Part shown: positions 1 to 64,000 of the stretch, in pieces | How the letters are laid out: every line of letters starts with the position of its first letter | Numbering within the stretch: position 1 is the first letter of the stretch | NCBI GenBank assembly: GCA_950097015.1 | Contig: CATNEN010000011.1 | Coordinates: 4,774,001-4,838,000 of the forward strand | Direction: 5' to 3' | DNA from: Macrostomum hystrix | Lineage: Eukaryota > Animalia > Platyhelminthes | DNA length: 64,000 nt | The notes under the pieces: generated by a model | What the model was told of the DNA's origin: nothing | Databases searched by the model: none | Seen by the model: the letters and a program-made list of their open reading frames with translations, nothing else | Program-made: the position numbers and the translations under genes

Positions 1-3000
1 GCTGATGAATCAGTTGGGCAATTTGCGAGGCAGCGTAGCCTGCAGGGCGGCGGTGAGTGCCTTTTGATATTTGTCGGTGCCTCCTAATTAATTTGGCTAA
101 TTATACTTGTTGACGGCTCGCATTCGCACTCTACAGATAAGAGCAGAGAGTAATTATCTCAATTACAACCAAGACTTAATTGTTCCAGGTGTCATATCAT
201 CGCCGTTACTATTATTCTAGCGGTGCAAAAATTAATTGTTTTTTAATATTAGCTAGTTCGTGTTTTGGCTCATATGCTTTCTGAGTGCATCAGTACGTAC
301 CTAAGTTCTGCACGTGCATCCAGAACTCGATTTGTGGTCCCTGTCGTATTTACTTACAGTCCCATCTGCTCTGCAGCAGCACTGTTTACATAAATAGCTT
401 GGCTGAAAAATTGTCGCAATTTTCTTTCGACACTGTCTGCTCTTGGCCTACTTAGTCCTTCGCGCTTCTGGGGGTCTGAATTTTGCCGTGAGAAAAACGC
501 GATCGGTTTTTATCAATCATCTATATAGCTTTCATCTATTTTATTGAGGTACCTTCTATCATGCTTTCAATAGAATTTTTTGTTGCATTTAGATATTCAA
601 ATATTCTATTCGATCTAATCTAAGCATTGCTGTAACAGAGCTACTCAATTTCTTAAACAAATCTTTGTGAAAGCCTAAAAAACCAAAATCCTTTAAGCAA
701 TAATAGATACGAAGAGAGAGAGATACATCGCAGGCCTGATTGTAACAATTTTTTATATCCACGTTTCACAATAGCTGATTTGTTCTGCGAATTCGTGTGC
801 CCGATTAAAAAACTGAACTGTGTAACTGAAATGACGTTTCGACTGTCTTACCTGCCTAAACGGTGTAACACACAAGCTCAGTAAAAATGAACCCGATAAA
901 TAGCTACTTATTTGGAGCTGCATAAACAGCATTGTTGAATGTATTAGGTCCATTTGCACTGCAAGCACGCAGTTGAGAATGGCATTCGATTTGAAAACTA
1001 TTTTCAACTGGAACCAGGATACAGGATTATGCAAAGTTTTCGCTTTGCTACAATTATTTAATAGCTACAGCTAAAATAGCAAAGCTCAACTTTGAATATA
1101 AAGTTGCGACTGCAAAAGCTCTCTTAGTATATGGTGCCTTAAGAAGTTGTGAGCTAAATCAAACAATTTCAGACTAACTTTCCCTCTGAATATAGAGTTT
1201 GCTATAATTACTTGTCATTACTTACTATTACTAAGGTAGAATTTTGCGAGGTAAACAAAACGTGGCAAGGGTTGCTAAAATTGACGATTAAGTTTCTTGG
1301 ATTACCCTTTGTGGAAACATTATAGTACTCGTATCATTCCAAAGAAAATGTTCGGTTAAAATTTCAGATTACTTAATCGCACAATTTTGATATAAAGATT
1401 CGACTGTATGACTCAGTGTAAAGGACTAACTGATTGTAAACAACCATGCATACATTTCATTGTTCAGCAAGCAATCAGAAATTTCATCAGAGCCTAGAGG
1501 ACGTAAAGATATTTATTAGGTTTATCGGACAATGAACCAGTTTTATTTGGTTGGACTATGAGAGACAATATACAAGAACACGAAGAACAACGTGAGCTGT
1601 CAGAGTCACGTACAGGAGGAATTTTGAAGACAAAGTTGAATTGAAAGAAGAGAAAATTAGAACAGAGCTTTTTGTTTACCACCCGGCATGATAACAGATT
1701 TTCGGTCCGCACGCATAGGTCCCGAAAGCAAGTGCGGCAGAAGTGCTGAGTCACCTCACCGCCGTTGTTCATCTCGCTCGCTCGTCTTCCGCAACATTAA
1801 AGAAATCTTCCTATCTATAGATAAGGACCAGTTTGACGTGGCCATATGCTCAAACAATATAAATATGCTCAACTCATCGTGGAAGGGAAGGGTGGTAGAT
1901 TCTTCAATTCGAGTCGAGGGAGGGACCTCATCCGTGCTGCTCAGCTTATTGCCCGATGTGTCCTCGATTTCCTCCCCGGGGATAGAACTAGAAGCATCCC
2001 GGACTCAATTTTGCTCGAGGAGCATGAGCACACTGAAGCTGCAGATCTTTATTGTGATGTGTCATCCAAAATACTGCATTGCCTAGGCTATGCCAGTTCT
2101 CCCTCTTTCAGGTGACATATGGGGCACATTTCTTGTGCTCATTTCGGGAATCTGAAATTGGGGAAATATTATATGGCAGGTTTTGTGCTCATTCGAGTTC
2201 ATTCCCCAACCAATGCTCATCTGCAGCTGCGTGGCTGCTACAGTGGTTTTATGACCACTTTCTCTGCCACTCTCCTGTACAGCTAAAATAATAGTTTACA
2301 GTCTTAGGCCTAATATTCAATGCTGGCTTTGTTATAGGAGCTCAGGACTAAAACCTTTGTCTGGGACCATTCAACAATAAATATTATGATTAGTAGGCTA
2401 TAATTAAATACTATGACAGATCCGTGTGTGGTAATTCGATCTTGTCCCATTTCCTTCTGACAAACTTTTGGGTATAATAGCTAACCTCCACCTGCCGCTG
2501 CACAGGTTTCACGCAGGTAACCAGGCCCTATAATTTCAGCTTCCAAGATCGCAAACATGATCATATACGCGAGTCTATAAGTAGACGCATGTCGACTGTT
2601 CCTCTTGGACTCACTAGTTCCGGGTGAATCGGAAGGGACCTACACAAAGACGGAGCGAGGGAGAGAAAAGAGAGAAATAAAGCACTATGATTAAGCCAAC
2701 TCTGAGGGCTTCGATAAGTTGTACAGAAGACGGGAGAGCCGCAATTTCCTCTATCGGGAGACTGGGTGCCGCCGGTGTCGCGAGGGTCGAATTTCTCATC
2801 GCGAGACTGCAGAATCTTAGGATTGGGCGAAATGAAAATCAAAATACGTGGCCATATTTTGGCGAGCGGCGAAGTGACGCCACAAAGAGGCTCTGAGTTG
2901 AGGGGATCTGTTTGGGGAGGACAAGGAGCCCCCTGGGGAAGGAGGATGAAGGGGGCGTGTTCGATGGAGAACAAAGCCCCCCTCTGTCTCTGTGAAAGGG

Positions 3001-6000
3001 GAGAATTATAGAACTTAAAACTTTGACTTTTATCCCCATAATAGGGATCTTTGTTAGATGAGCTAGCTCTTCCTTCTTTGTCTGAAGCAGACTTTGTATT
3101 CAGACACTTCCTTTATCTTCTCGTGGCGATATTAAATTAGAGTTATACGAGCGGGTTATCAAAACTTTCTTTTATTGTTATCTTTAAAGATTTTCTCTAA
3201 TTTTCCTGCCCTTGTCTCTATCAGAGCAGATCGAATTTCAAATGTTTCTGTTGGCTTATTTATTTTCATAAGCCAACGGCTGTAGTAAAGTTGGTTGGTA
3301 CAAACGAGTATAATGGCCATTACATACACGTATAATATATATGCAAGCGCGTTTTTAGGTGGCATCTGTTGCTTATTAACTAGACTTTCTCCCTCCATGG
3401 CTAAAGAGGGTCCTGCGTGCTCAAACCTCTCTCCCATCTCTCTAATCCCATACCAAAAAGCGCTGCTCACTTTTCACATCCCTTCCAAGCCTCTTTCAAT
3501 TTCTCTCCGAGCAGCCTGGGTTGCTGGCCCTCAGTTAATGCATAATTAATTAACCTGGAGACGCAGCCCCAGAGCGGATCCCAAGTCCTGCAGACAGGAC
3601 GACAAATATCCCAAATGGGTTTGCCCGATCTCCAGCTCCCTCTCGCACTGCTCCTGTGATCTCGAACTCACTCGGAAGTTCGTATTCCCATTGCCCGCTT
3701 GATGCAGTCAATCACTCAGCAAGTTTATCGGTGGAACTGGCTGAGAAAGTGAGCATTTGGGTCTCAGTTTGAGCCTTTCCTCGGCGCTCCATTCGATCCG
3801 CACCTTTTACTGTTCGCTTTCATTTCTTTCCTGAGTCGAAGGCTGTATGCGTTCCAGGCTCAACATGCAATCAAGGTGATTTGATTTGCCTACGGGCAGA
3901 TCTGTAACTTGAAAGAATAACTTTTCATTCCTTTTCAAAATGTTCAGTTCGCTGCACTCCTTTACTGCTTTGGCTAACACTATGCTAAAGACAAGGGTAT
4001 CTACAAACAGCACCTGGAAATATAAAGGCAACACTTTTGGCCAATTTAAACTCAGAGTAGATTGGATTTCTTAATTGTGATATCCAGGCAAGGAATGCAA
4101 CACTTTGTAATATAACATCGCTTCTGGAAGCTGTCCTAAAAAATCAATCAATCAAGTTGAGTAGAGCTCGTGTCAACGCAGCCACCTGCATGTCGAAGTC
4201 TCAGAACTTAAAAAAATCTCTGAAAAAAAATAGGTAGAAAAGACAAACTAACAGTGGCTGAAAAAGGCTGATACAGTTACAAAAAAATAAGTTAACGAGA
4301 ACGCCAACATCTGTGTCACCATCATTATCCCGTGCGTATCGATTCTTCTTTCAAAGTCGAGGTCGTGGAAACGGTAAAAAACGAAAAAGTTTAGCTTCAA
4401 AAAACGTGGAATGCATTGAATGAACCAATTCGAGGGCCGCTCTCGCTGGTCCTACACGTAGTCTCTTCACTGTGCGCTGGAGCGTCAATTTATCTCAATA
4501 GTTTGCGAGACAGCATTCAAGACAGACTAATTTGCAAATTATCATTCGGTCTAGCTTGGAGTCGATTGTGTTGTTCCTTTTTTATTTCTAGTTGCCTGGT
4601 GGTGACTGCACAATCTTTCCCAGGACACTCGCGAGAATTTAATATAGTGGGTTGTCATGCATTGCACATACACACCAGCTCGCGTTCTCATTAATAATTA
4701 ATTAGGTAGGTTGAGAGAAAACTAATTTACGCTTCATTAGGGCGCGTCTTGTTTAGGATTCAACAACAACGGTAACTCTCACGCCCACTGTCTTTTTAAT
4801 TTAATTTGGTTTGTTAACAAACTCTTCCGCACCTCAGCAGACAAAGGCTTTTTCACATATCGTTAAGAATTGATAAATATTTAATGTGTGAACACAATTG
4901 ACTGACGCTAAGCAATACGATATTGAAATATATCCATTGACTGAAGAACTGAAAAACAATCACAGAAACATTGATTAAAAAATATTGTAAAATGTTTTTT
5001 TCAACAAATTATACTTTCTCTGAAAACTAACATTCAGTCCAAATCCTAAACCCACCTGCCTGATTTGCATGGATAAAATCTTCTTCCTAGACTTCTCACA
5101 ATCCTGAAGCTCTTCTTGCTGACCTGTTTCGTCTATGAAGCTTCTAAATCAGATGATGTTGTACAGAATTTGTCAAGCACAATTGAGCGCTGATGACGAC
5201 ACTGCTGCTCAGGATGACTGTAGGCCCGGTAGGACAATCAGAAAATCAAAGCGACAAGGCCGCTTTCCAAATCCTCTGCCAACGAGAGACCTAGGCGGCA
5301 GACTCATCCCCCTAATTATTGTCGTCATTCCAATTTTTTGTAACGACTTTCCGGGGCCTCGCTTCCCGCTGCATCAATCGGGGCTTTTCAGAAGCTCTTT
5401 AATTCCGGCGGTCCGATTCTCTCTATGTGGCCATTGTGCCCTAATTTGCCCTGCCCAGTGCTATGCAGCATCGCGTGTCCATTGCCGAACCATCAGACGG
5501 TTCGATTCGAAATCTCGCAATATTCCCACTGGTTCCCCATTCCCCCCATTATTTTTAGTTGAATTTCTCTCTCCTCTTTCCTTTCTATTTGAATCTAAAT
5601 CGAATTGTGTGACGTCATCCTCCTGCAGCTCCTTGCCTCGCGTGGTCGAGATTTTTAAAAGCCTTTTCTCCCAAATCCCACGCCAATCCCGACTCGCCCC
5701 TCAGTTCCCTAGAAAACGCAATCTTCTTCCTTTGTTCCCCATCCGCAGTTTTTCATTCATTTTCCGCAGCAAGAAAAGGGAGCCGGGAGCAGCTGGTGCG
5801 ATTATCCCGCGCCGGTTCGAACTCCCCTCCTGCCTGTCCAGGCCTTTCAATTGTCTTCCCCTCACTGGGAGATGGGGAGTGCGTGGAGTGGAGATTTGTC
5901 CAGGCTAGCGGGCCTCTAAAAGCCTCGGGACGCACAGCAGATGGTGACTTGGGGGTTGCACGAGGCTGCAGGCAAACGAGACAGTTCTTCCCCTTTAACA

Positions 6001-8000
6001 TGGGAGAATTGTGGCGCATATATCGAGGAGGCCCGGCCCACTCCATAGTGAGTGAGTGGAAGGATTTCAAATCGGTCGATGCGACATGAAAGCGGGCAGG
6101 GAGAAGAGAGAACGGATGTAGCTCAGCTAAGTGAAACTCGCACCTCTTGTGCTCGGCCTTGTGTTTCACGGACCATTGACGCCGGCCATGGCCCAGCAGC
6201 TTCGGGTCGAATTGTTTTATGCAGACAATTTATTTACTTACTCTTACTTTATATATAGCGGCCTGTTCTTCCCGTCTCTCGGCAGCGTTTTTCTCCTTAT
6301 TTCATCGGATTAATCGATTTTTTTGGTCCACTTGGTCGCTCTATATCATTGTATGGTATGGTCGGTGAATGTACAGGAAAGAAAATCTGTGTGAAATCAA
6401 GTTTCAAATCGGATAGGAAATTTGTTTGATAGCTTATAATGGTAACTTTATAAAATTGACAGAGTCTGCAGCAGTTCAACGAGCAGCAGCCGATTGGCCT
6501 TAGCAACGGTTGCCTTGCAACCGCAGCTGATATTGTCGACAACGGAGACAGTCGGGAGGCGGTCGAGCTGATGTCGGCGCCGTTGAATTTGTCGCGACCC
6601 CGGCTCGCTAGTGCGGACACTCCGCCGCCACTCATCAGGACTCGCAGAGACTCGCCAAACTATGCTCAGGTGCGCATTTGATTCATGCTCAAATTATTAG
6701 TGTTACTGGCCTTTGAAGCTCAGGTGCGCGAGCCAGAAATTTTTTAGCGGCTCCTAATTTTTGCTCGGCTTTTCAGTCAAACAACCAATTCTATTTCGAA
6801 TTATAAACAAGAACAGAGAAATTGCTTGACTTGTTGGTCAGGTGATCAACTCAGCGGATATTTTTAGTGTTTTTTTTTAGCTGCAAAAGAAATGTTTTAC
6901 TGCGTGGGCCAGGAGCAATGATTGCCGGATGAATCAATCTTTTCTTGTGTTGAGCATCGATGCTATATTTAAATATTGAAGTCCTTCGATCAGTAAAAAT
7001 AATTCTACGGGAGTTTAGAGCCAATGCGAAGTCCCGGAGGCACAGAGGTTCTATGGCCAAAACTGTCGTTTCAGATCAGTGAATAAAATTTCGATCCAAT
7101 TTTGTATGTTGTCAAAGGCTTCAAGGCCATAGACAGTTCGAAATGCAACTTTGGCCATAGAAGCCCAGTAAATCCATCTTAATGCTATTGTAATTTATTG
7201 TGAACCTTGTTTATAATTCGATTATGCTTCTGAAAACACCTTAACGCCGGTGAGTGAATTAAATCTAACGCGTGACACGAACAGCACTTGGCAACAACAT
7301 ACTCGTAAAGGGATCGAAGTCTTTAATATTAAAGCTTTTTAATGTTTAGTTAGGCAAGAAACTGCTGCAGGATGTTTTCACAAAAAATCCCGCATGGAAA
7401 ATGTTTCCATGTAGGCTCTTTGTCCTTCCATGCCCGGCCTCTGTCATCTTCCTATTTGGCCTGGGATCTCTCTCTGAAAAGCCAATTATCGATTGCGTCA
7501 TCTGTTTACTTTTTGAGCCGCTCATCTGGCCGGGTCTCCCAGCAGCATGGCAACCAGGCGGGCCTGTGTTGGGGGCTTGTCGAATGAAGGGAAAGAAAGC
7601 CTGTGTTCTAATGCATACAAATGAAATTTATCAATGGTGTGTCTGGCATGTGGATTCGAATGTGAATTTATCCCCCCCGACCAGAAACCAGCGGACCTGA
7701 CTGTCATGTCCCTCCTTTTGTCTATAAAATTGTCTGCTTCTACGTCCGCACGATAAAACATTATTATGGACAGTGCGGTCGGGGATTTTTCCTCCCTCCC
7801 GCGCACTGTGCGATCCTCAGACCAGCCAAACAGATCCCAGAACCCAGTTACGCAATAGGCTCTCTGTAGGATGCGCAGCGCAGAGATGCACAAGCCTCCC
7901 ATCTTGCCATTCTCTCTTGTTGCCAGGATCTGATTGTTTCCAATGCCTCAGCTAAGAATAACACGGTGTCGATATCGCTGAGCAGCAATGGCGCAATGGG

Positions 8001-8035
<35 letters not shown>

Positions 8036-8649
8036 TGGCCAGTCTGATGGCTCAGCAGCTGCAGCATGACCATCAGCAGGCATTTGCCAGGCTTGGGTGA
8101 GTGCGCCTCGCGGTGCCCAGTTAATATAGGGATTCTCTATAACATTCAATTTAGTTAATTTTTTGTTTTATTTAAAATTAATTCTCGCATCAAACTAACT
8201 TTTAAGACTTCCGATCACTGCTGGACAGCATCAGCAGCAGCAGCAACAGCAGCAACAGCATCAGCAGTTGCTCATTGCGGCAGCTGCAGCTCACGGATTA
8301 TCAATGAATCCAGCGAGCTTGGCCCTGTACCACTCGCAGCCATCTGTGCAGGTAGGTCAGTGGGTCAGTGGGTCAGTGGGTCAGTGGGTCAGTGGGTCAG
8401 TGGGTCAGTGGGTCAGTTATTGACTGAGTTGTATTTCTTATAATGCATATCAAGCACTTTATTAAACATTCACAGCTGATTCAGCAGCAGCAGCAGCAGC
8501 TGCATTCGCTGCTCAGCCAGCATCGGCAGCAGTCGCCGCCGGTCACCGCCTCCGCCATCCTCGCGGACGCCAGCCCGTCCCAAATCCCCACTTCGCCGAG
8601 TTTGTCTCCACCGTCGCCACCGCCACGGGCAGTCTCCCAGTCTAAGATC

Positions 8650-8689
<40 letters not shown>

Positions 8690-9568
8690 CCTCCTCATCA
8701 AATCAGACACCTCGGAAGTCCGCCGCAGCCGAGAAGCAGCAGCCAAGCCCAGCAGGTCGCGGCAGCCATCACGTCAAGCGCCCGATGAACGCCTTCATGG
8801 TGTGGGCGCGCGAGGAGCGTCGCAAGATTCTCAAGGCCTGTCCGGACATGCACAATTCCAGCATCTCCAAGATTCTCGGCACCAAGTGGAAGGCGATGAG
8901 CACGGAGGAGAAGCAGCCGTTCTATGAGGAGCAGTCGCGCCTATCGAAGGTGCACATGGAGCAGCACCCGGACTACAGGTACCGGCCCAGGCCTAAGCGC
9001 ACCTGCATGTTGGACGGCAGGAAGCTGCGCGTTTCCGAATACAAAGACCTGGTGAAGGGACGCGGCAAAGTCAACGCCGGGGTATCGTCCGCAGACGTCG
9101 CTTCCGTGGGGGCCGGGGCAGCCGATGCCACCATGGCCGCTGTGGGCCTGAAGCTGCAACAGCATCAGCAGCGTCAGCTTTGGCTGTCATTGGCGCCTGG
9201 CTCCGAGTCTGTCAGCTCGCCAATTGATGCCGCAACTGCGGCGGATGCGGGGGGAATGTCAGCCGGAACCGGTGAGTGCGGCCTGGTGGACAAGCTCGAT
9301 GGGTTTAGGGAGAAGGTAAGGTCGATAGGAAGGGAGAAGATAGAGAGAATTAGTTGAGAAGCTATTGAGGATTAACAGATCCTACTTATGAATTGAGCAG
9401 ATCTAATTTCTCCAAAATGCCGCAGGTCGAGATACTCGCCACGCGGACGCTGACGACCTCGATGTGGAAGTTGAAGTGGAGGATTCGGAGATGGACTCAG
9501 AGACCTGCGGAGGCGCCATGCTCATCGATGCCGATGATGATGCCGATAACAGCAGCGGAGATTACTGA
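1..9568 (+). CDS. SoxD: SoxD-group HMG-box transcription factor (Sox5/6/13-like), 5'-truncated. Exons 1-52, 6463-6669, 7927-8096, 8207-8351, 8476-9271, 9426-9568 (TGA).
   Basis: HMG box [41 protein letters not shown]...YRPRPKRTC followed by the SoxD-typical [17 protein letters not shown] motif (CtBP-binding motif in Sox6) lies in exon 6463-6669. All introns are GT-AG and phases match (0,0,2,0,1). Exon 1-52 is the least certain. Confidence 0.93.
8356..8416 (+). repeat. (GTGGGTCA)n tandem repeat directly after a SoxD splice donor
   Basis: About 7-8 perfect 8-bp units visible. Confidence 0.95.
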
Positions 9569-10026
9569 ATAATCACACAGTCTGTATATTTGGCGCGTTG
9601 TTGACGGTCTCAAAATAGCCAACAAGCAAACCCGCCTGAAAAACATTCAAGCAGAAAATCTATCTATGCACACTGGAGCATTTCTTAGTTGAAAAAATTG
9701 TACAATTTCCTAATTCTGTTCTGTTTTTTCCTTTGTCAATTGTTTGCTTGGTTGTTTTAGTAGTAGATTTTTTATACCGAATTCATTGGTAATTGAGCTA
9801 TTCTGATTGTTTGTCACTTTCAAAAGCTGTTTTGTCTCTGTAATTTTGTTCCTATGTTAGTTATCCCATTTTCTGTCTGTTATCACTTTAAAAATTGTGT
9901 TGATATAAGCTTGTTCGTGTTTAGTGTTAAGCGGTTAATTAACTTATTATCTTTTTTTTAATCTGCTTATTGAAGAATTGAGTGTATTCGTTTGAAACTG
10001 TGTCAGATGTAGCAACCTACTTTGCT

Positions 10027-10657
10027 TGTCTAACCTGTTAGACGTGTACAAGACTGTCTAACCTGTTAGATATGTACAAAATTGTCTAACCTGTTAGATA
10101 TGTACAAGACTGTCTAACCTGTTAGATATGTACAAGACTGTCTAACCTGTTAGATATGTACAAAATTGTCTAACCTGTTAGATATGTACAAGACTGTCTA
10201 ACCTGTTAGATATGTACAAGACTGTCTAACCTGTTAGATATGTACAAGACTGTCTAACCTGTTAGATATGTACAAGACTGTCTAACCTGTTAGATATGTA
10301 CAAGACTGTCTAACCTGTTAGATATGTACAAGACTGTCTAACCTGTTAGATATGTACAAGACTGTCTAACCTGTTAGATATGTACAAGACTGTCTAACCT
10401 GTTAGATATGTACAAGACTGTCTAACCTGTTAGATATGTACAAGACTGTCTAACCTGTTAGATATGTACAAGACTGTCTAACCTGTTAGATATGTACAAG
10501 ACTGTCTAACCTGTTAGATATGTACAAGACTGTCTAACCTGTTAGATATGTACAAGACTGTCTAACCTGTTAGATATGTACAAAATTGTCTAACCTGTTA
10601 GATATGTACAAAATTATCTAACCTGTTAGATATGTACAAGACTGTCTAACCTGTTAT
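10027..10657. repeat. 28-bp minisatellite CTGTCTAACCTGTTAGATATGTACAAGA, about 22 units
   Basis: Near-identical direct repeats; internal inverted repeat TCTAAC-CT-GTTAGA and palindrome TGTACA. Confidence 0.97.
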
Positions 10658-11849
10658 AGACAATTATTAGACCATCTGATTGTCTCACTGGTCTTAAAAT
10701 TCCAAAATCATGCCATAGAGGCAAAATTAGATGCAGGATTTCGTGGGCCGAGCGGGCTAAGCGCGGAATGGTTGCGAGGTTGGGTCTCAGGTGTCTGCAA
10801 CAATTTCCAATCCAATCCACTAAACTGAAGCATTGATTTTTCATAATCAATTATTTAAAAGTCCGCCGCCCACTCGCTGATTCAGCTAGCCTTCAAAGAC
10901 GAGAGCCAAAATGAACAGGAAATGTCGAATAAAACTGGCCCAATCCCGCATTTGAGTTTGAGACAGAAAGAATGTAATCATATAAATATTTATTGTACCG
11001 CTACAAATGTTATCCATCAATTTTTCTACGTTTTTTAAACATTCAATATTGAATGCTTCTTTCGGGTAAATATGCAGTTCAATGGACAAATTTGTGCATA
11101 GAGAATCGAGGTGGGCCTATTTTTTTAGGAAAATCATGTTACTATCTCTGCCATATCAATACTGTATTATTTACCTGTTATTCGTGAATTTGATGAATGT
11201 TGTAATAATATAGCGGTTGCATCGTGAACAATTTAGTGACAATGATATGTATATACACTCCTATACTTGCGATAGCAAATTCCTTTTTACCCATCTTTAT
11301 GATTTGTTTTAGCAATCAGAACAGAGCCTCGATAATGATGATTTCATTGTTGCACAACCTTGTTGATTTTTGTCTATATCTAACCCGTATTTTGCTTGTG
11401 CTTTTGTTTTTATACTGTTGTAGCTCGTATTGTAAAATAGAATGCAAAAAGCACAGCAGAGCTAAAGTCCTGCTTTTTGCTTCAAGAAATCGCAGCATGT
11501 TGTTTTTTAAGACACAGAAAAATAATTCTTCGTCTTTAATTTTTTCATTATTTAATCTTATTTTGTTACTGACCAAGCCTGACACCAGTAGGTTGAGAAG
11601 CGTATGAAATGCCTGCAAGAACATTTCCAGTTTACATGTTATGCACGCAAGTTGACAATCTCAATTCTCTCTGTCTCACTCTCCGTTCGAAATGTTCATA
11701 CCCGAGTCTACAGTCAAGTCGAATGTATGCCTTAGATGTACAGGTGTAGCTCCATGGCAACTAGAAATAGAAAGAGCGGATAATCAAACGCAGATAAGAA
11801 ACTCGTGAGGAAGGCAGGGCCAAAACTGGAACAGAGAATTTCGAACCGC

Positions 11850-12837
11850 ATGGCTAAAGCGATGTCTGAAGCTGCTGTTGTCGACAACCACAGTACTGCA
11901 GTTCAAACAAATAGAGAACTGGATGGCGAGCAACATCATCCTGACGACATCGAAGATCGGCCAGCGTGGCACAGCTGGCTAAAGTGCGCCAACTGCGCCG
12001 AATTTCCAAGGCAGGCCGTCTTTGAAACCAGCTGCTGCTCGAAGCTCCTATGCGGAGCCTGCGTCAGAAACAAGGACCGCTCGACAGCCCCGCGAAGGTG
12101 ATGCTGGTATATTGATTTGCATCCTGGACATTGTGACTCGCTTGAGTAACACATCAGTGCCTGTGGTTTTGAGTGGTCTAAATTTGTCTCCATCAGTCTA
12201 GAGAAGACCTTGTTGAATAGGTGAAGACCTTGTTGACAGGTGAAGACCTTGTTGACAGGTGAAGACCTTGTTGAATAGGTGAAGACCTTGTTGAATAGGT
12301 GAAGACCTTGTTGACAGGTGAAGACCTTGTTAAACAGGTAAGACCTATTCAATCTTCACCTCAGCAGTTGCTGGTCCATTTTACCGCTGGGTGAACTGAA
12401 GCACTAGGAAACGAAATGTCTTGCTAAAGAACACAAATAGTCTCCCTTAGGCTGAGAATCGAACTCCGGACCTCTAGAGCTCTAACCACTGGAGTACAAG
12501 TTTTCCGCAGCTTGTCTATTAAATATTCCATGTGTAACGGCGCACCCGCAGGTGTCCAGTGAAGTTCTGTGCCTCACCAGTGTTCTGGTTCCATCGCAGC
12601 CGCATTCTCGAAGGAATGCTCGGCGAAGTGGCATTCCAGTGTCCGCACTGCCAGGCCGAGTGTCCCAGGAGGCAGCGCGCTGAGCACTTGCACAGCTGCG
12701 AACAGCGCCAGGTGGAGTGCAGGCTGTGCAAGACGAGCAAGCTAGTGCACCGATGCCAGCTGGGACAGTTTCTGGACCATCTCAAGTCTGAGCACAACCC
12801 AAGTTTGGTGAACAACTTGACCAAGTTCTATTGCTGA
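11850..12837 (+). CDS. Small RING-like plus TRAF/SINA-type zinc-finger protein, about 177 aa. Exons 11850-12097 and 12552-12837.
   Basis: CANC...ETSCCSKLLCGAC then RCPVKFC is joined across a phase-2 GT-AG intron. It is followed by CPHC...EHLHSC...CRLC...HLKSEH, a TRAF-zinc-finger-like pattern. Confidence 0.75.
12203..12346 (+). repeat. 19/20-bp minisatellite GAAGACCTTGTTGACAGGT, about 7 units, in the zinc-finger gene intron
   Basis: Direct repeats visible; every unit keeps YAG|GT. Confidence 0.93.
12361..12497 (-). mobile_element. tRNA-derived CORE-SINE-like copy (family 1)
   Basis: The minus strand reads GTGGTTAGAGC (A box) ... GGAGTTCGATTCTC (B box) ... TGTGTTCTTTAGCAAGACATT ... GCTTCAGTTCACCCAGCGGTAAAATGG. 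This resembles the CORE domain of MIR-type SINEs. Related copies lie at 25261 and 63240. Confidence 0.65.
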
Positions 12838-13472
12838 TGCACTGATGCGCCCCGATGAGGCGCGCTGCGATAGAAGGAACCGGATTCCGACCTACGTTAT
12901 TCAGGTGTCACTGTTGCAGCCTCCTACTCGCTCTCCTCAATTAAATGTCCCTCATCTACCTGGTCTCATTCTGTCTACTCTCTAAGTCTAATTTATCTAA
13001 CCTCATTATCTCTACTCTACGAGTATGATCTATTTAACATCTACTCTCTCATATATCTAATCTCGCGAACTCAATTATCTGAACTTATCGTTTTGATAAT
13101 AAAATATATGTTATTTCGCCTTCTATTTAGATAACAAATAGATTTTTAATAAACTTGAACCTGCGAAAAGTAAACTAAATATATGACGAGAAAATAGATC
13201 TAATTAGCAAATGGATTGAATCTTCAAATGAGAACTTGATTATAAACAGACAATAAGCTTTTTATATTTTCAATAGATTACACAGCTTACATAAGCGCCA
13301 AAAAGCAATCACAAGGACGACATGAAAATATTATAAAAAACCAACGAAACCCGGAAAAGATAAACCCTAAAAATGAAGACAAGAATAAGAAGTGTTATAT
13401 TTTACACAACTTCAGAAATGTACGATTAATTAATAATTATAAATATGAAAATGCGACTATTCACAATGTCAG

Positions 13473-16400
13473 TCAGTAGCCCAGCTTGGCGTTCAAAGCA
13501 GTAGAACCGTCTCCACTCTGGTCGCTGGGCGGCATCCACAGCGCGTAGCTTTCCGTATCTGTTGCGTCATAGCCGCCGATGACGTCATCGGCTGTCGAAT
13601 TCGGGGGAGCCTGATTTTTTCGGCGCTTCTTTGACGTCGGCGGCAGAGGAACTGGCGGCTTTGAAGGCTCGTCAACTTCGTCTAGCCAAGCCGGCCGTTG
13701 CTTCACGACTGTCGCCAAATTTGTCTTCTTTGCGGCTGCGCTAAATTGAATTGGCGCCAATTTTTTAACAACGTCCGGCTTTTCCTCATTAATAACGACG
13801 TCAGGATCAACTTTTTCCGGCTTTTCCTCGTTAATTACGACTTTATTACCGGCTTCTTCCGGCTTGACTTCAACAACTGTCCCAGCTTCGCTATCGGGTT
13901 TGTTGTCGACCGTGTCAGGCTTGTCAGTCGTGACTTCGTCGTCAACTTCTTCGCCTAGAAACTCTTGCATTTTCGGGGCCGCAGCAACGGTTGGAAATCG
14001 TTGATTCCGCTTATTATCGTCCATCTCTCTGCTGGCCAACCTAGCTTTAGTGGCCTGGCCGATCTTAGACAAATCGGTGGGCCTAGCCTTCTCCAGCATG
14101 CGATGAGCCAGCACCGCCTCCTTCTTGGCCGCCATCAGCCGCAGTCGCATCTGGGTGCGGCTGCTTTGATCTAGACCGCCGGCTCTGATGGTTCGCATGT
14201 ACTCTTCAAGCTCGTCAAGCTGACCCGAGGATCCCGACGACGCTTTTGCGGCCCGTTTAGCTTCATCGGCAGCTTTTAGGCGAGCCTCTAAATCGGCGAT
14301 CTCGGAGTCCAGCACTCGGCAGCGCTCGGACAGCTCGTCGAAGGTGACGGCAGAGTTGGCCGCCGCCGTTTTGCCTAGATCGACTGCGGCCGCGGCGGCA
14401 GCCATCCGGGCCCGACGCTTGGCCTCCAGCTGACCGGTCCGGTCCAGGAAGGCGTCTTCCTCGTCCTCGTAGAAGTCGTTCTCGGCTAGTCGGCGAAGTC
14501 TCCGCTCACGACTGCTGCCGGCAGCGCCGCCGCCAGCGTCGCTATCGAGCTCGCCCATGCGGTCCAGCAGGCGGCACGCGGCCAGAGCGCAGGCCTCCAC
14601 AGCGTCACGCCGTCGAGTGCCGGGTGGCATCGGCGCTTCTGCGGTCTCCGGTCGACCGTCGGGACCATCGACAGGCAGCTCAAGACGGCAGCAGAGCAGT
14701 TGTCGACTTCCCCGACGTCCTCTGCCAGAGCCGTCGTCTTCGAAATCGATGACACCGTCAGCGGCTGTGGGGGCTTCGAATTTGAAGACGGGTGGCTCGA
14801 GGCCCTGGCGATCGTACCAGCTGCGCAGGAACTTCAAGGGATCTGCGGTGTAGGTCTCCGAGTGCGCCGTGGCCTCAGCTGGGTTGAAACTGCGGGACGA
14901 TGGATGTGCGAGGGAGCATTATGTTTGGGAAACTCATTTGTTTCGGGAAAATGGGAGCATAGATTAAGGATCTGGTGGAAATCGGAATATATACTGAACA
15001 TCTAGCAGAATTGGAAACGGAAATTGAGGATCTGGAAGAAGTGGGAACTGAAATCGAGGATCCGGAAGAAGTGGGAACTGAAATCGAGGATCTGGAAGAA
15101 GTGGGAACAGAAATTGAGGATCTTGAAAAAGTGGGAACAGAAATTAAGGATCTGGAAGAAGTGGGAACAGAAATCGAGGATCTGGAAGAAGTGGGAACAG
15201 TAATTGAGGATCTTGAAAAAGTGGGAACAGAAATTAAGGATCTGGAAGAAGTGGGAACAGAAATCGAGGATCTGGAAGAAGTGGGAACAGAAATTGAGGA
15301 TCTTGAAGAAGTGGGAACAGAAATTGAGGATCTGGAAGAAGTGGGAACAGAAATTGAGGATCTTGAAGAAGTGGGAACAGAAATTGATGATCTGGAAGAA
15401 GTGGGAACAGAAATTGATGATCTGGAAGAAGTGGGAACAGAAATTGAGGATCTGGAAGAAGTGGGAACAGAAATTGATGATCTGGAAGAAGTGGGAACAG
15501 AAATTGAGGATCTGGAGGAAGTGGGAACAGAAATTAAGGATCTGGAGGAGAAAAATGACATAAAGAATGTCGACTAAAGACTATAATCCGAGTTCTTAGG
15601 CAGTTCAGCTCATGAAAATGATAAATGAAGAGAAGCCTTTGAAGTAGAAGTGAAATAACGGTAAAACATAACGTCTCGACCTACCTGTCACCAACTCCGC
15701 TAAACGAAGGCAACATTTTGTCTTCGGATTGGTCGGTTTCCTCTTCTTCTTCTACAGCGTCTTCGGCGAAGCCCCAGTTGCAGCCGCCGCCCCCGCCGCC
15801 GGCACTGCCACCACTGCCGACATCATCAGCTGATTGTGCAGCGGCACCTAGCTTCAGCTGCGCTTCCAATCGGCGTCTATGATTATAAATGAAGGAACAA
15901 TTTCTTAATAAGAGAAATCCAAAATCGTGGATCGGATTCCCTGTACCCGAACGGAGCAACGCAATCAGACGAAACTCAAGAACACGGGCCAATTATTTGT
16001 TGCGCATCATCGGGATATTCAATGTTTCTAGCCGACGATCAGATTTTTCCCATAAGCGCTAGTGTATTTCATGCACCCCTATACACAAATTAGCACTGCG
16101 CCTCAGTGCGGCCTTGCAAGGCCTTCAAAACTTAGCAGCATGTCACCCAAATGTGCCTGCATCATCTCCGTCTTCGTTGGTCACCTTGACGTACACTAGG
16201 TTGTAACTTCAAATGCTACAACAGGTGAAACTAGGTCACTATGGACACCCGGACGCAAATTTCTCCAATTTCACTGATAAAGCAAAAGTATCAGGCGCAG
16301 CTCAACCACAGGACACCCTCGCCTAGTCTGTCAATCAATCAATCAACCCAACGCTGTTAGCATTCGGGCACTGCCAAAAATATTTCTGGGGATAAAACCG

Positions 16401-18316
16401 GGTGGCAAAATATGGGCAAAATAGCTAGGTAGTCCTACTGTGAACTGAGGCACAAACATACACCCACACACCTGTCTCTCCGCTCCTTCAGCTGAGTATA
16501 GGTGAGCTCAGACTCAGCCTCGCGGTCGCTCTCGGGTCCCTGCAGCACCAGCAGTCTGCTGCTGCCTGCCAGTCTGATCACGTGACCAACCCGGAGCCGG
16601 CGATACTGTTGCGGCTGCAGTCGCACTTTGTTAATGAGAGTGCCGTGGGTGCTGCCCAGGTCGATCAGGTACCAGCCAGGTGGGTAGCGCGTGTCGCTCT
16701 CTGATTGGTCGCTCCGGCAGCCGCTGAATTGCAGCACGGCGTGGTGCCTGCGAGGTGAAATCGATTTAGCGGTAGGCAACTATCGGGATAAATGGAGCCT
16801 GCAGAACTGCGATTAAATATTCATCTCACAGAGAGGGGGAGAGAGAGAGACCGGGAGTTCGAATCTCAGCGATAGGAAATAATTAATTTCCTAGTTCTTC
16901 GTGTAAATCTGGCCTAAATAAAATAGGTCTCATTTTTATCGTCGAATGTGTTATTTTAAATCTCTAAACTAGGATATTCGAACGATTCAACATTCTTTAT
17001 CCCACTCTTCCCAAACAGTTTCTTAACCGTTTATCTTAACCTTACAAACTTGTTCACCTCATTCTTTACAACCCGTTTATCCCACCCTTGACAACCCGGT
17101 TATCTAATCATTGACAACCCGGTTATCTAATCATTGGCAACCCGGTTATCTAATCATTGACAACCCGGTTATCTAATCATTGACAACCCGGTTATCTAAT
17201 CATTGACAACCCGGTTATCTAATCATTGACAACCCGGTTATCTAATCATTGACAACCCGGTTATCTAATCATTGACAACCCGGTTATCTAATCATTGACA
17301 ACCCGGTTATCTAATCATTGACAACCCGGTTATCTAATCATTGGCAACCCGGTTATCTAATCATTGACAAGCCGGTTATCTAATCATTGACAACCCGGTT
17401 ATCTAATCATTGACAAGCCGGTTATCTAATCATTGACAACCCGGTTATCTAATCATTGACAACCCGGTTATCTAATCATTGACAACCCGGTTATCTAATC
17501 ATTGACAAGCCGGTTATCAAATCATTGACAAGCCGGTTATCTAATCATTGACAAGCCGGTTATCTAATCATTGACAACCCGGTTATCTAATCATTGACAA
17601 CCCGGTTATCTAATCATTGACAACCCGGTTATCTAATCATTGACAACCCGGTTATCTAATCATTGACAACCCGGTTATCTAATCATTGACAACCCGGTTA
17701 TCTAATCATTGACAACCCGGTTATCTAATCATTGACAACCCGGTTATCTAATCATTGACAACCCGGTTATCTCACCTTTCAGAACACATTATTTTTCTCA
17801 CCCTTCCTTTCTACAATCTCGCGTCCACAAAAGCAGTGGCAACACACAGTCTCACCTGGACAGTGACGGGTGCTCCAGTCTCAGGTGGCAATCATTCTGC
17901 CGGCCAATCAGCAGCCAGGACCTATTGAGCAAATCAACAGTCTGAACTTCAACGCCAGATTTTAACACTTGAATTGAGTAGGCTTTGGGGCAGGGGGCAC
18001 CCCAAGGCGGTTGAATGTAGGACGAAGAATCCGCTTCGGACGATTGAGTCTGCGACTCGTTTAATTCAGGAGTTTTTGAGCACTGCTCAGATGATTCATC
18101 GGCCGATTCGATTGCAACGATGGGATTCGGGCTGTCAGATTTTGACACAGATTGGGAGGATGGCTTCGGTCGCTTTTTAGCTAGCAATTGTCCAACGGCA
18201 GCTTTAGGCATTTTGAATACCACCGGAGCTCTCGCCTCTTGCTGCTCGGTAGGTCCAGGGTTCGAGTCCGGCGAGGCATCCTTAACAATAGGCGGGTTCT
18301 CCGGTGGCGAAGACAT
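13473..18316 (-). CDS. SLC4A1AP: Kanadaptin (SLC4A1AP), about 775 aa. Exons 18316-17856, 16747-16472, 15876-15692, 14878-13473.
   Basis: FHA domain (IGRQNDCHLRLEHPSLSRHHAVLQF...DLGSTHGTLINK), CNWGFAEDA, a dsRBD-like region, DFYEDEEDAFLDRTG, and C-terminal WMPPSDQSGDGSTALNAKLGY, all matching kanadaptin. Exon lengths sum to 2328 nt. Confidence 0.92.
15015..15550. repeat. 30-bp minisatellite GAGGATCTGGAAGAAGTGGGAACAGAAATT in kanadaptin intron 3
   Basis: About 18 units; it generates the spurious EVGTEIEDLE ORFs. Confidence 0.96.
17088..17772. repeat. 23-bp minisatellite TTGACAACCCGGTTATCTAATCA in kanadaptin intron 1
   Basis: About 30 near-perfect units. Confidence 0.97.
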
Positions 18317-18409
18317 GCTTTACGATTGGTGCGTACTTCGAGCTTGTTTGGCTGAAATCGGTTGACGGAGGAGGTCGAGCTAATTGATTGGTTCGTAAGA
18401 AATGTGCAT

Positions 18410-19075
18410 GTGTAAGTGGGTTATGGGATTGTGTACACTTGGGGTAGTTGGGTTAGGGGATTGTGAACACTTGGGGTGAATTAGAAGATTTTGTACACTG
18501 GGGTGAGTTAGCGGATTGTGTACACTGGGGAAGTGGGTTCGGGGATTGTGTACACTGGGGTAAGTGGGTTTGGGGATTGTGTACACTGGGGTAAGTGTGT
18601 TAGGGGGTTGTGTACACTGGGGTAAGTGGGTTTGGGGATTGTGTACACTGGGGTAAGTGGGTTAGGGGGTTGTGTACACTGGGGTAAGTGGGTTTGGGGA
18701 TTGTGTACACTGGGGTAAGTGTGTTAGGGGGTTGTGTACACTGGGGGTAAGTGGGTTCGGGGATTGTGTACACTGGGGTAAGTGGGTTTGGGGATTGTGT
18801 ACACTGGGGTAAGTGGGTTAGGGGGTTGTGTACACTGGGGTAAGTGTGTTAGGGGGTTGTGTACACTGGGGTAAGTGGGTTTGGGGATTGTGTACACTGG
18901 GGTAAGTGGGTTAGGGGGTTGTGTACACTGGGGTAAGTGGGTTTGGGGATTGTGTACACTGGGGTAGTTGGGTTAGGGGATTGTGTACACTGGGGTAAGT
19001 GGGTTAGGGGATTGTGTACACTGGGGTAGTTGGGTTAGGGGATTTTGTACACTGGGGTAAGTGGGTTAGAGGATT
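18410..19075. repeat. About 31-bp G-rich minisatellite GGGGTAAGTGGGTTAGGGGATTGTGTACACT upstream of kanadaptin
   Basis: About 20 variant units; contains TTAGGG and the palindrome GTGTACAC. Confidence 0.95.
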
Positions 19076-19424
19076 GGTGGATTGAGGCTGTTTGTGTTGT
19101 GTTTATGCAGTGTGTTAGGCAGCTTAAGCTCTTATACCTCATTGTTAAATAACTAAACCAGGCACTCACAAACGAGTTTTTTTAATGTAAACTTGGATAC
19201 ACATAGTATTTTTGTATTTTAATAATGCCAGCATGTACATTTTTAGATGTAAAAATGACCCTCATACAAATTCCAGATCACAGATTTGTGACTGGTCGGC
19301 AAAAGATAACATCTAAAAAGTTTATTAATGTTAAATAAGAAGTCGAATGACTACTCAAAACGACTTATGAATATCTGGCTGATTGAGATACGATCTAAGA
19401 TACTCGCTGAATGCTCGAAATGAT

Positions 19425-19812
19425 GATCTGGGAGATTCGCTGACTGCTCAACATGAGGATCTGGTAGATTCGCTGATTGCTCAACATGAAGATCTGGGAG
19501 ATTCGCTGACTGCTCAAAACGAGGATCTGGGAGATTCACTGACTGCTCAAAACGAGGATCTGGGAGATTCGCTGACTGCTCAACATGAGGATCTGGGAGA
19601 TTCACTGACTGCTCAACATGCGGATCTGGTAGATTCACTGACTGCTCAAAACGAGGATCTGGGAGATTCACTGACTGCTCAAAACGAGGATCTGGGAGAT
19701 TCGCTGACTGCTCAACATGAGGATCTGGGAGATTCACTGACTGCTCAAAACGAGGATCTGGGAGATTCACTGACTGCTCAAAACGAGGATCTGGGAGATT
19801 CGCTGACTGCTT
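19425..19812. repeat. 33-bp minisatellite GAGGATCTGGGAGATTCACTGACTGCTCAAAAC downstream of TKFC
   Basis: About 12 units. Confidence 0.95.
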
Positions 19813-19948
19813 AAAATTATGATCTGGAAGTTTAGCTAATCGCTGAACAAAAGATTCAATGGCTGGTGACATTAATATGAAGATACTTCTTACTTATGCT
19901 TTCATTTTCTCAGTCACAGAAGAAAACGCCAAGTGGGTCAGTCAGTTT

Positions 19949-22108
19949 TCAAGTGGTCGTGAGCTTGAAGTCTTTATCATCCACTGGCACGCCGACAGCC
20001 TGACAAATCGCTCGGAGAATCAGCAGAGCAGCCCAAGCGCCTGGATCCGGTTGATTCGCGCCAGCTGCGGCGGCAATTTCAACTGCTACGTAGGCTGCTC
20101 TGCCAGCCCTAGGAGTCATGCTAGCGGTAGCCATAGCACCCCGTCTTGCCAGACTCAAGGCCTCGGACAAATTCACCCAATATTGGTCTCCATCTTGTTC
20201 GCCAACATTTTTAAATGCGTCCAGAAACCCATAGACAGTGTCCAACATTGTGCGATCTCCGCGCATTGCTCTTCCTGCTTCAACGATAGCGTCTAGAGCA
20301 GCTGACAGAGCCAAGATCCAGTGCCTAGCAATTGGTGGCTGTTGAATGCTAGCAGCAGCTGCAGCTAGGCCAATGCCGAACAGAGCACCCGAGCTGCCGC
20401 CCATATCACTCTGGGCTAAATCTGATAGGCGACTCAAAAGATAGCGAGGACCTAATTTAGCTACTGCTTTGCTATGCAGCAGTTGTTGCATAGCAACAGC
20501 ACCTCGAAACATAGTATCGCCACAGTCGCCGTCGCCGAGACCGCCAGCGGAATCAAGGCGATTCAGCAAAATTCTGGCGTTAATTAAGCTTTCGGCAATG
20601 GCAGCTAGAGAGGCCATAGCTAGACTGCCAGATTCTGGCGAGGGCCATGGGATACTATCCGAGTGGGTGTGTGTGTCGGCAGATGGCAGAGGCGACAACT
20701 CCAGCTCGGCTAGAGACTGAGCACCGGCCTGGGAGGCTGCTGGCCACCTGTAGTTGAGAGATTCAAGGACACTATAAGTCATGCTTTAAAAACACTAATG
20801 AGCCCAATGTGTCATAAACTCGATTGATCAGAGCTTAAGCTATCCTACATCCGATTCTTCAGGGCTTCAGCTTTCCTACACTCGATTCTTCAGGGCTTCC
20901 GTTGCCTTTACACCCGATTCTTCAGGCTTCAGCTATCCTACACCCGATTCTTCAGGGCTTCAGCTGTTCTACATCCGATTTGTCAGGTCTTGCGCTTTTA
21001 CAAGTGTAATATCTTTATCCAAGCCTTCAGGACTTAATTTACATTGTTCTAAATGAGATTCTCTCATTTAATCCAACTGGATTTTGTCTCACCTATGCGC
21101 TGGGGCATCTAACATAGGCAGCAGCCAATGATTGTCGTCGACTTCTTGACTGCCAAGTAGCAACAAACTGACTGAGAAACCCGGAGCTGACAATGACGTC
21201 ATTAGGTTGCCAATGTACATACGACGCACAATAGCCGGCGTAGCAAAAGAAGATCGCAAAGAATATTCAGCTTCTGCAGCAACTCCGGATAATTCCAAAG
21301 CAGATAGGCCACCTAGACCATTCACTAGCACAGCCCAGGAGGTCCCACCCGTTATTGCTTCCATAGACAATCGCAGACGCTTATCAGCTAGCAATTTTTG
21401 AACAACCGTTCGAACAACCGACTTGGAATCGTCAAGTCGGCCGACACCGGCTTCGCCATGAATTCCCAGACCCAGCTCCCAGCAACCCGCTGGCAATCGG
21501 CAGGTTCCAACAGTGGCCAGACTGCATCGCAAATTTTCCAATCGATCGACAATGTCGTCTAAACTGTGGCCTGAGTCGGCTAGGGCGCAAGCAATCTTCA
21601 TCATCAGGAGGCTACCAGCGATGCCGCGCCTGCCAACAGCGGGCGCCGGCGATTCCACAGCCGCGTCGTCGTCGCAGACGAACAAACGACAGCGAAGGTC
21701 AAGAGTTCGAGCCCTAGCCAGAGCGAGACCGAAATTCAACCGATCTCCCGTGTAGTTCATGATGAGTAGGAGCACGCCAGCTGGGCAGGCCAGCTGACGA
21801 ATCGCTTCAAGAATGTCAGCCGGAGCGGGTGAAGCAAACACGTGACCAGAAACCGCGGCGTCCAGAAGTCCCGGACCAACGAAGCCAGAGTAGGCCGGCT
21901 CGTGACCGGCACCTCCGCCACTAATTACTCTAACAAGATTCGAGCCGCGACCCCGTCTGCGAATCAGAACTCCGCCGCCGCTGTTTCCACTATCTTCATC
22001 GCCTGGTCTACCAATCAATGCAAGGCCTGGATCAGCCAAGGCGACGCCTTCGAGGGCACGGCGGACACACCCGTCTGACGACTGGTAAAACAGATTTGCT
22101 GCTGAAGA
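19949..22108 (-). CDS. TKFC: Triokinase/FMN cyclase (dihydroxyacetone kinase, DAK1+DAK2). Exons 22108-21093 and 20747-19949; start codon not present in this span.
   Basis: VISGGGAGHEP, VSGHVFASP, MNYTGDRLNFGLA, GRRGIAG, ELGLGIHGEAG (substrate-binding His), GDGDCGDT, MGGSSGALFG, GDRTMLD, AGRAAY, DPGA. One phase-2 GT-AG intron. The frame is open from an AG acceptor at 22109 with an upstream in-frame TAA and no ATG. Confidence 0.93.
20840..20990. repeat. Degenerate ~31-bp repeat CGATTCTTCAGGGCTTCAGCTATCCTACACC in the TKFC intron
   Basis: About 5 diverged units. Confidence 0.85.
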
Positions 22109-25100
22109 CTGCAGTTAATTGAATGTTTTAAAGAGCGTAAACTTTTTAATTAGTCTTCTACATAGCAACTCAATAACATATATCGATGTAATGCTAAACT
22201 TTTACTGATGAAAATCAGTAAAGCACTGTCCAATATAAAGTCCAACACCTTAATTGACTGTAGTAACATTGATGACAAGAGCTAGATGTATTAGATAAAA
22301 CAAAATACCCTTGAACACCAGCAGGACTAACTATGATAACCAAATGCAATAAGTTCATTTACCTAACCCAACCACAGTTTTGAATATAGCTAGGCATTCT
22401 TAATGGCCTTAACTTGCATAAGACATCTCAGTTCAACAAAAGGAAGAAAGACAGTCCAATTTATTTAAAGGTAGCTGTTATTTGTCCAGTTAGCCGGATA
22501 AATAGCCATTTGATTATTTGTCCGGTTAACCGGTTAACCACCCAAGGACTTAATTTCTCCCCTTTCAACAAGCAGGAGCAACGATCCTCCCAAAGACCAC
22601 TCTTGCCCTGCTGAGAGCCATCTTGAGTCTTGACCTCACAAAGACCAAACTATACCCTTGAACTAAGTTAGTCCCTGAAACAACCGAATTTTGGAAAAGG
22701 TTTTAATTTTTTTAATTAGCTGATAAGCGAAAATAATTAGAGACAAACTTCAAATCTGAATGACTGTCCTTTTGCAGTTTGTTAATTATTTTATCTTACA
22801 AATGATAGAGGTTCTCGTGGTAGCGCTACAACCCCTTATAACTTAACTCGGTTAACTGGACGAATAATCAAATGGCTACTTGTCCGGTTAACCGGACAAA
22901 TAACAACTGCCTTTATTTAATACTAGTCTGTATTAATATGAATTATTTCATATTATTTTTCTTACCAATAGCTAGCAGCCAGTAAGTAAACCAAAAATAT
23001 AGTTATACTATTAGAAAGGGACATTGTGATACATTGAAGTAATAATTAATCAATAATGATCAACAATGATTCATGAAAACTAAAAACTATGTACTGATTA
23101 AAAGCATGGTATAGTTTAGCCATGCATTTTTTAAGTTGACACAATGGTTAACATATTCTGTTGCATCAGATTATTGATCTACAATTTAAGACATTTTTCT
23201 ACCTCTGACAGTTTATACACTTTACTACGGATTACTGTTTTAATTCCTAGTCAAATTTAAGTTTTAATGAAAAAAAATGCAGAAAGATATGGGGGCCTTA
23301 AGTGATATTATTAGCTGCATATTGATATATCACTTTTTATATGGGTATAGAATTTAGAGTTTGTAAAAAGCAAAGCATTAGAGTCTAAAATAAAGAAATG
23401 GATATTTGTTTTAGCCCAAAATTGTGAGAGTAGTTGTAGGAAATAAACATTTATTAAAAATAGTTTGATTTAACTAAAAGTATAAAATTTGTAAAAATAG
23501 TTATAGGATAACTTTTAGTTTAATAGCACATAATTGTTAGTCTAGTTTAGTCTAGTCTAGTTTTATTTTAGGCCAAAGAGATTGCAATTGCTACAAACAC
23601 AATGCCATGTCATTCAAAAGCTTATATGCATTTAAGCATTTACTTGTAGTAGTTAAATGTTATTATATTTTAATAAATAATTACATATTCATACTTTAAA
23701 AATTGTGCATTTTGAGAATTGCCAAAGTTTCACAAAAGTTGACAAGAGGGTAGGCCTAGGCATAGTAGGGCCTAGCTATTTACTATTTTATAATCTAAGT
23801 TCTATGTTCTAGGACAGGAGGTATCAATATATAAAAACACGAAAAAATGAGTCATACCAATATTCAGACAGTATTAAGTGTAAATATAAATTAAATTAGG
23901 GCCTAAGATAAAAAATTTTATTTTATGTAAATGTAATACAAAAAATAGCAATGAGAATAGTAGTAGTAAATTTTATAGTTAGGCCCCTATTGTAGCTAGG
24001 CCTAGTAAGCTAGCCCATCATGACAAGAAAGTATGATTTCTATTAACTAGCTTAAGAAACTTAGTTTAAGAACATAGAACTTTGTGCTTAGTCTTCAGAC
24101 TCAGACAGCCTAGTCCTAGTCCTATTGTAGCTGCTACAAAAATAGCTACTCTGACTAGGGCCAAAAATAGAAGTATTCATACCTATTTGGACATGATATT
24201 CATAACAATATTAACAATTATAGCTAACATGGGGATTTCTGAATAGACTATAGATTCTATAGACTGTATAGATAGACTAGGCCTAGGCCTATAGCATGGC
24301 GATGGCCTAGGCCTAGTGTAATTTATTTAGAATAGAAAAATCAATATGTCCGATAAGGTCCGTAGCAATTAATAAGCAACAGTAAACTATTCACAAAGAC
24401 ATTAAAATGTAATGTAGTATGTACTGTACTATACACACACCAACACACACACAAAATGTTTGATTAGAGTTAATTGTCATGCTTTAAGCAACTTTTTACA
24501 TAAACGCTTGAAACGTCAACTTTTGCACCAATAATTAGCAATCCCTGCAAATAAAATAATTACTACGTCAGAATCTTTGTGGCTTTCTGTTTTATATATC
24601 GCGTATTAATGTTGCAATTTTAAAACATTTGTTATAACACTAACTGTTAAAAAGAGCGATAATATGAGCTTTAAGTTTCTGTGAACATAAATTGTGCAGA
24701 TTTCGCGGATAGTACTGAATATTTTGCATCGCTGGCACATATAAGTAATTGAACAAAGCCTTGAATCCCAATAGTAGGCTTTTAAATTAGGGTTAGGCCC
24801 TAGGCCTAACATAGCCTGCTAAATGCTCTAGCAGTTGCTAAGAGCTTGGCCAGTCTAGTTAAACAATTTATAAGTATGCGGCCATTACTTAATAGCTATG
24901 CCAGTTAAAGCTAAAGACTAGAAAGTTGATGAGCTTACCTGTTACTATACCTTGGACCCCAGTATCCTATAGATTTAAACTAAGTAGCTTTTTAGTTGTC
25001 CTCTGAGATTTGTTAAAATAATATTTTTGTCTAAAATATTTAATGCATTAAAAATGAAATATTTAATATATTGTTATAATTTCAATAATGATTATTTATT

Positions 25101-25260
25101 AGCAAGACGCTTAACTTTATGTTTCTTCAGTTCACACATTAGCGACATTTTACCGTGCGGTAACAGGTAAGAATGGATAACTTCACCGCAGGGTAATGTG
25201 TTTGACATTACTATGTGGCAAAGTTAAAGGTTTTTACTGTGCAGTAAAATGTCGCTAACA

Positions 25261-25345
25261 TTCAGTTCACCCAGCTGTTAAATAGGTTCCAGCATTAGCT
25301 AGGGTAATTGAAGGTGGGTGTGGCATCTCCCCAGTCCATGGACAA
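25261..25345 (+). mobile_element. CORE-SINE-like fragment (family 1)
   Basis: TTCAGTTCACCCAGCTGTTAAATAGG...CCCAGTCCATGGAC aligns with the minus-strand copy at 63240-63330 and with the core at 12370-12400. Confidence 0.6.
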
Positions 25346-25654
25346 AGACCAACCGTATAAAGCCTTGAGATGCACTGTGCAATAGCTGTGCTGCTGTTGC
25401 TGTGTTGTTGGCAGCATATCTGACCTAATTTGAGACGTGTTTCCAATTTTTGTTATTTAAATAATAATGAATTAAGGAATAAAATTCCTATTCATCTAGC
25501 CAAACTAAAAAAGATTGCTTGTTCACAAAGTCTTCATAGATAAGCTTAATAACACTATCAATAGCTAATTATAAGAGGCCAAGAGGGCTGTAGGAAGTTT
25601 AATTGCAATAGACCTGGAGCCAAAGAGGAGGCAGTTTTTTCGATTTTGGTGACT

Positions 25655-25885
25655 CCCTAGCATGCATGCACATAGATACCATATGGAGGCATAGGCTCAC
25701 ATAAACATGTACATCTGTCTTGACTTTCTCATTGTTAGGCAGTAGGTATATACTTTCACTGTGCCTTTGAGGTTGACCCTATGGGACATAAATTACTCAA
25801 GCCCCAAGGCTGCACCACAAGGTAATGCGGCCTTGCTGCAGAATTGAGCTTGTAGACCTTGGTACAAGAGGCAAGCACATAAGTC
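25655..25885 (-). mobile_element. Decayed copy of tRNA-derived SINE family 2
   Basis: The reverse complement contains AGGGTCAAC..AAGGCACAGTGAAAG, ACTGCCT..ATGAGAAAGTCA and GTGAGCCTATGCCTCC, all shared with 53123-53320. Confidence 0.7.
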
Positions 25886-26187
25886 ATGAATAAGCATAAT
25901 ATAAGTATACTAATAAATATATATCATACTGGCTTTATATTGTTTTGACTTTAATGTTATCTCATATTTTTAATCCAAAGCATGATGTCAGTATTTTTAG
26001 AAGATTTAGTTAACTTGTTGTAACATCTTTTATTAGCTTGTACTTTTAATTATTAATAATAATAATTTGCTAAATTTACAGCAAATATAATCAATCAAGT
26101 TACTTTTTATAATTAAGTGCAGCCTCATTCCAAAACACTAATTAAACAACTCATTGTGGTGACTGTTAAAATTGTGTAACAAAAGAC

Positions 26188-28677
26188 ATGAGAGTCAAGG
26201 ATCGCAATCAGATTGACTGTCTGCCTTGCGAGCAGCGCCAAATGGAATCTGGCCTGCCAGTGTTCAAGGTCATTGATGACACTGATGCCTCAGATCCATT
26301 CCTGCTGTTTGATCACATTGGCCCAGTGACTTTTCAACCAGGAGAGGCAGTTGGGGCTGCCGACCATCCGCATAGGTGAGGCTTGACTGTTTTGCTCTAA
26401 CAGACAATTAAACCTTTGTAGAAAGAGAATCGCCGTTCTTTTACAATTTTTAAGATGATCCCATTTCTTAACTTTAGAGTCCTGTGCCATTTCACTGCTA
26501 ACAGTGATTCCCTTTGCTACAAGAGATTATCCTGTCCCCATACTCTATTCTAATACTATAATTCCATACTATAAATTATCCTCATTCCCTAGCACCATAG
26601 AAGAGATTATATTCCAAGAAATTTTCACTTTCTCTCAGAGAGATTATCCCTTCAGCTACAAGAGATTATCCCTCAACTACAAGAGATTATCCCTTCAGCT
26701 ACAAGAGATTATCCCTTCAGCTACAAGAGATTATCCCTCAACTACAAGAGATTATCCCTTCAGCTACAAGAGATTATCCCTCAACTACAAGAGATTATCT
26801 CTGAAGCTGCAAGAGATTATCCCTCAGCTACAAGAGATTATCCCTCAACTACAAGAGATTATCCCTTCAGCTACAAGAGATTATCCCTTCAGCTACAAGA
26901 GATTATCCCTCAACTACAAGAGATTATCCCTTCAGCTACAAGAGATTATCCCTCAACTACAAGAGATTATCTCTGAAGCTGCAAGAGATTATCCCTCAGC
27001 TACAAGAGATTATCCCTCAACTACAAGAGCTTATCCCTGAAGCTGCAAGAGATTACCCCTGAAGCTGCAAGAGATTATCCCTCAGCTACAAGAGATTATC
27101 CCGGAAGCATTAAGAGATTATCCCTCAGCTACAAGAGATTATCCCTCAGCTACAAGAGATTATTCCTTCAGATATAAGAGATTTATTCCTTTATTTACAA
27201 GAGATTATCCCTCAGCTACAAGAGATTATCCCTCAGCTACAAGAGATTATTCCTTCAGATATAAGAGATTTATTCCTTTATTTACAAGAGATTATCCCTT
27301 CAGCTGAATTATCCCCTGCTCCCACCCGCAGAGGCATGGAGCTGATCAGTGTGCTGCTACAGGGCAGCATTCATCACGCCGACAGCATCGGGCACGACAG
27401 CGTCCTGCCAGCTGGCAGTGTGCAGCACATTCGCTTCGGCCGTGGCCTTGTCCACTTTGAAATGCCCGGCCCGAGCCTGGTGCAAACTGGCGGCACCCTG
27501 GAGGGCTACCAGATCTGGGTGAACCTGCCACCTGCTGACAAACTCTGCAGCCCAGTTTACACCGAAATTCCGCCAGACGATGTGCCCCGCGTCAGAACCG
27601 AAGACGGCGGCGCCGAGGTTCGAGTCCTGGCCGGCTCCAGCCAGGGCGTTGAAGGCGCCGTCGGATTTGTCACGCCAGTCATGCTGCTGGATGTTCGGCT
27701 CCTGCGACGGGGAGCCACCGTGAAACTCGAGGTCAGTCTGCAGTGCCTGTTAATTGCATTTACCATTCTCTATGCGTTCCACTCGTTGTCTCTCTGTCCC
27801 CTGTCCCTTTGTCTCTCTGTCCCTCTGTCCTTCTGTCCCTCTGTCTCTCTTCCTCTCTGTCCCTCTGTCCCTGTCCCTCTGTCTCTCTATCCCTTTGTCC
27901 CTCTGTCCCTCTGTCCCTCTGTCTCTCTGTCTCTCTGTCTCTCTGTCCCTCTGTCCCTCTGTCTCTCTGTCCCTCTGTCCCTCTGTCCCTCTATCCCTCT
28001 GTCTCTCTGTCCCTCTGTCCCTCTGTCCCTCTGTCTCTCTGTCCCTCTGTCCCTCTGTCTCTCTGTCCCTCTGTCCCTCTGTCCCTCTGTCTCTCTGTCT
28101 CTCTGTCCCTCTGTCTCTCTGTCCCTTTGTCTCTCTGTCCCTCTGTCCCTTTGTCTCTCTGTCCCTTTGTCCCTCTGTCCCTCTGTCTATCCTTCCACTT
28201 GTGCATTTAAATCCAGTTTTATCTACTATAAGTAGTGAATTTCGCACGCAAAGGTGGGCAGCAATCTCTCATTTATCACTGCAGGTGCCCGAGCAGTACG
28301 AATGCGTATTCGCCTACTGTTTCGCCGGCTCCGGCGCAATTGTTGGCGGCCGTTCTTTGCCAAAAAATTGCAAAGCCACCATTGGCCAAGGCGAGTCAAT
28401 CATCCTGTCAACTGATAACGAGCCCTGCCACCTGTTAATTGGCGCCGGTTTGCCAGTCAGGGAGCCGGTTGTCAAGTACGGCCCATTCGCCATGTCAACT
28501 GAGCAGGAAATCCGGGAGGCTGTGCAGGACTATCGCCAGGGCCTCATGGGCGAGTGCCCGCCACCTGGTGCCCAAGCCAGGCAGCGACAGATCGAGGCCG
28601 CCCTGGCACTGCAACGGGCCAATAGCGCCGATTCGGCTGGCCCAGCCAATCACGGACACGCTGACGGGCGCGACTGA
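26188..28677 (+). CDS. PIR: Pirin (cupin-fold iron protein), about 326 aa. Exons 26188-26375, 27332-27731, 28285-28677.
   Basis: DPFLLFDH...DHPHRG across intron 1, RGLVHFEMP (iron ligands H-x-H and H-x-E intact), QIWVNLP, EPVVKYGPFAMST. GT-AG introns of phase 2 and 0. Confidence 0.92.
26635..27310. repeat. 21-bp minisatellite CAAGAGATTATCCCTCAGCTA in pirin intron 1
   Basis: About 30 variant units running up to the polypyrimidine tract of the acceptor. Confidence 0.96.
27787..28190. repeat. (CTGTCCCT/CTGTCTCT)n 8-bp repeat in pirin intron 2
   Basis: About 50 units. Confidence 0.96.
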
Positions 28678-28804
28678 ACTCTGTTTGGCTGCGTACCATT
28701 CTATGGCCTAAACTATAAGCTGGGAAATTTAAATTCCGCTTACTTCATCAGTTCTAAAGCTTGGCTTTCCTATATTCGTCCTTTTTATATGTTTTTTCTC
28801 ATTT

Positions 28805-28978
28805 CATACATCTTCCCTCCTCTTCCCTCTCCTCCCTCCTCTTTCCTTTTCTTCTCTCCTCCCCTCCTCCTCCCTCTCCTCCCATCCTCTTCCCTTTACT
28901 CCCCTCCTCTTCCATTTCCTCCCCTCCTCTTCCCTCTTGTTCTCTCCTCCCTTTTCCGTCTCCTTCCCTCCCCTTAAT
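28805..28978. repeat. Polypyrimidine (CCT/CT-rich) low-complexity tract downstream of pirin
   Basis: Almost purely C/T on the + strand. Confidence 0.85.
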
Positions 28979-29914
28979 TTTATAATCTTGCAGATTTCAG
29001 GTTCTAGTCAAGCTTGTATGATTTTTATTTCCAATAATCGTAATCGGATACTAATGTTCTTGTGTGCTCATAGCAGATATTTTTGGCTTCATTTATTGTG
29101 CTTCGATATAAACATTTTAATGAGATCATTTAGAGATTAACGAAATTTCAGATTTAAAAAATAACATTGAACCCATATCAAGGTTAGATACTCGTAGATA
29201 GATTGATAGAAATTACAGCAGATGTACAGCAGTCCAGTCCATGGACTAGGGACAACCACCCGAACTTCTACTCAAACAGATGCAGGTATAAACCATCATT
29301 TTGCAAGCCGCCTTTTATTAAATACGAGCGTATATTACAGTATACCAAAGTCAGTTACTAGTAATAGTTACTACTTATATCAGGACATTCGCTTCAAGCT
29401 TCAAAAACATTTCTAAAAAGACAAAAGCCTATTTTTTCTGACGTGCCTAGCAACTAGCTTTTTTCACCCATTACTGAAACATCGTCTAAATAGTTTTATT
29501 TTATTGTAAAGCCTAGTTAAAGACAATTCTGATTTCAAGCACGGGTCTATTTTCACGAGTGTACTTTTTGGAAGACAATAGCAAGCAAGGAATAGTATTT
29601 CTAGTTAAAAAAGATGCAGCATATTAATATCTGATTAGTGTGGCCGAGAAATATAAGTTTATAAAAATAAAATCCAAAAATGTTTTGAAAATGAACTTAC
29701 CTGCAGATTAAATTTGTGTAGCAAATACCAGATTACATTCGTGTTTCCATAGATTTATGTCTCTGTTGCACAGCCTTTAGAATACTAAAATTGTAGGCGG
29801 CTGACTCATGTGGACCTATTAGACATATGTTTGCTTGTTAGACAAATTCGTTTATTTTTCAGACACCTATGTTACCTGTTAGACACGAATAATAATATTT
29901 TAGATACATTTTCT

Positions 29915-31040
29915 GTGTTGGACACAGATGTTCACGTGTTAGACACAGATGTTCACGTGTTGGACACAGATGTTCACGTGTTAGACACAAATGTTCACGT
30001 GTTGGACACAGATGTTCACGTGTTGGACACAGATGTTCACGTGTTAGACACAAATGTTCACGTGTTGGACACAGATTTTCACGTGTTAGACACAAATGTT
30101 CACGTGTTAGACACAAATGTTCACGTGTTAGAAACAGATGTTCATGTGTTGGACACAGATGTTCACGTGTTGGACACAGATGTTCACATGTTAGACACAG
30201 ATGTTCACATGTTAGAAACAGATGGTCACGTGTTGGACACAGATGGTCACGTGTTGGACACAGATGTTCACATGTTAGAAACAGATGGTCACGTGTTGGA
30301 CACAGATGGTCATGTGTTGGACACAGATTTTCACGTGTTGGACACAGATGTTCACGTGTTAGACACAGATGTTTACGTGTTGGACACAGATGTTCACGTG
30401 TTAGACACAGATGTTCACGTGTTGGACACAGATGTTCACGTGTTGGACACAGATGTTCACGTGTTAAACACAGATGTTCACGTGTTGGACACAGATGTTC
30501 ACGTGTTAGACACATATGTTCACGTGTTAGACACATATGTTCACGTGTTAGACACATATGTTCACGTGTTAGACACAGATGTTCACGTGTTAGACACATA
30601 TGTTCACGTGTTGGACACAGATGTTCACGTGTTAGACACAGATGTTCACGTGTTGGACACAGATGTTCACGTGTTAGACACAAATGTTCACGTGTTAGAA
30701 ACAGATGGTCACGTGTTGGACACAGATGGTTACGTGTTGGAAACAGATGGTCACGTGTTAGACACATATGTTCACGTGTTAGAAACAGATGTTCACGTGT
30801 TAGAAACAGATGTTCACGTCTTAGAAACAGATGTTCACGTGTTAGAAACAGATGTTCACGTGTTAGAAACAGATGTTCACGTGTTGGACACAGATGGTCA
30901 CGTGTTGGACACAGATGGTCACGTGTTGGACACAGATGGTCACGTGTTGGACACAGATGTTCATGTGTTGGACACAGGTATTCACGTGTTGGACAAAGAT
31001 GGTCACGTGTTAGACACAGATGTTCACGTGTTGGACACAG
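29915..31040. repeat. 21-bp minisatellite GTTGGACACAGATGTTCACGT
   Basis: About 53 variant units, nearly all containing CACGTG; source of the VLDTDVH ORF. Confidence 0.97.
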
Positions 31041-31609
31041 CTGTAAGGCACAAATTTAACCTTTTGCAAACTGATGCTTACCTTTTAGATAAGTTGTTCA
31101 CGTGTTAGATACATCTGAGAAATGCTAAAGTTTATGTTTTACAATGCGAAGAAGATTAACATGACTGTTATCAATACTACTCATTTCGCTGTTCTACAGT
31201 TAATGTGCCTTTTAATATAGTTTTTATGAATGAATTTTTTAATATTAAATCTGGCTTTTCGAAAGTATTTAAACAAAAAATGTAATAATTATCTCTTTCG
31301 GTTATAATAAACCGTTATCTAATATATTAAGCTTATTTTATCTAACCTTTGTCAATATACCTAGAGCTTCACCGTCTGTCTACGCAAATTTATTTTTGCT
31401 ACTGTAAGTTTGCTGCCTTATCTACTAACAACCCTATTAGTTGAAACACATTACCTACGATTGTAGTAAATATTCGCAAGATATTAATATACTCATTTTT
31501 GCTTTACTTCTTGTTGTTTCTAGAAACTTTCTTATTACTAAACAATTCATTTTTTCTACTGACGTCCTTATTGATTTCTATGAAACTTATAGGCCATTGG
31601 ATTGCGAGT

Positions 31610-32960
31610 TCATACCACTGGATAGAATAAACAGAATGGATTGCTAGTCCATACCACTGGATAGAATAAACAGAATGGATTGCTAGTCCATACCACTGGA
31701 TAGACTAAACAGAATGGATTGCTAGTCCATACCACTGGATAGAACAAACAGAATGGATTGCTAGTCCATAACACTGGATAGACTAAACAGAATGGATTGC
31801 TAGTCCATACCACTGGATAGAATAAACAGAATGGATTGCTAGTCCATACCACTGGATAGAATACACAGAATGGATTGCTAGTCCATACCACTGGATAGAA
31901 CAAACAGAATGGATTGCTAGTCCATACCACTGGATGGAATAAACAGAATGGATTGCTAGTCCATACCACTGGATAGAATAAACAGAATGGATTGCTAGTC
32001 CATACCACTGGATAGAATAAACAGAATGGATTGCTAGTCCATACCACTGGATAAAATAAACAGAAAGGATTGCTAGTCCATACCACTGGATAGACTAAAC
32101 AGAATGGATTGCTAGTCCATACCACTGGATAGAATAAACAGAATGGATTGCTAGTCCATACCACTGGATAAAATAAACAGAATGGATTGCTAGTCCATAC
32201 CACTGGATAAAATAAACAGAATGGATTGCTAGTCCATACCACTGGATAGACTAAACAGAATGGATTGCTAGTCCATACCACTGGATAGAATAAACAGAAT
32301 GGATTGCTAGTCCATACCACTGGATAGAATAAACAGAATGGATTGCTAGTCCATACCACTGGATAGAACAAACAGAATGGATTGCTAGTCCATACCACTG
32401 GATAGAATAAACAGAATGGATTGCTAGTCCATACCACTGGATAGAATAAACAGAATGGATTGCTAGTCCATACCACTGGATAGAATAAACAGAATGGATT
32501 GCTAGTCCATACCACTGGATAGAACAAACAGAATGGATTGCTAGTCCATAACACTGGATAGACTAAACAGAATGGATTGCTAGTCCATACCACTGGATAG
32601 AATAAACAGAATGGATTGCTAGTCCATACCACTGGATAGAATACACAGAATGGATTGCTAGTCCATACCACTGGATAGACTAAACAGAATGGATTGCTAG
32701 TCCATACCACTGGATAGAATAAACAGAATGGATTGCTAGTCCATACCTCTGGATAGAATAAACAGAATGGATTGCTAGTCCATACCACTGGATAGAATAA
32801 ACAGAATGGATTGCTAGTCCATACCACTGGATTGCTAGTCCATACCTCTGGATAGAATAAACAGAATGGATTGCTAGTCCATACCTCTGGATAGAATAAA
32901 CAGAATGGATTGCTAGTCCATACCTCTAGATAGAATAAACAGAATGGATTGCTAGTCTAT
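31610..32960. repeat. 39-bp minisatellite AGAATAAACAGAATGGATTGCTAGTCCATACCACTGGAT
   Basis: About 34 units with a repeated order of variants. Confidence 0.97.
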
Positions 32961-33654
32961 TGCTAGTCTGGACAGAATCTCCCGGACGTCTAATATTTAT
33001 TCCACTAAAATGCTTAGGTGCGGTTATGACTAAAGAATTAAACAAATGACCGGTTTATAAGCCGTTTGTTGAGGCTTGATATAAGCTTCTAGAATGAGCT
33101 AAAAGCATTAGTGCATCCGTTCTTGTATACATCTTTCTGTTAGTTCTTGAATATTTTTCATCAGTCTCTTCTCCCCATCCGAATTTCAATAATGACAGCC
33201 TAGGATTTCACAGCAGCTAGTCCGAAAGAATTAAATTCCGAAGCCTTTTGAATTTTGATTTCTTTCTGCTCACCTTATTAATTAAATGCTTTTAATTTTC
33301 TCATATTTTTAATAAATTGTCTGAGTACAATATTTAAATTATATACAATGTGTAACCTTCTGCTCAGATTTTTCGCTTTAATTTCATCTGCAGCTGAACT
33401 GCTCAACGACTCTAAACCTGAGTAAGTAAGTGAGCCTTCCTTGCCTTCAGGGCTGCTGGATAATGAGAACTGACAGAGGATCTCAAATGGGATATGCGTA
33501 GCGACAATTAGCAACAAAGTCCCTTGGGAAATTTCTAGGGAAATCGAGAACAGCTCGAGAAATTTTCACAAAAACTGCCGGGCGGTCACTTGAAGGATAA
33601 ACTCATCCTTTTTGCTCAAACTGGGACACTTTCTGATGTCAAAATCTTGCTTTT

Positions 33655-35122
33655 AAACAGAATGGATTGCTAATCTATCTGATAAGAACAGAATGGATTG
33701 CTAATCAATCTGATAAGAACTGAATGGATTGCTAATCAATCTGATAAGAACCGAATGGATTGCTAATCAATCTGATAAGAACTGAATGGATTGCTAATCT
33801 ATTGATAAGAACTGAATGGATTGCTAATCTATCTGATAAGAACTGAATGGATTGCTAATCTATCTGATAAGAACTGAATGGATTGCTAATCTATCTGATA
33901 AGAACTGAATGGATTGCTAATCTATCTGATGAGAACTGAATGGATTGCTAATCTATCTAATTAGAACCGAATGGATTGCTAATCTATCTAATAAGAACCG
34001 AATGGATTGCTAATCTATCTGATAACAACCGAATGGATTGCTAATCTATCTGATAAGAACCGAATGGATTGCTAATCTATCTGATAAGAAACGAATGGAT
34101 TGCTAATCAATCTAATAAGAACCGAATGAATTGCTAATCAATCTGATAAGAACCGAATGGATTGCTAATATATCTGATAAGAACCGAATGGATTGCTAAT
34201 CTATCTAATAAGAACCGAATGAATTGCTAATCAATCTGATAAGAACCGAATGGATTGCTAATATATCTGATAAGAACCGAATGGATTGCTAATATATCTG
34301 ATAAGAACCGAATGGATTGCTAATCTATCTGATAAGAAACGAATGGATTGCTAATCTATCTGATAAGAACCGAATGGATTGCTAATATATCTGATAAGAA
34401 CCGAATGGATTGCTAATCTATCTGATAAGAACCGAATGGACTGCTAATATATCTGATAAGAACCGAATGGATTGCTAATCTATCTAATAAGAACCGAATG
34501 GATTGCTAATCTATCTGATAAGAACCGAATGGATTGCTAATCTATTGATAAGAACCGAATGGATTGCTAATCTATCTGATAAGAACCGAATGGATTGCTA
34601 ATCTATCTAATAAGAACCGAATGGATTGCTAATCTATCTAATAAGAACCGAATGGATTGTTAATCTATCTAATAAGAACCGAATGGATTGCTAATCTATC
34701 TAATAAGAGCCGAATGGATTGCTAATCTATCTGATAAGAACCGAATGGATTGCTAATCTATTGATAAGAACCGAATGGATTGCTAATCTATCTGATAAGA
34801 ACCGAATGGATTGCTAATCTATCTAATAAGAACCGAATGGATTGCTAATCTATCTAATAAGAACCGAATGGATTGCTAATCTATTGATAAGAACCGAATG
34901 GGTTGCTAATCTATCTAATAAGAACCGAATGGATTGCTAATCTATCTAATAAGAACTGAATGGATTGCTAATCTATCTGATAAGAACCGAGTGGATTGCT
35001 AATCTATTGATAAGAACCGAATGGGTTGCTAATCTATCTAATTAGAACCGAATGGGTTGCTAATCTATCTAATTAGAACCGAATGGGTTGCTAATCTATC
35101 TAATTAGAACCGAATGGGTTGC
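33655..35122. repeat. 31-bp minisatellite GAACCGAATGGATTGCTAATCTATCTGATAA
   Basis: About 47 units. Confidence 0.97.
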
Positions 35123-36414
35123 TTATCCAGTTCGTAATCAATCGATTGCTAGTCCTTTCCATGTCAGAAACGCTTGATATGATAGCTAATTTATACCCTG
35201 GATACTGCTTATGCATCCTTCAATTAGTCAGCTTTTGTTATCTATTTGAATCTCATTTTCTATTGAAATTACCTCAATCTCCACAATATTCAAGTATTCA
35301 TGCTAGAATGATGCTTCCTACCATGAGATGGTTTGAATTCACATATCTACATGATTTGTAGATATGATACGTGTTATGATTTTGCATCATGTCCCGGAGT
35401 CATGGAGACAGAATATATAATACTGGTTTGAATTGAAGCACACCCACACGCAGGCTAACTAACTGTGTATCCAACTGCTCGGGGCAAAGCCTTCTCAGAA
35501 ATGGATTTTCCCAACCGATTAATTGTACGGCCGGCGCACAGGCAGAGCTCTGGATGAGAAGGATTTGAGCACACTACACTGTATAGAAGCCTTTATACTT
35601 TGCGCTGTGTAATCAATACACTTTCAACAGTATTCGCTGCGTGTGTGGCTGCTGTTGCATTTGTAGATTGTTCTCTATAATAAAGCCAGCTGTTTTCTGT
35701 CAGAAAAATACTTTACTTCAAATCGATTTGTATTCTGTGCCCCTCCCTTCCTCCGCCTATAGTTTGTTGTTCATTCTCATTAAATCACGGACTCTGACTA
35801 GTAGCATTGTCTTTGTCCAAATAGATCATTATTTTTGTCGGTGATGTTCGTGTGCTTTGTCTGAATATCACACTGAATGTCGGACACAAATTCATATAGA
35901 ATTATTGTATGTCAGAAAGAAATGCAAATTTTGCTTATTCAACTGCATTTAATAATTGGTGCGTGATCATAGTCAAGCAAGACCATAGACTATAGGCTTC
36001 TGTGCGGTCCTTCTTCAGTTACCAGTCTTTCTTTATTTGCAAAAGCGACGCAGAAATAAAAAAAGAAGTTTTTGTGTTGCCTTGCGGTGAACCGGATACC
36101 GCCTACAAGAACGAACAATGCCAGGTGATCAAGCTGGCTTTGGAAATCTAATAACAGGAATGAGCGGCAAGTAATGCTTGTATAAAAGAACAAGATTCAA
36201 TAACCAACTCCTGTATTGTGTGGCTGAGGAGGGACACATTGTGGCTGGATATTAAAATTTATATTTTATCTTCTTTATTAGACTGCGTGACTGCGTGGCG
36301 TCAGCAATATCATCAGCAGAACAACGGAAAAAATTTATCCTTTTTAGAAGACAAACATTATTAGCTACATTATTTTTATCTGCTTGTTTAAACGCTGAAC
36401 CAATTATCATCATT

Positions 36415-36800
36415 GTACACAGATCCGCCTACAGTAATTGGACACAGATCCGCCTACAGTAATTGGACACTGATCCGCCTACAGTAATTGTACACAGATC
36501 CGCCTACAGTAATTGTACACTGATCCGCCTACAGTAATTGGACACAGATCCGCCTACAGTAATTGGACACAGATCCGCCTACAGTAATTGTACACTGATC
36601 CGCCTACTATTAATTTACACTGATCCGCCAACAATGAATGTTCACTGATCCGCCTATACACAGTGTACACTGACCCGCCTACACGCAATGTACACTGATC
36701 CGCCTACACGCAATGTACACTGATCCGCCTACACACAATGTACACTGACCCGCCTACACGCAATGTACACTGATCCGCCTACTATCATTGTACACCGACC
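36415..36800. repeat. 25-bp minisatellite ACACAGATCCGCCTACAGTAATTGG
   Basis: About 15 units that diverge progressively. Confidence 0.94.
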
Positions 36801-37418
36801 TTTGAACACCGAAATTTTTAATTAAACCAGAGCTTTATTAAACTGCAAGCCCAGCTTGAAGTGACAATCCATTTGAAGTACAACCCTACATGGAGAGTAA
36901 TCTATACGGGTCGCATATCAATATCCTCATACTGCTCCCAGTCCATGCCAGCAGAACTCATCCATTTCTGATCCCTAATCGGCAAAGTCACTCTACGCAA
37001 AGCGGCAATAAGAAGACGGGTGGATTCTAAAAGTGAACTTTGTTCCCCTAGAGCTTCCCGACCAGACAAATCCTTCACCCGAGTCGCTTTACTGTCGCAT
37101 TATTTGGCTGACCATCCTTCAAGTGGCTGCAGACCAACAAAATAAAAGTACAAATGTTGCCGATCGAATCCCATGCAGCTTCTGACTCAAACATTCAACT
37201 GGATGTTTGAGATGCGGATTTAGACTCTGGCCGGCTGCTTGACAGCTGTGTCAATGCCATTGGCTGCGAGCCGGCGGCTGTTCTGAGGAGGTCGAATTAG
37301 AAAACTATGAGCCGATGGGCATATATTACAGTCTCCTGAGCTCTGCATCAGCCCCCGCTTTGAGAAATCCTGTTATTTTTCTAGTTCACCTTTGTTTGTA
37401 AGTGAGAATATTTTTGTT

Positions 37419-38903
37419 ATGCCTCTGGACACCTTTGGGACTGCTCAAGCGATTAGCGATGATAACTACACCTACAATGGCAGCGACGTCGGCTTGTCGA
37501 CGGCCCAACCGCCGACCACCGCCCATCCAGCAGAGCCGTATGTGTACATCCCACTGTCAACAGTGAACGCCATCTTGTCCGCTTTCTCTGCGCTGTTTTT
37601 TCTCGTGAAGGACAAAGCGGTGCATCCGGTTCTGCGGCGTCTAGTCGTGACGATGTCGGTGTTCGAGCTGCTGTTCCACCTGTCCGTGATTGTCACCTAC
37701 GTCAGCCAGCTGGCACACTACAGTTCAGCTGCTAGTGAGACCCCAGCCGAGATGCTGGCTTTGTATACTTTGCTGAGGTTCTCGCTAACAATGCGCAACT
37801 GGACCATGGGGCTGATCTCCTGGTCCAGGGTTGAGGCCGTGTTCAATCCCGTGAGCAGTCGATCCGGTGGCACCGTGTTCAAGCCGGCCTACCTGGTTGC
37901 CATGGAAACAATGGCCGCCATCGTGGGCCTAGCGCTGAGTCTGCTCATGGTGCTGGCGCAGGACGCGGCGTCTACAGCCCGCTTGGGTTGGACACCGGTC
38001 CAGGTGCACGCCATCGAGGTGGTGTTCTACACTTACCAGGGCATGCTACCGATCCTGTCCATTCTGGTTGCCACGGTGATTACTGTCGCGGTGTTGCGCA
38101 ACGCCAGCAGGCTTCGCAAACGTCTGTGCAGGCCTGAGTCCAACGCAAAGCAGGTCAAGCAGAGGGGACGATTTCGAGACAGGTGCAAGGGAACATTATC
38201 CAAGCAGGAGCAGGCCGCGATGCGTATTGGAAATGGCGCACCTGATCTGGATTGTACCAAGGACAAGGATGTTGTCAAATATCAGGATCTGGTTATTCAT
38301 CAAGATCGGGATCGGGACTCAACGGAGAATTCTGTCAGGGATCCCCGAAAATTAAATCTGAGTCGAGAAGAGGACCAAGATTTGATCCAACCAGCTGAGC
38401 AGCACCAGCCCAGCCACCACTCCGACCTGATGCCGAGCTCTCGCAGACGTCAGCAGCTGCCGCCGACGGCAGCCTTTACCGAACGCGCCGGGGCGCACCG
38501 CAAAGCCAGCAGCAACAAGAACAGCTACAGCCGGCGGCAGGCCAAGCGGGAGCGCGCCAGCGTCCGCCTCATCGTGGCGCTGTCCCTCACCTGCCTGATC
38601 CTGGAAAGTCCCACGGATGTGTTCGGCTTTGTGAAAAACAAGGCGCCACTAACCGAGCTAGTTGTCAATACTCTGGTGGAGGTGGACTCGTTGTGCAACT
38701 TTTTTATCTACACCTGCACCACCTCCATCCTGAGGCAGTTCTGTAGGCGTCGCGGCGGCGCAGCGGGTCGATTGGCGGCCGCCAGAATCAGCGGCTGCGC
38801 GGCTGGCGGCGCGTTGACGAGCACACCGCGGCAGCAGACGCTGACGGGCGGCGGTTGCGCCACATTCCAGCAGAGCTGCAGCCCCTCACCAAATCATCAC
38901 CAT

Positions 38904-38934
<31 letters not shown>

Positions 38935-38981
38935 CAGCAATGCTCAGCCAACAGACTCTGAGCGCCGCTAGCAGCAGTTGA
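37419..38981 (+). CDS. Intronless orphan rhodopsin-family (class A) GPCR, about 520 aa
   Basis: N-terminal N-x-S/T sites (NYT, NGS) and seven hydrophobic segments. TM3 MRNWTMGLISWSRVEAVFNP (a DRY-equivalent variant), a long basic ICL3, TM6 LIVALSLTCLILESP, and TM7 DSLCNFFIY. Confidence 0.82.
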
Positions 38982-41364
38982 GAAAATGCGCGGTCCAGAA
39001 TCATCACCGTCAGCTTCGCTGCATACTCTAAGAAACCAGCTTTAGCCGGGAATTTTATCCCCTCCCCGTAGCTTAACTAGAGCTTGACCTACCTATTAGT
39101 ACACACAGTACGCAAAGTACAACCGCCTGACCTCATCGTCGGGCACTTCTGGCCCATTGATAAAAGGTCGCGAGCAAATAACAGTTTTGTAACTTTGGAT
39201 TAACATTTTGAGTTGAGTAGACTTTTGTCTCAGTTTTTTTCTAGAAGTTTACAATCGATATTTTATTTTTGTCGAAAATGGTGACAGGCCATGGATTCTG
39301 TTAGTATCCAATAACAATTAACAATTCGAAGCGGTGTTTCATTTCAATGAAGTGAGGTAAATCGTTAGAGGTCCATGGTTAAAAAAATAGAGGTCTTGTT
39401 GTGACGTGTTTGATTTTTGTTTTATTTTGTATAATTAAACATTTTTCAGAGAACTCTGAGAAAGCGTTAGCGACTTGCGGTGCATTTCGCAGAAGTCATA
39501 GCAGATTATTTCTAGTCAAAACCTTGCAATGCCTCAGTAAACCCATTCTCGAACTTGCTTTCTTCAATAATGAGACTTTATAATCCGCAGGAGCAGAAAA
39601 TGATCAATCAATCACGCCAACCCGCGGCTTCGCTAATCCACACGGGAGGGATGACTTTGGATTTTCTTAGCGAATTCTGGACTCAATTATCAGGGATTAA
39701 AAATATTTTAGAATCGGAAATGCGCAATGAATTAGTTTTATTTCCCAGTCTGCAGCTAAAATTTTATTTTTATCTGACGCGAAATATAATAATTTAGTCG
39801 GCTCAAACACCTCAAAAAGAGTGAAAATTAGTATATTTTTTTCGTGACAATTAATTTCTAGCTGAGTTTCAATTACGGCAAGAAAATGTATGAACATGTT
39901 ACTACTCATGCATGATCCGCTAAGAGATTAGCTTGCGCGGGGAAAAACTGAGACGAGATATGAGCAGCTTTTCTAAGAAAGAAAGGAAATTTGTTTTTTT
40001 GCGTAGGCGATGTCACGAACATCTCACACACCAGAGTTATTAAGTCTTGCGAGAGATTGTGGCTTGCTGCCAGTCACTGCAAATCTGAATGCAATTTGGC
40101 CTTCACAATTCTAGCTGCTAATTAGAACAGCGCGAAAACCGTCAAATCGCGGGTTTTCTTTTTAAAAGGACTGAATTTGCAAACATGATTTCCGAAATCA
40201 CTAATATACATAAATGCATGCTCTTTCACAGTATAAGGCGGTCTAAATTCTATTCAATTAAAAGAGTAAATTAAATTGTAAGTAAAGTAATCTTAATGCA
40301 ACCTTAATCGGAAGCAATTGTACTACAAGTTTATTAAACTGCCTTTCAATCCAAGAATTATAGGTCAAAATGACTTTGCTTAATCCATATCTTATTGCAT
40401 GGCGCTCAACTGCTAAGAATACAGTTAACTGCTAATCTCCTGATATGAAATTGATCTAGAATTAAACTTTGAATCCGAAACTCAAGATCACAATCAAATC
40501 GCCGTTATCTTAAATAACATACGGTGTGTTAATGTAGCAGTTATATAATTTTCTAACTCAAGTTTTGTTTATACTCGTCAAATATTTTTGCTTAATTAAG
40601 ATATTCAAGTATGTTATAATAAATTTATGTGCATACTCGTAAAATATGGTGACATGTAATTTGATTATAGTGTTTCATAAAGGTGCTAAGAGTCGTAATC
40701 GTGATTCACGGACTCATTCATATCCAGATTATATCCATAGCGTAGTTTGCTTTGTAGTCCTTGGGATAAAAATGTTTTTCAAATTTGTTGCGCTTGCACT
40801 ACAAAAACTGCGAAACATGGCAGTTAGGACTAAGAAGACTAAAGTACAGTCTGTCTACTATGGGATCACATATGGTTTTTTTATTGCCGACAGACTGTCG
40901 TGGTTTTTATGATAAAAAACCTTCAAACATTATATTATTATTATTATTATTTATTTCTAACTAGGGAGGGGCCAAAATTATAAGCCTTTTGGTTCTTAAC
41001 ACATATGGACTGTAAGTATTGTAAGCCTTTTTTAAATCTCAGCGACGTGCTAGATTTGAAATCGTATATTTTTTCGCGGACTTTGCATATTTTAACAACC
41101 GCAACGCATTATGTAGCAGTTTCGTTCAGTATAACGGATGAAAAAAGGATGTAAATCTAAGGATGTGTATGTTTGCTAATGGCTTATATACTAAACTCTT
41201 TTTTACTATTTTGCTTTCATTAATTATTTATTTGTAGTAGTTACAACCTTTTAATGTAGTTACAACCTTTTAATTCGTCCATCCATTATTTTAGTTACAG
41301 CAATCCACTTTGTGATTTAACGAGTCAGTACCAGTAGGCGTTAACGATTCGACGACTGAATACG

Positions 41365-44300
41365 ATGGCAGAAAATATAAAAGTTGCAGTACGTGTCAGG
41401 CCATTCATATCCTTTTGGTTCCGTTTCTGTTTAAACAGCTTTAATCTCTTGAACGGTATGCCGCTATTATTAAGCAACATATGAGCTTGATAAGTATTAC
41501 TTTTTGCAAACTTAGTGATGCAGATAACTATCTATTGGAAGTTTGTGTACTAAGTGTAAATGTTTTTGCTACGTCATTTTTTTCATGCATACTTTACAGC
41601 GTTATATAGAGAGTAACAAAAGAACCTATAAGTTTTTATGATGGTGACTTAAAAACTTTGCACAACATGGTTTAGGAAAACATAGCTTAAAGGCGAGAAA
41701 TAAAAGTCAGGTTTCTCAAATTATTCTTGGCTTTAATGAAAACTTAAATTGCAGTTAAAGTGATGTAAAATTTGTTATTAGTCATTCGTTTTTAATGATC
41801 TAAGAATGCTCATATAGAGATTTATATTTTTATAATTTTACAAGTATTTATATCCTCTGCCATAACATACATAAAAATTACAAAGCGAGGAAGATCGATT
41901 AAAACACATTCCTTAACAATAATTTATTTGAACTGGTGCACAATGATCGAGAAATTGCACACAAAAGCAAAATGGTCATCGAGATGAAGGGCAACCAGAC
42001 AATCATTACAAGCAGCGAAGGCAGGAAAAACTCATTCGCATTCGATCATTCCTACTGGTCGCACGATGGCTTCAACACACTGCCCGATGGATACCTTGAG
42101 CCCGCCAGCCCGAAGTATGCCGATCAGGTTGGTTTGGAGAATTGTCAAGTGTATTTCTGTGACTGACTTAATCTCCCACCCACTCTCTCCCACCCCACTC
42201 TCTCCCACCCCACTCTCTCCCACCCCACTCTCTCCCACTCCACTCTCGCACCCACTCTCTCCCACCCACTCTCTCCCACCCCACTCTCTCCCACCCACTC
42301 TCTCCCACCCCACTCTCTCCCACCCACTCTCTCCCACCCCACTCTCTCCCACCCCACTCTCTCCCACCCCACTCTCTCCCACCCCACTCTCTCCCACCCA
42401 CTCTCTCCCACCCCACTCTCTCCCACCCACTCTCTCCCACCCCACTCTCTCCCACCCACTCTCTCCCACCCCACTCTCTCCCACCCCACTCTCTCCCACC
42501 CCACTCTCTCCCACCCATTCTCTCCCACCCCACTCTCTCCCACCCACTCTCTCCCACCCACTCTCTCCCACCCACTCTCTCCCACCCCACTCTCTCCCAC
42601 CCACTCTCTCCCACCCCACTCTCTCCCACCCCACTCTCTCCCACCCCACTCTCTCCCACCATCTCCCACCCCGCTCTCTCCCACCCACTCTCTCCCACCC
42701 ACTCTCTCCCACCCTACTGTTAATTCAAGCCCATAATCAGTGGCAGTTCAACTAAACAAAAAACACCCAGAAACGCGTATTCGAAGACCTTGGCCGGGGC
42801 ATTCTCAACAACGCTTGGAAAGGCTTCAACTGCAGCTTATTTGCCTACGGTCAGACTGGCAGCGGCAAGTCCTACTCAATCATTGGCTACGGCGCCAACA
42901 AGGGCATTGTGCCCATCACCTGCGAGGAATTGTTCGCTGGAATCGATGAGAAGCGGGCCAACGCCTCGGCTGATGACGAGTGGCAGGTAAGAGCTCTGTA
43001 AGGTATTGCCCGTGAAGGTATCTCCCGTAGCGGCGAATAAAAAAGGGAATCATCGCCCCAATCAAGCAAGGTATCGTCCTAATCTATTCGGAAATCGTCC
43101 TTATCAAACTGGGTATCGTCTCAACAAACATTTACTTTTGACCGTTACTTTCTAACATGAAATCGTTACTTTCTAACATGAAATCGTTACTTTCTAACAT
43201 GAAATCGTTACTTTCTAATATGACCTTGTTTTTTTTAAACCTAATTATTGGTACTTTCTAGTATCTTTCTACTTTGTATCGTTTCTTTCTAACAATACAT
43301 CGTTACTTTTTAATACAATATCGTTACTTTCTAAAACCATCCAGGTGTCGGTGAGCATGATTGAGATCTACAACGAAACAGTTCGCGACCTGCTTGTGAA
43401 GACTAGAGCGCCGAAGGGCGGGTTAAAAGTGCGCCAGCACCAAACTAAAGGTTTCTACGTTGAAGGCCTGTCCACAGCGCCAGTGAACAGCTACGCCCAA
43501 ATTGACGCCAAAATTGCCGAAGGCTCTCGAAACCGATCCGTAGCCGCCACCAACATGAACGCCACCAGTAGCCGCGCCCACACCATCGTGGCCATCAGCT
43601 TCGTGCAGAAGTCCAGCAACTCTGGCGGACAGAAAATGACCAAATCGTCTGTCATGAACCTGGTGGATCTGGCCGGCAGGTGGGACCTCCAATGACCACC
43701 TGTTCTTTCTCTGTCCTTCGTAACTAAATTAAACTACTACATGTAGAACTTGAAGAGATTAGAAGAGACTTTGTTAACTGAGACTGACTGGTGGGGTGGT
43801 TGGCGGTGCGATTAGAGAGTGCGCGACTGGGGTAATAGAGAAAATGGTAGAAAGTGAGAGGCGGACCAATCAGAAGGCGGCGAAGGGGCGGATGTAGAGA
43901 GCCAGACAGAAAATAGATCCATGTGACAAACAGGCAGTGAAGAATGGAAAGTAGACAGATGAATGGTGCAAAAAACTAGAAAGGAGATAATATTAAAAAC
44001 ACCCATTTTGAGTCGTGGGGACGCGCGAAAGGTGTTTAAAATCGTTGCCTGTAAAAAGTTGATTGATGATTTTTCTTAACTGTGCTCAAATCGTAATTTA
44101 CTATTTATCCATCTCCCCTCGCTCCCTCTCTCCCCTCGCTCCCTCTCTCCCCTCGCCCCCTCTCTCCCCTCGCTCCCTCTCTCCCCTCGCTCCCTCTCTC
44201 CCCTCGCCCCCTCTCTCCCCTCGCTCCCTCTCCCCACTCGCTCTCTCTCTCCCCTCGCTCACTCTCCTCCCTCGCTCCCTCTCTCCCCACTCGCTCCCTC

Positions 44301-47300
44301 TCCCCCCTCGCTCCCTCTCTCCCCTCGCTCCCTCTCTCCCCTCGCTCCCTCTCTCCCCTCGCTCCCTCTCTCCCCTCGCTCCCTCTCTCCCCTCGCTCCC
44401 TCTCTCCCCTCGCTCCCTCTCTCCCCTCGCTCCCTCTCTCCCTTCGCTACCTCTCTCCCCACCCGCTCCCTCTCTCCCCACTCGCTCCCTCTCTCCCCAC
44501 GCTCCCTCTCTCCCCTCGTTCCCTCTCTCCCCTCGTTCCCTCTCTCCCCACTCGTTCCCTCTCTCCCCTCGCACCTTCTCTCCCCACTCGCTCTCTCGCT
44601 CTATTTCTCCTTCTTTCTCCCTTTCTCAATCTATTCCACTCCCCCTGTCTCCCAATTATCTTTCTAAGCCAAGCACGACCATCTAAGTCAATCTGTTCTC
44701 CCTAACCAACGAACTCTCACGCAGCGAGCGTGTCGGCCTGACAGGCGCCGAAGGCGAGCGCATGAAGGAGGGTGCGGCAATCAACCTGTCGCTGTCTATG
44801 CTGGGCAATTGCATCAAGGCACTGGCGGACCAGGCGGCAGGCAATACAAAGGTCATTGGTAAGGAATCTTTCATTGCATCATTATTCGAATTGAAGCTGA
44901 AGAAGCCGATAAGAAACTATAACAAAACTACGCGCAAATACTTCTCATCTCAGTTCCCTTCCGTGACTCCGTGCTGACAAAACTGCTGCAGAATGCACTG
45001 GGTGGCAACAGCAAAACTGTCATGGTTAGTCTGAATTTGACATTATGCGAACGGTTAAATGTACTTTAATATTACTTTCCCGTCCTGTTCTAACAGGTGA
45101 CATTCCATTCTAACAGGTGACAGTCCATTCTAACAGGTGACATTCCATTCTAACAGGTGACATTCCATTCTAACAGGTGACATTCCATTCTAACAGGTGA
45201 CAGTCCATTTTAACAGGTGACATTCCATTCTAACAGGTGACAGTCCATTCTAACAGGTGACAGTCCATTCTAACAGGTGACATTCCATTCTAACAGGTGA
45301 AATTCCATTCTAACAGGTGACAGTCCATTCTAACAGGTGACAGTCCATTCTAACAGGTGACATTCCATTCTAACAGGTGGCATTCGATTCCAACAGGTGA
45401 CAGTCCATTCTAACAGGTGACAGTCCATTCTAACAGGTGACAGTCCATTCTAACAGGTGACAGTCCATTCTAACAGGTGACAGTCCATTCTAACAGGTGA
45501 CATTCCATTCTAACAGGTGACAGTCCATTCTAACAGGTGACAGTCCATTCTAACAGGTGACAGTCCATTCTAACAGGTGACATTCCATTCCAACAGGTGA
45601 CAGTCCATTCTAACAGGTGACAGTCCATTCTAACAGGTGACAGTCCATTCTAACAGGTGACATTCCATTCCAACAGGTGACAGTCCATTCTAACAGGTGA
45701 CAGTCCATTCTAACAGGTGACAGTCCATTCTAACAGGTGACAGTCCATTCTAACAGGTGACAGTCCATTCTAACAGGTGACATTACATTCTAACAGATGA
45801 CATTACATTCTAACAGGTGACATCCCATTCTAACAGGTGACAGTCCATTCTAACAGGTGACAGTCCATTCTAACAGGTGACAGTCCATTCTAACAGGTGA
45901 CAGTCCATTCTAACAGGTGGCATTCGATTCCAACAGGTGACAGTCCATTCTAACAGGTGACATTCGATTCCAACAGGTGACAGTCCATTCTAACAGGTGA
46001 CATTCCATTCCAACAGGTGACATTTCTGTCTAACTGAAAGCACCGAAATCTAACAGTTAATTTCCCTATCAATCGGGTCTGTCCATGACCAATGTTCAGT
46101 CAGTTTTAGAAAGATGTTGATAAATGATTTGGCCACCCATTTTCGTGCCAGATTGCCGCCCTGTCTCCAGCCGACATCAACTACGAGGAGACATTGTCAA
46201 CTCTGCGCTTTGCCGATCGAGCGAAATCAATCAAAACCAAAGCTGTAGTGAATGAGAGCCCCACTGATAAGCTGATCAGGGAGCTCCGAGAGGAGAATGC
46301 CAGATTGTTGGCAATGCTGAAGGCTGGCGGACGGCTGCCAACAGACGAACCGGGTGGCACCAGCGAGGAGGCTGAGCAGAAGCTGCGCGAGTTGATGAAG
46401 AAGAACGAAGCGGATATGGAGACCATGGAGAGGACTTGGGCTGACCGTCTGGCACAGGCGCAGGCCGAAGCCCAGCAGCAAATCAAGGAGCAGCAGGAGC
46501 GAAACGAAAGGAAGAAGAATGTGCCCCATCTGTGGAATCTGAATGCCGACGCATCATTGTCCGGGCTCATTGTGCACTTCTGCGATTCCGGCAGCCAGAC
46601 TGTCGGCCGCGAGGGCAACATTCAGCTGGCTGGTGTGAGGTGAGCACAGCAACCAATGGGATCAGGGATGAGAATGGATTGCTAATCTATCCCAGGCGAT
46701 CAGGGATGAGAATAGATTGCTAATCTATCCCAGGCGATCAGGGATGAGAATAGATTGCTAATCTATCCCAGGCGATCAGGGATGAGAATAGATTGCTAAT
46801 CTATCCCAGGCGATCAGGGATGAGAATAGATTGCTAATCTATCCCAGGCGATCAGGGATGAGAATAGATTGCTAATCTATCCCAGGCGATCAGGGATGAG
46901 AATAGATTGCTAATCTATCCCATGAGATCAGGGATGAGAATAGATTGCTAATCTATCCCATGAGATCAGGGATGAGAATAGATTGCTAATCTATCTCACC
47001 CGCAGCATCCAGCCGCGACACGCGGTGATTCGGAACGACAAAGGCAAGGTGACAGTGACTCCGTTGGAGACTGCGAAAGTCTACGTCAACGGTAAAGCTG
47101 TCACTGTGGAGACGCAGCTCCATCACAACGACCGGCTGCTGTTTGGCAACAACCACCTGTACATCTTCCATCACCCGGTGGACTATGCCAAGCTGCTAAA
47201 GGCCGGTAAGGAAGCTACTGTGGCCCATCCTAACTTTGAGGATGCTCAAGCTGAACTGGCTGCCAACTCCGGCGTCATGGGGTTGCTAGGCGACTCAGGA

Positions 47301-50157
47301 AAAAGAGTTGGAAGCGAGGGTGAGTCTGTCTGCGTCCGTATCTAACAGTTTTTGTCCGTATCTAACAGTTTGTGTCCGTATCTAACAGTTTGTGTCCGTA
47401 TCTAACAGTTTGTGTCCGTATCTAACAGTTTGTGTCCGTATCTAACAGTTTGTGTCCGTATCTAACAGTTTGTGTCCGTATCTAACAGTTTGTGTCCGTA
47501 TCTAACAGTTTTTGTCCGTATCTAACAGTTTTTTTCGTATCTAACATCATGTGTCCGAGTATCTAAAAGTCACCCAACATCACACAACTGTTCTAAAACT
47601 TGCAGACTACCTCCTACTCAAAGACGACCTTGTGCGGCTATTTCCCGAGGTTCAAGAGGCCAACGCCATGTCGCAGGAGATGAACAGGCGGGTGAAATTT
47701 GAGCTGCTGCTCATGTCGCCACAAGGTCGGGGTCTGAAGGAAGGCGAAGGCAGAACTGAGGTGTGTGAACCTGTTGTGATTGGTTAATGAGTCGATTATT
47801 AGTTTAGTGACGTGGGTCAGCGCTAATTTTCTTATTCCGCAGGTGTACGTCAAGCTAATCAATTTGGACAGCAACTGCGAGTTTCTATGGCCAAAAGACA
47901 AATTCGGCGATAGGAAATATCTGATGCGCGACATGTACAACAGCTTCATGGACGGCGACCCGGACTGGGAGCTTCCAGCTGAGCGGGACCCGTTCTTGGA
48001 GCCCTCGGACACCCCAGTTCTGGTTGGCACAAGCTTCGTCTACCTGGAGAGCCTGGCTCACCTCATCGAGATATCGCAGAGTTTCGCTGTCACCAATTAT
48101 CGCGGCGACGATCAGGGCAAGCTGGAGATCGAGATTGTGCCCTGCGACTCCAACTGGGCGGAGCAGAGGGACTCGTTCGCTGAGCCTGACCACATTGTTG
48201 GCAAGCCGCTCTACTTCAAAATAAAACTGCTAGCTGGCACTGACTTGCCGGCTAGATTCGCAAGCGTGAGTCACTTCAGACACCCACCCCACTCTATTAA
48301 CACCCACCCCACTCCACTAACACCCAACCCACTCCATTAACACATAACCCATGCACTCCACCCATTGCTTTAACATCCTTCTCATTCCATTAACACCCTC
48401 CCTATTCAACACCGACGCTATTCCATTAAAACCCTCCCCATTCCAATTAATACCCACCCCAGTCCATAAACACTCACCCAGAAGCACCAATCCATTTCCA
48501 TTAACACCCGTTCAACTAAAACCCCCTCCCCATTCCATTAGCACCCTGCACCTCATTCCATTTACACCCACCCCATTCCATAAACACGTACTCACCCTAT
48601 TCCAATAACACCCACCCCATTTCATCAACATCCACCCCATTTCGCAACACCTGCATAATTAAAAATCAGCATTCATTCGTTGGCGACCCATCATAAAAAA
48701 TCAAACTCCAAATAATTTGGCAGTTCTTCTGCCGCTACAAGTACTATCTGGAGGACCAGTACGCCGTGACACCTGAAGTTGACACCGGCAATAATCCCAA
48801 ATTTGATTTCGAAAAGAACTATTCAACAGTCACCGTAACCAAGCAGTTCATGGACTACCTGCAGCACTCCTACATCATCGTGGAGCTGTGGGGTCGTCAG
48901 CGCGACAATCGTCGAAAGCCTGCTGGCAAGTCGACGAACACGAAGGACGCGGCTAAAATTGTAGCCGAACCTGGCGTTGGTGCCGCTCCGGTAATTTGTT
49001 AATTCAAAAGCTTTCTAAAGCAGGTAAAATTTCAGATTTGTAATAAGAGATCATCGAAAATCATCTCAAAACTTCGCAGAAGGGCGGCCTGGACTCCACA
49101 GACGGCGGTGCAGGCGGCAGCGGCAGTGAAGACGACAGAAAATTAAAAGCCGAAATTGACACATTGAAGAAAGAGAAGGAGAGAGCCGATTTCAAAATTG
49201 TGAGCAGCCATTGCTGGATATAAATTAGTTTTAACTTTGCTTAAATTTACGATATAATAATCCCTAGGTTAGGTGGTAAATTTTAGTTAATATTCGTCAA
49301 AACTTAATATCTTAAAAACACAAATCTCTAAATGTAGACTTGTCCAACGCCAAATCAGAAACAAATTAACTTCTTATTAGAAGTTAAGCAAACGAGTTTT
49401 TATCGTTACTAATTGGTAAAACATTGATAATGCTTATGTGTCTAACATTTGCCTGATTGGTTCAATTGAAAATTCAAAAAAATTCTATAGAAAATCGCCT
49501 CTTACAGTTAAAGTATTTTATAAAAACACTCTAGTTTCTCTTCCCTTCAATCATTGCAGCAACAGCTACAGAAGATGCTTAACGAGGCCAGGAAAAATGG
49601 AGACGCCAAGATTGACGTGAGAAATTATTATAATTATTTTTTATAACGAGAATAATAAACTGAGGTTTGAAAACAGTTGCGTAGAAAAAAAATTTACGTG
49701 AACTAAAACAACGGAAAACACCGGAACTTTCGTTTCTATTCGAATTCTGATAAAGCAATATATATTTATACTCGTATGTATTCCAAAATCACATTTTAAT
49801 TTTTTCTTTTGAACACAACAAAAGTTTGTTTAAACTTTTGATAAAAATATACTTAAAAATGAATTTGCATTCACACATTTGGCTGTAAATTTTGTTTGGC
49901 ACAAAAAACAATTGGGAGCCGTCTAGAGTAAATGATAGTCCAACTCCTGGTGCTTTATTTTCGCCACTGATAACCCCTTTAAACAGGTGGATTCCATTGA
50001 TAAGACGCTTTCGGCCACCAGCCAGTCAACAAAACCGCCAACAACATCAAAGGGATCAAAGGGTGCCGCAGCGGCCAGAGCCAGCAGCCCAGCTGTGCAG
50101 TTGAAGCGAGACAGCGTGATGGGTCCGACAGTGTCACGGACCTGCGCACTGCAGTGA
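41365..50157 (+). CDS. KIF28P: Kinesin-3, KIF28/KLP-6-like, about 992 aa, 14 exons: 41365-41406, 41942-42127, 42771-42986, 43345-43679, 44725-44858, 44954-45024, 46152-46639, 47006-47319, 47606-47760, 47843-48265, 48724-48990, 49080-49199, 49560-49616, 49987-50157
   Basis: [15 protein letters not shown]-loop [54 protein letters not shown] domain (IQPRHAVI...[13 protein letters not shown]) and EANAMS. All exon phases are consistent (2979 nt). The family assignment within kinesin-3 is inferred from size and domain order. Confidence 0.88.
41407..41941 (+). other. U12-type (minor spliceosome) AT-AC intron, 535 nt, first coding intron of the kinesin
   Basis: 5' end ATATCCTTTT, branch site TTCCTTAAC at 41909-41917, 3' end GTGCAC. 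Removing it gives the conserved VRPF|NDRE. Confidence 0.93.
42174..42715. repeat. C-rich 14/15-bp repeat (CCCACTCTCTCCCAC)n in kinesin intron 2
   Basis: More than 30 units. Confidence 0.95.
43140..43335. repeat. Degenerate 21-bp repeat GAAATCGTTACTTTCTAACAT in kinesin intron 3
   Basis: About 4 clear units plus diverged units. Confidence 0.8.
44110..44600. repeat. C/T-rich repeat (CCCCTCGCTCCCTCTCT)n in kinesin intron 4
   Basis: About 17-19-bp variant units. Confidence 0.93.
45088..46022. repeat. 20-bp minisatellite TTCTAACAGGTGACAGTCCA in kinesin intron 6
   Basis: About 46 units. Confidence 0.97.
46661..46995. repeat. 38-bp minisatellite ATCAGGGATGAGAATAGATTGCTAATCTATCCCAGGCG in kinesin intron 7
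   Basis: About 9 units filling almost the whole intron; the last unit supplies TGCTAAT just before the real acceptor. Confidence 0.96.
47335..47546. repeat. 20-bp minisatellite GTCCGTATCTAACAGTTTGT in kinesin intron 8
   Basis: About 10 units. Confidence 0.95.
48285..48650. repeat. Degenerate C-rich ~21-bp repeat (CACTCCATTAACACCCACCC-like) in kinesin intron 10
   Basis: Recurrent CCATTAACACC motif. Confidence 0.75.
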
Positions 50158-50617
50158 CAGGTGGCCGAGTTTTTATGAGCTAAAAATAAACTTTAAACTA
50201 TCGATTTTCAAAATATTTATATTTTTTAAACCTCAGGAATCTACAGTTCCAAAACTGTTTTAAATCGTGTTTCATTCAAACTGAGCTTCCGGAATCAGAA
50301 TCACGAGTGTCACTTAACTTTAATTCGAGCTTTGACTTGAATCACGTGACTGATCCTAACCAATCAGATTTTAGCAAGCTGTTTGTTAGGTTTGCTATGA
50401 TCAATATTCTAGCAGTTTTATCCATGTATCCCAAAATATGTTAAAATTTTGTTAAATTGCTGTGCAAAAGCTTATGTTAAATAACATTTGAAACAATTAT
50501 ATTTTTTGCGCTTTTTCCGGCTTAGTTTTGAGTCGCAAGTTTCGTATTAAGTGGTGAATTCAAGCCAAGATAATTTTCCATTCTCTGAATAAATTATTAA
50601 ATTGTGCATGCACCTGT

Positions 50618-50757
50618 GCATGGCGCGTGTATCTACGTGTAATTATCTTTATAAACTCACAGACCTGCTTCCGTACTTTACTTTTGTTTAACTTATCACA
50701 AATATTTAAATCAATGTTTTTTATTGGCGCTATTTTAAAAAATAATAAATGATACGT
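50618..50757 (+). repeat. About 140-bp direct repeat, copy 1 (left of the mariner)
   Basis: GCATGGCGCGTGTATCTACGTG...ATAATAAATGATACGT, near-identical to 52877-53016. Confidence 0.92.
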
Positions 50758-50992
50758 TTTAATTAAAAATACTAAATACAATTTCAATTATTAGATGAAG
50801 CTATCATGCTTAAAGTATATGACTATAAGTTTAATCTAAGACATAAATCTGCTTTATAACTTCAGTTTTTTCTTCTGAATCTTTTTAAAAGAACTAATGG
50901 CGGCCATTTTGAAACCGTGACTGATAGTTCTTTTTTAAATAATCGCCTCGAAAAATATCGCTGAATATTTTAAAAGCAATTGTAAGCAATTA

Positions 50993-52746
50993 CGAGGGGT
51001 GTTTCAAAAGTAACGAGAATTTAGTCATAACTTTTTAATGGATAAACTTTTTAACTTGAAATTTTTACCCGATAATTTTGCAAATATGGACAGCACACAG
51101 CTTCAGTTGCAACTCTATCGCTCTACATGCACTAGTGAAATCTCACATTAAAGTCCAGACCTCGAGATTAAAAATTACGATTTTTGTCTGTGGTCTATTT
51201 ACCTGAGAACTTGCTTAGAACTTGAAAACTGCTAATGATGCTGCTGATGCACTCAGCTGCTTCTGATACTGTCTCCGGTGTCTGCTGTTTATGGGCAAAG
51301 TTGCCTAGGAATTTTTGTTTTTTAAGCTGCATAGGCTGCTCAAAATTGCAAATGCTTGACTGAGAGACTTGACTGAAAACTGCTTTCAAGTGAGACTATG
51401 GAACGACCGAAAGATCATTCAGAAATTGGATCAAAGGAAGGACAACGGCATTTTATCGCTGGTCTGGTTCAACTTGGAAAGAAGCCATGCGATATCGCTC
51501 GGGACCTGAACCAGGCATTTGGAGATCAGGCACTATCGCAAGCGCGGGTTTATGCTCACTGCAAGGCGTTCCGCGAGGGTGCTACAGGATGTGGTGACGC
51601 GCCGAGGTCAGGTCGCCCCCGCACGTCAACGGATGACAACAGCAAACAGATTGTCCGTGATTACCTCTGCGCCAATCCTTCTGCCACATTGCGTGAAGTT
51701 GAGGAGGTCTGTAGCATCTCCATTGCTTCTGTGAGCCGCATCCTCAAGGAAATAAACTGGTCGAGAGTCTGTGCCAAGTGGGTGCCGCGTGAGTTGACCC
51801 TGGACCACAAAAGAAAGCGAATTCAATGTGCAACGGAGAACTTGCAGTTGTGGCAGCAACTTGGTGATCAGGAGTTTAAACGACTTCTCATCAGTATTGA
51901 TGAGACACCACTGCCAATGTTTAATCCACTGACTAAGCAGCAGTCCATGCAGTGGGGGCCCAGGGGCCGTCAGCCGCACACAAAGCCAATGAAGTCGGCA
52001 TGGACACGCAACATCATGTGCACCATGTGGTTTGAGGCCTGTGGGGTTCTGATGGTCGACTACCTGCCAGACAAGGCCACCATCAATGCTGCATACGTGC
52101 AAGATCAAGTTGCTCGTCTGCGTGAAGTCATCCTCCAGAAGCGACGCATCATGCGCGCCAGGCCCTTCATCTTGTGGGACAACGCTCGCCCTCACGTCGC
52201 CGCGGCCACCACAAGGAAAGTGGAAGAGCTCGGCTTTCGGCTGCTTAATCATCCACCTTATTCACCAGACCTCGCCATTGCTGACTTTCACTTGTTTGGA
52301 GTAATGAAGAAGCCCATGCGAGGTCGCGTCTTCACCAGTCGACAGGAAGTCATTGCGGCGGCCAACGAATCTCTCCATGCGCTGCCTGCGAGTTTTTGGG
52401 GGGAGGGAATCGACAAACTGCTGCATCGCTATGAGAAATGTATCCAGCTCGATGGCAGCTTTGTGGAGCGTGCTGAAATCGCTGAAGAAATGGACGAAGG
52501 CGCTGATTTTTGACACAACAAACACGTTCACCTGTTCACTATTTTCCACAGACAAAAATCGTAATTTTTAATCTCGAGGTCTGGACTTCAATGTGCGATT
52601 TCACTGGTGCATGTAGACCGACAGGGTTGCAACTGAAGCTGTGTGCTGTCCATATTTGCAAAATTATCGGGTAAAAATTTCAAGTTAAAAAGTTTATCCA
52701 TTAAAAAGTTATGACTAAATTCTCGTTACTTTTGAAACACCCCTCG
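50993..52746 (+). mobile_element. Full-length mariner (DD34D) DNA transposon, 1754 bp, with 201-bp TIRs (50993-51193 and 52546-52746) and TA target duplication
   Basis: TA at 50991-50992 and 52747-52748. The termini CGAGGGGTGTTTCAAAAGTAACGAG are perfectly inverted. One internal transposase ORF. Confidence 0.96.
51398..52513 (+). CDS. Mariner transposase, 371 aa, apparently intact
   Basis: N-terminal HTH, WVPREL, catalytic SIDETPL / WDNARPH / YSPDLAIAD with 34 residues between the second and third Asp. Confidence 0.96.
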   Translation: MERPKDHSEIGSKEGQRHFIAGLVQLGKKPCDIARDLNQAFGDQALSQARVYAHCKAFREGATGCGDAPRSGRPRTSTDDNSKQIVRDYLCANPSATLREVEEVCSISIASVSRILKEINWSRVCAKWVPRELTLDHKRKRIQCATENLQLWQQLGDQEFKRLLISIDETPLPMFNPLTKQQSMQWGPRGRQPHTKPMKSAWTRNIMCTMWFEACGVLMVDYLPDKATINAAYVQDQVARLREVILQKRRIMRARPFILWDNARPHVAAATTRKVEELGFRLLNHPPYSPDLAIADFHLFGVMKKPMRGRVFTSRQEVIAAANESLHALPASFWGEGIDKLLHRYEKCIQLDGSFVERAEIAEEMDEGADF

Positions 52747-52876
52747 TACTTACTGCTTAAAATACACCTAAAGCATTTTATTTTTCTAAATAGTATATTA
52801 TTAGAAATACTTAATTGAAAGCTAAGATGAAAAAAAAATTGTTTAAATTCAATGGTCAGCCTAAAATTGAGACGAG

Positions 52877-53016
52877 GCATGGCGCGTGTATCTACGTGTA
52901 ATTATCTTTATAAACTCACAGACTTGCTTCCGTACTTTACTTTTGTTTAACTTATCACAAATATTTAAATCAATGTTTTTTATTGGCGCTATTTAAAAAA
53001 ATAATAAATGATACGT
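52877..53016 (+). repeat. About 140-bp direct repeat, copy 2 (right of the mariner)
   Basis: Near-identical to 50618-50757, with one substitution and small homopolymer indels. Confidence 0.92.
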
Positions 53017-53122
53017 AAAAGAGATATGATTTCCCATTTTTACAAAAATAGCATAAGAAATTGTAACCGCTTTTTTATTTTCGAAACAAAATCAAATAAT
53101 TTTATTTATTATTATTTGTTTA

Positions 53123-53320
53123 GGGGTGAGTGGCAGAGCGGTCTAAAGCGTTTGCCGCTCGCACCACGTTCCCTAGCTCGATTTCGCGGCGTGGCCACAA
53201 TTTACGCCCTTGAGGGTCAACTCTCAAGGCACAGTGAAAGTGTAAACTGCCTGACGATGAGAAAGTCAGGGCAGATGTGAGCCTATGCCTCCGTATGTGT
53301 GCGCGTATCACTAAACGACT
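53123..53320 (+). mobile_element. tRNA-derived SINE, family 2, CpG-rich copy
   Basis: GTGGCAGAGCGGTCTAAAGCG resembles the A box/D arm of tRNA-Ser/Leu, with a B-box-like AGCTCGATTTC. No closing acceptor stem. The downstream body is shared with the inverted copy at 25655-25885. Confidence 0.68.
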
Positions 53321-54649
53321 ATACAAGAATCGAACCTCGGCCCTCGAGTCGTGAGTTCGAACTTTCGTAAATCGTAATAAGTCTACTTATAATATGCCCA
53401 ATTAATTAACTCTGCGATTCCCTATATCTAGATCTTGATTTGTACTTTAACATAGTCACACCTTGAAGCTCTAAATGAATAATCTGAAGAGAAAATTCTC
53501 CACCAAACCCCATTTGACTATATGATTTCCTTTTAACAAGGCAGGTAGGAAATTCTCATGCACTTTTAGATAATAAAATGATTAGTGAAGTTCTCATATT
53601 GATGGATTAAAATTGAACACATTGGAAATCGAACTCCGGCGCAACTAGATAAACCTAATAAGTCTGAGTCTGAGAAACATCGCCTACCCTCCTTTACTAG
53701 GAGCAATTTCAATGTTCAACAGAGAGGACAATTAAATAAAAACATCAAACCCAAGATCGCCATGCTTTTTTCTACGAAAATATAAAATATAACTATTAGT
53801 ATTAGCAATGAGTAAACATAATTGTTACTTAATGTTATGTTTATATTTTGTTAAGCTATAGAGCATCATGAATGAAAATAGAATACAAGCGAATGCAAAT
53901 TGGAACTTGAAAACATAAACCGCTATACTAATATTGATAACGCAATTAGATAAAATGTGAAAGTTACAAGATTAGGTGGTAAATATGAACCACTACGGTA
54001 CATTCATGTAACATAATGAACAATGATGAACACTCAAGACAAGCATGAGATAAGGAATCATTGTAGGCTATAATATTCCACAATATGTTTAGTATACAGA
54101 ACTAGCAAATCGAACCCCCCGATAGAGCTGTAGCTATAGCTGGTCAGCCAGCCCCAATTATTTTGTTAAAATCAGACTAAAACAATAGAATTTTTATTGT
54201 GCTGCCATAGATAAGCAGGCACATAATACAACATAAAAGTACAAAAGTGAAATAAACGAACACAACAAACGACAGTTAAGAATTTGTTACATTTACAATA
54301 AACGGACGACACACTCCAACCTCACTGTACAACAAACAATGCTAGCAAAAGTGAAAATTATTTCAGGTACATTTTATAATGATTCATAGCTTACATAATT
54401 TAATGATAAATAAATGAAGCTTCAAATCGGCTGCTTTGCACAGAAGCAGAGACGCGACAGACAAAAAACTGGCAAACAGTTTTCAGCTGCCTTAAATAGC
54501 CTGTACAGTAACTTTACAGATGCTCTTCGAAACTCCACCGGAACCGTAAATACACTACTGCCGCGACCCGACTGAGTAGTAGTATAAACAGAAAACGCAT
54601 TTTGAATTATTGTTAAAGTTCCACCAGAGCCAGCATTTTCCTAAACTCT

Positions 54650-57600
54650 TCACGGTCGTTTCGGTCGGCCAACAATGCCGCTGCCGCCGCCGGCCGTTCG
54701 ACTGCGCGGCTCAGCGTCCAGATCTGCCACCTCGTGCTGGCCGGATGAGGCCAACTGGACGCTGCTAGAAGCTGCCGAGGCAACACCGGCGGTGCTAGAC
54801 TGTTCCAAGTCGCCCTGACTGCCGCTAAGCTGGTCGGCAGCTGAGGCGGCCTTCCAGATGCACACAAGATTGTTGTCAGTGACGGCGCAGATGAACTGGG
54901 CATCGCCGCTGATGTCGGTGGTGTTCACGACAGGACTGTGCTCGCTACGGTTGGATAGAGTATTTTTCACCTGAAAAGGTTACAAAATTTCAATATTTTT
55001 TGTAAACGACCATTGACTTTAAATTATCAGTAAACAATTTCATGAATATCTGGATGAGAGAAGAGAGAGGGGAGAGATAAACTGGGTGAGAGAAGAGACA
55101 GGGGAGAGATAAACCAGGTGAGAGAAGAGACAGGGGAGAGATAAACCAGGTGAGAGAAGAGACAGGGGAGAGATAAACCAGGTGAGAGAAGAGACAGGGG
55201 AGAGATGAGCGATCCGCTATTTAACGTAAGAGAAAAGAAGGTTCTGCCCTACCTGCATATCGGGAATCCTAGCTTCGCCACCAACCGAGCACTGCGGCCA
55301 GGGCAGAATCTTGGACGCCTCCATGCGGAATTTATTCTTTCGGCTAACGCCGGTCCAGTTGATTCTGGAGAAGTCGTACATCCAGATGTTGCCCTCGTTG
55401 TCGCCGCAAGTGACAGCCTGTACACCAGGCCTAGCCGAGCAGTTGATGTAGATCTCGTCAGTTGTTTTCCAACGCACCGAGCCGAGAATGTCAACAAAGA
55501 TGGTCTTGAAATGGCCGGTCATCTTGGCGTAGACAGAGTAGAGATCGATGATAACTAGGCGACCCTCTTCGACGCACTTGCTGACTAGGACGGTGTCATT
55601 GAGCAGGCAGAGGCCGTCGAAGCACGGCTCCTTGTTAGTCGGCACCTTGATCTCGGCATCCGGTTCTCGTTCAGGCAGAGCCTTGGCATTGTCGGCCATC
55701 ACGCTGGCCATCTTCCAGACAAAGATGCCGTCCTCGCAGCCGGCGATGAGGCAGTCCAGGGTGGGCATGAAGACCAGGTTGAGTACAGGATTCACGTCCG
55801 GCCTGGGGCAGCGCAGCTTGGCTAGCAGGGTGTAGCTGGCCTGGAAGTCTGGCGGCATGGGGATGCCGATATCCCACACTAGGATGGAGGCTTTGCTGTC
55901 ACCGGAGAACAACACGGTGGGCTGGTTGGGATGGAAGGCCAGGCAGGCGATTTCATCGCGATGACCCTGCATCTCGCTGTAGCAGACCATCTGGTCCGGG
56001 TAGAGCAGACGGATCATGCGAAGGCGGCCGGCGGCGGCTAAAGTGGGATAATTTGGGATTATTATAAATTGTTAACCTGAAATTCGCAAACTAAAACGTT
56101 CCTCAGGAAACGGACTAAAAATGCGAGATTTACGACTGTTAAAAGTGTATTTAGAACTACTGGAAATGGGATCGATGATTACCAACAATGTGATTGGGAT
56201 TACTAACAAAAGGATTGATGATAACTAATAGTACGGATGAGGATTACTAACAATGTGATTGTTGTGTATAACTAATAATGGGATCGGGGATTACTAATTA
56301 TGGGATTGAGTATTTACAAATAGTGGGATTGAGGATTTAATAATAATGAGATTGAGGATTTACTAATAATGGGATTGAGGATTTACTAATAATGGGATTG
56401 GGGATTTACTAATAATGAGATTGAGGATTTACTAATAATTAGATAGAGGATTTACTAACAATGGGATTTGGGATTTACTAATAATGGGATTGAGGATTTA
56501 CTAATAATGGGATTGAGGGTTTACTAATAATGGGATTGAGGATTTACTAAAAATGGGATTGGGGATGTACTAATAATGGGATTGAGGATTTAATAATAAT
56601 GGGATCGAGGACTACACTAATTATTGGATTGTGGATTCCAAATACGATAAATCTGATTTAGGAGTCTAAACAGCATAAGCTTAAAAAAACTGGAGTCCTC
56701 ATATCCCACCTAATAAAAAAGAAAAAAACACCAAATAGCCAAGCAGAAACTCACCCAAGATCCTAGTGGGCTTATCCTCAATTGGGATAACAGTCCACAC
56801 CAGGCAGTAGAACTCTTCGCTTAAATGTTTGAATCTTTTGACCACTTTGCCGGTGTCGCAGTCGATCAGGCAGACGCTGTCTCCGCCGCAGGTGGCCACC
56901 ACGTTGGTGGTGGCGTCGGCCATGGCCTCCCCGCTGGTGCCGATGGCTGGTTCAAAAGCGCAGCGCCAAACCTTGGTTTCCGTATCCATGGGATTATTAT
57001 CCTTGGAGTGGCAGCGGATAAAGTGCACAGGCTGGTACTGATATTTCTCGTTGGCGTCGCGAATCGATCTGGAATAGGCCGTGACGATCGGGCGCAGCTC
57101 GCTGCCGCCGCCGGCTGTGGCACCGGCGCCGCCGCTGATCGCGACAGACCCGGATTCACCGACGGCCCCGGCAGCCACGGAGCCGCCAGCCAGCTCGGAG
57201 TCCGACCCGATGTCGCCTTCGTCCATTGGCTCCTCCTGTTGAAAGCTGCGGCGATGCTGCTGCAGCTGCTGCTGTTGCTGAACAGCGGCGGAGGAACTGC
57301 CAGCCGCTGCTAGATTTTGCGGCAGAGCAGGACCGGTGGGCTCGGCCACATAGTTGGCCTTGGTCTTGATCTCCTGGTATTGGATGCCTGCGTAATGTTG
57401 CACATGTTTGGAAAACTACTGTAAGTAGTTTAGGTGATTTTTTATAATGATAAAGGACTACTTTACCAGTCAGAATGAAGCCCCTATCTAGCATTAGGTT
57501 AACAGTAGTCACTTTGATATTCTAAATCTAGTAGATTATATTAAAGTACTAGTAAACACTGAAGTTACTGGAGACTCAGTTGGGATTAAAGTAATTCCGA

Positions 57601-60600
57601 CTGGAATCCAAATCGATCGATCTAATCGGTCGTGACTAAAATCATAGTAATTACGATTGGGATTATCGTAGCCCTGATTAGGATTATCGAAGTCCTGATT
57701 GGGATTATCGTAGCCTGATTAGGATTATCGAAGTCCTGATTGGGATTATCGAAGTCCAGATTGGGATTATCGTAGCCTGATTAGGATTATCGTAGCCCTG
57801 ATTAGGATTGTCGAAGTCCTGATTGGGATTATCGTAGCCTTATTAGGATTATCGTACTCCTGATGGGGATTATCGTAGACCTGTTTGTGATTATCGAAAT
57901 CCTGATTAGGGTTAGGGTTATAGTAATCCGGATTGGGATTATTTTAATACTATTGGGATTAGAATAGTGTCGAAAAGAATTAAATTAACCCTGATAAGAA
58001 TTCAAATATCCTAGATTTTAGTTTTAATTTCTGAGAAACAAAGGCACATATTAAAACAAACTTTGTAAGTAAAACAAGCAAAGGCGGCAGTAATCAAGCA
58101 AACATAACAGTGCACTCACGCTGCTGCACAGTCATCTCCCGTCTCTGGTTCTCCTTCTCCTCTTCGATAGTCTTCAGTGTGCGATACTCCTCCTCCGAGA
58201 ACACGCCCATCTCCGTGTACCTCTTGCGCTTGTTAGTCGGCCGAGTCCTGACCCCGACAGACTCCCAGTCGTCCTGGCCAGGCCTGGCTCGCTTCCTCTC
58301 GGCTGCGGCGGCGGCCGCGGCGGCAGCAGCAGCGGCAGCGCCGCGCAGTGAAATTTCGTTTGGCAAAAAGTCGGCAGTCGGCTTGCCAACAACGCCTTGA
58401 GTCTTGACAACAGTGTAAACAATGGCCATGCCGCGGCGTACGGCCCGCTCCAGCACAGCCCGATTGGATTCCTGCGGATCGATGGCGGCAACAGCGTCGG
58501 CGTCTTCAACGTCGCGCACCTCGGCTGGCACAGACTTATCTAGGATTAGCTTGCCGCTCAGCATATCGCCAACGTAGCGCCTAATTAAAACATCCTTGAG
58601 CTGCGACCACGGCTCCTCTAGAGGCAGCGGGCGAGGCTTCAAAGCCAGCACGAAGCTTTCAATCACTTTGTTGGCGTCTCGTTCTGGTACGCCTTTCTTA
58701 TAGTGCTCGGCATAGTCGACATTCCACTTGTAGCCAATCTGCTTCACAATGGCGTCCCGACTGCGCTGCAGCGCGTTGAGCATGGAGTCAGTGAGCCGGC
58801 TGGTTGGGTTGAATGACCGACCGTTGATCATGCGTAGGCGAGGATTAAAGTAGGACAGGGTCAGCTCGCTGCACAGCACCGTGCTGTCAATCTGGAGTGC
58901 GGGGTAGGAAGAAAAATTATAAGTGGATTGGGATAATGAATATTGAGCACAGTAGATAGGGATAACAGAATTTTGAGCTCAGTTGATAGGGATAACTGAA
59001 TATTGAGCACAATAGATAGGGATAACTGAATATTGAGCTCAGTAGATAGGGATAACTGAATATTGAGCTCAGTTGATAGGGATAACTGAATATTGAGTTC
59101 AGTAGATAGGGATAACTGAATATTGAGCTCAGTAGATAGGGATAACTGAATATTGAGCTGAGTTGATAGGGATAACTGAATATTGAGCTCAGTAGATAGG
59201 GATAACTGAATATTGAGCTCAGTTGATAGGGATAACTGAATATTGAGCTCAGTAGATAGGGATAACTGAATATTGAGCTCAGTTGATAGGGATAACTGAA
59301 TATTGAGCTCAGTTGATAGGGATAACTGAATATTGAGCTCAGTTGATAGGGATAACTGAATATTGAGCTCAGTTGATAGGGATAACTGAATATTGAGCTC
59401 AGTTGATAGGGATAACTGAATATTGAGCTCAGTAGATAGGGATAACTGAATATTGAGCTCAGTTGATAGGGATAACTGAATATTGAGTTCAATAGATAGG
59501 GATAACTGAATATTGAGCTCAGTAGATAGGGATAACTGAATATTGAGCTGAGTTGATAGGGATAACTGAATATTGAGCTCAGTAGATAGGGATAACTGAA
59601 TATTGAGCTCAGTTGATAGGGATAACTGAATATTGAGCTCAGTAGATAGGGATAACTGAATATTGAGCTCAGTTGATAGGGATAACTGAATATTGAGCTC
59701 AGTTGATAGGGATAACTGAATATTGAGCTCAGTTGATAGGGATAACTGAATATTGAGCTCAGTTGATAGGGATAACTGAATATTGAGCTCAGTTGATAGG
59801 GATAACTGAATATTGAGCTCAGTTGATAGGGATAACTGAATATTGAGCTCAGTTGATAGGGATAACTGAATATTGAGCTCAGTTGATAGGGATAACTGAA
59901 TATTGAGCTCAGTTGATAGGGATAACTGAATATTGAGCTCAGTTGATAGGGATAACTGAATATTGAGCTCAGTTGATAGGGATAACTGAATATTGAGCTC
60001 AGTTGATAGGGATAACTGAATATTGAGCTCAGTTGATAGGGATAACTGAATATTGAGCTCAGTTGATAGGGATAACTGAATATTGAGCTCAGTTGATAGG
60101 GATAACTGAATATTGAGCTCAGTTGATAGGGATAACTGAATATTGAGCTCAGTTGATAGGGATAACTGAATATTGAGCTCAGTTGATAGGGATAACTGAA
60201 TATTGAGCTCAGTTGATAGGGATAACTGAATATTGAGCTCAGTTGATAGGGATAACTGAATATTGAGCTCAGTTGATAGGGATAACTGAATATTGAGCTC
60301 AGTTGATAGGGATAACTGAATATTGAGCTCAGTTGATAGGGATAACTAAACATTCGGAAAATTAGTATTAATTTTAGACTGGGATAACTGGAACGATTGA
60401 TCCTTGTGAACCTGGGATAACTAAAGATTCATCTTAGATAAACAATTATATTGGCCTGTATATCAGGGATTTTATGTAAATAGGATATTTTAAAACAATA
60501 ATGGGATCCATGTATGTCATTGTGAGTGGTCAGTTGGGACCAAACTCACCTTGAGCTCCTCTAGCAGTGGGAACTGTTCCACTAGCGGTGCGTATTGGAA

Positions 60601-63600
60601 ATTATTGCCTGAGATATCCAGCACAGTGAGCCTTGGCAGGTATAAACACCTTGGCAGAAACTGCAGAGCATTCTCGCTGAGATCCAATTGGCGCAGGAAG
60701 GCGCACTTGGACAAATGCACCGGATTAATCGAGGTCAAACCCAGGCCGCTAAGATTTAACGAGGTCACGTGACGAATATCGTGAGCACCGGAAGCCACCA
60801 AAATGTGAGTGTCGGTTAGGCAGTTCTCCTCGATGGTACAGGTCATTCGAAGAGTGCGACCCTGCGGAAAAAGCGTTTCAAGCGAGTCGGTGTCATTTCA
60901 ATGTTCAGAAATTTTAATTCTCACATTTTAGACTCTGGAAGCATGGATTCATTTTTCCTATGAATTAAAAACTGAGGATTTGATGGCTAAAGCTGAGGAT
61001 CTGGTGGCTAAAGCTGAGGATCAGGTGGCTAAAGCTGAGGATCAGGTGGCTAAAGCTGAGGATCTGGTGGCTAAAGCTGAGGATCTGGTGGCTAAAGCTG
61101 AGGATCTGGTAGCTTACGATGAGGATCTGGTGGCTAAAGCTGAGGATCAGGTGGCTAAAGCTGAGGATCTGGTGGCTAAAGCTGAGGATCTGGTAGCTTA
61201 CGATGAGGATCTGGTGGCTAAAGCTGAGGATCAGGTGGCTAAAGCTGAGGATCTGGTGGCTAAAGCTGAGGATCTGATGGCTAAAGCTGAGGATCTGGTA
61301 GCTTACGATGAGGATCTGGTGGCTAAAGCTGAGGATCAGGTGGCTAAAGCTAAAGATCTGATCTAAAAAATCTTTTAAAAAACTTTTTCACAAGCAAAAG
61401 AGAATCTAACTCATAATCCAAAGATTTAGAAAAAAGCAAGAAACAAATCTAATAAACAATGAATTCAATCTCACCTGAGCCTCAGCCTCCTCATCCTGAT
61501 CGCCAGTCAGGGCAGCCCAGGCTTCTTCGTTAACCTCAGCCGGCAGTCTGTCATCCTCGGCGCCATCCTCCAGCACCACGGCGTCAGTGGAAGTCAGCTC
61601 GGGCTCGGGCTTATTAGGCGGAAACGATATGTGGAAGGAGTTCTCACGCAGGGTGATGGTGAGATTCGGCGCTCCGGCAGCCGTGGCATCGCCTGACACG
61701 CCGCCAGTAGGCGGGAAATATCTGCCAGTAGAACGGACAGCTCGTTTGCATAGATCGATGAGCAATTTTCGGTGAGTGAGCACAGCCGGATTCTCGTAGG
61801 CGAACCAGACAGCGGCCTCATTGCAGGCGGACTCAAACGGTGTGAGCACAGCCTGCGGATTGATGTGGCCCAACGCGAATCGGCCATGAATCACAGCCAA
61901 TTGGCGCAGGAAGGCCAGGTTTTTATCCAACTGTCCGGCCAGCTTCAGCTCTTGAAGCCGTCTGGTGTCGTCGTACAGATAGCGCTCGATGGCTGAGCAC
62001 GAGTAGCGATCTTTGTTGCGAACGGAAGCGACCTCGCCAAGCATGCCTTGCACAGTCTGGCGGATCAGGGCCTGCTCCTCTTCGTTAAGTCGGCTGCCAC
62101 CGGCAGTGCGGTTAGATGCCGAGGCTGTTGAGGCTGGGCCAGATTTCTGGTAGGACACTGGAGTGCCGCGGTGACCAGCAGCTTGGATGCCAGACTGAAA
62201 AGAAAAGATTGCAATTTTCGATGCTTGAGGATCTCTGAGGATGATTATCCTGATGAGAGGATCTGTGAGGATGATTATCCTGATGAGAGAATCTGTGAGG
62301 ATGATTATCCTGATGAGAGGATCTGTGAGGATGATTATCCTGATGAAAGGATCTGTGAGGATGATTATCCTGATGAGAGAATCTGTGAGGATGATTATCC
62401 TGATGAGAGGATCTGTGAGGATTATTATCCTGATGAAAGGATCTGTGAGGATGATTATCCTGATGAGAGGATCTCTGAGGATGATTATCCTGATGAGAGG
62501 ATCTCTGAGGATGATTATCCTGATGACAGGATCTGTGAGGATGATTATCCTGTTGAGAGGATCTGTGAGGATGATTATCCAAAAGTGAGGATATTTATCT
62601 CAATGTGAGGATCAGTGAGGATGATTATCCCAATGTGAGGATCTGTGAGGATAATTATCCCACTGTGAGGATCTGAGAGAATATATGATCTAGTAGGAAA
62701 TGAAGTCAATGCGGGGATCTTGAAGAATAGAAATCCCTGTAAAGATCTTAAATGAAGGAAAAAGGGATCTGGGAAACTAGAATCCCTAATGAAGGACATT
62801 AGGATCTAGGAGTTTTGATCCCATTAAGATAAGTTTGATCTTACTTAAATGAACTTACAGGTCCAATATTGGCGGGCCCAGGCGATGACACAGGAAAATC
62901 GATGCCCGTGTATTTCACAGCCATCCGGGCATAATTAACCAAATCCCTGCGGTGGAATAGCAGGGCCGGATGCGCGGCGCAGATCTGAGCGGCAGCTTCG
63001 TTCACAGACAGCTCGTACAGAGTCAGGGGGCGACTCGACGGGCCGCTGGGACGGAACAGCATGGCGTGCCGACGTAGAAGAGCCAGCTGCGATTCAGTGG
63101 CAGTCTCTGGGCTGACACTCTGCAGGCGAACCATTTCCTGGTAGGCCTGGTAGCTGCCCAGTCGCTTGTGATAAGGCTCCGGATAGAAGACGCGATCCTG
63201 GCGTTGCATTTTTGGAGAAAATATTTGAGTATCATCGATTAGTCCATGGACTGGGAGACACCAAAGCCACCTTTGAAATATCCTATCTGATGCTGGGACC
63301 CATTTAACAGCTGGGAAAACTGAATTTATACAGATTAAAGTACAAAATTTATTCTAGTGGAGTTGGGAATCGAAACTCAGACCTTTAAGCCATGAGTCCG
63401 ACGTTGTAAGTACTATGCTACAACCCTCTATCCAGGTCTGGGGTGAAACCTCTAGAGCATTAAAATCTCTAGCCTGAGTCCCTTATAAACACAGGGGAGA
63501 TAAGAGCTTTTATGACAGGCAGACTAAATAAGAGCCTTAGTTATAAATTATGTGAAATCCGGCCTATCCTCCTGTAGCATGTGGCAACTAGATGAACTGA

Positions 63601-64000
63601 TAAATTAGAAAATTAGGTGCCTGATATTAGCTGGGATTCGAACTCAAGACCTCTTGAAAATAGTGAAAATCACCTTTAAACTCTTAAGAGTGAATGCGAC
63701 TGCGTCTTTCAAAGCGTCCAGATGCTCCTGCTGAAGGTAGGTACCGCGAAATTGAGCAGTGACATTGGCGGCCGAAGTTTTCGATAAGCCGCTGGGCACT
63801 CCAGCTTGAGCAGCCGATGCAGACGAAGCCGGCTTAGCTGTAGATGACGTCGCGGTGGCAGCGGCGGCAGTGGCAGCGGCGTGAGCGGATTGCATAACAT
63901 ACTGAATCTTGTGAATGCCATAGTCTAGGATGACAGGCTCATCAGGATTGGTCACCTCTTTGCGAGTGATCACATTGCCGTGCGAATCACTCAGGACAAC
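54650..64000 (-). CDS. LRWD1: LRWD1/ORCA-like LRR + WD40 protein with a long N-terminal extension, 5'-truncated. Exons 64000-63674, 63197-62859, 62194-61475, 60861-60550, 58891-58120, 57387-56755, 56037-55253, 54970-54650.
   Basis: LRRs (VTSLNLSGLGL, LRQLDLSENALQFLP, QFPLLEELK, PRLRMINGR) and WD40 motifs (HFIRCHSK, VWRCAFEP, VATCGGDSVCLIDCDTGKV, ILAAAG, CGDNEGNIWMYD, AVTDNNLVCIWK) match LRWD1. Phases are consistent (4209 nt in the window). Confidence 0.88.
55055..55205. repeat. 32-bp purine-rich repeat GAGAGAAGAGACAGGGGAGAGATAAACCAGGT in the last LRWD1 intron
   Basis: About 5 units. Confidence 0.92.
56330..56610. repeat. 23-bp repeat GGGATTGAGGATTTACTAATAAT in an LRWD1 intron
   Basis: About 12 variant units plus degenerate flanks. 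Confidence 0.92.
57655..57900. repeat. Degenerate 20/21-bp repeat GATTGGGATTATCGTAGCCT in an LRWD1 intron
   Basis: About 12 variant units. Confidence 0.88.
58925..60350. repeat. 30-bp minisatellite GATAACTGAATATTGAGCTCAGTTGATAGG in an LRWD1 intron
   Basis: About 47 units; the right half is perfectly homogeneous. Source of the 478-aa FSYPYQLSSI ORF. Confidence 0.98.
60970..61362. repeat. 21-bp minisatellite GAGGATCTGGTGGCTAAAGCT in an LRWD1 intron
   Basis: About 18 units. Confidence 0.95.
62225..62660. repeat. 30-bp minisatellite GAGGATCTGTGAGGATGATTATCCTGATGA in an LRWD1 intron
   Basis: About 12 units plus degenerate tail. Confidence 0.95.
63240..63430 (-). mobile_element. tRNA-derived CORE-SINE-like copy (family 1) in an LRWD1 intron
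   Basis: The minus strand has B-box-like GAGTTTCGATTCCC, then TTCAGTTTTCCCAGCTGTTAAATGGG...CCCAGTCCATGGAC, shared with 25261-25345. Confidence 0.62.

What the first reader, a model, noticed from the sequence alone, without database searches (positions are those of the whole stretch)
21750..22120. TKFC has no start codon: the acceptor is in phase for an AUG supplied by a spliced leader
The conserved N-terminus (SSAANLFYQSSDGCVRRALEGVALADPGL, equivalent to human [21 protein letters not shown]) begins exactly after ...TTAACTGCAG at 22109 in phase 0, with an in-frame TAA just upstream. The first in-frame ATG is more than 100 codons later, inside the DAK1 domain. By eye I found no upstream ATG|GT mini-exon. 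Flatworm spliced leaders end in AUG, which can serve as the initiator Met; this would give MSSAANLFY. The gene would then be translatable only after trans-splicing.
Basis: partly seen in the sequence, partly recalled or inferred. Interest (0 to 1): 0.72.

Follow-up and report, generated by a model that had tools for sequence, protein, structure and literature searches.

The report
Spliced leader supplies TKFC start codon
In this Macrostomum-type flatworm the triokinase (TKFC) gene has no start codon of its own, and RNA assemblies show the trans-spliced leader, which ends in AUG, joined in frame just before its first codon; this is a new example of a mechanism already known in flatworms.

Summary

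**Gene.** A two-exon Dak1+Dak2 (TKFC-like) gene lies on the minus strand. Its first exon opens at 22108, just after a CTGCAG acceptor. There is an in-frame TAA at 22117-22115. The first in-frame ATG is at 21760-21758, inside the Dak1 domain.

**RNA.** Contigs from three libraries of one study cover the exon without a mismatch and lack the intron. They carry 21 extra letters at 22109. With the shared G, these equal the last 22 nt of the published 35-nt Macrostomum lignano spliced leader (...TTGCATG). A fourth run, from a second study, also stops at 22109. The mRNA therefore reads ...UUGCAUG|UCUUCA, giving MSSAANLFY and a 605-codon frame.

**Rivals.** No RNA joint runs to upstream DNA. No ATG...GT[AG]AG mini-exon exists in the 3972 bp upstream.

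**Limits.** Initiation at the leader's AUG is inferred, not shown.

**Novelty.** The mechanism is published (Cheng et al. 2006, cited in PMC12582326 and PMC9851317). This scan has already noted the same pattern for other genes of this genome (SIRT6, NDUFA5, SFMBT, TOP3A, cardiolipin synthase). It is real but ordinary: low interest.

The parts
22109..22114 (-). SL trans-splice acceptor CTGCAG, with AG at 22110-22109. It matches the published Macrostomum SL-acceptor motif [T/C]TNCAG.
   Evidence: Sequence. RNA contigs switch to leader sequence here. Motif from PMC8629364.
22115..22117 (-). In-frame TAA three codons upstream of the exon. It closes the frame in unspliced RNA.
21093..22108 (-). Exon 1 (1016 nt, ends in phase 2). 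It encodes residues 2-339 including the Dak1 domain and has no ATG before codon 117.
   Evidence: Pfam Dak1 E 7.6e-76. PDB DHA kinases at E 3e-41. 2004-nt RNA contigs in X5, X6 and X7 with 0 differences over 21090-22109.
21758..21760 (-). First in-frame genomic ATG (residue 118), inside Dak1 and after the GGGAGHEP motif.
20748..21092 (-). Intron 1 (345 nt; GTGAGA...CTACAG), absent from the RNA contigs. It holds a roughly 31-nt tandem repeat.
   Evidence: The loose end at 21090 equals the start of exon 2.
19949..20747 (-). Exon 2 coding part, containing the Dak2 domain. The TGA stop is at 19951-19949.
   Evidence: Pfam Dak2 E 3.2e-34. ORF list. Frame check.
22111..26080 (-). Upstream outron and intergenic region shared with a divergent pirin-like gene. 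It has no ATG-bearing phase-0 mini-exon. The transcription start is unknown.
   Evidence: No joints in RNA contigs. Only one low-depth colinear contig, at 22243-22419 in one library. Mini-exon scan found 0 hits.

Best explanation
This is a TKFC-like dihydroxyacetone kinase gene (Dak1+Dak2). Its pre-mRNA is trans-spliced at the CTGCAG acceptor at 22114-22109 to the Macrostomum spliced leader. The last three bases of the leader, AUG, land in phase 0 before the first exon codon (UCU). The mature mRNA therefore carries AUG UCU UCA GCA GCA... and encodes a 605-residue protein starting MSSAANLFY. The outron, with its in-frame TAA, is discarded. Without trans-splicing no AUG can open the conserved N-terminal 117 codons, so making the full enzyme depends on the leader. 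Shown here: the SL-exon junction, the frame, and the absence of any other AUG. Inferred: that ribosomes start at the leader's AUG.
For:: 2004-nt contigs in three libraries (X5, X6, X7) match 21090-22109 with 0 differences and lack the intron. Each carries 21 further letters beyond 22109. The letters printed for X6 are, on the minus strand, CGAAGACTCAATTTATTGCAT, followed by the G at 22109. A contig from a second study (X1) also ends at 22109, with 7 unmatched letters that were not printed. No joints to upstream DNA were reported.

the published M. lignano SL is CGGTCTCTTACTGCGAAGACTCAATTTATTGCATG. Its last 22 nt are identical to what was seen.

the published SL acceptor motif [T/C]TNCAG fits CTGCAG.

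the SL AUG is the first AUG of the modelled mRNA and opens 605 codons. The next AUG is out of frame (11 codons). The next in-frame AUG is residue 118.

residues 2-117 are conserved coding sequence, including the invariant GGGxGHEP. Other animal TKFC proteins have their Met 1-4 residues before the aligned position, so the leader's Met gives an N-terminus of normal length.

the UniProt M. lignano TKFC model (65-71% identical) also starts without Met, at SAANNLF.

the literature records that flatworm SLs end in AUG and that this AUG can serve as initiator (Cheng et al. 2006).
Against: There is no protein-level or ribosome-profiling evidence. The evidence is assembled contigs, not raw reads, so rare alternative 5' ends could be missed. 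The leader letters were printed for only one of the four runs; for the others only the lengths are known (21, 21 and 7). The context of the SL AUG (U at -3, U at +4) is weak by vertebrate rules. The runs are not on record as RNA; that they are RNA is deduced from the removed intron and the leader.
Confidence: 0.88

Rival explanations
1. A cis-spliced upstream mini-exon, within or beyond the 4 kb upstream, supplies the ATG in at least some transcripts. The SL form would then be one isoform among several.
For: Contigs drop rare variants (tool note). One low-depth colinear contig at 22243-22419 shows some transcription, or DNA carry-over, upstream.
Against: No joint from 22109 to upstream sequence appears in four runs. 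There are 0 phase-0 ATG...GT[AG]AG candidates in 3972 bp. The region ends at a divergent pirin-like gene.
Confidence: 0.04
2. The SL AUG is skipped and translation starts at Met118 or at a non-AUG codon, giving a truncated or different protein.
For: The context of the SL AUG is weak. The E. granulosus survey (PMC3510090) cautions that not every in-frame SL AUG need be used in vivo.
Against: Residues 2-117 are conserved as protein and hold the invariant GGGxGHEP motif of Dak1. That conservation makes sense only if they are translated. An out-of-frame AUG lies between the SL AUG and Met118. The CTG at 22114-22112 is removed with the outron.
Confidence: 0.05
3. The SL-exon junction is an assembly chimera of the de Bruijn contigs.
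For: The SL is shared by thousands of transcripts, and contigs break within it (only 21 letters are kept).
Against: The junction falls on a canonical AG acceptor and on the exact 3' end of the SL. It is identical in three libraries, and a fourth run from another study stops at the same base.
Confidence: 0.02

Closest known systems
Flatworm mRNAs that use the SL 3'-terminal AUG as initiator Met (Cheng, Cohen, Ndegwa and Davis 2006, J Biol Chem 281:733, Schistosoma mansoni; also Echinococcus granulosus, PMC3510090)
   Same: The SL ends in AUG. The acceptor is in phase 0 with the main ORF. No genomic ATG lies near the conserved N-terminus. The SL AUG is needed for a full-length protein.
   Different: The species is a free-living macrostomorph and the gene is TKFC. 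Here there is only RNA-assembly evidence. The original paper was not held in the library; as summarised in PMC3510090, it showed the SL AUG able to serve as initiator in vivo.
Macrostomum SL trans-splicing as annotated for M. lignano, M. cliftonense and M. hystrix (PMC8629364, PMC10468722)
   Same: Identical leader over the 22 nt seen. Same acceptor motif [T/C]TNCAG. PMC10468722 already notes that the SL probably contains the final ATG as a translation start codon.
   Different: Neither paper, in the passages I read by term search, names TKFC or counts genes that depend on the SL AUG.
slORFs: ORFs created by SL addition in nematodes, ascidians and kinetoplastids (slORFfinder, PMC9851317)
   Same: The start codon is donated by the leader.
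   Different: Those are mostly near-cognate NUG starts and new or alternative ORFs. Here a canonical AUG opens the conserved main ORF.
Other genes of this same genome noted earlier by this scan (SIRT6, NDUFA5, SFMBT, TOP3A, cardiolipin synthase)
   Same: Same leader, and the same ATG-less first exon opening at an in-frame acceptor, with RNA support reported.
   Different: Different loci. Those notes were not re-tested here.

Membership tests
SL-AUG-initiated flatworm mRNA (Cheng et al. 2006 class) | The mature mRNA carries the spliced leader at its 5' end, joined at an AG acceptor | tested here: met
   leader letters follow 22109 in X6. X5 and X7 have extensions of the same length, and X1 stops at the same base. 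The acceptor CTGCAG is seen.
SL-AUG-initiated flatworm mRNA (Cheng et al. 2006 class) | The leader ends in AUG | tested here: met
   One search gives ...TTGCAT plus G. The published SL ...TTGCATG is followed by a GTAAG donor in the SL RNA gene.
SL-AUG-initiated flatworm mRNA (Cheng et al. 2006 class) | The SL AUG is in frame with the main conserved ORF, with no stop between | tested here: met
   605 codons open from the SL AUG.
SL-AUG-initiated flatworm mRNA (Cheng et al. 2006 class) | No other AUG can give the conserved N-terminus | tested here: met
   upstream TAA, and the next in-frame AUG is residue 118; the N-terminus aligns with the starts of orthologues.
SL-AUG-initiated flatworm mRNA (Cheng et al. 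2006 class) | Ribosomes actually initiate at the SL AUG | not testable with these tools
   This needs proteomics, ribosome profiling or a reporter.
Triokinase/FMN cyclase (TKFC, two-domain DHA kinase) | Dak1 (DhaK) domain followed by Dak2 (DhaL) domain in one polypeptide | tested here: met
   PF02733 at 7.6e-76 in exon 1 and PF02734 at 3.2e-34 in exon 2; one spliced contig holds both.
Triokinase/FMN cyclase (TKFC, two-domain DHA kinase) | Conserved substrate-site motifs (GGGxGHEP, NYTGD, GIHGE in Dak1; DGDCG in Dak2) | tested here: met
   All are read directly. Their roles are taken from established knowledge of DhaK/DhaL, not tested here.
Triokinase/FMN cyclase (TKFC, two-domain DHA kinase) | Kinase and FMN-cyclase activity | not testable with these tools
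   This needs an enzyme assay.

The most novel reading that the evidence does not exclude
Dependence of TKFC on the leader's AUG is conserved across Macrostomum species: the M. lignano model also lacks a Met. It could then act as a regulatory gate, with enzyme output set by trans-splicing efficiency and by translation of the leader-capped mRNA rather than by transcription alone.
Probability: 0.1. Interest if true: 0.4.

Novelty: new member of a known kind. Interest (0 to 1): 0.2.

Why it matters
The main value is for annotation. Gene finders that require a genomic ATG will truncate this gene to Met118 or call it partial. The public M. lignano TKFC model already starts without Met and has an internal gap. 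The case adds one well-supported example from a free-living flatworm to a mechanism first shown in schistosomes. It does not open a new question.

Tried and rejected
- **SL copies in the window.** Searching for the 22-nt leader with up to 3 mismatches gave no match, so the leader is not encoded near the gene and comes from elsewhere.
- **Cis mini-exons.** A scan for phase-0 ATG...GT[AG]AG in the 3972 bp upstream found none. Weaker donors were not scanned.
- **Bacterial-type promoter scan of the outron**. It is uninformative for a eukaryote.
- **ARAGORN on the intergenic region**. It found no tRNA.
- **Genomic DNA of the M. lignano homologue.** Looking it up by exact protein found nothing on record, so conservation of the acceptor could not be checked at the DNA level.
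- **Exhaustive protein search**. The only close relative was the same M. lignano protein. No further flatworm orthologues with visible leader-derived N-termini turned up.
- **Cheng et al. 2006.** It could not be read and is cited through papers that summarise it.
- **Joined model.** No search was made with the joined SL+exon1+exon2 model. Exons were searched apart by reference. The joined frame was only counted locally.

Full report
**What is in the sequence.**
The feature lies on the minus strand. Read 5'->3', the DNA is ...TTAAAACATTCAATTAACTGCAG|TCTTCAGCAGCAAATCTG....
- The AG of the acceptor is at 22110-22109 and the first exon base is 22108.
- From there the frame reads SSAANLFYQSSDGCVRRALEGVALADPGL... 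and stays open for 338 codons, to a GTGAGA donor after 21093.
- Three codons upstream there is an in-frame TAA at 22117-22115.
- The first in-frame ATG is at 21760-21758, which is exon codon 117.
- The exon-1 product matches Pfam Dak1 over residues 47-319 (E 7.6e-76). It also matches solved dihydroxyacetone kinases (E 3e-41), with query residue 48 aligned to residue 40 of the Citrobacter enzyme. The exon therefore holds essentially the whole N-terminus.
- The second exon (20747-19949) matches Dak2 (E 3.2e-34).

**The RNA evidence.**
The run search gave four runs of one study that hold 78-87% of the sampled words of a query that is 78% exon. It also gave four weaker runs of a second study. I laid three runs of the first study and one of the second on window:21050-26400.
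- In X5, X6 and X7 a 2004-nt contig matches 21090-22109 with no difference.
- At its lower end the contig runs on into letters that are the reverse complement of the start of exon 2. The 345-nt intron is therefore removed, and the material is RNA, although the runs are not labelled as such.
- At its upper end each contig has 21 further letters beyond 22109. Those printed (X6) are ATGCAATAAATTGAGTCTTCG on the + strand, which is CGAAGACTCAATTTATTGCAT on the gene's strand, followed by the G at 22109.
- A 368-nt contig of X1 (second study, 2 differences in 361) also stops at 22109, with 7 unmatched letters that were not printed.
- No joint to any upstream place was reported.

**Identity of the leader.**
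Ustyantsev and Berezikov (PMC8629364) give the 35-nt M. lignano spliced leader as CGGTCTCTTACTGCGAAGACTCAATTTATTGCATG.
- Its last 22 nt equal the 21 loose letters plus G.
- The final G is ambiguous in the alignment, because the acceptor AG also ends in G. The mRNA sequence is the same either way: ...UUGCAUG UCU UCA GCA.
- The same paper gives [T/C]TNCAG as the top motif at SL acceptors. The site here is CTGCAG.
- The leader is not encoded in the window.
- The best protein relative is the UniProt M. lignano TKFC, at 65-71% identity. The two share a lineage-specific insertion after the N-terminal helix.

The window therefore comes from a Macrostomum-type flatworm, but it is not the same gene copy as that M. 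lignano entry. Earlier notes of this scan name the genus, and one names M. hystrix. I did not test the species.

**Consequence for translation.**
I modelled the mRNA as published SL plus exon 1 plus exon 2. This was a local count only; no search was made with the joined model.
- The SL AUG is the first AUG and opens 605 codons ending at the TGA at 19951-19949.
- The next AUG is out of frame and opens 11 codons.
- The next in-frame AUG is residue 118. A protein started there would lack the invariant GGGAGHEP motif.
- Residues 2-117 are conserved as protein between the two Macrostomum sequences and, from about residue 12, across animals.
- Other animal TKFC proteins carry their Met 1-4 residues before the aligned K-K-[LF] position. 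A Met placed directly before SSAANLF therefore gives a normal N-terminus.
- The M. lignano database model itself begins SAANNLF with no Met. That is what a genome-only gene model would give if that gene also relies on the leader. This is suggestive only, because the model is imperfect and also skips an internal segment.

That ribosomes start at the SL AUG is an inference from these points and from the literature. It was not observed.

**Rivals.**
- Upstream cis exon with an ATG. The RNA gives no support. A scan of the 3972 bp up to the next gene found no phase-0 ATG...GT[AG]AG candidate, against 1.3 expected. One low-depth contig at 22243-22419, in one library, may be outron RNA or DNA carry-over.
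- Non-AUG start at the CTG at 22114-22112. This is excluded for the mature mRNA, because that codon is removed with the outron.
- Assembly chimera. This is unlikely, because the junction sits on the AG and on the exact end of the leader in several libraries.

**Comparison with what is known.**
- All reported flatworm SLs end in AUG, and that AUG can serve as initiator. This goes back to Cheng et al. 2006, summarised in PMC12582326, PMC9851317 and PMC3510090. According to PMC9851317, 28% of trans-spliced S. mansoni transcripts have the AUG in frame and more than 40 cDNAs need it.
- The Macrostomum genome paper PMC10468722 already remarks that the SL probably contains the final ATG as a start codon.
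- This scan holds 26 notes of the same kind in this genome. Several have RNA support reported by other agents: SIRT6, NDUFA5, SFMBT, TOP3A and cardiolipin synthase. I did not re-test them.

TKFC is thus one more member of a known class.

**Neighbourhood.**
The gene upstream, on the + strand, is pirin-like. Its RNA contigs begin at 26081, just after TTTACAG, with 23 unmatched letters. It is probably SL-spliced too. There the leader's AUG would open only AUG CAA AUA UAA, and the gene has its own ATG at 26188. This is a useful contrast within the same window, but those letters were not printed, so the reading is an inference.

**Verdict.**
The mechanism is already known, so this is a new member of a known kind with low interest (0.2). 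Its practical value is for annotation.

Noticed in passing
window 26075-26190 (+): The pirin-like gene divergent from TKFC seems SL trans-spliced too. RNA contigs start at 26081, after TTTACAG, with 23 unmatched letters that were not printed. There the leader's AUG would open only a 3-codon uORF (AUG CAA AUA UAA), and the gene uses its own ATG at 26188.
   Followed up: partly
window 22461-22920: MITE-like element with 72-nt terminal inverted repeats (86% complementary), about 350 nt upstream of the TKFC acceptor. RNA contigs from other copies map here at 90-95% identity.
   Followed up: partly
window 25101-25343: Short repeat with very high RNA contig depth (300-600) and many divergent copies. 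It contains a 25-nt hairpin at 25139-25258. Flanking loose ends look tRNA-like (GGGTTCGATTCCCGAC), but ARAGORN calls no tRNA. It may be a SINE or another abundant small-RNA-derived repeat.
   Followed up: no
window 19350-19870 (-): Tandem repeat of roughly 39-nt units directly after the TKFC stop codon, apparently inside the 3' UTR. The RNA contig ends at about 19782, inside the repeat. An AATAAA lies near 19325.
   Followed up: no
window 20840-21000 (-): Tandem repeat of roughly 31 nt (GAAGCCCTGAAGAATCGGGTGTAGGATAGCT-like units) inside TKFC intron 1.
   Followed up: no
P0001 (UniProt A0A1I8J344, M. lignano): The public M. lignano TKFC model starts without Met (SAANNLF...). It also lacks the segment PAGVLLLIMNYTG, jumping from RQLAC to DRLNFG, so it looks mis-annotated.
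   Followed up: partly
window 22048: Run X1 (second study) reads T for C on the + strand. This would change the nearly invariant Gly21 to Ser. The contig has depth 5.5, so it may be an allele, a related strain or an error.
   Followed up: no
window 27750-28250 and 29810-31110: Long low-complexity tandem arrays. On the + strand they read as SLCPSVPL repeats (27750-28250) and VHVLDTD repeats (29810-31110), in and beyond the pirin-like gene.
   Followed up: no

What the first reader, a model, noticed from the sequence alone, without database searches (positions are those of the whole stretch)
41365..41950. AT-AC minor-spliceosome intron in the kinesin motor start
No GT-AG pair can join [14 protein letters not shown] to NDREIAH. 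The intervening 535 nt begin ATATCCTTTT, carry a perfect U12 branch site TTCCTTAAC 24 nt before the end, and finish AC. Splicing restores the kinesin-3 motif RPFNxRE. It shows that this lineage has a working U11/U12 spliceosome, gives a rate-limiting control point on the motor, and would be missed by standard gene predictors. Unlike most other long introns of this gene it has no minisatellite.
Basis: partly seen in the sequence, partly recalled or inferred. Interest (0 to 1): 0.75.

Follow-up and report, generated by a model that had tools for sequence, protein, structure and literature searches.

The report
Conserved AT-AC minor intron in KIF28
The flagged stretch is a genuine rare-type (U12, minor-spliceosome) intron at the start of a flatworm kinesin motor gene; the same intron sits at this spot in corals, lancelets and snails, so it is ordinary apart from a branch signal that lies unusually far from the intron's end.

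Summary
Exon 1 (41365-41406) ends with the RPF codons. A 535-nt intron (41407-41941) starts ATATCCTTT, carries TTCCTTAAC at 41909-41917 and ends AC. Exon 2 starts NDRE at 41942. Each 9-mer occurs only once in the 64-kb window.

The gene is a KIF28/KLP-6-type kinesin-3 of a Macrostomum-type flatworm. The same phase-0 U12 intron is present in:
- the Macrostomum lignano ortholog, whose GenBank model is built from RNA;
- two paralogs in this genome;
- Porites and Branchiostoma (AT-AC) and Lymnaea (GT-AG U12 subtype);
- three unnamed eukaryotes.

The genome encodes U11, U12 and U6atac above Rfam thresholds, plus a sub-threshold U4atac candidate that pairs with the U6atac.

So this is a real, ancient minor intron and a new member of a known kind. 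Flatworm minor splicing is already reported, and this scan has already confirmed other U12 introns on other DNA of this genome.

One oddity: the branch motif ends 24-38 nt before the 3' splice site in all five Macrostomum copies, against 9-10 nt in six outgroup copies. Nearer AC dinucleotides are skipped.

I found no transcript of this species, and the "rate-limiting control" idea is untested.

The parts
41365..41406 (+). Exon 1 coding part: start codon plus 13 codons ([14 protein letters not shown]), the first beta strand of the kinesin motor
   Evidence: Identical to the first 14 residues of the M. lignano ortholog P0278. In alignment A5 conservation begins at the ATG.
41407..41941 (+). U12-type AT-AC intron, 535 nt, phase 0
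   Evidence: The same position is occupied by U12-type introns in M. lignano, Porites, Branchiostoma, Lymnaea and unnamed taxa. No tandem repeat inside.
41407..41415 (+). Minor 5' splice site ATATCCTTT (pairs with U11, then U6atac)
   Evidence: Only copy in the window. Identical in M. lignano. Complementary to the 5' end of the genome's U11 and to the AAGGAGA box of its U6atac.
41909..41917 (+). Minor branch-point sequence TTCCTTAAC; presumed branch A at 41915 or 41916
   Evidence: Only copy in the window. The core CCTTAAC is conserved in M. lignano while the intron interior is not. Complementary to the GUAAGGAA box of the genome's U12. Actual use as the branch point is inferred, not shown.
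41932..41933 (+). Proximal AC, 16 nt after the branch motif, apparently skipped
   Evidence: Read. Use of this AC would add 8 nt, shift the frame and reach a stop after 17 codons (my reading of the sequence). The orthologous RNA-based M. lignano junction is at the distal TGCAC site.
41940..41941 (+). 3' terminal AC of the intron (context TGCAC|AAT)
   Evidence: The same TGCAC| or TGACAC| end occurs in the four other Macrostomum copies.
41942..42128 (+). Exon 2 (NDREIAH ... YADQ), followed by an ordinary GT donor at 42129
   Evidence: 73% identical to residues 15-76 of M. lignano P0278. The intron after YADQ is shared with many taxa.
41365..50157 (+). Whole KIF28/KLP-6-like kinesin-3 gene. About 13 coding exons by homology, ending in a CaaX-like CALQ
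   Evidence: Exon-by-exon blastx against P0278 and P0226. Pfam Kinesin, Kinesin_assoc, FHA and KIF1B on single exons.

Best explanation
41407-41941 is a genuine minor-class (U12-dependent) AT-AC intron, phase 0, between codons 14 and 15 of a KIF28/KLP-6-type kinesin-3 gene in a Macrostomum-type flatworm.

Inferred mechanism, following the established pathway:
1. The U11/U12 di-snRNP binds the 5' splice site ATATCCTTT (U11) and the branch sequence TTCCTTAAC (U12, with a bulged A).
2. U4atac/U6atac.U5 joins, and U6atac replaces U11 at the 5' site.
3. The intron is excised at the AC at 41940-41941, fusing RPF to NDRE and completing the first strand of the motor domain.
4. If the intron is retained, the frame runs into a stop after 25 intron codons, so only spliced mRNA can make the motor.

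The intron is ancient, at least as old as the cnidarian-bilaterian ancestor, and was inherited vertically. Its one non-standard trait, shared by all Macrostomum copies, is a long and variable gap (24-38 nt) between the branch motif and the 3' splice site.
For: - Sequence: perfect consensus 5' site and branch site, AC end, correct frame. No GT/GC-AG alternative restores the motif.
- Congener: the M. lignano ortholog P0278 starts with the same 14 residues followed by DDRE. Its locus L011 has ATATCCTTTT ... TGCCTTAAC ... AC at the same codon boundary. That GenBank annotation was built from RNA-seq and transcriptome assemblies only (PMC5730564), so the orthologous junction is RNA-derived.
- Between the two species the exon, the 5' site, the CCTTAAC core and the TGCAC end are conserved, while the intron interior is not.
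- Orthologs have a U12-type intron at the identical position: Porites lutea and Branchiostoma lanceolatum (AT-AC), Lymnaea stagnalis (GTATCCTTC ... AG), and three unnamed eukaryotes. One taxon lacks the intron and reads straight through with nearly the same codons.
- Two paralogs in this genome carry it too. They are the only other genome-wide matches to R-P-F codons followed by RTATCCTT.
- Machinery: U12 scores 85.7 bits, U11 70.4 bits and U6atac 47.5 bits, all full length and above the gathering scores, with intact recognition boxes.
- A U4atac candidate scores 35.6 bits. It has a 5' stem-loop, an Sm site and a 5' end that pairs with the U6atac, including a compensatory G:C change.
Against: - No transcript of this species spanning 41406/41942 was found. 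The four large protein searches returned nothing closer than the M. lignano ortholog.
- U4atac is below Rfam's gathering score.
- The branch motif lies 24 nt from the 3' site, about twice the 11-13 nt optimum given in PMC3584512. A nearer AC (41932-41933) must be skipped.
- The branch point itself is not mapped.
- Minor-spliceosome-specific proteins were not shown; the PDCD7 search was uninformative.
Confidence: 0.93

Rival explanations
1. The intron is an AT-AC intron removed by the major (U2-type) spliceosome, as a few vertebrate AT-AC introns are.
For: The long branch-to-3' distance (24 nt; 28-38 nt in the other Macrostomum copies) is more typical of U2-type introns.
Against: - The 5' site is the full U12 consensus ATATCCTTT, not the ATAAGT-like U2 form.
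- A U12 branch motif is kept in all five Macrostomum copies and in all outgroups.
- There is no polypyrimidine tract in the spacer (50% pyrimidines).
- The minor snRNAs are present with intact pairing boxes.
Confidence: 0.03
2. Exon 1 is not used. The mRNA starts downstream (for example by spliced-leader trans-splicing near exon 2) and translation begins at an internal Met, so 41407-41941 is upstream or outron sequence rather than a cis-spliced intron.
For: - Macrostomum uses spliced-leader trans-splicing widely (PMC5730564; scan note s1-339223).
- The M. lignano paralog model P0297 does begin at an internal Met of exon 2.
Against: - Exon 1 encodes the conserved first strand of the motor ([11 protein letters not shown]). 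It is kept intact with its ATG in all five Macrostomum copies and in every outgroup.
- The RNA-based M. lignano ortholog model includes it.
- There is no AG acceptor just upstream of 41942.
Confidence: 0.03
3. The locus is a decaying paralog, or the splice signals are a chance look-alike in AT-rich DNA.
For: The intron is AT-rich (about 33% GC around it), and short motifs are common in such DNA.
Against: - All exons found by homology are open and 48-89% identical to M. lignano P0278 across the whole protein, down to the CaaX-like end.
- Both 9-mers are unique in the window and sit at the exact places needed.
- The genome-wide pattern search hits only the three kinesin paralogs.
Confidence: 0.01

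Closest known systems
Canonical AT-AC U12-type introns of animals, as summarised in Turunen et al. 2013 (PMC3584512)
   Same: ATATCCTTT 5' site, TTCCTTAAC branch site, AC terminus, no polypyrimidine tract, single minor intron among ordinary GT-AG introns, deep positional conservation.
   Different: The branch motif ends 24 nt from the 3' site instead of about 9-11 nt (optimum branch-A distance 11-13 nt). A nearer AC is skipped.
The orthologous intron 1 of KIF28/KLP-6 genes in Macrostomum lignano (NIVC01004248.1), Branchiostoma lanceolatum, Porites lutea and Lymnaea stagnalis
   Same: Identical position and phase (RPF|N), U12-type 5' site and branch motif. It is the same intron by descent.
   Different: Outgroups have a 9-nt spacer. 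Lymnaea has switched to the GT-AG subtype. M. lignano has an even longer spacer (33 nt). No paper I could search mentions this intron.
Lineage-specific remodelling of the minor splicing system in Physarum polycephalum (bioRxiv 10.1101/2020.10.12.336362)
   Same: A precedent for a whole lineage changing a cis rule of U12 introns.
   Different: In Physarum the branch motif and the U12 snRNA co-changed while the spacing stayed tight (A at -12 to -10). Here the motif and the U12 box are canonical and it is the spacing that differs.

Membership tests
U12-type (minor-class) intron, AT-AC subtype | 5' splice site matching /ATATCCTT(T) | tested here: met
   ATATCCTTT at 41407-41415, the only copy in the window.
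U12-type (minor-class) intron, AT-AC subtype | Branch-point sequence TTCCTTRAC near the 3' end | tested here: met
   TTCCTTAAC at 41909-41917, the only copy in the window. Inside the -40/-55 search ranges used by published classifiers.
U12-type (minor-class) intron, AT-AC subtype | Short branch-to-3' splice site spacing (optimum 11-13 nt) | tested here: not met
   The motif ends 24 nt before the 3' site, so the branch A is at about -25/-26. The other Macrostomum copies have 28-38 nt and six outgroup copies 9-10 nt. This is a typical property rather than a strict definition, so membership is not overturned.
U12-type (minor-class) intron, AT-AC subtype | AC at the 3' end and no polypyrimidine tract | tested here: met
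   AC at 41940-41941. The 24-nt spacer is 50% pyrimidine.
U12-type (minor-class) intron, AT-AC subtype | Genome encodes U11, U12, U4atac and U6atac | tested here: inconclusive
   U12 85.7 bits, U11 70.4 bits and U6atac 47.5 bits are above the gathering scores. The U4atac candidate scores only 35.6 bits against 53, but it is full length, has an Sm site and pairs with the U6atac.
U12-type (minor-class) intron, AT-AC subtype | Same position occupied by U12-type introns in orthologs | tested here: met
   M. lignano, Porites, Branchiostoma, Lymnaea and three unnamed taxa.
U12-type (minor-class) intron, AT-AC subtype | Junction seen in RNA, and removal dependent on the minor spliceosome | not testable with these tools
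   Only indirect evidence: the M. lignano ortholog model, built from RNA, uses the orthologous junction. No transcript of this species was found.
KIF28/KLP-6 subfamily of kinesin-3 | N-terminal kinesin motor followed by Kinesin_assoc, FHA and KIF1B domains; closest named relatives are KIF28/KLP-6 | tested here: met
   Pfam on single exons. Named hits are KIF28/KIF28P/kinesin-like protein 6. Best match is M. lignano 'Kinesin-like protein 6' P0278.
U2-type AT-AC intron | Major-type 5' site (ATAAGT-like) and a polypyrimidine tract | tested here: not met
   The 5' site is the U12 consensus and there is no pyrimidine tract.

The most novel reading that the evidence does not exclude
Macrostomum flatworms have relaxed or changed the rule by which the minor spliceosome picks the 3' splice site. 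The branch motif sits 24-38 nt upstream at variable distance. Nearer AC dinucleotides are ignored, and the site used always reads TG(A)CAC. This suggests sequence-based rather than distance-based 3' site choice.

In this gene family the pattern is 5 of 5 Macrostomum introns against 0 of 6 outgroup orthologs. Unchecked notes from this scan report distal branch signals in several other U12 introns of the same genome.
Probability: 0.5. Interest if true: 0.55.

Novelty: new member of a known kind. Interest (0 to 1): 0.3.

Why it matters
In itself it matters little. It adds one more deeply conserved minor intron (KIF28/KLP-6 intron 1, not mentioned in any paper I could search). It also confirms that this flatworm genome carries the minor snRNAs.

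It is useful for annotation. Without the AT-AC junction the gene loses its start codon and first motor strand, as happened to one M. lignano paralog model.

The more interesting by-product is a clean orthologous comparison. It shows that Macrostomum tolerates branch-to-acceptor gaps two to four times the usual length in U12 introns. If that is general, Macrostomum is a natural system for asking how the minor spliceosome measures or recognises its 3' splice site.

Tried and rejected
- Transcript of this species: the representative search with exon 2 and three word searches found orthologs but nothing closer than M. lignano (72-89% identity). The junction in this species therefore stays unproven by RNA.
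- To reach full-length proteins despite the length filter I aligned single exon translations, each by reference as its own row, to a full-length homolog. Alignments A1-A3 were misaligned by MAFFT and were discarded. A4 was used.
The only joining was an in-script frame test of candidate donor-acceptor pairs.
- GT/GC-AG alternatives were all rejected.
- U4atac was not found at the default threshold. A candidate appeared only at a relaxed threshold.
- The PDCD7 (U11-59K) Pfam search in the genome returned nothing, and the controls also returned nothing, so it is uninformative.
- Sponge ortholog: no gene record. The ctenophore Bolinopsis gene is intronless and so uninformative for dating.
- Physarum-like TTTGA proximal branch motif: present at -11 in the window but not in the M. 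lignano ortholog. Rejected as a shared alternative branch site.
- Literature: no paper combines Macrostomum with U12/AT-AC, or KIF28 with minor intron. The supplement of PMC10639083 held here does not list flatworm species.

Full report
**Observation.**
- An ATG at 41365 opens 14 codons, [14 protein letters not shown].
- The next base begins ATATCCTTTT.
- TTCCTTAAC lies at 41909-41917.
- The last two intron bases (41940-41941) are AC, and 41942 onward reads NDREIAH...YADQ up to an ordinary GT donor at 42129.
- The intron is 535 nt.

Both 9-mers are unique in the 64-kb window on either strand, and GTATCCTTT is absent. I tested every GT/GC donor and every AG acceptor in the region in a script. 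The in-frame combinations all delete or replace the RPF-N-x-RE motif, so no major-type pair can make the motor's first strand. TRF confirms the side remark. Seven other introns of the gene are filled with 15-38-nt minisatellites, while this one has none.

**What the gene is.** Single exons, searched apart by reference, hit Pfam Kinesin, Kinesin_assoc, FHA and KIF1B. Named relatives are KIF28/KIF28P/kinesin-like protein 6.

The best match to every exon is Macrostomum lignano BOX15_Mlig019522g3 (P0278, 1000 aa). Most exons are 69-89% identical, falling to 48-61% in the last three. Its first 14 residues are identical to exon 1 and are followed by DDRE. That fits an earlier scan note calling this a Macrostomum-type flatworm (s1-339223). 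The assembly is 220 Mb in 42 contigs. By homology the gene runs from 41365 to a stop at 50157.

**Comparative evidence.** The M. lignano locus (L011) has the same architecture: exon 1, then ATATCCTTTT, a 602-nt intron, TGCCTTAAC, and an AC before GATGACCGAGAA. In the pairwise alignment the exon, the 5' site, the CCTTAAC core and the TGCAC end are conserved, and the interior is not. The M. lignano GenBank annotation was derived only from RNA-seq and transcriptome assemblies (PMC5730564), so the orthologous junction is RNA-based.

| Source | Position | Intron signals |
|---|---|---|
| Porites lutea (coral) | RPF\|N, phase 0 | ATATCCTTTT ... TTCCTTAAC + 9 nt ... AC |
| Branchiostoma lanceolatum | RPF\|N, phase 0 | ATATCCTTTT ... 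AACCTTAAC + 9 nt ... AC |
| Lymnaea stagnalis | RPF\|N, phase 0 | GTATCCTTC ... AACCTTAAC + 9 nt ... AG (subtype switch) |
| Three unnamed eukaryotes (metagenome or Logan contigs) | same position | U12-type signals |
| One unnamed taxon | same position | no intron; reads through with almost the same codons |
| Bolinopsis (ctenophore) | whole gene | intronless |

The intron therefore dates at least to the cnidarian-bilaterian ancestor.

Within this genome two paralogs (on contigs C3 and C33) also carry it. A degenerate pattern for R-P-F codons followed by RTATCCTT hits only these three loci in 220 Mb.

**Machinery.** Rfam models find single full-length U12 (85.7 bits), U11 (70.4 bits) and U6atac (47.5 bits) genes, all above the gathering scores. 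The boxes that pair with the branch site and the 5' site are unchanged from consensus.

U4atac was not found at default settings. At a relaxed threshold one full-length candidate appears (35.6 bits against a cut-off of 53). It has the 5' stem-loop, an Sm site and a 5' end that pairs with the U6atac candidate, including a compensatory change. I treat it as probable, not proven.

**Mechanism.** The pathway is inferred from the established minor-spliceosome route. U11 and U12 bind the 5' site and the branch motif, U6atac takes over the 5' site, and the exons are joined at 41406|41942. Retention would end the frame after 25 intron codons (sequence), so splicing is obligatory for the protein. Whether it is rate-limiting is not addressed by any result here. 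That idea rests only on mammalian work cited in PMC3584512.

**The oddity.** Reviews give 11-13 nt as the optimal branch-to-3' distance, and classifiers speak of a well-defined distance constraint (PMC3584512; PMC11347168). The distances from the end of the branch motif to the 3' site are:

| Copy | Distance (nt) |
|---|---|
| This window | 24 |
| Paralog on C3 | 28 |
| Paralog on C33 | 38 |
| M. lignano ortholog | 33 |
| M. lignano paralog | 29 |
| Six outgroup copies | 9-10 |

In each Macrostomum copy earlier AC dinucleotides are skipped. In the window the AC at 41932-41933 would shift the frame. The used site always reads TG(A)CAC. The last 14 nt of the M. lignano intron contain no A except in the terminal AC, so a proximal cryptic branch is not available there.

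The five copies are related by duplication, so they are not independent. The spread of distances still argues for a relaxed constraint. Other notes of this scan describe distal branch signals in further U12 introns of the same genome (prospero, ESRP, Rab6, Cav3 and others). I did not check those loci. One of them (s1-085144) proposes that the first matching dinucleotide is chosen, which does not hold for this intron.

**Limits.**
- No transcript of this species was recovered.
- The branch point is not mapped.
- Minor-specific proteins were not shown (uninformative).
Exons were handled apart by reference, and only the frame test joined pieces inside a script.
- No contig seen looked human.

**Verdict.** This is a real, ancient AT-AC minor intron in a KIF28-type kinesin. 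It is ordinary in kind and already implicit in public gene models of relatives. This scan has confirmed the same class of intron before on other DNA of this genome. The distal branch signal is the only feature worth following.

Noticed in passing
window 42172-42718, 43143-43334, 44112-44585, 45088-46022, 46660-46995, 47334-47570, 48280-48641: Nearly every GT-AG intron of the kinesin gene is filled by a minisatellite (periods 15-38, up to 47 copies). Three arrays with different units share a TCTAACA core that looks like a major-type branch/acceptor signal. The M. lignano ortholog has a (TCTA)n array in intron 2.
   Followed up: partly
window 50143-50157: The kinesin ends in a CaaX-like box (CALQ, then stop). 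Lymnaea (CLLQ), a sea urchin KIF28P (CSIM) and a protist homolog (CAVM) end the same way, which suggests that KIF28/KLP-6 motors are prenylated.
   Followed up: no
window 50985-52754: An intact-looking mariner/Tc1-type DNA transposon just downstream of the kinesin gene. It has 209-nt terminal inverted repeats (96% complementary) around a 371-aa open transposase (Pfam Transposase_1, DDE_3, HTH).
   Followed up: partly
L020 (M. lignano NIVC01002956.1) 2159-2958: The GenBank model of an M. lignano KIF28 paralog (P0297) starts at an internal Met of exon 2. Upstream lies an unannotated exon 1 ([14 protein letters not shown]) followed by ATATCCTTTT ... TTTCTTAAC + 29 nt ... AC, so the model missed the minor intron.
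   Followed up: yes
G000 C3:7809438-7810080 (L017/L021) and C33:2614326-2615525 (L018/L023): Two further KIF28-like paralogs in this genome keep the same AT-AC intron. Their branch motifs are TTCTTTAAC (28 nt from the 3' site) and TTCCTTAAC (38 nt).
   Followed up: yes
G000 C34:7129766-7129911 (L015, minus strand): A probable U4atac gene that scores below Rfam's gathering threshold (35.6 against 53 bits). Its 5' end pairs with the U6atac candidate through a compensatory G:C change.
   Followed up: partly
G000 C11:4653464-4653562 (L001): The single U6atac gene lies on the same contig, about 120 kb upstream of the window.
   Followed up: no
L012 (Lymnaea), L007 (Logan SRR13325274), L019 (Bolinopsis): Fates of the same ancestral intron elsewhere: switched to the GT-AG U12 subtype in Lymnaea, precisely lost in an unnamed short-intron eukaryote, and the whole gene intronless in the ctenophore Bolinopsis.
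   Followed up: partly
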